Shown here: positions 1 through 49,336 of the stretch, one piece after another | Position numbering within the stretch: position 1 is the stretch's first letter | Layout: each line of letters starts with the position of its first letter | Assembly (NCBI GenBank): GCA_020536535.1 | Contig: JAHLWZ010000492.1 | Coordinates: 1-49,336 of the forward strand | DNA: 49,336 bases | Direction of reading: 5' to 3' | DNA from: Pelomyxa schiedti | Lineage: Eukaryota; Protista; Evosea | Translations under genes and position numbers: made by a program | Notes under the pieces: model-generated | The model's input: the letters and a program-made list of their open reading frames with translations, nothing else | Told to the model about the DNA's origin: nothing | The model's database searches: none

Positions 1-1669
1 AAGTACCACGCCGACCCGCGCGTGCGCTTCCTGTCGTACCGCAAGAAGACGACGGCGCTGCACCTCGCGCTGTACCGGCCGCAGCCCGACCTCGTGCGCG
101 CGATCCTGGCCGCGTGCGGGGACGGCGACGCGGACCGGGTCTCGCTGCTCCGCGCCCGCGACTGCGAGCTTCGGCCGATCAGGCTGGCGTGCTACTACAG
201 CGAGAGCGCCGAGGAGAACCAGGCCGTACGGGTTATCACCGACGCCAGCAGGTGGGGCAGCGCCGCGGTTGCTGAAATGGACAAGGACCGGCCGATTTTG
301 GAGTACTGCGACATGGACACGGCTCGCCCGGATGTGTTGAGGTACCTGTGCTCGGTGTTCAGTGGTGGCCTGGGGCTTGCTTTTTATAAGGCGACCTTCA
401 AGGATTACAAATACATGACAAATATAGAGGCTCAGGACATAATACTCGATCAACCGGGTTTTGTTGCTTGTGTCAATGAGGTGTCCTACAATACAAACAA
501 GACAACACCACTTTTTTTGGCAACATTAAGGAAGAATATGGGTGCTGTTCTCAAACTGCTCTCCCTTGGTGCTAATCCAAACACCTCATGTGAATATCAA
601 ATACGCGATTACGAGCCTTACGGGAACGCAAAAACGCCAATGATACTTGCTGTTCTTTTGAATCAAAAGGAGATGGTAGAAGCAATGGCCAAACACGGGG
701 GTCTACTCCCAGTCAAAGGTGAATATTTCTGGACACGATTTCCGGCGGACAAATATCCTCATATTGCCGGTACTTCCTAATTTCCGTTCCCCCCATTTTT
801 TTATGAAGGAAAACCCCACAGGATATCTGGATTTGTACGAAAGCGTGGCTGTAGTCCGCGTTTCAGTAAAGGACTATTCTGCTCTCGATTCGATAGACAA
901 ACTGCGCGGGTCCATGCCGGAAACGGATTTTCCAGAGACATCTCCAAATGTTCCGGAATCAGAAACGGTGCTTGATGCAAACATTGAGTAATTCCCATAT
1001 TTTCCAAAATCCATGAACCTGAAACAAAAATAAGTATTGATGACACGATTCTGTCATTGCTCGTACAATATAAAGCAGAATCAGCCGAAGTGTTGGGGTA
1101 TCTTGACATTCAATCGTTGGGCAGGATTCAACAAACTTCCCGATTTTGGTTCGAACTAATTGGAATCGAATTTGTATTCAACCGCTTTTCTTCAGGTACC
1201 ATGTGGGCCGCTCCAATTCATGTTGGAAGGTATTCTTTTATGTTGAAATTGCACCTTAGAATTAGGGAAATTTTTAAAAAAAACCCCAAAAGCGTGCCTT
1301 CATGAATTCAAGTGTACATTGGTCTCCCTCCACAGTAGAGCTTTCCAACAAGTATCTCCGTTACTTGGAAGCAGATAAAGAAGTGAAGGTATATATCAAT
1401 CTCCTCACCAAACGAAAACTCACAAATACACAAATACTAAGTGGAAACATGTGTGCTTCTTTTGGGCATCCAGGAATCTCTGTGCAAAATGTGGGAAACG
1501 GTTCAGAATACGAGAAAGAACTGACTGCACTGAACCAATGGGTGATAAGGACCACAAAGTAGGCTTTTTACCCCACAGTCTCGTGAAGTACAACTCCATT
1601 TACGAGAAGGCCAAATATCAGCTACACATTGACCACTTCTATGATCCCCCCAAAAAAACAGGCGAGTGA
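1..1669 (+). CDS. Ankyrin-repeat protein with a downstream F-box-like motif (5'-partial, multi-exon)
   Basis: ORF 22-780 has ankyrin motifs (TTALHLA, TTPLFLATLRKNMGAVLKLLSLGANPN, TPMILAVLLNQKEMVEAMAKHGG). GT-AG introns at about 770-820 and 988-1034 join it in frame to LSLLVQYKAESAEVLGYLDIQSLGRIQQTSRFWFELI (F-box-like) and later WKHVCFFWASRNLCAKCGKRF. The 3' exons are approximate. Confidence 0.6.
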
Positions 1670-1738
1670 CGGGGAAAAAAAAGCTTGTGTTTTTTCCACT
1701 CACTTGCAAAATTGTGTAGTAATGTGGTGCTAGGAATT

Positions 1739-3289
1739 TTAGTATGATGAGAAGGATGTGCTGTCATCACAGTCCTGCTGGGAGGGATCCAGGGTTTTGC
1801 CCCCGAGGATTTGTATGAGAAGCTGTTGTAGCCTCTCGGCCGCGTTGCTAAAGTCAAACCTCGCAAGGAGCTTCTCCAGACGAGACAAAATGTTGCGGAG
1901 TTTGTCCTCGCAAGCATCTGCTTCAGCTTCCGCATTTGGATCATCGTCTCTTCTCCTGCGGGATGCTTCAAACTTCAGCTCGTCAACCATCGACCGGAAT
2001 TCCCGCTCCATAACTTTCAGTTGATCGCCAACGCTGGTGGATGAAAATGCACTTGCTGCAGCCTCTGCGTGCTTCTTTGATTCGGCAATTTCGTGGCATA
2101 ATTGCATCCTCTCGGACATGGTCATGTTGGCAAGGTTTTTGGTTGCAACTCCAGTCCATTGGTCAATGTCTTCCTGCATATCATTCAAGTCAACCAGTGT
2201 ACCTTTGCGCACCTGTTCCAGCAACACAGAGTTCATGTCTCGCTCGATTTGCGCAAGCTGGGCACTGAGTTGTTCTGCTTCCACTTGAAGAGGAGTGTCA
2301 GCTGAGGGTGCGGTTGAGGTACGTATAACGTTGTCTAGGTGGGACTGCATATCAGCGTGACGCTTTTGGCGCTGCAGTTCTTTTGCTGCTGCTTGATATG
2401 CGGCGGGATTCGTTACTATTACAGAAGACGAGGTAGTCGAAGATGTATGTGTGTTAGCAGCCCCTTCCGATTCAGTATTATTCTGCCGCATCATGTTTGA
2501 AAAGCGTTTCTGTTCAATACTCCTTTGTCTTGCAGCACCTGCTTGTGCTTCGGAAAACACTCTCTTCAAGTCTGAATTTTGTGGTTCAAGTGCAAGTGCG
2601 GATCGGCTTATTTCAAGAGCACTCTGGAATTCGCTCTTTCCATTCTGTGCACTTGCCTTTCTATACATGGCTTTGACATTTTTGGGGTCAAGTACAAGTG
2701 CCTGCTGCGCAAAGAATTCTGCTGCATCCCACTGACTGAGTTTGAGGTATGTGGCTGATATGTTAAGCATAAGTGCCAGCTTGAGGGGGTCCAATTTTGT
2801 TGAATCAAATTCCTTTGGGGCACGATTGTAAGCAGATGTAAGTCGGGAAGCAGCTTCTCTTGGTGTTTGGTGTTTGTAAAAAAAAAAAAAAAAATCAGGC
2901 ACTGGAAAATGTACAAAGAAACTACCTGTAGGTAGAAAGAGCTTTTGAATATAAAGTGGGTGTCGAACTGGCATTGGAAAAGATAGTGTTCGCTTCACTC
3001 TTTAATCTCGTCGCCTATTTGTGAAAGGAAGGTTAATAGAGTTGTAGAAACACAACACTCATAATCAATCATACCTCCTTTAAAACATTGGCCGGCGTGT
3101 CAGGCTTTCCGGTCCACAAAGGTATCCCGTATTTCATCTCAACGAGGTCACACTTTTCTTCAGACACCAAGTTCTTTGTGGCATTACAACCAACGCAACA
3201 ACGAACCAAAAAAGAACCTGGGCTATTTCGAAGACTCGTCTTTGTGTGGCACGCTTGTCCCTGCTATCCCCCTCGTCGTCACTCGACAT
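1739..3289 (-). CDS. TPR-repeat protein (three-TPR co-chaperone-type clamp) with helical C-terminus
   Basis: The spliced frame starts MSSDDEGD at 3289. It reads ATRLKSEANTIF...YSKALSTYR (TPR1), LMLNISATYLKLSQWDAAEFFAQQALVLDPKNVKAMYRKASA (TPR2-3) and ALALEPQNSDL. Three short GT-AG introns. Confidence 0.8.
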
Positions 3290-3495
3290 ATTTTTTTACA
3301 ATTTAAAAGAGAACAATATGTACAAGAGGGAGAAGGTGATGGGGATGGTGGGGAACTCAACAACTCTTACAAAGTTGTACTGCTTAATGCACAAACACCA
3401 ATGCCGTAATTCACTGTTCAGGATGTTACTGGTGTTCATTGACACTCATTCAGACATCACTTAGATGGTGTCTATGAACACAAAGTGCAAGAGAT

Positions 3496-3742
3496 GTGGT
3501 CTGGGTGAGGGACTGAGGGCTGAACAACCTTGTTGTCCTCATTTGTTATGTGTTTACTTATATCACAACTTTGTCTTAACTATTTACACGATACAGAGGG
3601 AGTTTCTAAGGTGGGTTAGTTGGCTGGTGTCTGTTAGCTTGAACTCACTGGTTCCCATGAATGGCCATAATTAGTTGGCCAGCTTTGTGCCCAATCATCA
3701 CACCAAGATTCCCTATTTCCTTCCCCCATCACTCCTCACAAA
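3496..3742. repeat. Diverged direct repeat, copy A (~245 bp)
   Basis: Aligns co-linearly by eye with 18978-19223. Shared blocks include ACAACTTTGTCTTAACTATTTACAC, TCTGTTAGCTTGAACTC, GAATGGCCATAATTAGTTGGCCA and CCCAATCATCACACCAAGATTCCCT. Confidence 0.9.
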
Positions 3743-4380
3743 AGAGGATGTCCTCCATCACTGAACCCAGTGGTAGTCACATTCTTTCAAAGCACTTCCA
3801 CAAGGTATTTTTCACTAGCTGAAGCTTCCATTCTTCAATACTTCTGGAAGCAATGCTGCAAGAGAACTCCAAGGGTGAAAGATAAAAAAGGTGCTTTGTC
3901 CCTTCTTTCCATTATGACTTTCACCTTTATTTAGGTGGTTGCCTGTGTAAGGACAATTGATGCTGCAGGAGGCTGTTTACCCCCTTTGATATGAAGCATT
4001 TGCCAAAGTCACTGCAGAATCAGTATGCAGATGATGGATGACTCACCCAAACTGGATCAAATCAGCTATAGTTCTATCAGCAGTCGCCGTGACATCACCA
4101 CACACCCTTACGGACTTCGCTTCGGACACCGAGAAGGGTTCGTCTTACAAAATCAATAAACAACACAACTTTCAGTCACCACTTTGTTGATGGCATCGTA
4201 AGGGATTTTTAAAAAGGAAAAAAACACAAAACCCACCCAATCCACTAAAATAAACACTTTGTTTCCTCTTTACATTCAAGTACGAACATCCCTGTGGGTA
4301 AAACCACACACCACGTTTTGGTGTCTTTTTTTGGACACTCATTGCCAGGCGGTGGTGTTACTCTCCCATAGTGCTAAAGC

Positions 4381-7300
4381 TTACAGTTCCAAATCATCAA
4401 GGAGGAGTGAGGATGTGACGGATATGGTGGCAGTGTGAGCAGGCACAACAACTGCAGGAGGACCAACTACCTGTCCAGGTGGTTGCCGATGAGGAATTGC
4501 AGCGTTTTTTCCCAGGGGCATTGATATTAGTTCAGGTGCATGGACTGTTGTGTGGGGATCACGAAGGAACTGCCGCATGGCAGAGAATGGAACAATGCAG
4601 GATTCCGAAACCGCAGTGCCGGTTGTTTCATGTGGCCCAAGGATAGCTTCCGCTTGACGAAGTATGTGCCCATAGTACTTGACTGGGAGCGCGAATGGTG
4701 CTCGCCCCATGATTGTGTCGTCATCGTAGAATCGTATCCGTTCAATGTTTCTATCCTCCGCTGGGGCTGGTGCATTGGTGAGGACAGTTAGGAAGAAGCT
4801 CAGTGGGGTTTTGGCAAATGCATCCGTGATTTCATTTAGAAAATTGCATACGCCGGTGACCCGGAGTGAAGTTAGGATGGCCGAAATTTGAACGTGGTAT
4901 AGAGGTGTATCTACAATATACTTTAGTGTTTCCTCAATTTCTGCTATGTCAGCTTCGCTGGCTATTTTCTGATCGGCGCTTGGATGAACTTTGTGGTTCC
5001 AGCACAATCCCATCATTGCTGGGAGATGCTCTAAGTGAAAAGCAGTTGCCACTGATGGCATTTCAGCCATGACTTGTTGACCTAACTTTTGCTCGTTCGT
5101 CAATGGCATGTCCATTGCAATGCTAACAACCCCTTTGGTATTGGGTACAAGTCTGTCAGACACTTGTAGTAATACGGCACCACAAAACGAGAAAATTGAT
5201 TCACTGATATGAGGTTCTCGTTGAATAAGAGACTTCACTTGCCCAAAAATACTGGGAGTCAGTGCTGAAAAATACCGGTGTTCCCTTTCCAAACTTTCCT
5301 GGAGTTGAGTGTAAAGAGTAAGTAGTCCTTCCATTCCATAATTGTATTCTGGTAGCTCAGACGCAATACTAAGATAAAAAGCAAAGCGCAAGGACCCAAA
5401 TTTGCACAGAGACTCGGCTACAACGAGGTCACTTGATAAGTGGGACTGGTACCCAGGAACCAAAAATAATGATTTCACAATGTCCAGAATAAAGTCACAA
5501 TCCACAGAAATTAAATCTCTTTCTAATAGGAGGTATGGGTTTCCACACACCTTTGGTGCATCGCTCCCATGAATTAAATCATAAATATTGTTCTGAATAT
5601 GAGGTACCCCAACCCAGCTGCCAGGTTTGTCCCCACCAGTGCCACTCCAAAGAGCCATTGACAATATTCCGAGACCCTTCGATTGTGGGAGGAAGCACGC
5701 CAATTTGGTATTCACGGGTATTTCCCTCTTCATATGTGCGAAGGTTGTCTGTATTGTGGTCTGGCACTGCCAGTTACTGACATGGTTGAAAACCGTGAGG
5801 AAATTTGTTTGAAACTGAACAACAGAGGACTTCAGAGGTTCCCCATAGTTTTGAATGAAGCCAAAGAATGAGCCTTCCTCCTCTGCAAACGCTCTAGTGA
5901 CCGCCTTTTCTTTGCAGCACTGTTGCAGTTTGTGCAGAAACTTAATAATTCCATAAACTGCTGAAACAGAAGCGCTTTCAAGAGAGCTCTTTTTTTCACC
6001 AAGAAGGTTAAGGAGTGGGTAAGTAACGTAGTTTTCCTTCAGGTGACTCCAAAATTGATGTTTAAAGCTGAACCTACTGCGAGCTAGCATTAGCAGTGAT
6101 CTTTGGCAAGATTCGTTGAAGGGTTTTGATAATAGATCCCCCTCGGTTAACTTTAGCTGGAGAAGGGCATCCGATGATGTTCGCTTTGTTTGCTTATCAA
6201 ATTCGCTTAGTAAAGTTAGGGGATTCTTATACTGTCGGCATAGCTGTAAAATGTTATCTTTCACCAATGCTCGTGTTACCTCTCCGCTTAAAGCAATGTT
6301 TTCTACTTTCCAGATCATAGCATGCAACCACAAAAATGTGCAGTCTTTTGAACTTGCATGGAAAAGGGAGTTGTGTAATATTTTAATTTGATCTGAAATT
6401 TGGGCAAATATGCTTTCCAGTGAATCAGCTCCACTATTGGCAACAGTAAGTCTATTCCATAGGTGCCCAGCACAGCTGAGAATTTCTATGAATGCTTCCA
6501 CTATTGGCGGGGAATCTTCACCTGATCCATCTACTTTCAACGTGGAAACGATTTGGTCAGCTCGCACATTGAAAATATTACCCTTCAGGATGTTGGGAAG
6601 TGCGGCTTCTACTAGACCTCTTTCTTCACGGGGAATTGTCTGTATGTACCTCCTAATTTCGGTTGTTGCAATGACCCCAAACTCTCGTCTGAATAGTTCA
6701 CGGTCCCCAAAGTATCCTCCATGTTTTTGACGTAGGTGTGAATGCGCATCCTTCCCGCAATCCAACAAACAGTGTCCGCAAAACCCACATTTACAGTTTT
6801 TATTGCTACATGTGAAAGCGAAACAGCCATCCCAATCCACAAATGCTGCTTTGCAGCGGGGGCACCTGGGATTCATCAAATCTTCGATTGTAGGGCGATA
6901 CTTGTTCAATATTGCGTCAGACTGCCGTATGGTCTCAGCCATATCCTGGAAAAATTTCATGATTTTGTGTCCTCCAAGGATTGAACTGACCAAACATAAG
7001 GTAAGTATACGAACTTGTACGTCTTTTTGTCTAATCAGACTTCCACTCAGTGATTTGAACAATGTCCGCGCCTCAGCTGAAAAATCACCTTGTAGGATAG
7101 GGAAAACGGCCGAGGAAAAGTTATCTATATGCTGTGGTGCCACATCAAGACAGAAAGCCCCGACACAGGAAGCTTTACCAATAAAACTCAATGCCTTAAA
7201 GCGGTCCAGGGTTTGCTTGGATTGTTGCACACTGTACTCGCAAAGAAGAGAGACTGCATCTGTAAAGTCGTCTTTGCATGCTAAAGGAGAAGCCATTTGA

Positions 7301-10300
7301 AGGCATTTGGCAAGCTCGTCTACAACAGGGCACTGTGATATACTTTGAGGATATTTACCGGCTCTTATTCGGGAAATAGCCTTGGCAATTTCCACAGTTC
7401 CAGCGGCACTTCCGCAGCGTAACACAAACAATGCAGCTTCACGTGTATCCGCCACATCATTCTGTAGTAGCTTCATTATAACTGGGTGAGAAGCAGCAGG
7501 TTCTTCACAGTTATGGAGGTCAATAAGAAGTGATGTAACGAGTACCATCCTGATAAAGTAATTTAAGGGGGTCTTGGAAGAGAATTTTTCAATGATCCCG
7601 TCATCGAGGTTTCCTAAGTATATAGCATCGAAGGCACAGTGAACAGCAAGTATGTAGTGACGGTGGTCTGCAGTAATAAACTTTGTGAGACAGGCAGCCA
7701 ACTCTCCGGTGGGACTTGGTTGCTGGTACAGCATGGAAAAAGCTCTGCGAAGAAGAAATGCTGTTCCACACAATAAGCCCTCCTTAGGATCATTTAAAGG
7801 GGTATGAATGATAAACTGCAAGGCACTGATTATCAGGCTCTCCTTGGGATCATCGGTAGAAAATAATTCGAATAGGAAGTACTTGATGAAGTTATCAGGG
7901 CCTTTTAATAAAGCATTCACTCCTTCTGCTTCGTTGTTTGCAAATATCTCATACAATTTGACAAGTGCGTTCCTACTTTCTTTCCTCTGGTCTTTTGAAG
8001 CTACCATAGACATTGCCCTAACAATCCCCCAATTTATGGAATGGTGATATTTGGTTAACTCTGCAAGAAGCTCAATTCTATTCAGTGGAACAATACCATC
8101 AACAGATGCCAGTGGTAACAAGTCTTCTACAGTGTTTCCAGAAAAATTATTCACCAGTTCAGGAGAAAAATCGAGCATACAAAACTGCAAAAGAAATTTG
8201 AACCATTCTGGGTTCTCGGCAATCACTTTATGGAACTCTACAATAGACCCAAATGCGTTTTGATGGCTCATTTTAAGAACTTTCTCAAGGAGTCCCAGTC
8301 TCTGTTGTTCAAACCCTGCCCCAATGCAAAGGACATCTTCGAAGTACTGTGATAAACACTTGGGATTAACAGTATCAAGACCAGCGCTTTGAATAAACTG
8401 CTCCATTTCATTAGTGTTGCCCTCCAAGTCAGACAGGTGCTTGGCAATAAACGGTGATAAAGGAAATGACACTGTGGTGAGTTTGCCTTGGCAAGTTCTG
8501 GATTGCTTTGGGAAGAGTAGAGCACCATTGTTTGACTCGACATCAAGACATTGAAATGTCGGTAATGGATTCAAATTCAAGCAACTTTCAATATCACAGC
8601 GAGGTGTAAGCTCTGAGGACAATATGAGGCGAGATACGAGTTCCATCATTTCTGGAACATCAAGTAATTGCAGGGAATGGAATTGCACCATCCTGTGCAA
8701 TAATATTACAAGTACCCTCACAACAAAACCCCCAAGATAATTCACGTAAATTGTGCACAGGGAATCTGAACTGTACTTGGCTTTTTGAAATGCCAAAGTA
8801 TGCCATTTGGAAAACTCGATTTTACAGTGTTTTGTGTTCTCAAGGATGATTTCTACAAGACTTCTGCTGAAGGAAGTTCCTTTCAGAAGTTGTTGAAGAA
8901 ACTCCAGAAGTGGATTGACCTCCGATGCGGAGGCGGCAATTGATTGGCAAATTGTTGTAAGGTTGTCATTTTCAAGAGCAAGGGCAGTTATAAGATCCTC
9001 GGTGAGAATTTCATGAAGATACAATTCTCGATCAAGGTCCCCAAGCAGAGATGGCCAGGGTTTACCTGCCATAGAATGAGGAACGACTTCATCTGCAAAA
9101 ACTTGTGCCCAGGTTCGATCAAAGAGAAGGGAGAAAGGGATTTTTGCAGAGTTACTCTCCATGAAATCCGAAACAACAACAATAAGAACAACATGCTGGT
9201 GCTGTGTCAGAGTTTCCGAGGAGACAGCATACATAAAGGCGTCAAGGAGAACAGATTGTGGTGATGAAGTGTCTAGAATAAAGATGCTGAATGCGCTTCT
9301 GTTGTCGTCAGTTGGCACTCTTTTTAGTGCTGTCAAGGCTGAATGAACCTCACTACTTGTAGCTTGATTGAGTATAATCATATTTGGAGGCTCTAATGTA
9401 ACCATAGTTGACTCGTCAGACTTGAACAGTTGGGTAACCTCTTGCACTAAGGCTGTCACAGAAACTTGGAGCTGCTCAGTAATAATCATTAAGTGCCTAT
9501 CCTGAAGTGCAAGCTGTGACAGTTCCTTAAACGGCAGATTGCAACCAGATAGCTTCCAGATATGATTGAGTGAGGAGATTGTTATCGTGGCGGCGGGACT
9601 GTCCAAACCTTGCACCAGGTTGAGGGACAGTCTTCTCAGATTTTTTCTGGAAAAGCAATAGCACAGTCTTTTCATGACCTCATCTTGCTCAGAAAATGCA
9701 TAGACCGCAGAATCTAAACTTTCTTCTTTGAAACCAGGAATCAAAAATTCAAAGAGATTCACCACCTTTCCATCACTGATCTGGCAAGACCCTTTCAGGG
9801 AGACAATACTCCTGCATTTTCTTTGAGAAGGACTCAAGGCCGAAGCATAGGTTAAAATGGTTTTGGAGAAACGATTGATCATGGGAGGGAGGACTGAGGA
9901 TTTTAGTTCTTCTTGGTCCTCCAAAACAATGCACCTGAAACTTGGACGTACAAACACTGCTTGTGTAACACCAGCCATGGAAAGCATTGTTTTGTGCAAA
10001 GCGTCTGAGTCGTCATTGGAAAAAGACCTGTCCTTGTAATAGTGTACATTTAAAGCATCTAAAAGAGATTCGTAGAGATGACGGCTTTTCACAAGGATGA
10101 GAGTTTTCCCTTCCCGGAGGCACGCCTTGATCCTCATCATTTGTTGGACCAATTCAGAAGTAGTTGTTGCTCCCCTTGACGCACCGGTAGATTGAAATAT
10201 CACTGTGCTTTGTTCTTTTTGAACAAGCCCCATTGAGAACAATAGCATTAGTGCGGCATTTGCTTTTGTAAATATCATTGTATGCCGAGAGGTGACTTCA

Positions 10301-13300
10301 TATAGTGAATAACTGATGACTTCCGGTGCTGGGATATTATGTATATCAAGGTCAGTGAAATACTGGCAATATGCTTGATGTGAGACTGGAGCGGCATGTT
10401 CCTTAAAACGCAATGTAACTGTCTCTTCCGAAAAATCCTCAGAGGGATGTGTAGACCTCCACTTGATGGTCTCATAGTATAACTGCATTTTACAACAGCA
10501 ATCACACAACAAAATCACATCACCAGATTCCCTTTTCCATTCCCATTTTGCAATCACATCCTTGAGAAGCCCAAAGGAGCTCTGCGTTGCTTCTGAAAGG
10601 AGCTCTTCTTGTTTCTGGTCGGGGAACCCTCTAAGATTTATGAGAACTGCCCATCGTGTGATATGTGAGTTGATTTCTTCGGATTGTGCCAACTGGATTT
10701 GGTTTAAATGTAATGATTGTTCAATAGGCACAGCAAGAATCCTAATGGTACTCACAGTTGAATAGAAGTCTCTCATTCCAAAATACCATGTCATACTCTC
10801 ATTTCGGAGAATATTTTGACTGAAAGCAAAGGAGAAATTAGTTATCCATCCAGCCGTGTGTGCTTGCCCCAACCCTCTTAATATAGCCTTGGCAGTTATT
10901 TCCAGATCATTAACTGGGGGGTTTCCTCTATATACAACTCTTCCCCTGCCCATTTTTGAAGCATCCAGACGATAGTTGGACACCCCAATGATTGGTAGAC
11001 GCACTGCCTTTCCATCAACATTTATTCCGTGATCTATCATGCTGTGCAAAGACATCAGTGGGTTATGAATGGACCCAATTGTGGCTCCAACTTCTTCAAG
11101 AACAAGCACTACAATACGTCTACCCCTGAGTGCTATTTTATTGGCAGCATTCTGAGCCAGGGCAGCTCTTCTTGCATTACTGTGTACATGATGTGCCGTA
11201 GTATAAGGAGAACACTGGATGACATGCTTCTGAATTACAATATTCAGTTTTCCCAAGAAAGATTCTTCCCTCCTATCTTCCGTTGCTTTGACAAGAAGTT
11301 CGAGTGTTCTTGATTTTGTAGAACCAGGCCTTCCCACAATAAATAAGGTGGAAGTTGTACAGACAGCACAGAGAACTGCAAAGCAGTTCTCTTTCAAAGC
11401 CTGATTCACGGCAAGACCTCCTTCAATATCTAAATCCTGTGCAAGATATGTTGCGAACTCGTTGAATGATTGGTACAGTTCACATGAGTCATATGAGGCT
11501 GCAAGTGAAGCAGGAGGTGGCCCTGGCATGAAATTGGGATTAAGTCCAGGAAACCAACCTCTGACAGTGTTCCATCTTGTTTGTACTCTAATGAGGTAAG
11601 ATAGCCGCTTGCTAGAATCAAGACGCAGACAATAAGTACTGACGAGGGCAATGTGCACAGCGTTTGTCAAAAACCTGAAGTATGGGAATGGACCCACCAG
11701 TTGTTCTTCTTGCAGCTTGGCTCTCACCTGGCACCAAAAGGTCTCAAAGACAAGAGCTACAAGTTCACATCCTTTTCTTATATCTCTAAGAGACACGACA
11801 CTGATTTCATCCAAATATACATCATGCCGGATGAAGTCCTGAGATGTTAAGAGCAAATCAACCAACAAAGTGCGAAACTTGATCCAAAAAGCTTCACCCT
11901 GAGTGCCATCACCAGCCTGTTTGAAATCATTTCTGAGAACTTGAATGTTGTCGAGTTTATTGATCAACCATGACACCATACTCGAGGCCATAAGGAGTTC
12001 ATCTGTTATATTGTCTCTCCCTTGTATCACAAGTGTGTGAGCTAGAGTGGAGGAAACTTCACACAAAGGCGTTTCAGTTGTTGCTGAAGTACCCCAATCC
12101 CAAGCCAAGGAATACAGGGTTTCAGGGGAGTGGTGTACCTGATACACAAGATTCAAGGGTTGGTTTTGAAGACCTTTACTGGTATTTTGTTGATATCTCA
12201 AGAAGTCAAGGCCTCCAACATCCATCTCTGCTATTGCTCTGTTTTGTGCTTCTGTGCGTAATTTCCAAGGATTCAGAATGGCAATGAAAACGATGTTGCT
12301 GGGAACTCGAACTCCAAAGCAAATATGATCACATAACATGTCTTTTGCAGTCCACAAGGCACTTGTTGTATTCACTTCATCAAGTAAAACGACATGCTGC
12401 CTGTTGCTACCGGTGGCCTTTTCAATAATGGGCTGCATTAAATGGAAGAAGTCTTCTTCAGAAATTCCCTCCTGAACATTGATTACATTGAAGGTTTGGC
12501 CTGATATACTTGAGAGAAATTGAATAGTTTCCGTTTTACCACAGCCAGTTTCCCCCATGATGCACACAGGGATGCCCGCAAAGAGCCGAATTTGAACAGA
12601 CATGATTCGAAGAATGTTATCAACTGTTAAAGTGTAAGTAGGCTTTTGTGTGCCATCTCCAAACAGGCGGATAAGATAACTTGAGCAAATGGTCATAAAC
12701 TCAGCACATGACATATTTGTATCGATTTTGGTTCCTGTGGACTCTAGATACTTCACGGCAGTAGAAACACGATCGATGACATCGCATAGTTTTACTGTTC
12801 CCACAGTCTTTCCACGTGTAAGTGTACTAAGGACATCTAGCACTGGGCGGGCACCTTGGAAACACCCAATTACCTCCAATAGAATCTTCAAAGGAGGGTT
12901 TTCTTGATCAATGGAATACGGCTTCTGACCCAAGTCAAAACAAAGCTTTTGTAAGTAGGCCCGATTGATTGGATGCAATACACATTCATTTACTGTGAGC
13001 CATTCAAGGAATGCTGGGCTTCTATTGGCACAAGCCATCTCTGCATTTTTAATGAAATGTAATGGAGAAAAGGCTGCAGTTGATGTGATATGATAGCCCT
13101 GTTGGGTTACTACGAAAAATGGCATCTCTCTCCATTGTTCAAATTTTTCCATATTAGTGCACCGTTGAATGTCATCTTGTGGAGCCAGCTTGTCAAAAGG
13201 CTGCATGGCTGGCTTGGCTAAGTTAATGGAACAGTTGAGAATCATTTTGGAGAAATGAAAGGCTAATTGCATAATAAATTGTCCTTCTTCCAAGCTTTCC

Positions 13301-16300
13301 GCATATTCCCAAGTTTCAAATGCCATTGCAAAATCTCTTAGCTGTGAAACCACAAGAGAAAAGAGGCGCCTTAAGTAACTTATCTCAGAGCCTTTGTGGG
13401 TGGGTATTTTTCTCATGCAGAGATTGCATAAAATGCGTTTGCACTTGTCACAGCGAGCAAAGCTCTCATCCACCTTTACCATCCACCTTTACCACAGCTT
13501 TGCATTGACTGCATGAATTTTGGCATGCCCTGGAACAGGCAAAATAGCTTTGCATCAAACAAGAGCAACTGCAAAAGTTTTGGCAAGCTACAGATGTAAC
13601 TATGTCAAATAAGTCAGATTCCCCAGCAATTGAGAGCATCTGGATGTTGCGTCGGGGAAGAAGTACTCTTTTTCCTTCTTTCATAGCATGGTAAGTAGCA
13701 ATCAACATTTGTGTTCCTAGTTCTTGTGCATGTGGGTAAGATTTCCATGTATAAAATATATTTGAGTCTATAGTCTGCCTAGGAGTCATGATATTCGTTG
13801 AAATCCCTGAGCACAATGGAAGTTCCTGAAAATACTTGCATATGGGTATTCTGTCTCTTTCATCCACTTCTCCAGTATTACAAAGCTCCAATGCAATAAC
13901 ATCCTTAAGATGCCGAGGAAATGTAAAACCTGATGGATCACGCCAACAGGAAAGCAGCAAGTACTGGCAAAGGAAAAGGTTGACCTCTTTGGCATTGGCA
14001 TTATGACCAATGTTAAAGTGCACTATAATTCCTTGGGGTGATGTAATGGATCTAGCTTGCAATAGGCGCTTCAGCATTGTGTTGATGGGTGTTGTGTCAA
14101 TGGATAACTGAACATGCATAACAGGATTTCCAGATGGATCAAGCTTGTCACAGACATGTTGTTTTATGATGGAGTAAGTCTTGCCTTCTCCACAGTGCCT
14201 GGAGTGAACAACATAGATATTATGATACATTCTGGCAATTGGTTTTAGAAGACTAACGATTTCATCACATTGTACTTGGCTCAACTCGGTCTCCTCCTTT
14301 CTTAGTAGATTGCAAATGTAATTTTTTTTGTCAGTTTTACAGATAAAGAGAAGTTTTGGATGAGGTCCGTGTATTTGCTCTTCCAATGTATGCAAGTGAT
14401 TCATACAGCTTGTTTGGGCAGAGTACTTCAGGTTATCAAAGTTAGCTAGCCAAAAAGTAACTTTGGCAGCCTTAAATTCACTTATGCGGGTGAATAGGGC
14501 CCACCTATCTAAGAAATCAGTCGCATCTGTCTCGGTGGTGTGGTTGTCGCAGAACAGAACTTCAATTGCACTTGGGATTCTCTTGTTAAGAGCCACGTGT
14601 GCGGAGCAGACCACTTCTTCAAGAGACTGAGTCCCAGCCACCTTGATAAGCCTGTAAGGCAGTGGACTAGAAGACACAGATAAAAGATGATTAGTGGCAA
14701 GAGCCGCAACCCCAGGGCTGGGATTCACCAGTGTTGATATGTCGAAAAATTCAACCAAGGAGTCACATAGAATGTCAAACAGGGTCGTGGCCTTGTTCAC
14801 ACTTTTAGCCTTTTGAAGGTGTGCATCCAACTTGGCAGTCATCGTTTCGGCGTTGCACCCAATCGACAAGAAGGTCGAAAATAGTGCATCTTTGTCCTGG
14901 ATCCTCAGAGCACTAAGGCACGATACAAGCTGCGATCGCGACAGAAACGAGAGTATAGGCCTTTGGTTTTGGCAATCGCCAAAGGCCGTCATCCATCTTT
15001 GGAGGCTCTCTTCGCTTGATGTCACCAACTTGTCCAGCTCAGCCACTCGGAGGGAACACTCGAACGATATGGTTTTGTTTTGGTAGTCTGGGTGACCAGA
15101 CTCACACAACTTAGTGATGACTTCGCAGAGTTGGTAGCTCTTATCGAATAGCCGATTGAATCTTGTAACATATCGCTCTCGGTCCTGTACTCGCGCGATA
15201 TTATCTGGCAGTGGCAAGTCAATATCGACCTCGTTCTGAGTGGCAATCACGCCACTCGTCAAAAGCAGTTGGGAAGGCAGGGCCTCTAATTCTTCTGGAG
15301 CTATTTGGGTTTCTTTGGTACGGCCAGGCTCCATGAATGTGGCAGTCACGGACACTGTCGCGTCTTTCACTTCAATGCTGAACTTGCCATGGACTAAAAG
15401 GTTTTTAACAACTGTTATGGTTTGTTTTTCTTCCGTGTCACTGAGCAAAGCCTCTCTAATCGCTGGAATCCCTCCTTTCTTCAAGTACTTATGAAGAATT
15501 CTCAGGGCAATGGCTGCACCACTGCATGAAATGAAAAATTGGAGTAATTCAACCTGTGCAATGCGAGTGTGTTGCCTGATTTTATGGTATACAGGGTTAG
15601 ACATGATCGAGTTACGCTCACATATAATCCGAAGTGCATGCAAAATTTCATGTGTCTCTTCTCTAATGTCTTCCCCTTGACGGTGATCGATTCTGGAATT
15701 AAGGGCAGCAGGTTCGGAGAATGTACATAGAACATCTGTATGTAGCCGTTCTTGAAACATGACACACCAAAACAAGAAGGGAAAGCCTCTAATAACACAT
15801 TTCATCAAAGGGAGATCATCGATGAAGTTGGAATACACTGCTGCCAATGTGCCAAATGGAAGAAGAGAATTTTTCCAATCGAGTGAGCAAAAGGCATTAA
15901 CAGTCTCTGGGATAGTTAGTCCGACCTCAGTCAATAAGGCTTTCAAAGCAAACACATCCTTTTCGATTGACATTCCCTCCATGCAGGCTACTAGCTTAAT
16001 AATGATCTGAGTGTTTTCGATGCTGCTTCCTGGTGACACCTCGACAAGGATTTGCGCTTCATTCTGAACAAAATGGGTCACTTCGTTCATAAGGAACTGG
16101 TTGCATTTCTCCATTTCCTGTCGTAACGCCGCTTCCGATGTCGTTGGTTCCTTGTTAATCATGCCAAAGACATTCCGAAGTCTTGTAAACACTTTCTCAA
16201 ATACCTTTGAGACTGTGTTCACACTTGTTTGGCCTTTCTTGAAGTCTTCAATCATCCCCATCCAGTTGTTGAATTGGAACTCAAAGAATTCCACCCACCT

Positions 16301-18676
16301 GCTGGTGAGTTCTCCCTCATACCTTTTGGTTGGGACTTCCGTTTCATTCCAAGTAATGGCAAACAGGATTGATTTTTGGAGCTTTGACAAGGTACTCGAG
16401 ACGGCTCTGATCTGTTGGTGGCAATTCGGAGGCACCCACAGGTTTACTGTCTGCCTTTCTGTCATGTTCGTAAATTCGGCCAGCTTTTCCTGAGAGTACT
16501 CTTTGGCCTCCTTCTCAAACTGCTCACATTGTTGCATCAGTTTTAAAGAGTTGAGGAACGCTTCCCACTGGTCTTTGATATCCATGTGGTGCCGCTTCAA
16601 CCTGGTGAAACTTGCTGGATCAAAATTCGTTTCAATGATTTGAAGACGTGTCAACAAGGCTTCATCATCTAAAGACGGAATTGCCACCGACTTAATGGTG
16701 TGCATTTCAATATGGCTTACAAGTTCTTTTGCATCGGTTGAAAGAAGATCCATGCGTCCTGGCTCGGCGCCATAGGCAAAGGCTTGGTCGAAGAGCTCGC
16801 TCACTTCTTGAGATGACAGGTAATGGTAAAGATCGCAGTTCGTCGTGTCGCCCCCTTTTCGCACGATTTCGAGAATGTGACCTTGTTTCTGAAGTGACAC
16901 TTTACATTGCGTGATTGCAATGGAGGTGAGTCTGTCCCAAACCTTTTCGTAAAGCTGCATCCACAGTGGAGCGGGAACATCTGGTTTGTGAATCTCCCCC
17001 AAGAAATTGATCAAAGTTACCAAGAAATCTTTTGGGGTTGAGTCAACGATCCCAAAGAGGTCATCTTGCTCTAATTGATGCAGCAAGGACCCTGGGGATA
17101 CGCACTCCAAAAAGAACTTGATACGTGGTAAAACCGACGAGTCAATCTCCTTGGGAAGCATTTTGTGGAATTCCCTTACAAAGGTTTCATTTTGTTTCAC
17201 TAAATCAAGAACTCCAAGCAACGCAAGGATGCAGTGCTCCTTTGAATTGGATTCTGTGCTGATCCTCGAGCTCAGTTGCGTGGAAAGGTGTCTTATCCAC
17301 ACAAGCTTCGACGGTTTCTCTGGAGCCATCAGCAATGCTTTCAAAATTTCTGCAACGCTTGGATTGAGTGCACCCTGATTATCCAAAGCCTTGAGGACCT
17401 TGAACGGAATTGCAGAGATAACCACTACGGGAAGCACCTCAATGCAGAGTTTCCACTCTGAAAATGTTTCTTTTTCATTCAGCCTTGTCACCAACTGAGT
17501 ATAAAGCTGAAGTTTGCTGCCGGAAAACAAAGTTTGGCTCACCTGTTCCAACTTCCCCACTTGCTGTCCCATTTTGCACGTGAAACAAAAATCGACAATC
17601 GAAAGGGGACTGATTTCTTGCCAGCAAAATCCCTCAAGTACTGCAGTTTCGTAATCTGAAAACGTTCCAGCTTCTATATCTAATGACCTGCCTTGAATTT
17701 CACTGTGAAAGTATCTGAGATATTCCGTTGTTTTCCTACTCATAACAGCATCAGAGCAGGATGCAACCGCAAGTGCTGCAACGAGATAGAATAGTCCTTT
17801 GCCGATTCGCCCAGCACCAGAGAGGTCTTCATCTTGTGCCATCTTCAGGAACTGTGGGAAATCCTTGAACCCATCCAATGAGTCTTTAATGGAGTCTGGG
17901 GGAACAAATCTGTTGTTGACGGTCAGCTCGTTCTTCAGGGAGACTGAGCACGTGATGACTGCTTTGAGGAGCACTTCATCCTTGGGAATGTCAGGAAGAG
18001 CACCCAGCATCTCCAAGAACTTGTAGAAGTCCAAGATTAAATTTGAGCAAGCTTGAGCTCGTATTCTGGAAAAAATGACACCCAGTTCCTGGCAATACTG
18101 CAGGGGATCACACTTTTGTGCCAAGAACAGAGCACAATCCTGGAATGCATTGATGGTCGCCCCTTCTGTTGAATTTCGTGTCACTACATGGTCAAACTTT
18201 TCGTTGATGGAATCGACATAGAGCATGTCACCTTGAAGTGTCGGTGCCTGTATGACCCTCAAATTTGTCGCCACGCCAGCGTCTGCCCAGACTGACCTGT
18301 TCTCAGAGCTTTCCCCAACCATCACTTGAAAATCCACCCTCCTTCCAGCAGGAACTCGTGCTTCAACCCATAAACAGTGGTTTGAGAATGAACTCTGAGG
18401 GGGTGAAACCACCAGCTGGCTGTAAAACTTCAAAAACGGAGTTTTCCCTCCCAGGTCGCAAACGAAATACAAAAAGATTCGCACCGTGGCCTCTTCGACG
18501 GACCCTGGCCCTGGGGTTTCTCCTTGCGGATCGAGGCTCGCCGGGATCTTTTCTGGCTCTGAGACATTTTCGCCAGGGACTTGTCTGACTGGGGTGGACC
18601 GCGGTTGGTCGCGGAATTGGGCTCCGCTTCCGGACAGAGGTCCTGGCGGTACGCCACCTCTTCCCCTTCCTCGCAT
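4381..18676 (-). CDS. RNF213/mysterin-like giant AAA+ ATPase - E3 ubiquitin ligase (~4760 aa if the 13-bp duplication at 13467-13494 is removed; frameshifted as assembled)
   Basis: RNF213 signature segments are seen directly: SRHCGEGKT; YTLTVDNILRIMSVQIRLFAGIPVCIMGETGCGKT (Walker A, ~12533-12556); LLDEVNT (Walker B); ALKENCFAVL...LFIVGRPGSTKS (~11311-11334); VLEEVG; IGVSNYRLDASKMGRG; YFGMRDFYS; LYESLLDALNVHY; PPMINRFSK; and C-terminal LACFLPQSKGLG...HIQN. The first ATG is at 18676 (the ORF-track start at 18760 is GTG). Confidence 0.9.
6720..6865 (-). other. RBR-type RING2(Rcat)/IBR-like zinc finger within the RNF213-like protein
   Basis: CPRCKAAFVDWDGCFAFTCSNKNCKCGFCGHCLLDCGKDAHSH fits the C-x2-C...GC-x4-C-x4-C-x4-C-x2-C...H pattern of IBR/RING2 domains. 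Confidence 0.8.
13467..13494. repeat. 13-bp perfect tandem duplication (CATCCACCTTTAC x2) that frameshifts the RNF213-like gene
   Basis: The minus strand reads GTG GTA AAG GTG GAT GGT AAA GGT GGA TGA. Deleting one unit gives ...AVVKVDESFARCDKC and fuses the 1764-aa and 3033-aa ORFs. Confidence 0.95.
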
Positions 18677-18977
18677 TTGGTTGTTTGGATTGTTTTTGCC
18701 AGGTATTTTTTTTCGTATCCGTTTTTTCCCAGATAAGGGACTAAGTTTGTTTTCCTTCACTTAGTTGCACTTCTGACATAGCTGGGACTTCTTCTCACCG
18801 AAATCTGATTATCCAAAGAAAAAGGAAACTCTTGCCCGGAGCCTCACTGGTGAGGATCTGCTGGTTGTGTAAGACGAACCCTTTTGCTGTCAGAGTGATG
18901 GTTCAAGTTACTGTATCTCTTATATTTTCCAAGAACAGTGATGTGTGGTAACTTAACGGTAGTAGTGTGTAAGAGTG

Positions 18978-19223
18978 GTGGTCTGGGAGAGGGACGTTGT
19001 GGGCTGAACAGTGTTGTTGTTCTCATGTGTTGTGTTTGTTTCTCTAACAACTTTGTCTTAACTATTTACACAATACAGAGGGGGTTTATAAGGTGGGTCG
19101 GTTGGTTGGGGTCTGTTAGCTTGAACTCGCTGGTTCCCGTGAATGGCCATAATTAGTTGGCCAACTTGGCGCCCAATCATCACACCAAGATTCCCTTAAT
19201 CCTTCGCCCATCACTCCTCACAA
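18978..19223. repeat. Diverged direct repeat, copy B (~245 bp)
   Basis: Same orientation as 3496-3742 and co-linear with it; lies ~300 bp upstream of the RNF213-like ATG. Confidence 0.9.
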
Positions 19224-19374
19224 GTGGGACTTCAATTGAAAGGTGACTTCAAGCAGGCACTGTGAGAGAACACCACAGCAAATGAGTAGTGCAAAGCTTT
19301 GATTGGCAGTGTTTGACAATGTTGGCTCACTGAGGCTCCTTAAAAAATCAGAAGAAGAACCAGTATCCCAGTGT

Positions 19375-19745
19375 TGGCCGGGAAACACTTTTTTTTGCTT
19401 CCCGGGTCGTCCCGGGAAGAGAGGGCGTCTTCCGGGTCCCGGGCCAGTACATTTCCTTTTTCAGAGAAAACCCTGTGGTGAATCCGTCTGTTCCCTTTTT
19501 GGGATGTGGTGCCACGAGCGCTGAGCTTGTGGGGCTATAAACAGGCCACAATTGTATTAGGTTTTCTTTTCAGCTGGTTCCTCAACTCTGTCCTTTGCCT
19601 CGCCGTCGTTGTTCCTCAGGACTTTGAAGTAAATAAGAGATTTCTCTAGCAGATCGGGAAGAGCCGGGAAGACCCACTCATTTCCCGGGAGCGGGACCCG
19701 CCCAAATTCTCTTCCCGTGTCCCGTTTTCCCGGGTTCCCGCCAAC
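19375..19745. promoter_or_regulatory. CpG-rich CCCGGG/CGGGAA motif cluster in the divergent intergenic region
   Basis: CCCGGG occurs at 19401, 19411, 19438, 19684 and 19729. A perfect inverted repeat CTTCCCGGG-tcgt-CCCGGGAAG lies at 19398-19419. A regulatory role is inferred from position only. Confidence 0.3.
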
Positions 19746-19940
19746 ACTGCCAGTATCCAGTTAAGGAAGTTTTCAATCACAACAATTGTAGGTTGATTAA
19801 AATGTCGATGTTGCTCAGCAGGTTCCACTGTTTCGTAAGTTCCCGCGTTGTCTTGCTGTCTCTTTCACTACTCGCAGTACGTCGTTGATACTGCGCACTC
19901 ACCTTGGTTTGTTGGTGGGTTTGTTGACTGGTGGTAATAG

Positions 19941-21560
19941 ATTGGACACCGGTTCCACACGTACGAGGAAATGTGCTCTGCTGAGTTACACCGTTCGTGG
20001 CGATCTGGAATATCCCCGAGCGGCAGCAAAACCGTGGCCGAGAGCGTCGTTGTGCGCGACCCAGAGTGGGCTGATGGCGACCACGGTGCGTTGTGATTGG
20101 AAGTGACTTATGGGATTATTGGCTCTTTGGTTTATTTTATTTCATTTTTTTTTCTTCTCATTATGGGTACTTGTGTTGTGTCACTTGTAGTAAAAGGAGA
20201 GGTTTTACTCACATTTAAAAGGGGATTCTCTTTGGTACACTGGGCAAGGAAAAACCAAAGACCAGGAACTCACAAAAGGGAACCGGGCACTTGTAAATGC
20301 TTTTGAGGCAAGTGCAGCTATACGGGTAATAAGAGGATACGAATTACAGTCAAAAAGTGCTCCTTCCTGGGGTTATAGATACGATGGCCTGTATAGGATA
20401 GCAAAGTATCAGTCGGAAACTCATGAGGGAAGGAGAGTTTGGAAGTTCCTGATGGAAAGATTAGAGGTATGCCTATTTTTCTATTTTAGTTCTAAAAGGG
20501 TGTCAGGGTCAACCTGAAGCACCCTACAAAAGCCGGGTATGATTTCATTCATTTATTTCAGTCTTTCTGACTGCTCCTAAGGAGGCCTCCCCTCCTCCCC
20601 CACCACCAGGTTTTAGACCTCCAATCAAAAAGAAAAAGGAAAAGAGAGAAAAAACTTTCAAGGCCGAAAAGCCTGAAAAACGAGAAATGACAGAAAAGCC
20701 AGAAAAGAAACCCAAGAAAGAAATCAAGGAGAAAAAAGAAAGAAGCCGAAAGAAATCCAGTAAAGTTACCACAAGTTCATCAAGCACCATAAAGAGGGCC
20801 CAACCTCGCTCGAGTAGTGATTCCGAACGTTCTGATGATTTAGAAAGCGAGTCCACACCACCAAGCATCACCCCCACACCAGGGGATACACATTCTAAGA
20901 CTCATCCACCTTCTTCGTTACTTTCTGGAAAGATGCCCTTGGACCGTATCCCTCCAGTCCTCTTGATCTTGATTGATTTTGTTCCAGAGTTTCTTGCTGT
21001 TCACTCCGGTTTTACTTCAATGTCTAGCATTGAGATACAAGAGTGGATATCTAACGGATTATGCGCATTTTGCGGCTCTGTTGTGGACCTAAACACCTAT
21101 CGAAAAGTTTCTTTCCCGCATTTTGGTTTCTGTTTTTCCAGGTCTTAATTTCTGAAGCATTATAGGAAACATTTGCACCTTGTGAGAAGTTACCTACCTG
21201 AAGGAGACAGCAGGCACCACAAGCCCTCCACCCATCACCACCGTCACCGCACCCCGAAGGTGACTGCAACCAAATCATCTCCTCAGGCTCTCAATTCACC
21301 TCCTACAACTCAACCGGCACCACCGGACCAACTCACAAACAGCTCAGTTGACATGCCTGTTATTGACAATTCCGGTAAATTGCCTCTACCCCCTCCTCTT
21401 TCTATGTATTGAATGTCCGGCTAATTCAACATTCCCAGTAGAACTCGAATCCTACGAAGACCTCATTCTAGACCATTCAACCAACCTTGACAGCAGTGAG
21501 GGTGAAATAGACATGGACCAAGATGTTTACACCCTATTTGCTGATATCCTAGCACCCTGA
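19941..21560 (+). CDS. SRA/YDG-domain protein (modified-cytosine reader fold) with Lys-rich linker; start upstream uncertain
   Basis: Not shown in the ORF track; manual translation. Exon 19941-20085 reads IGHRFHTYEEMCSAELHRSWRSGISPSGSKTVAESVVVRDPEWADGDH. Exon 20222-20466 reads GDSLWYTGQGKTKDQELTKGNRALVNAFEASAAIRVIRGYELQSKSAPSWGYRYDGLYRIAKY...VWKFLMERLE, then GQP. These are classic SRA motifs (YTG, DQ, GNxAL, RVIRG, YRYDGLY). Confidence 0.9.
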
Positions 21561-21736
21561 AAACCATCAATCCCAGTCAAATGAACTGTGTCACATAAAC
21601 AAAAAAAACACAACACCAGTGGCACGTAGCCAACTCACTCAAAATTGCCCCTTCTTTTTCCTCGAAACCCAAATCAAAAAAGAGTCACTAAAAGAGATTG
21701 AGCGAGTGGCGGTGACGAGGCAGTGGCAGTAGTATT

Positions 21737-23282
21737 ATGGGATTCAACGTGCGGTTGACGTCGTTCGACCTGTTCCCCAAGTTGTCTGACGACCTTCACA
21801 TCAGGAGAAGCTCCAGTGGACTACGTATCGCCTCCAAAAAAAAACCCCACACAAAAAAAAACAGCACAAAAACATCAACACTTTGCTCTTTGCTTGTGAT
21901 TGTTTCTCCCTTTTGTTTTGATGCTTTTTTTTTCTTTTTTAATTTTTTTCCAATGGTATAACAGTGAGTATTTTTACGTTTTGCCTCATTGGGGTGTTGC
22001 TTGTGGGAGAATACTTTGACTACAGAGACGTGCATTGGGTGTCATCAGTGACTGTTGACACGAGGGGCATCGAGGGTCACATTGCCATAAACATTGATCT
22101 CACTTTTCCTGGCATGAAATGTGGCGGTATGGCGTAGTTTCCTTCCCCTTAGTTAGGGGCACTTTACATTTAACTCTCTCACACCCCAGAATAATTCCAT
22201 TTTGAAATTTATCATTGAACTAAGTGCACTCCCAGATTTTGGACTTGATGTAGTAGATGTGACAGGTGAGCTACAACTTGGAGCTGAGAACTCTTTACAA
22301 ACCACCCCCGTTGGAGCGGGCTGCAACATTAAAGGAACTGTAATTGCTCACAAGGTTCTTGAATTTACATGTGTTTGAGTCCTTTTTTCACTCTCATAAT
22401 CAATGGATAGGTGGATGGAGAATTCCATGTTGCCTTTGGCAGGTTGGCCAAGCCAGCACCTGGCCAACAGACACGCCTCACTGCGAGCCAAGCTGTATGA
22501 AATTCACATTTTCTAAGTTTTGGTCACCACTTAACAGCACAGTACCATGCACGTACATCAGTTTTCACTTGCTGAAATTGGATGGTTTAATGCATCACAT
22601 ACAGTGAATCACATCTCTTTTTTTATGGCCGATCAGACATTATCCCATATTTCACCAACGGATTGTATGGCAACTACTCAATTAATTTTCAGTACTTACC
22701 TTTGTTTTCTCTCCAGTGGGCATTCAATTTCCTCTTGATGGCTTGGGATACATGGTTTCTCATGGTACTATGAATATTCCCAAACACTTCTCATACAAAC
22801 ACCAGTTAATTGGTTTCATAGCCAAGTTGTACTTAATACAATCCAGATACTGCCCGTGTCACATACTTTATAAAGATTGTACCTACCACCTATATTACTT
22901 CTAGCGGCGAACAGTTTGAACTATTTCAAATCTCACACAAGCAACACATTGTACCGGTTGTTATTTCTAGAGCATTTAGACAGCCAGGTTCGCTTCCCAA
23001 CTGTTGGTTTCTTGGCTCATTTCTTCCCAAAGGTGTTTTCTTCAAGTTTGAGATGTCACCATACCATGTAGTGAATGTAGAAACAAGGAAACCCTTCATT
23101 CTATTCCTATCTACTTGTTGTGCTCTTGTTAGTGGTGTCTATGTTTCAGTAGATTTCATTAGCAGGTATTCAAGCAATTCCAGTTCCACAAGATGAAATT
23201 CTAATTCTACTCCCACAGAATGCTGTCCTCGGCAGTTGACAAAATTTGCAAAAGCAAAACAAAAACCCCACAAAAGGCCTAA
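21737..23282 (+). CDS. ER-Golgi vesicle cargo protein, ERGIC3/Erv46/Erv41 family
   Basis: Exons read RLTSFDLFPKL, a TM segment, VTVDTRG...INIDLTFPGMKC, FGLDVVDVTGELQ, GCNIKGTV...GEFHVAFG, FNASHTVNH, TYFIKIVPTTY, and a C-terminal TM (FLSTCCALVSGVY). Confidence 0.85.
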
Positions 23283-23358
23283 CAACTCCCAAAAAAGAGC
23301 AATTTTGTGACAATTGTTGAAACAACAGTTACATTTTTTTTAAAAAGCTTGTGCCCTC

Positions 23359-26300
23359 CTACGGTATCACTTGCCTTTGTTTTGTGATTGTTTCTTTGAG
23401 GTGGGACCTTGCCACCCAGCCACACAATCTCCCTTCCTTGGTGACAAACACCGAGGGCAGCTGGAAGTTCACAAGGGTCAAGTGCACATGACTGAGGCGT
23501 GTGCTGTGAACCACTGGGTGTGTTTTCTCCATTTCCAGCGGGATTCGCCACAGTGGAGTGCCGATATCCACTGGGTCACTTGGTGTTGTTGCTGCCGGTG
23601 TTGTTTCTGTGTGGGGAGCTGTGGTGGATGTGAGTGGTGGGAGATTGGCGCACAGTTCCTTGGCCGATTGGAGCTCCTGCCGGTACTGCTGCCGAAGCTT
23701 TTCTTGTCCTACTTGGCCAACCAACAACATATCTGTGGTGACCATTAGGCAATTGGGGATAATGGTGCTCTTGTTTGGAATTTTGGAAGGGGTTCGAACC
23801 TTTTCTGTTATTCACAACTGCAACTTCTGTATTCTCTGGGGGATGGTTTTCTAGTAAGTTCTCCACTTCTTCGAGTGTTGGATCCACACAAACTGGAATT
23901 ATATCATTACGACAGCATTCCGAAATACAAGACGAAACTGAAAGGTGGCGTTGGGTCCATTGTTTTTTCCACATTAGTTTCTTCATCTTCGTATTGAACA
24001 TCTGGAAGAAAAGGAAGTCCTTGAGCTTGTATGATCGTCTCAAAGATACTGACACTAAGAAGTCTGTGGTTTTTTAGATTTTTAAAAGGAAAATGGACTT
24101 GGCTTTTGTGTTGTAACCTGGAAACAATCACGCTGATGGAGGTTGCCAAGATGATTGGTATAATATAAGTCCCCTGTCTGAAAATAATGAGTGGGGAACA
24201 AGAAGGAAAAAAGGAACTGGTTCTGACCCGGTAAGTTCAATAACTATCATGCAGCTACTGAATGTTCTTGTTACAGCTGCAATATATGCAGAACTACCTT
24301 TTTTCCAGATGCCAATTTTAGGTTTAACGTAACAAGGATTCCACACACATAGAAGTGAAAAAACGGCTGGAGGGATTCCCAAATCCGTGTAAGCCAAGCA
24401 TTCACCAATCATCCGACCTTTTGGGGTTGCTTTGGGTGAGTACTTTGTGTTGTTGGCATAAAGGAAGAGTATGTGACGATACCAAAAATCATTCCTATCA
24501 CGAGGTTGGTCACATAAAGTCCAATTGGTATTCGACAGGAAATGTGGAATGTCTCCAGAACAAACTATGGGAAGGTTAACCAAACCCAAGTTCAAAGAAT
24601 ACGTTGGTGAAGTTACCATGATGGAGAAGAGGATTAGGAGAGCGTAAATCACGTTACCATAAGCGTTCCAGTCTGTGGCTTCGCATGAAGAGCAGTCAGC
24701 AATGTTCTCAGTGAGGAGGTCACGAATCAACGCAAACCTGCTTCTTGTTATAATTTTTTTATGGCAGGAGTTCTATACGGAGATAGTGACATGAACTGTC
24801 CTATTCCGTAAGGAAACGTCACAAGGGAGGTGGCGACAGTAACACTGATAAGGTACAGGATGGGCCAACGAAAAAGAGGGAAGCGCGGAAACGCTCGTTT
24901 CATCTTTCCAATGAAATACGTGATCTTGATAAACACAACCGCCATGAGCCCACAGCAGATTCCCATGAGAAGTGCCAGGATGATCAAAGCAATCTGTGAC
25001 CTTGTCATCTCGTTGAGCAATGGAGAAGAAGAAAAGACACTCTATTCACCCTCTCCTAGCAATGAGGTCAATCTGAAAATCAAAAAACGGACCCCACAGG
25101 TTGGGATTTTTTTCGTAACTTCGAGCTGTTGAGTGAACTCACAAGATATTTAGGAACAACTATACGTACTGGTTGTAAAGCAGCCGGGTCACCGTTGCAG
25201 AGAAGATGGAAGCAACACTGGCAAACCAATAGCTTCTCGTGGAACTGTATGCCGTCACAACCTACAGGCGTCAGTGCAAATCAATTGCTTCAGGTCATCG
25301 GTCAACTTCAATGCAAAAAATAGTGCCCTTTGAAATTTTTTTTTTAAGATTTCCATTGCACAAAGGAATGCAAATTACCCCAATAGGAGTCCCAAAGTGA
25401 GCAGCAATTCCGCAAGCAGCTTTGAATGGTCAACAATGAAAAAGTTAGAACAAGGAAATCATGCCTCCCGCAATCAATAATTGCGTTTTAAGTTCATCAT
25501 TCCTCCCAAGAACTGAAAATGAAATCAGGGAAAAAAGGATAATAAATTAATTCTACCATGGAACGCAGGCAGACGCAACATATTGGACGATATCATTGCT
25601 CCAACTAAAATTTTTGTCAGTGAGTATCACTCATATCAGAGAACCCCCTTACTGTGAACCATGGGGCCTTGTTTCCCAACGTACATTCCTTGAGTAACTT
25701 TAGCATGATAGAATAAAATAGGAACTGGTTCGTACCAGACCCTGCAGCACACGAGAGACCAAGCACTTTTGATACCAAAGTGCGGAAACTCAGGTAATTT
25801 GGCATTGGAACACCAGAGAGTATGGTTTTAATCTGCGAAAGGAATGCTTAATCTTAAATCGATGTGAAGAAGGGAACTTCTGGTATTCCACTCCCTGTTA
25901 CACATGTTTAATCTTTTTGAAGGGGAAAAACTTACGTACCAACAGAAAAAATACTGATAAATTTGGCAATGAAAAAAGCAGCCAAAGAGAGAAAGCTCAT
26001 GTCTGCAAACCACAACATATATTGAACACCCAGCCAAGGCACTGAATCCACTATTTGATAGCGAACTGCAGAAGCGGTAAGTATGTTGGGTTGACGAGGG
26101 GTAACTGCTAACTTTTGTACATCTGTTTGATGAATAGATCCATGGCATAAGAAACGCCAGCAGTGATAACCTGAGGGAGTGATTGTTTGACAACATAAAT
26201 ATCAGCACGTGCAGTGGCAAGTCACATACAGCCATTGATATGAGAAAAAGTAATACAATGTGAATAACACTCTTGTTGTTTTTAAATTCCAGAGTTTCGA

Positions 26301-26867
26301 AACAGCGCTTACGAAGTCTGAGGCAGCGAGACTTCTGCAATGATTATGCCAGAGAGATTTTACACAATGAGTTAAAAATTTCAAACAGAGAAAGGAAAAG
26401 CCCACATGCAGAGTTTCCTGAGGCAGTGAAGCAGGTCCCAAACAAAACGATGGAAAATAGCCAATTTTTCCAGTGATGGAGTTCCTCCCATAACGCCATT
26501 TCTTCGCACTCACACCGGAATCGGGACTGGCATCGGCTGGTGAGTCGCCATCGTCCAGCAGCTCAATAATTTCACCAGCAAGAACAGTCACTTCGGTAGC
26601 ACGCGAGGCCACAAATGACCGGGTGGCAGTGACGAGGTCTGAGCCCCGAGGTGTCGCGCCACGAGGAGTGCCAGCGGCTTCACCGGCCGTGGCAGATCTG
26701 GCACCGCCGTCGAGTTTTGACTGCTCAGCCGTCGTGTCGGCTTGTGTCGTACTAGCAGTCGCGGACGGAGCCGCGCCCTCCTTCCCTTGGATCTTCACCA
26801 GAGATGTCATCTCTATTCCGCCGTCGCTGTCCTCCCCACAGCTCATCTCCCCGCTAATCCGGTCCAT
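23359..26867 (-). CDS. CLC-family chloride channel with N-terminal SH3 domain and C-terminal CBS pair
   Basis: SH3-like segment VTATRSFVASRATEVTVLAGEIIELL...WRYGRNSITGKIGYFPSFCL. CLC motifs: GSGIPE (~25878-25895), YLSFRTLVSKVLGLSCAAGSG, GKQGPMVH, FGTPIGGTIFCIEV, AAVTRTFSSCMIVIELTG, SIFETIIQAQGLPFLP. CBS-like segment VFVTKEGRLCGWV. Confidence 0.9.
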
Positions 26868-27589
26868 CTTGCTTTCTTTTGGTTTTTGTTTTCAACCGTT
26901 CAGGTTAGTCGTTGTGAGAGTGGCCACAACCTCGGTCTGGGAAATCACGGGATTTCCCTATTTGACTGCCATATCCAGTTGTTTATAGAAGCATCAAGGC
27001 CTTCTACGCATAACTGGATGAATCTTAGAGTTTCCCTGGTGAGTAAATCAGGAGAGAATGTGACTTGCTTGGGCAGTACTATGCAACCTCTTGCTCTGAT
27101 CCTGTCACACAACTCTTTTCTGATTCTCCAGACTCGATTTCTGGCCTCAACAACTTGGGTACAAACCAGGTTTGTTGTTGTTTCCGACAACAAACGCCAA
27201 GGCACGCGTTGCGTGGCTTTTTGTCGCATCGCACCACCAGAACAAACAAGTCGGCTGAGATCCATATGTACTGTTTACCTAGATGCACATGGATCCCGGC
27301 TTTTTTTTTTTTTTTTTTCAACCAACGATTGGACCGTTCATTTTCCGTAAGTCTCCATTATTGTTGGTTACGTAATGTTAAGTCTGTCGTAACTTGTTTA
27401 CAGTCACAACAAGTAGTTTCAACAAACTTCGTCCGCAACTTGTGATTTTGTGGTGATACACGCAACAGCGCGACAACAAAGGAAGACTAGTTTGCGTTGG
27501 TTGACACTAAACAGCAGCGATGAAGAAAGTTCTTGGAAAGGTGTTTTCGAGCGTTGACAGGCCGGGAGAGGAGACAAGGCTCCCCCACG

Positions 27590-29590
27590 ATGTCTGTGAA
27601 GCAACTGCCACTTCTGGAAGGCATGCTAATCTTAGATTCAGTTTATATTTAATGTTTGTTATCTTTGCTAACTGCTCTTCTTAGGAGCCCCCTGGAACAG
27701 AAGGAAGAACTGCTGGGCAAGGCTGAAATGTTGGAACAACAAAGGGAACAGCTTTTGTCTCAGAAAGAGCGTGAACTTCAAGCTTCGGAGTAATTGCCAT
27801 CTCTCAGATTGAGTAGCGTGCATATTTATGTTATAATCGCCGCAAGGAGACTCACTTCGTGTACACAGTATTGAGAAAAACAGGGAGATTCAACAACTTC
27901 GTACTCGATTGGATGAGACTCGCAGGTTGCATGAGCAAGCCCGTCAAAGAGGTTCATCCCTGCAATAATCTTAGAAAATTCCTAAATTCTACTCTTAGAG
28001 AGTGCAATTGCTTCAGAACTGGAGAGGCTTAAGAGAGACCTGGCCAACTCTGTTGCTGAAGCGAGGCGACGCAAGGAAGCTCTGTGCCGTGACATTCCAG
28101 CAAGGAGGCAACAACAAGACCGTGATTTCCAGCAAGAAGCGGCTGATTGGAGGCGTGCAGAAGCTGAGAGGCTCGAGAGGGAGCACAGAGCAAGGCTGGC
28201 TGCACGTGAGGAGGAGGAACGCCGAAGGATGGCTGAAATCGAAGCAACGAGGAGGGCAGAGGATGAGGCCATTGAGAGGGAAGGTTCCCTTCAAAGTGGT
28301 CCACAACAAGATAGAATCGCTATGCTGGAGCGAGAGCTCGTGGAAGCATCAAGGGCAAGCAAAGACGCCGAAAATGAAGCAAAGAGAACTGAGAATCAAA
28401 TCCTGTGCATCGAAGAACAAAATAAACGCGCCGCTGCTGAAGCTGTTCAAGCCCTGGAACAAGAGGCAAAGCGCCTTGCAGCAGCAGAAAAAGCTGCCAT
28501 GGCCGGAGCTCAAGAAGCGGAAGCCAAGGGTGAAAGAGAAGCAGTGGAGCGAGAACAAAGTGAATTGCAGCGCATGCGTGAGGCTGAGGCTAGGAGGCAC
28601 GCTGAAGAGGAGAAAAACTTGCAGTATGTTTGTCACAACAATGATAATTGCATTAACCAGTTGATGAAGGCAACAACTTGGAAATCTCAGTCTTCAGGAG
28701 AGGGAAGTTGCTGAAGCTGAGCTGAGGAAGAGGCGTGAAAAAGAAATGGAATGTAAAGAAGCCAGGCGCATTCCAGCCCATCCTGTAGTGCGAACCACTG
28801 CTCCCATATCAGAGTGCTCAGTAACAACAACTGGTGTTCAAGCTTCCTCTGTCACAGGAACAACCCAACAAGGGATTCCAGAAGGGTCTATGGTTACGCA
28901 AGCTCCTCAGATATCCCCGACAACCCGAGATACTACAGGTGGAATTTCTGGAATTTCAACTCAGGGAGAAGTGTCTCACCACCATCCAAATGTAATTGAG
29001 CCAGGAGTTGGACCTGTCACTGAAACATCAGGGTTTGCTCATCCCGTAGCGGAACAACCTGGTGGCACAATCACAGAACCAGCCCGTTACCCATCAACAT
29101 CCCCGGGAAAAGTACTTGGAAGTAGCAGGCCAGAGCATTCCGCATATGATATTCATCCAAACGATCTTGCTGAGTACCAGCGCGACTTTGTAAATGCGGA
29201 TCTGAACAAAGATGGCTTCATCAACTGTATGCATTTTCTTAACGTGCACCTGTCTTAACTCCAAACAGTCAAGGAACTTGAGGAATATGCATTCAGCAGG
29301 CACACTGTCCCAGCAGACGTCAGGCACAACATTTGGTGTGACATTTACACTTATCCCCACAAGATAGCTCTTTCATAATCTCTTTCCACGACAGGAAGTT
29401 GGCTGACAAGAACGGAGATGATAAACTTGACCAAAATGAGTTCGCCACTGCCATGCATCTCCTTAAAGAGTTTGTTTCTCCATTAAACACATGAAACTCA
29501 CTCGTTCTGTAGATGGAAGTCCAATGTGCCTTTGCCTGGAATGTCAACCCATTTTGCACATTCACACACCTAGGGGAATCAGACTTCTGA
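27590..29590 (+). CDS. Coiled-coil protein with C-terminal EH (EF-hand) domain
   Basis: E/R/A/Q-rich heptad exons (27686-28750), then YDIHPNDLAEYQRDFVNADLNKDGFIN and LADKNGDDKLDQNEFATAMHLL, matching the EH-domain signature. Ends are approximate. Confidence 0.75.
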
Positions 29591-29714
29591 CTGAGTGATT
29601 GTTGTTTATGTTATCCACCCATAGAATTGAAATTTAAGGAAAGAAAGATTTCTGCTTTTCTCTTTGAAATACCCAACCAAAATCTTTTTTTTTGTGCAAA
29701 TGATACAAAAAGGA

Positions 29715-31453
29715 TCAACAGTTGAGGTTCATATCTACAACGTTGTTGGTGCCTCCAAAGGCATTCGAGTCGGAATTATCAGCACAAACGTTGCTGGTTG
29801 CAACATACTGTGTGGCAAAAAAAGTCAGCCAAGGAAGAAGAAATGGAACTAACATTTGAACCGGAAAGGTTCATGGCAATCCCGTTGGTATAGAATCTGT
29901 TGCCGCTGATGATGTACTGGCTGACGGAATCATTGGGCACCCAAACCTATAGGAACAGTTAGCATGAAGAAGACACTGTATTTGGAGGCACACCGCGTGG
30001 CCTTTGTTGTTCCTGATTTGCACGCCGTTCAGAACAAAGGAACCAGCGTTCACTGTAATACCATTGCACTTGGATTCGGAAAGGCACTGAGTGCTGGTGT
30101 ACGATGTCAAGTATACCCCACCATTGAAAATCGTCCCTCCAACAATGTCAATCAATGCACCAGAGTGACCTGGTTCCACCCAGATCTAGGTGATTTTTAG
30201 CATGGTAGAAATTCACAAGGTTTGCAAACTTGGTCATTGTCTGATGATGCGGCCCAACACCCAGCGATAGACACATATCTAATGCTGTTGTCAGAGAAGA
30301 AATGTAAGGGGCAACAAACGAGTCATCCATAACTGCCAACCCTCTTCCACAAGAATCAAGGGTGGCATGTGAGAGAAATATTTCTCTGTTTGAGCCGTGA
30401 CCATTCGTGGAGTCCAACTGAATGGCTACAGAAATGTAAGGAAAAAGAGAATTATGAGGGTAGCACCAGTCTGCAACGCAATAACGTCAGTGGAATCAAT
30501 GTGTACACCACCATTGTTCCCTGTGCATTGGATACCAATACTACCATCATTCCTCATTGCTTGGTATTCTTTAAAGATACTACCAAAACGAAGAGATACA
30601 TACCTTTTCCAATCACTCTCCCACCTAGAATTCTAACTTCAGATCCCCAGCCAATTTCGTAGCCAGTCCCAGAAATTTCCCAAAGGAGATTCTGGTATTA
30701 ATGTGACACTGTGTCAGATACAGTATGGCATCGCACCTGGTGAAATACAACTGTATCGGTAACACCTTCAGAGCGGAACCCAGATCCAGGGCAATGGTCC
30801 ACATCATTTTCATTGGTGATATGTATGTCTGCAAAAGAAATTCACCACAAGATTGAGGGTGCAATGCCTACAAGAAAACGATGACTGTGTAACGCCTAAA
30901 GGGAAATAGAAAGCAGTGCTTTCCGGTGTTTTGTATGTGGTTGATAAAACCTCAAGGTTGGAGACAGTAACCTCGGCCGCAGTTTGTGGCCACCTGGTTT
31001 TTGTGGTTGGTTGGCTTTTTAAGAGCAGGGGAGTCGCTTACTGGAATAAATGCGAATCAGCCTCCCACATAATGACTGAGACCAAGCCTTCTCCCATAAG
31101 AGAGTGAGCACTCCCGCTATTGAAAGTGACAGTTTTCGTTATCCTGTATGACCCAGCTGGGTGCGTGTTTATTTTGTGTGGGTCACAGCGACGAAACTAC
31201 AAGTTGGAAGTCTCAACCTGGAACGTAAATTGTACCCCCGCAAACGAGGGCCAAGTTGACGCACGCCTGGATAGACGCAGTATCGTCAGTCACGCCGTCG
31301 CCTTTTTACAACCAGATCAAAAAGGAAAACAAAAGTTACAGACACACACACCAGCGGCACCACAGCTCAGCCTCACGTTGAATGTGCAATTATTTGCCGA
31401 CGAAGAAACGACCAGCACCACAACAATAAAAACCGGCACCAACCCAAGTTCAT
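29715..31453 (-). CDS. Secreted pectate-lyase-3/pectin-lyase-fold parallel beta-helix protein
   Basis: Manual splicing gives hydrophobic FIVVVLVVSSSA, then [48 protein letters not shown]...LMGEG (the canonical GAxGDGxTDDT...PxGxY N-terminus). Gly/Asn/Ile beta-helix repeats follow, ending ...NNVVDMNLNC*. The ATG is 1 nt out of frame at the A5 run 31428-31432. Confidence 0.8.
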
Positions 31454-31509
31454 GTTCATTTTTCGGTATTCAAAGGTCATCAGCACCGACAATTTTTGTT
31501 CTCCGAAGA

Positions 31510-32957
31510 ATGGACTGGCGTGGTCTCGCCGTTCAACTTCGGCAGCTGCGTGCCGACCAACAACAACACGAGGACACCGCGGCGGTTGCGAGCGGCGGGG
31601 GGCCGTGGTGCCCGGCGATTATGGGACAGGGACGGGACCGGCGCGGGCTGGCGCCAGGGGTGTGGTACGCCGCCCCGCTTGTCGCCCACAACCAATTCGC
31701 GTCCTTGTTGTTGTCCTGCCACCCACGATGTGGCATCCTCAGCCCCGCTCGTTGCCTCTCTTCATCGTCGTTGTCGTCGCCCTTGCCATCAGAACCGCCT
31801 TCGTCGGCCTCGTCGTCATCTTCCACGTCGTGGCTGCTTTGGATGATGTGGGATTCGTGGGTCGTTGGGGTTACAAAGTGGTTCCACGTTCACGTCACCA
31901 GCCAGGAAGACTACGGCGTCCTGGCATTTGGCGTGTCGACGACGCTTCTCGGCCTAGTCGGCGCCGTCAAGTGGGCCGGCCCCGACGCCGCAATCGAAAT
32001 ATGGGACAGGAACAGGCCGAGGCACGCCAAAGTTGTGGGATGCGCGGGCAAGTCGGGGCACCCCCGGGGCACAGTGTTTGCGCTCAAAACAAAAAACGAC
32101 GAGGAGGAGGGGAATGGGATGAGCCTTATGGGTGGAGTGGATGATCTGCACATCAAAAATTGTGAGTGCTGGGACAATGACCGGTGGTGGGTGCAGTTCC
32201 CTTGTGCCAATAAGATGGTGATACTGAACACGGCGGATTCTGTTGGGGAGATTCGGGAGATAAGGAGGAGGAAGCGGAGGAGGACGCGGGAGGAAGGACA
32301 TTGTGGGAGCGGGGAGTGTGTGAGTGTGGCTGTTGTTCCGATTCCTTTTGATGGGGATTGTGTCACTCTGGTGTTCTTCAACAAGGTCGAGAGGGATGAG
32401 GCTGCTGTTGTTGTTCAGAGCCAATTTGCTGGTTCCGAAGTGATTGTATTCAATATTGCGGATTCCTTCTTTTCGGGGAATTTCACACTGTTGAGCTCCA
32501 CACAGTGCCTGGCGTGGCAATCTGGAACTGGTGTGTTCTCTGCACTCCTTTTCCCAAAGAAAAACACTGGCTCTCGGGTCTTCATTTGCCGTGGAAAGAA
32601 GAACCTAGCAGAGGGGAAGTTCTTGCTGAGATCGAGGAAACAACCGGCGATTGGAGAGTCATCACAACTATGCAAAACCCATGGCATCTTTCACATCTTG
32701 GTGGGTCACTGTTCTGTTGCTCTGACAGATGGTGCTACGAAATTTGGGATGTCAACAACATAGAATCTGCTGTGTGTAAAAGGCGGCACAAATGCGGGGC
32801 TGGGATGACTTGGGCAATTGGTGGTCTTCTCCTTCATGATTCTAGAAATACACCCTTGGTTGCTATCACGGAGCCACTCTCTGGTCTCTGTGTTCTTCAA
32901 ATCAGGTTCGACATGTGGAAAGACACTGAAATTGGAGCTGAAATCTTTCACTTGTAG
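31510..32957 (+). CDS. Intronless hypothetical protein of a lineage-expanded family (likely beta-rich); internal frameshift near 32590
   Basis: Starts MDWRGLAV...AHNQFASLLLSCHPRCGILSPAR...LWMMWDSWVV. The C-terminus continues in another frame (ORF 32505-32957: EIEETTG...LSHLGGSLFCC...YEIWDVNN). It resembles, from memory, a repeated Pelomyxa family (unverified). Confidence 0.55.
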
Positions 32958-33129
32958 CGGCTTATGTGACAGAGAACAACCCTCTTAGACATTTGAAGCA
33001 AAGAAACGAACTACACTCTGAAGTGCTTCCAGTTTGAACATAAATGAACCTTATGGAAGGAAATTTTGGTTTTTTTATTATTATTCCTTCTGTCAGTTTT
33101 CGGTTGGGAGTTGTTGAAACTCCCAAGAA

Positions 33130-36100
33130 TCAGTGTCCATGTGCCATGTTTTTAAGCTGTGTGAAAGTCGTCCGGGCTGTTGGTCGCCGGGCTGGATCTG
33201 TGTCCACACATTTCATTATCAAATCCACAAGCTGGGCCTGGGTGCCTGATGGTATCAGCGAGTGTATGTCCTCATTTGCTCTTAAGCGGATAAGCTCTGG
33301 CTTGGGAATCATCTCAGCCAACATTATTCCAAAAGCAAATATATCGATACTGTTGGTGAATGGCTTGTGTGCAACTACTTCTGGGGCAAAGTATCCAAGA
33401 TGATCCACAGTTGTGCCCAACACAGGGGAGGGTGTTGTAGCGTCAACAACAGAGAAATCGGCAACCACTACTTGAGCTATCTTCTCGCCTTCTATTTTCA
33501 CCAGGATATTCTCTAACTTGATGTCACGGTGGATTAGACCGCGGCTGTGGATGTGCTTTATGCCATGGATGATGTGCCTGGCATAATGGAGAATATTTGG
33601 GAGTGAAAGTTGGGCGATGTTTTTCGCCAGATACACTCCAAGGGAGCAACTTAGCAGTGGGTATGTTAGGCACAACTTGTTTTCTTGTTTGAAAAGCAAC
33701 AGGAACTTGAGAACATCCCTAGAGGAGTGGCTGGCGACCAGTGTGGTGCTATAGAATACTTCCTCAAAGCCTCTCTGGTCGTCTTCAATGGAAGCTTCAG
33801 GATCCATTACCTTAATTGCCACTTGCTGACCACACCATTCAGCCTTGTAAACACTGGAACAACATCCCCTTCCAATTTGAAAGCCTGGGGAGAAGTCAAC
33901 CTGGGGTGGAGTTTTGCTGTCAATGATGTTCCCGGTTAGCCAGGTATCCGCAATGATATTACCGAATGCACGGTGCAAAGCCCTCCACTGGTCCACAGTA
34001 GACTCACTTACGCATCTGCGCATTAAATTCTTTTGCACTGCCTGTTGGTGTAATGTAGTCCGGTATCCTTCGAATAACTGCTCCACACTGTTTAGTCTTT
34101 CCTGTAGCCACTGCTTCCAGGTAACTGTTTTGATCAGGGAGGTTAGAATATTTGCTGCTAATTCTCTTTTAAACTCTCCATTGACACGTTTGGTTCTCGA
34201 GTATATTTGTGAAGCTGTAGCAGTGATAAGCCCTGTAAGTAATAAGGGTGGACCTAAAACCACGAGAAAAATCGTTGCAAATCCAGCCAACATCATGGCG
34301 CCCCCAATATATATCATGTTATCCTTGGAGAAGAAATCGCGCTTTCGAGCCTGATTGAAGAAGTCTCTCATCAGGCCATCCTCCAAATTGTTGAACTTTT
34401 TTGTGCACTCGTCAACTGAAGCACGTATCTCACTATCAATCTCTATGCCAACTGGTATAGTTACATTCTCGTTGATCCAGCCTATAAGGTCCTCAATGAT
34501 GGCAGATTCAGCTTTGCTTCTGCATTCCGACAAAGTATGGTTATCATACTGGGTGGTAATTTGTTCCGCATAGGAAAGATACTCCTCTTTTACTTCCTTC
34601 AGCTTTTTTTTCAGGTGTTCCGGAAAGGATGTCACACGCGCCATAATTCCTGCCTTCAGGGACTCCTTACTCTCGACAAGCTTCTGATCCAGCTCAGCGG
34701 CTTTTCTTCTTATTTCTTCTTCTGTATATGCTTGTATATGGTGGAAGTTAAAAAAGAAACAGCCACATGCACTAGAGATCTGCTGAAGACCCAGTTGACA
34801 GCGCCTAAGTTGACCAACAACAACCCAGTGCACAAACCTGTTTATAAAAAGTCCAAAGGTAAACTGACTTTCCTCCTCACTGTTTTCTACAAAATCTGTA
34901 GCACTAACACAGCAGAAAGAGGTGCACTCCTGGAACTTTGCAGGGAGGTCAAACTGACTTGATGCCGTTGTTCTGAGCCTCCCCAGGCACTCCTGATTAT
35001 ATTGCTCAATGTCTCCTTTGCTCAGTGGTGGGTCCTCTTTGGTTCTTTTCCAGGCCCTTTTTATGGTTGACATGTCGGCCTTGGTGTTGGCAAAAAAAAA
35101 GTCTGGTAGATCTCCATTTCTATATGCAAGGCCAGTAATTAGTTCTTGCATTTGCTTGAAGGCGTGATCTTCTCCTGCCTCGATTGCACCAGCTTTATTA
35201 AAGCAGAAAACGATGCCGTGTGGGCGATACAGAGATAGAAAGCTTTTAATAAAGGGGAAAACTATTCTTCCGTAGGTATCCCTTGAAGCAGCACCTGCTA
35301 GATCTACAACCTCAAGACCAGCTTCAAGCAGTGGAATTGGGTATTCAATAACAATGACTGTTGTCAACCACTTTTCTGTGGGGAAAAAAAAATCAGTGTT
35401 GCAAGAGAAAGCATCATCGCACCTTGAGCTTCTGACATGGAACCGCGCGCAAGGTAGTGCTTCAGAATAACACCTGATAGTGTAGTATGCATACTTAAGT
35501 CCTCGAGTTTTGTCTTTTTGAAGCCACCATCAACAATTTCCCAAGAGGATACGCAAGCATTCACGAGAGGTGTGTACTTCAAGACACATACTCGCGCGGT
35601 GGTGTGAATTTCTCCTATTGGGAGTAATTCACTGTGTTTTCCTTCCATACTCAACAGGGTATTTATCAGGTATGATTTCCCTGTGGAGCTTTGAGAAAAC
35701 AGAAGAGCTGGCACACGGTACCGCTCCCAGTGGGACCAAAGAATGCTATTCGTGCTGCTTGTTCACTAACAGATACCTTCTCTGTAAAACTGGTTGATGC
35801 CGGGGACATTAGAGCAGTTGCTTGCAAATCGCCTCCCAGTGCAGTTGTATATGTTCGTTGGGCGTCTTTGAAGCTAAAAAAAAGTGAGCAGGTAGCTAAG
35901 TGTAAAGCGCAACAACCTCTGCCAGCACTTCGACACCTCTGGGAAGATGCGTCTATGCAATAGATCGACCGCATTGTAAAGCTTCCTGTGGGGTGGATCG
36001 GACATTACGGAACAGGAGTTGATAAACGATGAAGCCGCCGTGTAAGTCAGTTGTGGCCTTTGGTCCTCCTCAACCAGGTCACGTACATCTAGAGGCAAAG

Positions 36101-36179
36101 GATCCAAACGCACTGGGGGTGGAGGAGGCTCTGAGCTTATGAGTGCAGAGCCCACACCCTTAGTTTCGTTTAGCCCCAT
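33130..36179 (-). CDS. Dynamin-like GTPase fused to a protein kinase (DSTYK-like architecture)
   Basis: G1 GPTGSGKSYLINTLL after removing intron 35681-35721; G2 LLPIGEIHTTARV; G3 GLEVVDLAG; G4 NTKAD. A helical stalk contains the hydrophobic stretch IYIGGAMMLAGFATIFLVVLGPPLLLTGLI. Kinase motifs: IGRGCCSSVY, VAIK, HRDIKLEN, DFS, APE, DIFAFG. Confidence 0.85.
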
Positions 36180-36440
36180 TTACCGCTTACACAGCTGTTA
36201 CTTTTTCGTACGTGACCTCGAAAACCACAAACTTATTTTTCAAAAAAAGGAAGTTCAAGTTGGTATTTCGATTTGGTGTAGATGTCTCGGTGAGCAAAGC
36301 TGGTGGCCTTGGGATTATCCTGTTCTCGAATTTGTGGGGTTTTTTGAAGTAAGGGTTGGTGAGTGAAAACTTAATTTCACCCAACAAGGCACGCATTCGT
36401 AGCGAGGATCGTGATTATGGGATCCGGCGTGGTTGGTGCA

Positions 36441-37454
36441 TCAGTGGCCACTGAGAGCGGTGAGGGCCTGTTCGTACTGCAGGGTCAGGTCCGTTATCAT
36501 CTGCACGCAGCTCGAGTAAGTCTCCAGCAGCCTCTCCAGCCTGCAGTCCAACGCCGCACACTCAGCCACCTGTTCCTGGTGCACCGCAATCACCCTGGCA
36601 ACTTCCATTATCCTGGTGCCGGCGGTATTGGCGGTGCTGTTGGTGTTGCTATTGCTGCTGGGGTCAGTGGTGGGGCTGCTGCTGGCGGACCCCAGCTTGG
36701 CCAGTATGTATGACGAGACGTCCATGACGCCGCATTGCTGCGCCGCGTCCACCTCGCCCAGGAGGGAACACGTGGCCTCGGCGTCGGCGGCCCGTGCGTG
36801 GACTATGGCCCCACGCGCCGCCGGGTCCGACGGTGACCCAATGCTGGGGATGTACAGTTGCTGCGATGACGTCACATTTGCCCCGCCGCTGCTGCTGCTG
36901 GTACTATTACTGGTTGTTGTTGCTGCTGCTGTTGTGGCAGTGACGGTTCCGGTTCCGATAGGAATGATGCTGTTGTTTCCCATAATTGGGGCCAGGTCCT
37001 CGTCGTCGCACGTGAGGTGCAGGAACTCGTCGACGGCCGCGGACGTGTTCCTCAGTGCCTCCAGTCCATTCCGCGCATCCCTCAGTGACCCCGACACGCT
37101 CTCGCCGCTCGTGGCCGCCGTACTCGCCGCCACCGACGACGACGACGACGACGACGCGCCCCCCTCGATCACAGGAGGGGGCGTCGTCGGCCTCGAAGTA
37201 GATCCACCCGCGCCCGCGCTCGTAGCCGCGGCGGACGCCGTCGACGCAAAGGGCAGCGGGAACGACGGCGGCTGCGGCGGTGGCGTCGGCGATGGCGCCG
37301 GGGTCGGTTGTTGCGAGTCGGGCGGCGGCGCCGCCGTGGGGTACAGGAACACGACGCGCTCGAGCGCGGCTATCCTGACCGCGATGTCTTCCAGCATCCC
37401 CGACGGGTTGCGACGAAAAAGTTGCTCCCACGACGGCGACGCCTCTTCGTCCAT
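36441..37454 (-). CDS. Dynactin subunit 3 (p22/p24)-like protein with low-complexity inserts
   Basis: Intronless 337-aa ORF. LEDIAVRIAALERVVF at the N-terminus and HQEQVAECAALDCRLERLLETYSSCVQMITDLTLQYEQALTAL at the C-terminus follow the DCTN3 helical pattern. Confidence 0.55.
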   Translation of the reverse strand: MDEEASPSWEQLFRRNPSGMLEDIAVRIAALERVVFLYPTAAPPPDSQQPTPAPSPTPPPQPPSFPLPFASTASAAATSAGAGGSTSRPTTPPPVIEGGASSSSSSSVAASTAATSGESVSGSLRDARNGLEALRNTSAAVDEFLHLTCDDEDLAPIMGNNSIIPIGTGTVTATTAAATTTSNSTSSSSGGANVTSSQQLYIPSIGSPSDPAARGAIVHARAADAEATCSLLGEVDAAQQCGVMDVSSYILAKLGSASSSPTTDPSSNSNTNSTANTAGTRIMEVARVIAVHQEQVAECAALDCRLERLLETYSSCVQMITDLTLQYEQALTALSGH

Positions 37455-37727
37455 GTTCGGTTGTGGCTTGTTTTTGCTTTTACTTTTTGGGGCTCACTGA
37501 TCAGATCTGATTGTTTTGGGATCTTGCCATGTGATGCCCCTCAGAGGCTGGAAAGACTACGAAACGGTAGAACGTGTATGGCCCAGATGTGGTCCATCCA
37601 GAATATTCCCTTCACAGGGATTTACGAAAAGGCGTTGTGGGTATAAACATGGTAAACTATTTTGTGCATTAGGGATTTGTACAATTGAGGATGAGGGGGT
37701 GTTGGTGGGTCATGCGGTGGTTGTTTT

Positions 37728-39679
37728 TCATGAATCGGGAGACTCGAGGGTGCTGGTGGCTGTACTGCTGTGAATGGCGGGAATCGGGGGTGGTGATACG
37801 AGTGAGAGTCTTCTCCTGTGGCCGTCGTTGGGGCCGGGTGTGTTGGTGCTGTCCTTTGTGGGTGTGGGGTTTGATTTTTGGTGTGTGGATAGAAGCCGGG
37901 TGACGAGTTGCTTTCTTATCTCCGAAGTTTTGCTGCCGAATTTCCAGTCTACAATCCGTATTGAGCAATCTTGTATGCTGTCTACCTCCGAGTCTAATTG
38001 CTGTGTAGGGGTGGAAAGAGGAATAAGTAATAGTTTAACTTCGGATAGTGGAGGTACCATGACAAGCTCCCATGTAAATTCGAAGGCATCTTCTTCCTTT
38101 CTGGCATCGATGTTCACTTGCTTTCTTCTGTGTATCACTTGAACTAAATCATCATACAGGGCAAGTTCAATTTCCCACACCCCAGGTGCAGCTTTTAATT
38201 CGTTAGCATCCCTCATTCACAATTGTTCAAGGTATCTTACGGGCATCCTTGAAGGGGCACCCGGCACAGATACTAATATTGAGTTCAATCACTGCTGGAG
38301 CAATAACAGATTGGTTTATGGCTTTGAGAATTTTGGTAACTTTCGAAGCACCCAGCACACCCTTTTTTTGTGGGGAAAAAAAGCATTTCAGTCATAAATC
38401 TAAAACAAAGGTACTTACTCCCAGAAGTTGGTTTATTCCATCCCTTTGAACACCAATGTCTGTGGTGTAAATGATGTATTTACCTTGTGATGGTTTAGCA
38501 CTAGAAATGTGACACCGAAAGCATACCAAAATTCTCGTTTAGTGTGTCATAGCAGTCCGAACCCTCAAGTAAAAGGGCTACCGTACCCAAAAATTGTTGT
38601 ACATTAATGGGTGTAGGTCGAGCTTAAGAAGATCAATAAGTGTTGGAGCTCCAACAGAAGTAAATGTACCTCGGTCATCGATTGGTTGTTCATCCATTAC
38701 TGGAAGTTGAGTACTTGCTGAAAATAAGAATAAATACAATTTTATTTGTGGCATGCTAGATGAAGTGGGTATGCACACGTGTAGCTCGGCAATCGAACAG
38801 TGACACATGCTTACACAATCTTGGCAAATCTACAGCAACAGTGGTTGAGCCAAGAGGTCTATGAAAAACTTCATTGGTGCTAACCCTCCAATTTCGGGGA
38901 GGGCGTGGAGTTGTAGGGGAAGGGGTTGGGGTTGAAGAATGGAGAACTGTTAATGGCAGGTGTGTTGAAGGAGTTAAATTATTCCTTGTTAATCTCAAGC
39001 TGGATGTTTGAGTTGGGGGAGGCGATGTAGCAGGTATTCGTGCGGCACTTTCACTGAATTTGGAAACCGCCTTATCACTGGACTTGAGTGAACCTGTCGC
39101 TCCTTTTGGAGATTCTGGAGGAGGGGAAACTGAAGCGGTGGTTGACGAGGTAGTTGACGAAGGGGGAGGCATTGGGGGAGGAATGGAGGACGGAAGGCGA
39201 GAAATCGGAAGTGACGCAGATGGTGGTGTAGAGGGTGGTGAAAGAGGCCGAATTGGTGAAGAGCGAATGTCGCAGGAGGCAGCCGAAGGTAAAAGTGGTG
39301 GAGAAACTTGTGACGAAGTGGAGGTTGTAGTTGTAGACGCAGTTGTAGAAGTGGTGGGTCCTGAGGCATTCCCAGTTGCATTGGGAGAGGGCATTGCAGG
39401 CGGGGTGGGGGAAGTACGCAATGGAGTGGAGGGAGTTGAAATGGGTGGAGCTGTAGAGGCACTGGCCGTGGAGCTGGAAGCGGGAGTGGAATGCATAGGA
39501 GTTGGAGGTGTATCTACGGCGGTTTTGGTGGTTGTGGTACTAGTGGGTGATGACGGTGGTGTAGTGGAGACAGGGGTAAAGGTCCCTGAGGAACCGTGGC
39601 TTGGCGATAAAAACTGCTCCACCTTTTTCCTCCAGAAGCCTATGCTACGTGACTTTGCTTGCGAAACGTTGTTCTGCAT
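37728..39679 (-). CDS. Pro/Ser/Thr-rich protein with a globular C-terminal domain (possibly the amoebozoan GflB/GlfB C-terminal-like domain)
   Basis: ORF 38756-39697 is low complexity. Later exons read SKVTKILKAINQSVIAPAVIEL...PFKDAR and WEIELALYDDLVQVIHRRKQ...FEFTWELVM...IRIVDWKF. The family assignment is from memory. Confidence 0.5.
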
Positions 39680-40146
39680 GTATTTCACAGTTAACAACTA
39701 AAAGCAAAAACAACAACAAAAATGGCAAAAAAAAAAAAGAAAAAAAAAAAAAACAACTAACATAAAAAAATCCCCAGCCCTCGAACAACAAAAAAAAAAG
39801 GGGTGCGAAAAAAAAAAGTGTGATACGTGTTCTTCCGGAGACAACGGCGTGTGTTTCCGACCGTGTGACGTGGTTGTTTTTTCGACTGCTTGCTTCCAAA
39901 AGTCACGCGACATGGTGACAAAGGACCGAGGTTGTTTTTAATTTTTTCTTTGATTTTGAAGTTGAAAGGAAGATCGGGGGCTTCCGGATGTTTTTCGTTT
40001 CTTCGAAAGAGCGTATTGATCAACAGATGGTTCAGAAACAAGCACTCGGTGAGGCAAGTCCTCCTCCGAGTTGTTTCATCAGGGCTTTCTTTTTCGAGAT
40101 GTGAGATGACGAGATGTGCTGGTCACAATCTGTCTGTTCCCCCATT

Positions 40147-41045
40147 GAACTCAACGAACCCAATCATGGCAAGTTCAACAATCCAACTCCTCAAGAATAA
40201 AAAGAAAAAACCCAACAAACCGAAGCCCAAACAACAAACAAACAGCAAAGTCAAAACAGAGTCAAAACAACAAAACAAAAAACAAAAACAAAACACAAAA
40301 CAAACAACCTCCCAACAACCACCCACAAACGGCGCAACCGAACCCACCACCGAACCCACTAACCACCAGCGGGGGAGCAGCACCACCCCCTGGTGGGTAC
40401 ACATACCCCCCTCCTGGCCCCTACGGCTACCCGCCCCCTCCTGGGTGGTATCCGCCGCCCCCTGGCTCTGGCGGATACCCTCCCCCTGGCCCTGGTGGAT
40501 ACCCGCCTCCTGGGGCTTACCCGCCGCCCCCTGGCCCTGGTGGATACCCACCCCCTGGTCCTGGGGGCTATCCTCCTCAGCCTGGATATCCTCCTCCTGG
40601 GGCTTACCCGCCACCCCCTGGTCCAGGGGGATACCCACCATACCCATATCCACGTATGCTTTGTCTTGTCATTACCAATCTTTACTTGAAGGTAACCTAA
40701 CGTTTATTTATTTAACAAATTAGCATACCCTGGAGCCACACCAATGCCACCAGCCACTATGGCAACACCACCCACAGCACACGTCGTTGTGACACCAACA
40801 CCTACTCCTGTTGCCACACCTCCTGTTAGTTCTCCAAGGTATAAGTTCCGACTTTTCCCTGTAGTTTTTCCTCACCAGTTTTATCTTGCAGCTTAAGTAA
40901 GAAAGACAAGAAAAAGAAGGAGAAAGAGGAGAAGAAAAAGAAGAAGGAGAAAGATGCGAAGAAGAAGGCAGACACCACCAAGAGCATATTTGGTGCCCTT
41001 GGTGCCGGATTGGAAGTTGTTGGTGCTTTTGCGGACCTTTTGTAA
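40147..41045 (+). CDS. Small Gly/Tyr/Pro-rich (GYPPP repeat) protein with Lys-rich tail
   Basis: 40370-40650 translates as repeated GYPPPGPG units. The last exon is LSKKDKKKKEKEEKKKKEKDAKKKADTTKSIFGALGAGLEVVGAFADLL*. Start uncertain. Confidence 0.65.
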
Positions 41046-41206
41046 TAGCTTTCACAATTTCATTTCATTTCACTACATTACAACCATCATTATGCCCCAA
41101 ACAAATAAAGTGCTTTTTCAGTCAGTGTTGTACGGTCGTGGCATCTGGTGCACGCAGTAGAGTACGATAAGTTGAAAAGTTTTTCCAGTAAACCGAACAA
41201 GGAGAG

Positions 41207-43401
41207 ATGTCGATTGTGTTGGCGTGCCGAAACACGCGCGATCTGAACACGAAAACAACGAAGCGATTGGGGCTGTCCCTCAACCCTGGTGCCACTGTCG
41301 AGCACATATTATCTACATTGCATTCTTCCGTAAGACGAAACAAACAATAAATGAAACGAGGGCTGGGTGGAAAGCAACTTTCTAATGAGCTGACACTTGG
41401 TTTTATTTTGTTGTGTCTTATTGGAAGTATAGTTTGGGGGAGGGCTGGGGTATGGATTATATGTGGATTCTACAGTTAGACCAAGGTGGCTTCTGAATCC
41501 CAACAACTCTTTGGAGGCTTGTGAACTTATCCCAGTATTTCTTCCTTCCCTTTTTTTTTCCCCCCTTCCTAACTGGCATGGTGACAAGGGTGAGGAGATT
41601 GTCTACTTAAAACTCACAAGGACTATGAGGGTAAAAAATATTGATGGCAACTTCATTACAGCTATGCTGGATAATACTACGTCTTTATCAGTAATCTCAG
41701 TGCTTGTATTGCGGCATTTTCAATTTATATCCCTGGCAGGAAATTGGTGCACACTTGCTGGAGCCATTCAATCTCGAATGGACTGACGAATATGGATTCC
41801 AGATGAATGGCAGTATGAACTCCTCATAAAAAGTTAAGAACGAAATTGACTTTTATATCCCTACAGAGGTTTGGTTAGATAGCAAGCTCTCTCTGACTGA
41901 TCATAATGTGCCAGAGACTGACACACTTGTATTTAAAAGAAAATTTTGGTTTCGTGAGCCTGAGTTTGATTTAAATTGTTCTGAAGAATACCTGAACATG
42001 TTGTTATTCCAAGTTTGATGAATTCTTAATGTGTGTTCTTTTTCTCATGTGGAACACAGGTGCATGAAGCCATATCTTCAGATTCTAGAATACTTCCCAG
42101 CAAAGTTGACGCCGCTAAGCTTGCCGCCATTTATCTTGCTGTTGAGAATGGGACAATGGATGAATTCCAGCGCTCTGTAGCAAACCATTCATATACTGAC
42201 TACAAGCACATGGAGTCAGAATTCACGAAGAAACTTTCACAGTGTGTCAACAAAGTCATTTGATTTCAACAGGCACTCACCGTTTTTTTCCTGTGTATTT
42301 GTGGGGGACCAGAATAGAAAAGTATACGCACATCTTCCTTCCTGTTGGAGGGAATCTAAAAGCATTGTTGGAGAAGCAATGACACACTACAGACAACTTG
42401 GCTTTCCAACTAAGAAGCAAGGGAAAATGGTGTATGTTAAAAAAGCATTCTCAGTGCCCTCGTTCGGGGCATTTCTCTTTATTGTTGAGGTATTTTAACC
42501 AAACAACAACCGTAACCCTCACTCGTTTAAGCTTAGAGATGGTTCTCGTCAGGCACAGTACATCTCACTTTACAAGGAAGGAGTCATTTTTGCGGATCTT
42601 CTCAAAAATGTATTGTTTCAAATTCTCCATATTCCCTCATTTCTCTGTCTTTGTAAGACAACCTTAAAATGCATTCCCTGGGCAAATATCAAACGATGGG
42701 GGCACTCAGCTGATACAGTTGTTTTTGATTGCCTCGACTCCAAGTATACTTTCACCACTATTGAGGGGCGGGCTATCACCGTTTTGTGCAACATAGTTGT
42801 CCAAATGGCAAAAGGTAAATTCAACCTTAGGAAAATATCTTTGAGGTCACCTTCCTCAGGTGAGCGTATTGAGAGACAAAAAACACCGAAGGCAAACACC
42901 AGCATCCCAGCGACCTATATTGCTCCTTCTGAAGAGACTTATGTTGTCCTACAACAGCCCTCAAATCCATCACAGTTACCCACATACTCTCTCATCAATC
43001 CCACACAAAATTCATCAACCCAACAAGAAATTCCACAAATGACCTCCCAACAACCAGCACCCTCCAAACCACTTCGACACCATCCACAACCACAAATTCC
43101 ACAGCCGGAACCCAGTCCCATAATAGATTCCAGCACATGTTCTTTCCTTCCCACCAAGCCCTCCTCATCAAACAGAGCAGAGTGCTCATTCCTAACACAC
43201 TCAATTCCCACAGCACAACACAATCCCGATCCACCGGCATTCAATCCGGACCCATCACCAGAATTACTGCAACCAACTCCACAACCGCCAATCATTCCTC
43301 AGTCACCCAGTCCTCTTGCTTCGTCACTCCCTGAGCCATTCCCTCCTACTGGATTTCCTGCTATTCATACCTACACTTGCTATGGAACCTCAGGGAATTG
43401 A
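41207..43401 (+). CDS. Talin-head-like FERM domain protein with Pro-rich tail
   Basis: Exons read GYGLYVD...RWLLNPNNSLE (F0), RTMRVKNIDGNFITAMLD...DEYGF...WLDSKLSLTDHNVPETDTLVFKRKFWF (F1), LNMLLFQVHEAI...AAKLAAI...YVKKAFSVPSFGAFLF (F2) and IPWANIKRWG (F3). Confidence 0.8.
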
Positions 43402-43592
43402 AAAACGTAGATTTTTTGTTCTGTAACATAATAAAAACCAAAAGTTGAGTCTCTTTCTCTTTCACTCAAATCCACTTTTGAATTTGTGGCAGAAATGTTT
43501 TTTGCGTTTGAAGGTAATACAATAGGAGTGAGTGTTGTGTTATGACTGCATCGAATTTTGTTGTTGACAAAGGGGGGTTGGTGTCAGATTTT

Positions 43593-46500
43593 TCAACGGA
43601 GGTTTTTGCACACTTCCAAAAGGTATGTAATAACGGAAAGCCTCTCCGGACCTCCGGCAGCATCAACAATGTCCTCAACATCCAACTGTAATTTGGTGAG
43701 GAATTGTGAGTTGTGCTGTGATGTTGAACTTACCAATTGTGTGACATTGTAGTGCTTCTCGGCAAGGTCAAATGCCAATTTGCAGTTTTCTGCTGGTTTG
43801 TCGGGGGAGAGTTTATTGAAATCAAATAAGCTTGGATTCCTATGGTGAACTAGTGCACAAAAAGCAAGCCCATCAGCCCAGCTCTATCAAGTAAAAGTTG
43901 TTAAGTTCAAAGTACTTGATTTTATCTGATAGTTAATATGGTACAAGCTAAAAGTTACAGATGTGAAATTCGTGACATTGACGTTCTTGTAGCCTTGCGT
44001 TTGATTCTGGCACCACAAGAGCAGTTTGGCAACCTATTTTTCTGTAAGAAATATTGAAGAAAGAGTAGGTTACTGGATCGTCTTTGCCTGTTTGCCTCCT
44101 CCGGTTAAATGCAGGGGGCTGTGGCTGTGCTGCAGTAGTTGTCGGGGATGGTTTGTTCTGTGATGTGGGACCTGCATCCATTATTAAAGTGTGCAAAGGA
44201 TTGGAAGAGGGGCGAACGCAGAGTTGGGGTAAATTTTCCTCCTGGACCCATGCCAGGCAATTGTACTGCCCCAGGACCTCCCATGCCCGGAAGTTGTACA
44301 CCCCCTGGGCGGCCCATTGATGGGCGATTGGGTGGCTGAACAATAGGTGTGTTTGTGGTTTTTGTCTGATGAGTGTTAAAATGCAGTTGAAACCCAATTT
44401 TATCACATACAGGAGGTGGTTCCGGCTCTTTGCTTTCCGATGATTCACGTGATGGGGTTGTCTGGTCAGCCTTGAGAGATGGAATCATTTTACTTCGAGT
44501 CTAAAAGTAGAGGAATTAATACAGATAAGGAAATAGACTAAAAAAGAAGTTATGTCAACCTTGGGATCAAATAATTCCCTGGAAGCCCTGTGGCGTTTGT
44601 AGCCTTTTGAACGAGTTAAAGTGAGCTGTTTGTTTGGGGGAGGGAAATGTAAGGAAGATGCAGAATAAATTGAAAGGGGAGTACATGAGTGAGGGGTGGT
44701 GCTGTAGATGACGGCAATGAACTTAGATCTGAGGGTGGTGCATTTTTATCTCTACGAAGTTGTTCCTCCCGTTCTTTCTCTTCAATCTTTTTCCTTTCAT
44801 CTTCTTGTTTCTGCATTTTGATTGCTTCCTCCTTTTTCTGTAATTCCTCACACTGCTTTCTTTCTATCTCTTGCTTGCGTTTTGCCTCCTCTTCTACTTG
44901 CCTTTGGAGCTCAAGTTGCTGTTGTAGTTCCTCTTCCTGCTTTTTCCTTTGCAGTTCTTGATAGAGAACCTTTTGTTGCAACTCTTCAGCAGCTTTCTTT
45001 TTGAGGAGTTCTTCCTCCAGTACTCGCTGCTTCCTCTCTTCTTCTATTTTGGCTTTTTCCAACTCTTCCTCATATTTCCTTTGTTGTCGTTCTGCTTCAA
45101 GCTTCTGTTGAAGGAGCTGTTCTTCGAAGGCTTTTTGTTGAAGTTCCTCCCGTTGCTTCTGCAGTTCCTCCTCATGTAGCTTTTGCATTTCCTCCTCCCG
45201 TTGCTTTTGCAGTTCTTTCTCGTGCTGCAACTCCTCCTGGTGTTGTCTTTGCAGGGTTTCTTCACGTTGTTTCTGCAGTTCCTCTTCACGCTTTTTCTGA
45301 AGTTCCTCCTCACGTTTCCTTTGCAGCTCCTGGCGCTGCTTTTGCAGTTCCTCTTCGTGCTGTTTTTGAAGTTCCTCCTCACGTTGCCTCTGTAAGTCTT
45401 CCTCATATCGCTTTTGAAGTTCATCGCGTTGCTGTTGCAGTTCCTTTTCACGCAGCTGTTGTAATTCCTTATCACGTTGCTTCTGTAGTTCTTCACGTTG
45501 CTGTTGCAGTTTCTTCTCGTGTTGCTTCTGCAGTTCCTCCTCATGTTGCTTCCGAAGTTCCTCCTCATGCTGCTTTTGTAATTCTTCCTCGCGCTGTTTT
45601 CGTTGTTGTTCTTCAAGAGAGCGCCGTCTTTCCTCATCTTGACGTTGTTGCTCTTGTCTAAGGGTTTCCTCCACCTCATGTTGCCTTCGAAGTTCCTGCT
45701 GACGTTTCTCTTCTTCCTCACTCTGCCTTTGGAGTTCTAGCTGCCTCTGCTCCTCGAGTTGAGCTTTTCTTTTCTCCTCTTCTCTCTTCTGCTCTATGAG
45801 TTTCTCCTGCTCCCTTCTGCGTTTTTCTTCTATTTTCCGTTTGGCTTCTTCTAGTCTTCTCATTTTTTCTGCAAGAAGTTTTTTTTCTTCAAGCAGCTTC
45901 ACCTCATTTTTGCGTTTCTCTTCAGCAGCTCTTTTGGCTTCAAGGGTTTTTTCCTCCATAATTTTCATCTCCCGTGCTTTTTCCTCAGCCAGTCTCATTT
46001 CCTCTTGCCGCTTTTGCTCTTTCTGTTTCTCCTCTTCTTCCAGAAGTTTTAAGGCTAGAACTCTTCTCTGTTCCTCTTCAGCTTCTTTCCTCTTGGTGGT
46101 CTCTAGCTCCATAAGTCGTAGATTTTCTTTTTGCCTCTCCTCTTCCTCTTGTTTTCTTCGTGCTTCTTGAGCTTCTTGTTGTTCTCTTTCCTCTTTCTCT
46201 TTTTGCTCTAGCAATCTCTGTTCCTCAAGTTGTCGTTGCTCTTGCAGTCTCTGTTCCAGTTGCTGTTTCTCTTGTAATCTCTGTTCCTCAAGTTGTCGTT
46301 GCTCTTGCAATCTCTGTTCCTCAACTTGCCGTTGCTCTTGTAATCTCTGTTCGTCAAGGCGTTGCTGCTCTTGCTTGGCCTTTTTTTTTTCCTCCAGTAG
46401 TCTTCTGGTCTCAACCAACTTTTTCTGTGCTTCCAAGAGTGCCTGCTTTTTTGCTGCAACAGCAGCCCTCCTAGCGTTTTCCTTTTNNNNNNNNNNNNNN

Positions 46501-48638
46501 NNNNNNNNNNNNNNNNNNNNNNNNNNNNNNNNNNNNNNNNNNNNNNNNNNNNNNNNNNNNNNNNNNNNNNNNNNNNNNNNNNNNNNTGCTCTTGCTTGGC
46601 CTTTTTTTTTTCCTCCAGTAGTCTTCTGGTCTCAACCAACTTTTTCTGTGCTTCCAAGAGTGCCTGCTTTTTTGCTGCAACAGCAGCCCTCCTAGCGTTT
46701 TCCTTTTCTGCTTCAGCCTTTTCTTTTATTTCTTGTTCTTGTCGTGCTTTTTCAATACTAGCAAGCCTTTCCTTTTCTTTCTCCTCTTGTTCTCTCTTTT
46801 CCCTCTCCTTTTGCTCTTGCTCCTCCCTTTCTTTTTGTTCAACTATTCTTCTATACTCAAGTTCCTCCTTTATTCTCAGCTCTTCTTCTTTTTGTGCCTT
46901 TTGCATTTCTGCTCTCTTTTCTTGTTCTTCTTTTTCTCTTGCTTCCGCCTCTTCCTGGCGCTTATCTGCTTCTTCTTTTTCCTTTTTCTCTGACATTTCT
47001 TGTTCGTCTAGCTCTTTCACAATTGTATCATGTGTTTCCAAAGAAATTTCGCTGTCAGTGTACTCTAGTGCGATTTTATCTAATCGCTCTTTCTCGAGCC
47101 TCTCTCTTTCTAACTTAGCTTTCTCCTCACGGGCTTTTTTAGCTTGTAGAAGTTGATTTCTTCTTTCTTCAATCTGTCTGGCTTCCTCTTCCAACGCTCT
47201 CTTTCTTGCTTCGATTTGCTGCTGCTGTTCCTCAGTTTCTGTGTCAGCCGCAAACATATCGTCACCAGTTTGGTCATCTTCTTCATTGTCACTTTCATCA
47301 TCCCAAAAAAAATCCCAGATAGCAGAAGCTCGTGTGTTTGTTGTGGTTGTGACTGGTGCTGCTTTTGGTGCGACTGGAGTTTTCTTGGAACTCTCTGTTT
47401 GAAGTGGAGGTTCCACCAAATGGTCCTCAAACAAAGCGTCATCATCCTGTTGGAAAGTGGGCCATAAAAGGAGTGAATCAATCAACCTCTTCCTCAGCAA
47501 ATAGCTCCAATTGTTGTGTTATATTCTGTTCCTGTTGCTCTGCCAGAGCGGCTCGTGCCCTCTCGGCTTCTCTCAATGCCTTGGAGCATTAAAAAACGAA
47601 GAAAATCACATGCCAAAACTTTTTCAGCTGCTTCCTGGTCTCTTTTTCGCTTCTCCTCAGCTTTTTTTGTAAATTCTGCAAGGGCTTTTTCATTGCGTTG
47701 AACATCATCTTCCTCCAAAAAAATACTTTGTGTACTTGCTGTACTATTGGTGGTAGTGTCCAGTGAAACAGAAGCAGGAACTATTCATAGTCAGGTTCAC
47801 CATTTGTCTCCAACCTGTTGTTACCTGGGTTTCTTGACTGGGGAGATTTTATTGCAGTAGGCACATTTTTGTAATGGAGCTTGGCGGATTTTTTGGCAGA
47901 ATCAGATTCTGTGAATATATCATCTAAAAAATTATCTGTAGTGCAAGTAAACAATAGGGTGTAGAATAAAGGGGTGATTCAACCAGAGGCAGATTTTTGC
48001 TTTGCTGGAGGTTTCGAATTTGAAAACAGGGATTGTTGGTGTGGCTTCTGTTAAGTGGGTATTTGTAAGCCTGAGAAATGTACAAATATCGTCAAACTTT
48101 AGGCGCATCACCGAAAATATCATCNNNNNNNNNNNNNNNNNNNNNNNNNNNNNNNNNNNNNNNNNNNNNNNNNNNNNNNNNNNNNNNNNNNNNNNNNNNN
48201 NNNNNNNNNNNNNNNNNNNNNNNNGCTGGAGGTTTCGAATTTGAAAACAGGGATTGTTGGTGTGGCTTCTGTTAAGTGGGTATTTGTAAGCCTGAGAAAT
48301 GTACAAATATCGTCAAACTTTAGGCGCATCACCGAAAATATCATCATCGTCATCTCCAAATATGATTTCTACTTGTGGCTTTTTGACCTCGGGTGCCTGT
48401 GCCGTCTTGGCGGGAGGTTTTTCTGGAAAAAGAGTTGAGTAAAATGAGCAATAGCATTCGTAACTATCGAATGTTCTACAATTCAAGATGCAAATAAGGG
48501 GAGAAGAGTGCGCGAGTCAAGATAAGCATATTCAAATGGCAAATGAGGTGATCAACTTGATCCTACTGAAAACACAGGCGACGGGGAAAATATGTCATCG
48601 TCGTCATCGAATAGGGACGTCGACGCTTTTTTCTGCAT
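43593..48638 (-). CDS. Large E/K/Q/R-rich coiled-coil protein with C-terminal calponin-homology domain
   Basis: ORFs 44616-46436 and 46208-47500 are charged helical. Final exons read WCQNQTQGYKNVNVTNF / SWADGLAFCALVHHRNPSLFDFNKLSPDKPAENCKLAFDLAEKHY / LDVEDIV...PERLSVITYL (smoothelin/MICAL-type CH domain). Candidate ATG at 48638. Confidence 0.75.
46487..46586. other. 100-N scaffold gap with duplicated 121-bp flanks
   Basis: 46366-46486 is repeated at 46587-46707. Confidence 0.95.
48125..48224. other. 100-N scaffold gap with duplicated 121-bp flanks
   Basis: 48004-48124 is repeated at 48225-48345. Confidence 0.95.
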
Positions 48639-49336
48639 GTGGTTGTTGGTTTTACTTCCATTGATTTGCTATTTAAAAATATCGGAGTTTCATTTTAATG
48701 TCGGTGTGCCGTTTCGTGAGACGTGGGCGCACCGTCGACATCCAGTAGAACGAAAAAAACGCTTCAATGAATTTCATCAGTCAGGAGAATGTTTCCCTGG
48801 GCCGGGTCCACTCTGCAACGGAACGTGGCACATCAACACAACCAAGCCTTTCGAGACACACAGAAATTGAAATTTCCTCAGGTGGCCTGTTCCGTGCATC
48901 ACACAACGAGATAGATGTATGTCGACGGGGAGTGCTCTGGTAATCACCTCCCAGTTGTTCAGAACTCTGGGTTTACTCCTGTATCATTGCTATGTCCCTC
49001 TCAAACCCACAACTACAATCAGGTCATACAGCTTCGAACTCAGGTATGTTTGATTCTTTTCACCCAAACTCCCAAGGGCAGACACAACATGGTGGACCAT
49101 ACCCCACATCAGTCACCAAATCACAAACAAGGCAGTGCCCACAAGAAAGAAAGAAGTACTGAAGTCAACAATTACATGGTTAAAAAAGGGGCTGTATATA
49201 CACTGTCAAGGGTTCGTGTCGGCATCAATGTCACTTGGTCCCTCAGTGTCACACGGGGGTACATATCCTGTGCACCTGACCCCATCCTTTACCAGTGGTG
49301 TGCCCTTGTCACCCATGGCTCTGGCACTGATGCAGA

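Follow-up and report, generated by a model that had tools for sequence, protein, structure and literature searches.

A giant gene of Pelomyxa schiedti encodes a protein that aligns along most of its length with the RNF213 family and carries, precisely where RNF213 has its RZ finger, a module whose core is a RING2 (Rcat) domain of the RBR type. RNF213 (mysterin) is a giant animal AAA+ E3 ligase and, in humans, an immune ubiquitin ligase. RZ is treated as a separate class, and its ubiquitin transfer in RNF213 and ZNFX1 was elucidated recently. Pelomyxa is an anaerobic amoeba, its cell packed with prokaryotic endosymbionts. In the reading which we favor, with a probability of roughly 60%, the ~90-residue RZ was exchanged for a mobile module of ~120 residues with an RBR-type RING2 core, which would act by the mechanism proposed below. 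The window analysed comprises 49,336 nucleotides of contig JAHLWZ010000492.1; coordinates of the features are collected in Table 1.

Results

A full-length protein on the RNF213 scaffold

The N-arm matched the N-terminal regions of RZ-type RNF213 proteins (hhalign probability 100%, E 4.2e-40, 880 columns), equivalent to residues 1110-2129 of bat RNF213; in this comparison the first ~640 residues had no match. The AAA core recovered the solved RNF213 chains 9jwg, 8s24 and 6tax (phmmer, E about 1e-61). It is dynein-like and contains two nucleotide-binding units, each with its pair of Walker A and Walker B or B-like motifs. With the finger masked, the C-terminal domain aligned with animal and other RZ proteins at 99.2% (E 5.7e-20) and with euglenozoan RZ proteins at 99.9% (E 4.6e-36); across the hhalign comparisons the probability of homology to the E3-shell/CTD was 99.2-100%. 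The tandem AAA+ motifs and the C-terminal domain, which a first-pass annotation had read as RNF213-type, were thus borne out. The F, W and Y of the RNF213 CTD which contact UBE2L3 ('DFNPNWSLRDTLVSYME', located in bat RNF213) were unmatched in an alignment of low identity and low confidence.

A C3HC4 RING was found neither by regular expression nor by Pfam or profile alignment, in agreement with the same annotation. The RNF213 RING falls into an alignment gap of the clade, and among the RNF213-family members listed RING families are recorded for some animal members only. The RZ finger (PF20173) was absent from the Pelomyxa protein in searches with Pfam and with a purpose-built RZ HMM. Judged by homology, the protein counts as a full-length representative of the RNF213 scaffold family.

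Table 1. Positions in the window of the RNF213-like gene and its parts.
Feature	Position	Strand	Basis or remark
Whole RNF213-like gene	4381..18676	-	~4,760 codons, no intron needed; two ORFs meeting at one frame break
ORF A	13466-18760, first ATG at 18676	-	1,736 codons
ORF B	4381-13482	-	3,033 codons
Perfect 13-bp tandem duplication	13468..13493	.	ATCCACCTTTACC twice on + strand; frame shift, sole interruption of the gene
N-arm/stalk, homologous to RNF213 (ORF A residues 639-1605)	13862..16762	-	hhalign
AAA+ core (ORF B residues 281-1220)	9823..12642	-	phmmer; Pfam AAA_5
Walker A GETGCGKT (ORF B residues 310-317)	12532..12555	-	equivalent to first matched RNF213 ATP site
Walker B VVLLDEVN, paired with first Walker A	12370-12393	-	
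Second Walker A GRPGSTKS (ORF B residues 717-724)	11311..11334	-	aligned to RNF213 'GKPGSSKS'
Walker B-like LVLEEVG, paired with second Walker A	11086-11106	-	aligned to RNF213 'VVLDEVG'
RING2 (Rcat)-type module: N-terminal helix, two-zinc finger, helical extension (ORF B ~2185-2312)	6547..6930	-	AlphaFold2
Zinc finger CPRC...DGCFAFTC...C...FCGHC...DAHSH (ORF B residues 2207-2249)	6736..6864	-	
Codon of Cys2220 (ORF B numbering), candidate catalytic cysteine	6823..6825	-	
C-terminal domain, homologous to RNF213 E3-shell/CTD (ORF B residues 2313-3033)	4384..6546	-	hhalign, finger masked

A single frame break

In alignments with full-length homologues the two ORFs are colinear and adjoin one another; on P0007, ORF A ends at residue 1675 and ORF B starts at 1681. 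This upholds the repaired protein of ~4,760 residues proposed by the first-pass annotation as far as its extent is concerned; its synthesis would require read-through of the frame break. At the equivalent point the homologues are uninterrupted. This and the perfect duplication speak for a recently broken pseudogene, in which case the architecture is real in the relatives and no full-length protein is made here. We consider this a possible reading, at rather less than even chances: the duplication is the one defect in 14.3 kb, both ORFs are otherwise open, and ORF B, with its own ATG inside the duplication, would retain both AAA core and E3 part. Moreover, seven cells supplied the DNA that was amplified for the assembly (PMC8887013), and the break may be an artefact or a single allele. 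That the frameshifted copy may be inactive, or may yield only the 3,033-residue product, is counted against our explanation.

Three other interpretations of this region were discarded. A 13-bp intron is ruled out by the perfect tandem duplication and the uninterrupted homologues. A Cys-rich insert at the break, considered as a hidden RING1, has no RING pattern and is confined to the closest subclade. Direct repeats of ~245 bp which flank the gene and might have marked a mobile unit or a retrogene are part of a family with at least 42 dispersed copies; the flanking copies are 87% identical to each other and no closer than to other members of the family.

The finger resembles RING2 of RBR ligases

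The finger has the pattern CPRC...DGCFAFTC...C.C..C..C...C...H.H. Among PDB sequences its profile matched the RING2 of CUL9 best (E 1.9e-6), followed by those of parkin and ARIH1, and the conserved "GC" cysteine aligned with the catalytic Cys of all three. The ~120-residue module was modelled by AlphaFold2 with a pLDDT of 91.8 (89-sequence alignment). For both models used the top 50 Foldseek matches were exclusively RBR E3s, and the top fold matches of the finger were RBR RING2 domains. With VIA-align the best matches were residues 330-390 of ARIH1 (Z 5.6) and 412-465 of parkin (Z 5.4), both RING2, compared with Z 3.7-4.0 for IBR domains; the domain is small and these statistics are weak (Foldseek E 5e-3, Z 5.6). 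When the whole module was searched against the PDB without Foldseek, helix noise dominated at Z of about 5-6, and only RNF216, with a helix-Rcat-helix layout, spanned most of it (100 residues, Z 5.7). Atlas features were also listed in support of a RING2 identity.

Conservation was examined in 183 domains. The position of Cys2220 is Cys in 180 of them, including all 17 RNF213-like ones, and the preceding residue is Gly in 169. The two zinc sites, predicted from sequence conservation, can be filled by ligand positions without Cys2220. Profile, fold and conservation thus point to the RING2/Rcat arrangement of two zinc sites and, between ligands 2 and 3, a free Cys. At +2 the Pelomyxa protein lacks the canonical catalytic His; the replacement by Ala, correctly reported by the first-pass annotation, extends to the family (Ala in 162, Ser in 16 of 183). 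A DAHxH motif includes an invariant spare His. Neither a RING1 (regular expression, Pfam and a C-terminal Cys scan) nor an IBR ahead of RING2 was detected, the finger being the single Cys-rich one in the C-terminal half. From profile and predicted fold we conclude that the finger is homologous to the RING2 (Rcat) of RBR ligases, as had been proposed.

Could the zinc finger have the IBR/RING2 fold without being catalytic, serving as a structural element or binding ubiquitin or a partner, on a scaffold which is catalytically silent or uses another active site? The sole Pfam match is indeed to IBR_1, below threshold (17 bits versus 27), IBR domains are among the fold matches, and the +2 His is missing family-wide. 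We regard this as unlikely. RING2 matches rank above IBR matches, and a Cys which is dispensable as a zinc ligand is nevertheless kept almost without exception and aligns with the catalytic Cys of Rcat. In complete RBRs (P0126, P0142 and P0144, which include DEAH-helicase RBRs) the finger follows a Pfam RING and a separate Pfam IBR, i.e. it occupies the RING2 slot. In two unrelated families of proteins, further, it stands in for an element known to be catalytic.

The module occupies the RZ site

With finger and RZ masked, both flanks aligned as far as the insertion point with sister proteins that bear RZ, at E 2e-8 on the N-terminal and 5e-36 on the C-terminal side; the alignments extended to Q678/T668 and resumed at Q14/T11, respectively. 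Cross-controls gave E of about 0.8. The distance from Walker A to the finger is 1,883-2,010 residues; in most RZ proteins RZ lies at 1,795-2,100 residues, with one outlier at 2,454. The claim that the finger is at the RZ position was therefore confirmed, and as the flanks place it the RING2 module occupies the same insertion point as RZ. The motif from which this had originally been deduced did not hold, however. NKYRPTIEDL (ORF B residues 2193-2202), just ahead of the finger, had been equated with the PTMPEDL motif of RNF213. The clade shows QHRRAIEEMM, QHRIAIETFM and others at this place, and in the profile alignment PTMPED stands opposite a gap; the resemblance is due to chance. The helix holding RPTIEDL recurs in stand-alone proteins (RHRLHIAENILTLKCPRC) and hence belongs to the mobile module.

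The sister proteins with flanks alignable right to the finger, and the closest RZ-type relatives, are an RNF213-like paralogue encoded in the same P. schiedti genome (contig C1063) and the euglenozoan P0020, P0021 and P0267. Unlike the Pelomyxa RING2 protein they retain RZ (ZnF_RZ-type, 33.9 bits in Pfam, for the paralogue).

That RZ diverged in place into the finger, or the finger into RZ, is very improbable: both share one site, and the post-finger motif H.G...G....F+..F is similar in the RING2 and the euglenozoan RZ clades, but fingers of unrelated proteins reach 57% identity with the module, which brings its own flanking helices, RZ has one zinc site and another ligand pattern (PMC12075652), and in the AAA tree RZ is found on either side of the deepest split and RING2 on one only.

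Distribution and origin

The search for other AAA+ proteins with RING2, suggested by the first-pass annotation, yielded at least 19 further RNF213-like proteins with the module, from Amoebozoa, a chrysophyte and metagenomes. At E<=1e-3 the finger profile recovered 3,127 representative proteins, which makes the pattern more than a chance one. The finger model had six seed sequences; P0023 is not among them and was left out of later comparisons. Elsewhere its partners are kinases, helicases, PARP and RNA-binding domains, and the module is kept as one unit in stand-alone and fused proteins. The Pelomyxa finger is 57% identical to that of a Daphnia DEAH-RBR over 53 residues, and over 133 residues the module shares 37% identity with the C-terminal end of an Ectocarpus helicase. 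In Thecamoeba and Ectocarpus, ZNFX1-like helicases have the module at the C-terminus; ZNFX1 is the best PDB match of the Thecamoeba protein (P0149, E 3e-29). In five further SF1 helicases the finger lies ~110 residues from the C-terminus.

A single origin was not rejected by the AAA tree (p-AU 0.29), and in the module tree the single-origin constraint gave the higher likelihood (p-AU 0.875). Phylogenetically the swap is ancient and probably a single event, common to RNF213-like proteins of the Amoebozoa and the stramenopile type. No description of an AAA+-RING2 architecture was found in the literature searched, which includes few subscription journals. The additional RNF213-like and ZNFX1-like carriers and the RZ paralogue in the same genome are new here.

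Discussion

Proposed mechanism

In RNF213, UBE2L3 bound to the CTD passes ubiquitin to the Cys/His dyad of RZ, and the RING is dispensable (PMC12075652). In the Pelomyxa protein a cysteine-reactive E2~ubiquitin would dock onto the RNF213-like C-terminal scaffold, transthiolation would move ubiquitin to Cys2220, and the finger would deliver it to the substrate. The AAA core with its two intact ATP sites would control access, as in RNF213. Possibly the spare His of DAHxH serves as the general base in place of the missing +2 His. Catalysis, E2 docking site, ATP gating and substrate are what we infer as parts of the best overall explanation, at the probability given at the outset. The shared site suggests that RZ and RING2 finger would do the same job. 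As the first-pass annotation proposed, the protein may also act against intracellular bacteria. Biochemistry on members of this RING2 subfamily was not found in the literature searched.

If RZ was naturally swapped for an RBR finger, at one site in the relatives of RNF213 and C-terminally in those of ZNFX1, this is comparative evidence that RZ would act as a detachable transthiolation head, and that the giant scaffolds would provide E2 docking and regulation. Natural chimeras, in the form of intact orthologues, are available in Mastigella, Synstelium and Pyxidicula. The solo-RING2 module, which at E<=1e-10 is represented by 1,445 representative proteins, is widespread and uncharacterised; Rcat domains without RING1 and IBR are common, which bears on the definition of RBR ligases. 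A broader view is tentative and, in our estimate, falls just short of an even chance: RZ and the RING2 module would be interchangeable transthiolation heads for the same socket of two unrelated immune-type machines, the RNF213-like AAA+ giants and the helicases resembling ZNFX1, many protists would possess an undescribed 'AAA+-Rcat' class of E3 without RING1 and IBR, and the two Pelomyxa paralogues could split targets.

Comparison with known systems

With RNF213 the Pelomyxa protein shares a homologous N-arm, an AAA core with two Walker A/B pairs, a C-terminal E3 scaffold and, at an equal insertion point, a small zinc finger bearing a cysteine. RNF213 has a RING, which is missing here, and its RZ, with one zinc and a Cys/His dyad, contrasts with a two-zinc module of the RING2 type; the AAA core is merely 25-28% identical to animal proteins.

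Within RBR E3s the finger is of the same subtype as the RING2 of DEAH-helicase RBRs (Helicase subfamily, Plant I/DEAH11-12). Ligand spacing and position of the catalytic Cys are shared with CUL9, ARIH1 and parkin, and the layout of the module resembles RNF216-type Rcat. RBR E3s, however, have RING1, IBR and a +2 His, whereas the Pelomyxa protein is devoid of the former two and its finger has Ala together with the conserved DAHxH and a helical tail of ~60 residues.

To our knowledge ZNFX1, an SF1 helicase with a C-terminal RZ, is the sole RZ-bearing family in humans besides RNF213. Its scaffold differs from that of the RNF213-like proteins, yet ZNFX1-like helicases of protists and algae carry the RING2 module C-terminally and thus mirror the exchange proposed for RNF213.

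An RNF213-like protein in two open reading frames

The RNF213-like gene of Pelomyxa schiedti is split into two minus-strand pieces, ORF A and ORF B, with a perfect 13-base tandem duplication between them. Because both ORFs are colinear and gap-free with full-length homologues (on the homologue P0007 ORF A stops at 1675 and ORF B begins at 1681), they are, as judged from these alignments, a single intronless gene of ~4,760 codons with one frameshift. The assembly was derived from amplified DNA of seven cells (PMC8887013); thus, an artefact, a single allele or a real mutation are all possible origins of the frameshift. In the published single-cell assembly of this anaerobic amoeba (52.4 Mb, 5,337 scaffolds), genes have 7.43 introns on average (PMC8887013). 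The one used here has 52,367,397 bases in 5,337 contigs, with the window as contig C492. Compared with the reported mean, this 14.3-kb gene has no introns; the paralogue on contig C957 likewise has a very long single exon. The frame break is located in a Cys-rich insert (C.N.C...HLM...C..C...C..C....C..C) ~300 residues upstream of the first Walker A. This insert is limited to the closest relatives (Mastigella, Synstelium, Pyxidicula and others) and is missing in the rest of the clade.

Coordinates of the RNF213-like gene, its surroundings and its paralogues (assembly G000)
Feature	Contig	Position	Strand	Remarks
RNF213-like gene	C492	4381-18676	-	ORF A and ORF B
ORF A	C492	13466-18760	-	first ATG 18676
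ORF B	C492	4381-13482	-	overlap with ORF A, 17 bases
13-base duplication	C492	13468-13493		
Cys-rich insert	C492	~13400-13590		end of ORF A, start of ORF B
~245-bp direct repeats	C492	3496-3760; 18978-19223		bracket the gene
Neighbouring open frame	C492	33133-35367	-	
Neighbouring open frame	C492	22-777	+	
Neighbouring open frame	C492	1742-2998	-	
Paralogue (loci L002, L005)	C1063	4347-17152	-	reading frame in five pieces, from introns or frameshifts
Paralogue (loci L001, L003, L004)	C957	18192-29750		one 3,853-codon open frame

ORF B 281-1220 matched solved RNF213 chains with E ~1e-61; midasin was far weaker (8e-9). This AAA core contains the two Walker A/B pairs of ORF B, GETGCGKT with VVLLDEVN and GRPGSTKS with LVLEEVG. 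With a profile built from ORF A and related sequences, the N-terminal arm (ORF A 639-1605) was aligned with bat RNF213 1110-2129 (probability 100%, E 4.2e-40). The last 1,000 residues matched RNF213 proteins that bear the RZ, the catalytic zinc finger of RNF213 and ZNFX1 (99.2%, E 6e-20, 808 columns). This confirmed the RNF213-like AAA+ giant proposed in the first-pass annotation. AAA_5 was its sole Pfam match. As had also been claimed, a RING is absent elsewhere: no RING pattern was found in ORF A or ORF B, and a global alignment of profiles places the RNF213 RING opposite a gap in the finger-bearing clade. The UBE2L3-binding CTD residues of RNF213 were located in the bat protein and were not visibly matched in the Pelomyxa protein, in an alignment stretch of low confidence. 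The family members P0030 and P0036 carry U-box, UBA, WWE and MIB_HERC2 domains.

The finger resembles the RING2 of RBR ligases

For the zinc finger at ORF B 2207-2249 Pfam returned IBR_1 only, below threshold (17 bits vs a cut-off of 27). When all PDB sequences were searched with a profile of 20 fingers, the best match was the CUL9 RING2 (E 1.9e-6), followed by the RING2 of parkin and of ARIH1 (1.7e-4), RING2 (Rcat) being the catalytic finger of RBR ligases. Because 'dGCfavtC' stands opposite 'GGC(N/M/L)H M(V/T)C' in these three alignments, the conserved finger Cys (Cys2220) falls on the catalytic Cys and an Ala on the catalytic His.

AlphaFold2 models were generated for the finger (pLDDT 81) and for a 156-residue module consisting of finger and flanking helices (89 sequences, pLDDT 91.8). 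With both models RBR ligases made up all of the best 50 Foldseek matches. In VIA-align the best matches were RING2 domains, ARIH1 330-390 (Z 5.6) and parkin 412-465 (Z 5.4), and IBR domains ranked below (Z 3.7-4.0); for a domain of 60 residues such modest scores are expected, and they were weighed jointly with the sequence evidence. Language-model features of the module were nearest to Rcat_RNF216/IBR clusters, which, as a lead only, would agree with a RING2 identity.

The strongest argument for a predicted RING2 is the domain context in RBR proteins. In the fly DEAH helicase P0126, Pfam marks a RING at 1654-1699 and an IBR at 1721-1784, and the finger follows at 1805-1869. P0142 has the same order, and in P0144 an IBR lies directly upstream of the finger and a KH_DEAH11 domain further upstream. 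Since the finger takes the position after RING and IBR, it is, by domain order, the RING2 of the 'Helicase/Plant I' RBR subfamily, an ancient group described by Marín (PMC2904391).

Conservation and candidate active site

Conservation was counted across 172 proteins, which together hold 183 domains. Of these domains, 180/183 have the candidate catalytic Cys, as do 17/17 of those in RNF213-like proteins; a Gly precedes it in 169/183. The His at +2, which the first-pass annotation had reported as replaced by Ala, is replaced family-wide (Ala 162/183, Ser 16/183). A DAHxH motif is near-invariant. Behind it the last ligand is a Cys at +4 in 161 domains and a His at +5 in 16, the amoebozoan RNF213 subclade. 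When the eight predicted zinc ligands are counted by homology with Ariadne-type RING2, two invariant residues are left as presumptive non-ligands, the candidate catalytic Cys and the second His of DAHxH. Possibly this His substitutes for the absent +2 His as base.

Many proteins carry tandem double fingers (P0005 from Daphnia carinata, P0123-P0130). In some second copies the candidate Cys is missing, e.g. 'FSGSFAISC' and 'VDGRAAVTC'; such a copy looks as if it had been converted into a non-catalytic partner.

The finger occupies the site of the RZ

Counted from the first Walker A, the finger of RING2 proteins lies 1,883-2,010 residues away, and the RZ lies 1,795-2,100 residues away in most RZ proteins (one outlier, 2,454). 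Among RZ-bearing relatives, euglenozoan proteins (Papus, Diplonema) are the closest, and with them the whole region around the finger aligned with 100% probability (E 3e-39, 1,002 columns), CPRC opposite CPNGH. After excision of the fingers the N-flank still aligned with 95.3% (E 2e-8), coming within 2 and 12 residues of the respective cuts, and the C-flank with 99.9% (E 5e-36) from 14 and 11 residues past the cuts. Controls of N- against C-flanks gave E ~0.8. With a more distant animal-type RZ set the match was strong for the C-flank (E 6e-20) and weak for the N-flank (E 1e-3). The claim of an RBR-type RING2 in the place of the RZ was thus upheld. One detail failed: RPTIEDL had been equated with PTMPEDL of RNF213, yet the pre-finger helix is part of the mobile module and occurs in stand-alone proteins as well. 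The stretch behind the finger (ORF B 2250-2270, H.GGYFGDRELFRREF) is similar to that behind the RZ in euglenozoan relatives, compared with P0020 (HAGNKRLGNIHAFRNKF); this could be a shared helix or chance.

Overall, the first-pass observation is confirmed and the structural core of its interpretation supported. The analysis establishes the homologies, the site of the finger and its conservation pattern; catalysis, E2 site, ATP gating and target of the protein are putative. Because P. schiedti lives with prokaryotic endosymbionts (PMC10579272), the putative role toward intracellular prokaryotes suggested in the first-pass annotation would be reasonable.

Paralogues and genomic surroundings

The P. 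schiedti assembly contains one copy of the finger. A genuine RZ is encoded by the RNF213-like gene on contig C1063 (Pfam 33.9 bits; '...YIPTMPHDE...CNSCGAY...GECGKPM...'). In the C957 paralogue the RZ-like stretch is degenerate (12.8 bits; HYRCQCGTNFILGCAGK...CPSC). Products predicted from the neighbouring open frames contain a protein kinase domain, ankyrin repeats and weak TPR matches. The ~245-bp repeats are part of a dispersed family, of which the genome has at least 42 copies. They were rejected as marks of a mobile unit because the bracketing pair, 87% alike, is no closer to each other than to copies elsewhere.

Distribution and origin

Of 122 RNF213-family proteins gathered via the AAA core, 20 have the finger (the window's own included), 42 an RZ and 60 neither, some of the latter being fragments. 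Named finger-bearing sources are the amoebozoans Mastigella, Synstelium and Pyxidicula and the chrysophyte Epipyxis. The AAA-core tree divides the finger-bearing proteins into two subclades. Both lie within a single well-supported clade, to which the euglenozoan RZ trio (P0020, P0021, P0267) belongs as well. Two captures of the finger are possible. Yet constraining all finger-bearing proteins together was not rejected (p-AU 0.29), and on the module tree the same constraint of the RNF213-like proteins gave a higher likelihood (p-AU 0.875); a single capture would therefore be the simplest reading. Because the RZ is present on either side of the deepest split, it is probably the earlier of the two states. 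Repeated swaps of ligase-related parts seem to have occurred within the family.

An exhaustive profile search returned 3,127 representative proteins at E<=1e-3, of which 1,445 also passed E<=1e-10. Partner domains in 84 mid-sized matches included IBR (18), RING (12), protein kinase (9), RRM (5), SF1 helicase, CCCH fingers, RWD and PARP. Nucleocytoviricota are among the few taxa of the module's nearest feature cluster (Atlas cluster 1), so giant viruses may carry a solo finger.

Comparison with RNF213 and ZNFX1

The module also occurs ~110 residues from the C-terminus of six large SF1 helicases. The best solved relative of the Thecamoeba helicase is ZNFX1 (E 3e-29, vs 1e-17 for Aquarius). We did not find this RNF213/ZNFX1 parallel of RING2 for RZ described in the literature on RNF213 architecture. 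In the RZ a Cys/His dyad is formed on adjacent loops (PMC12075652); the proposed pairing of Cys and DAHxH His in the finger would be similar. RNF213 and ZNFX1 are reported to be the only human proteins with an RZ (bioRxiv 10.1101/2025.10.14.682297), and relatives of both families bear a RING2 finger in its place.
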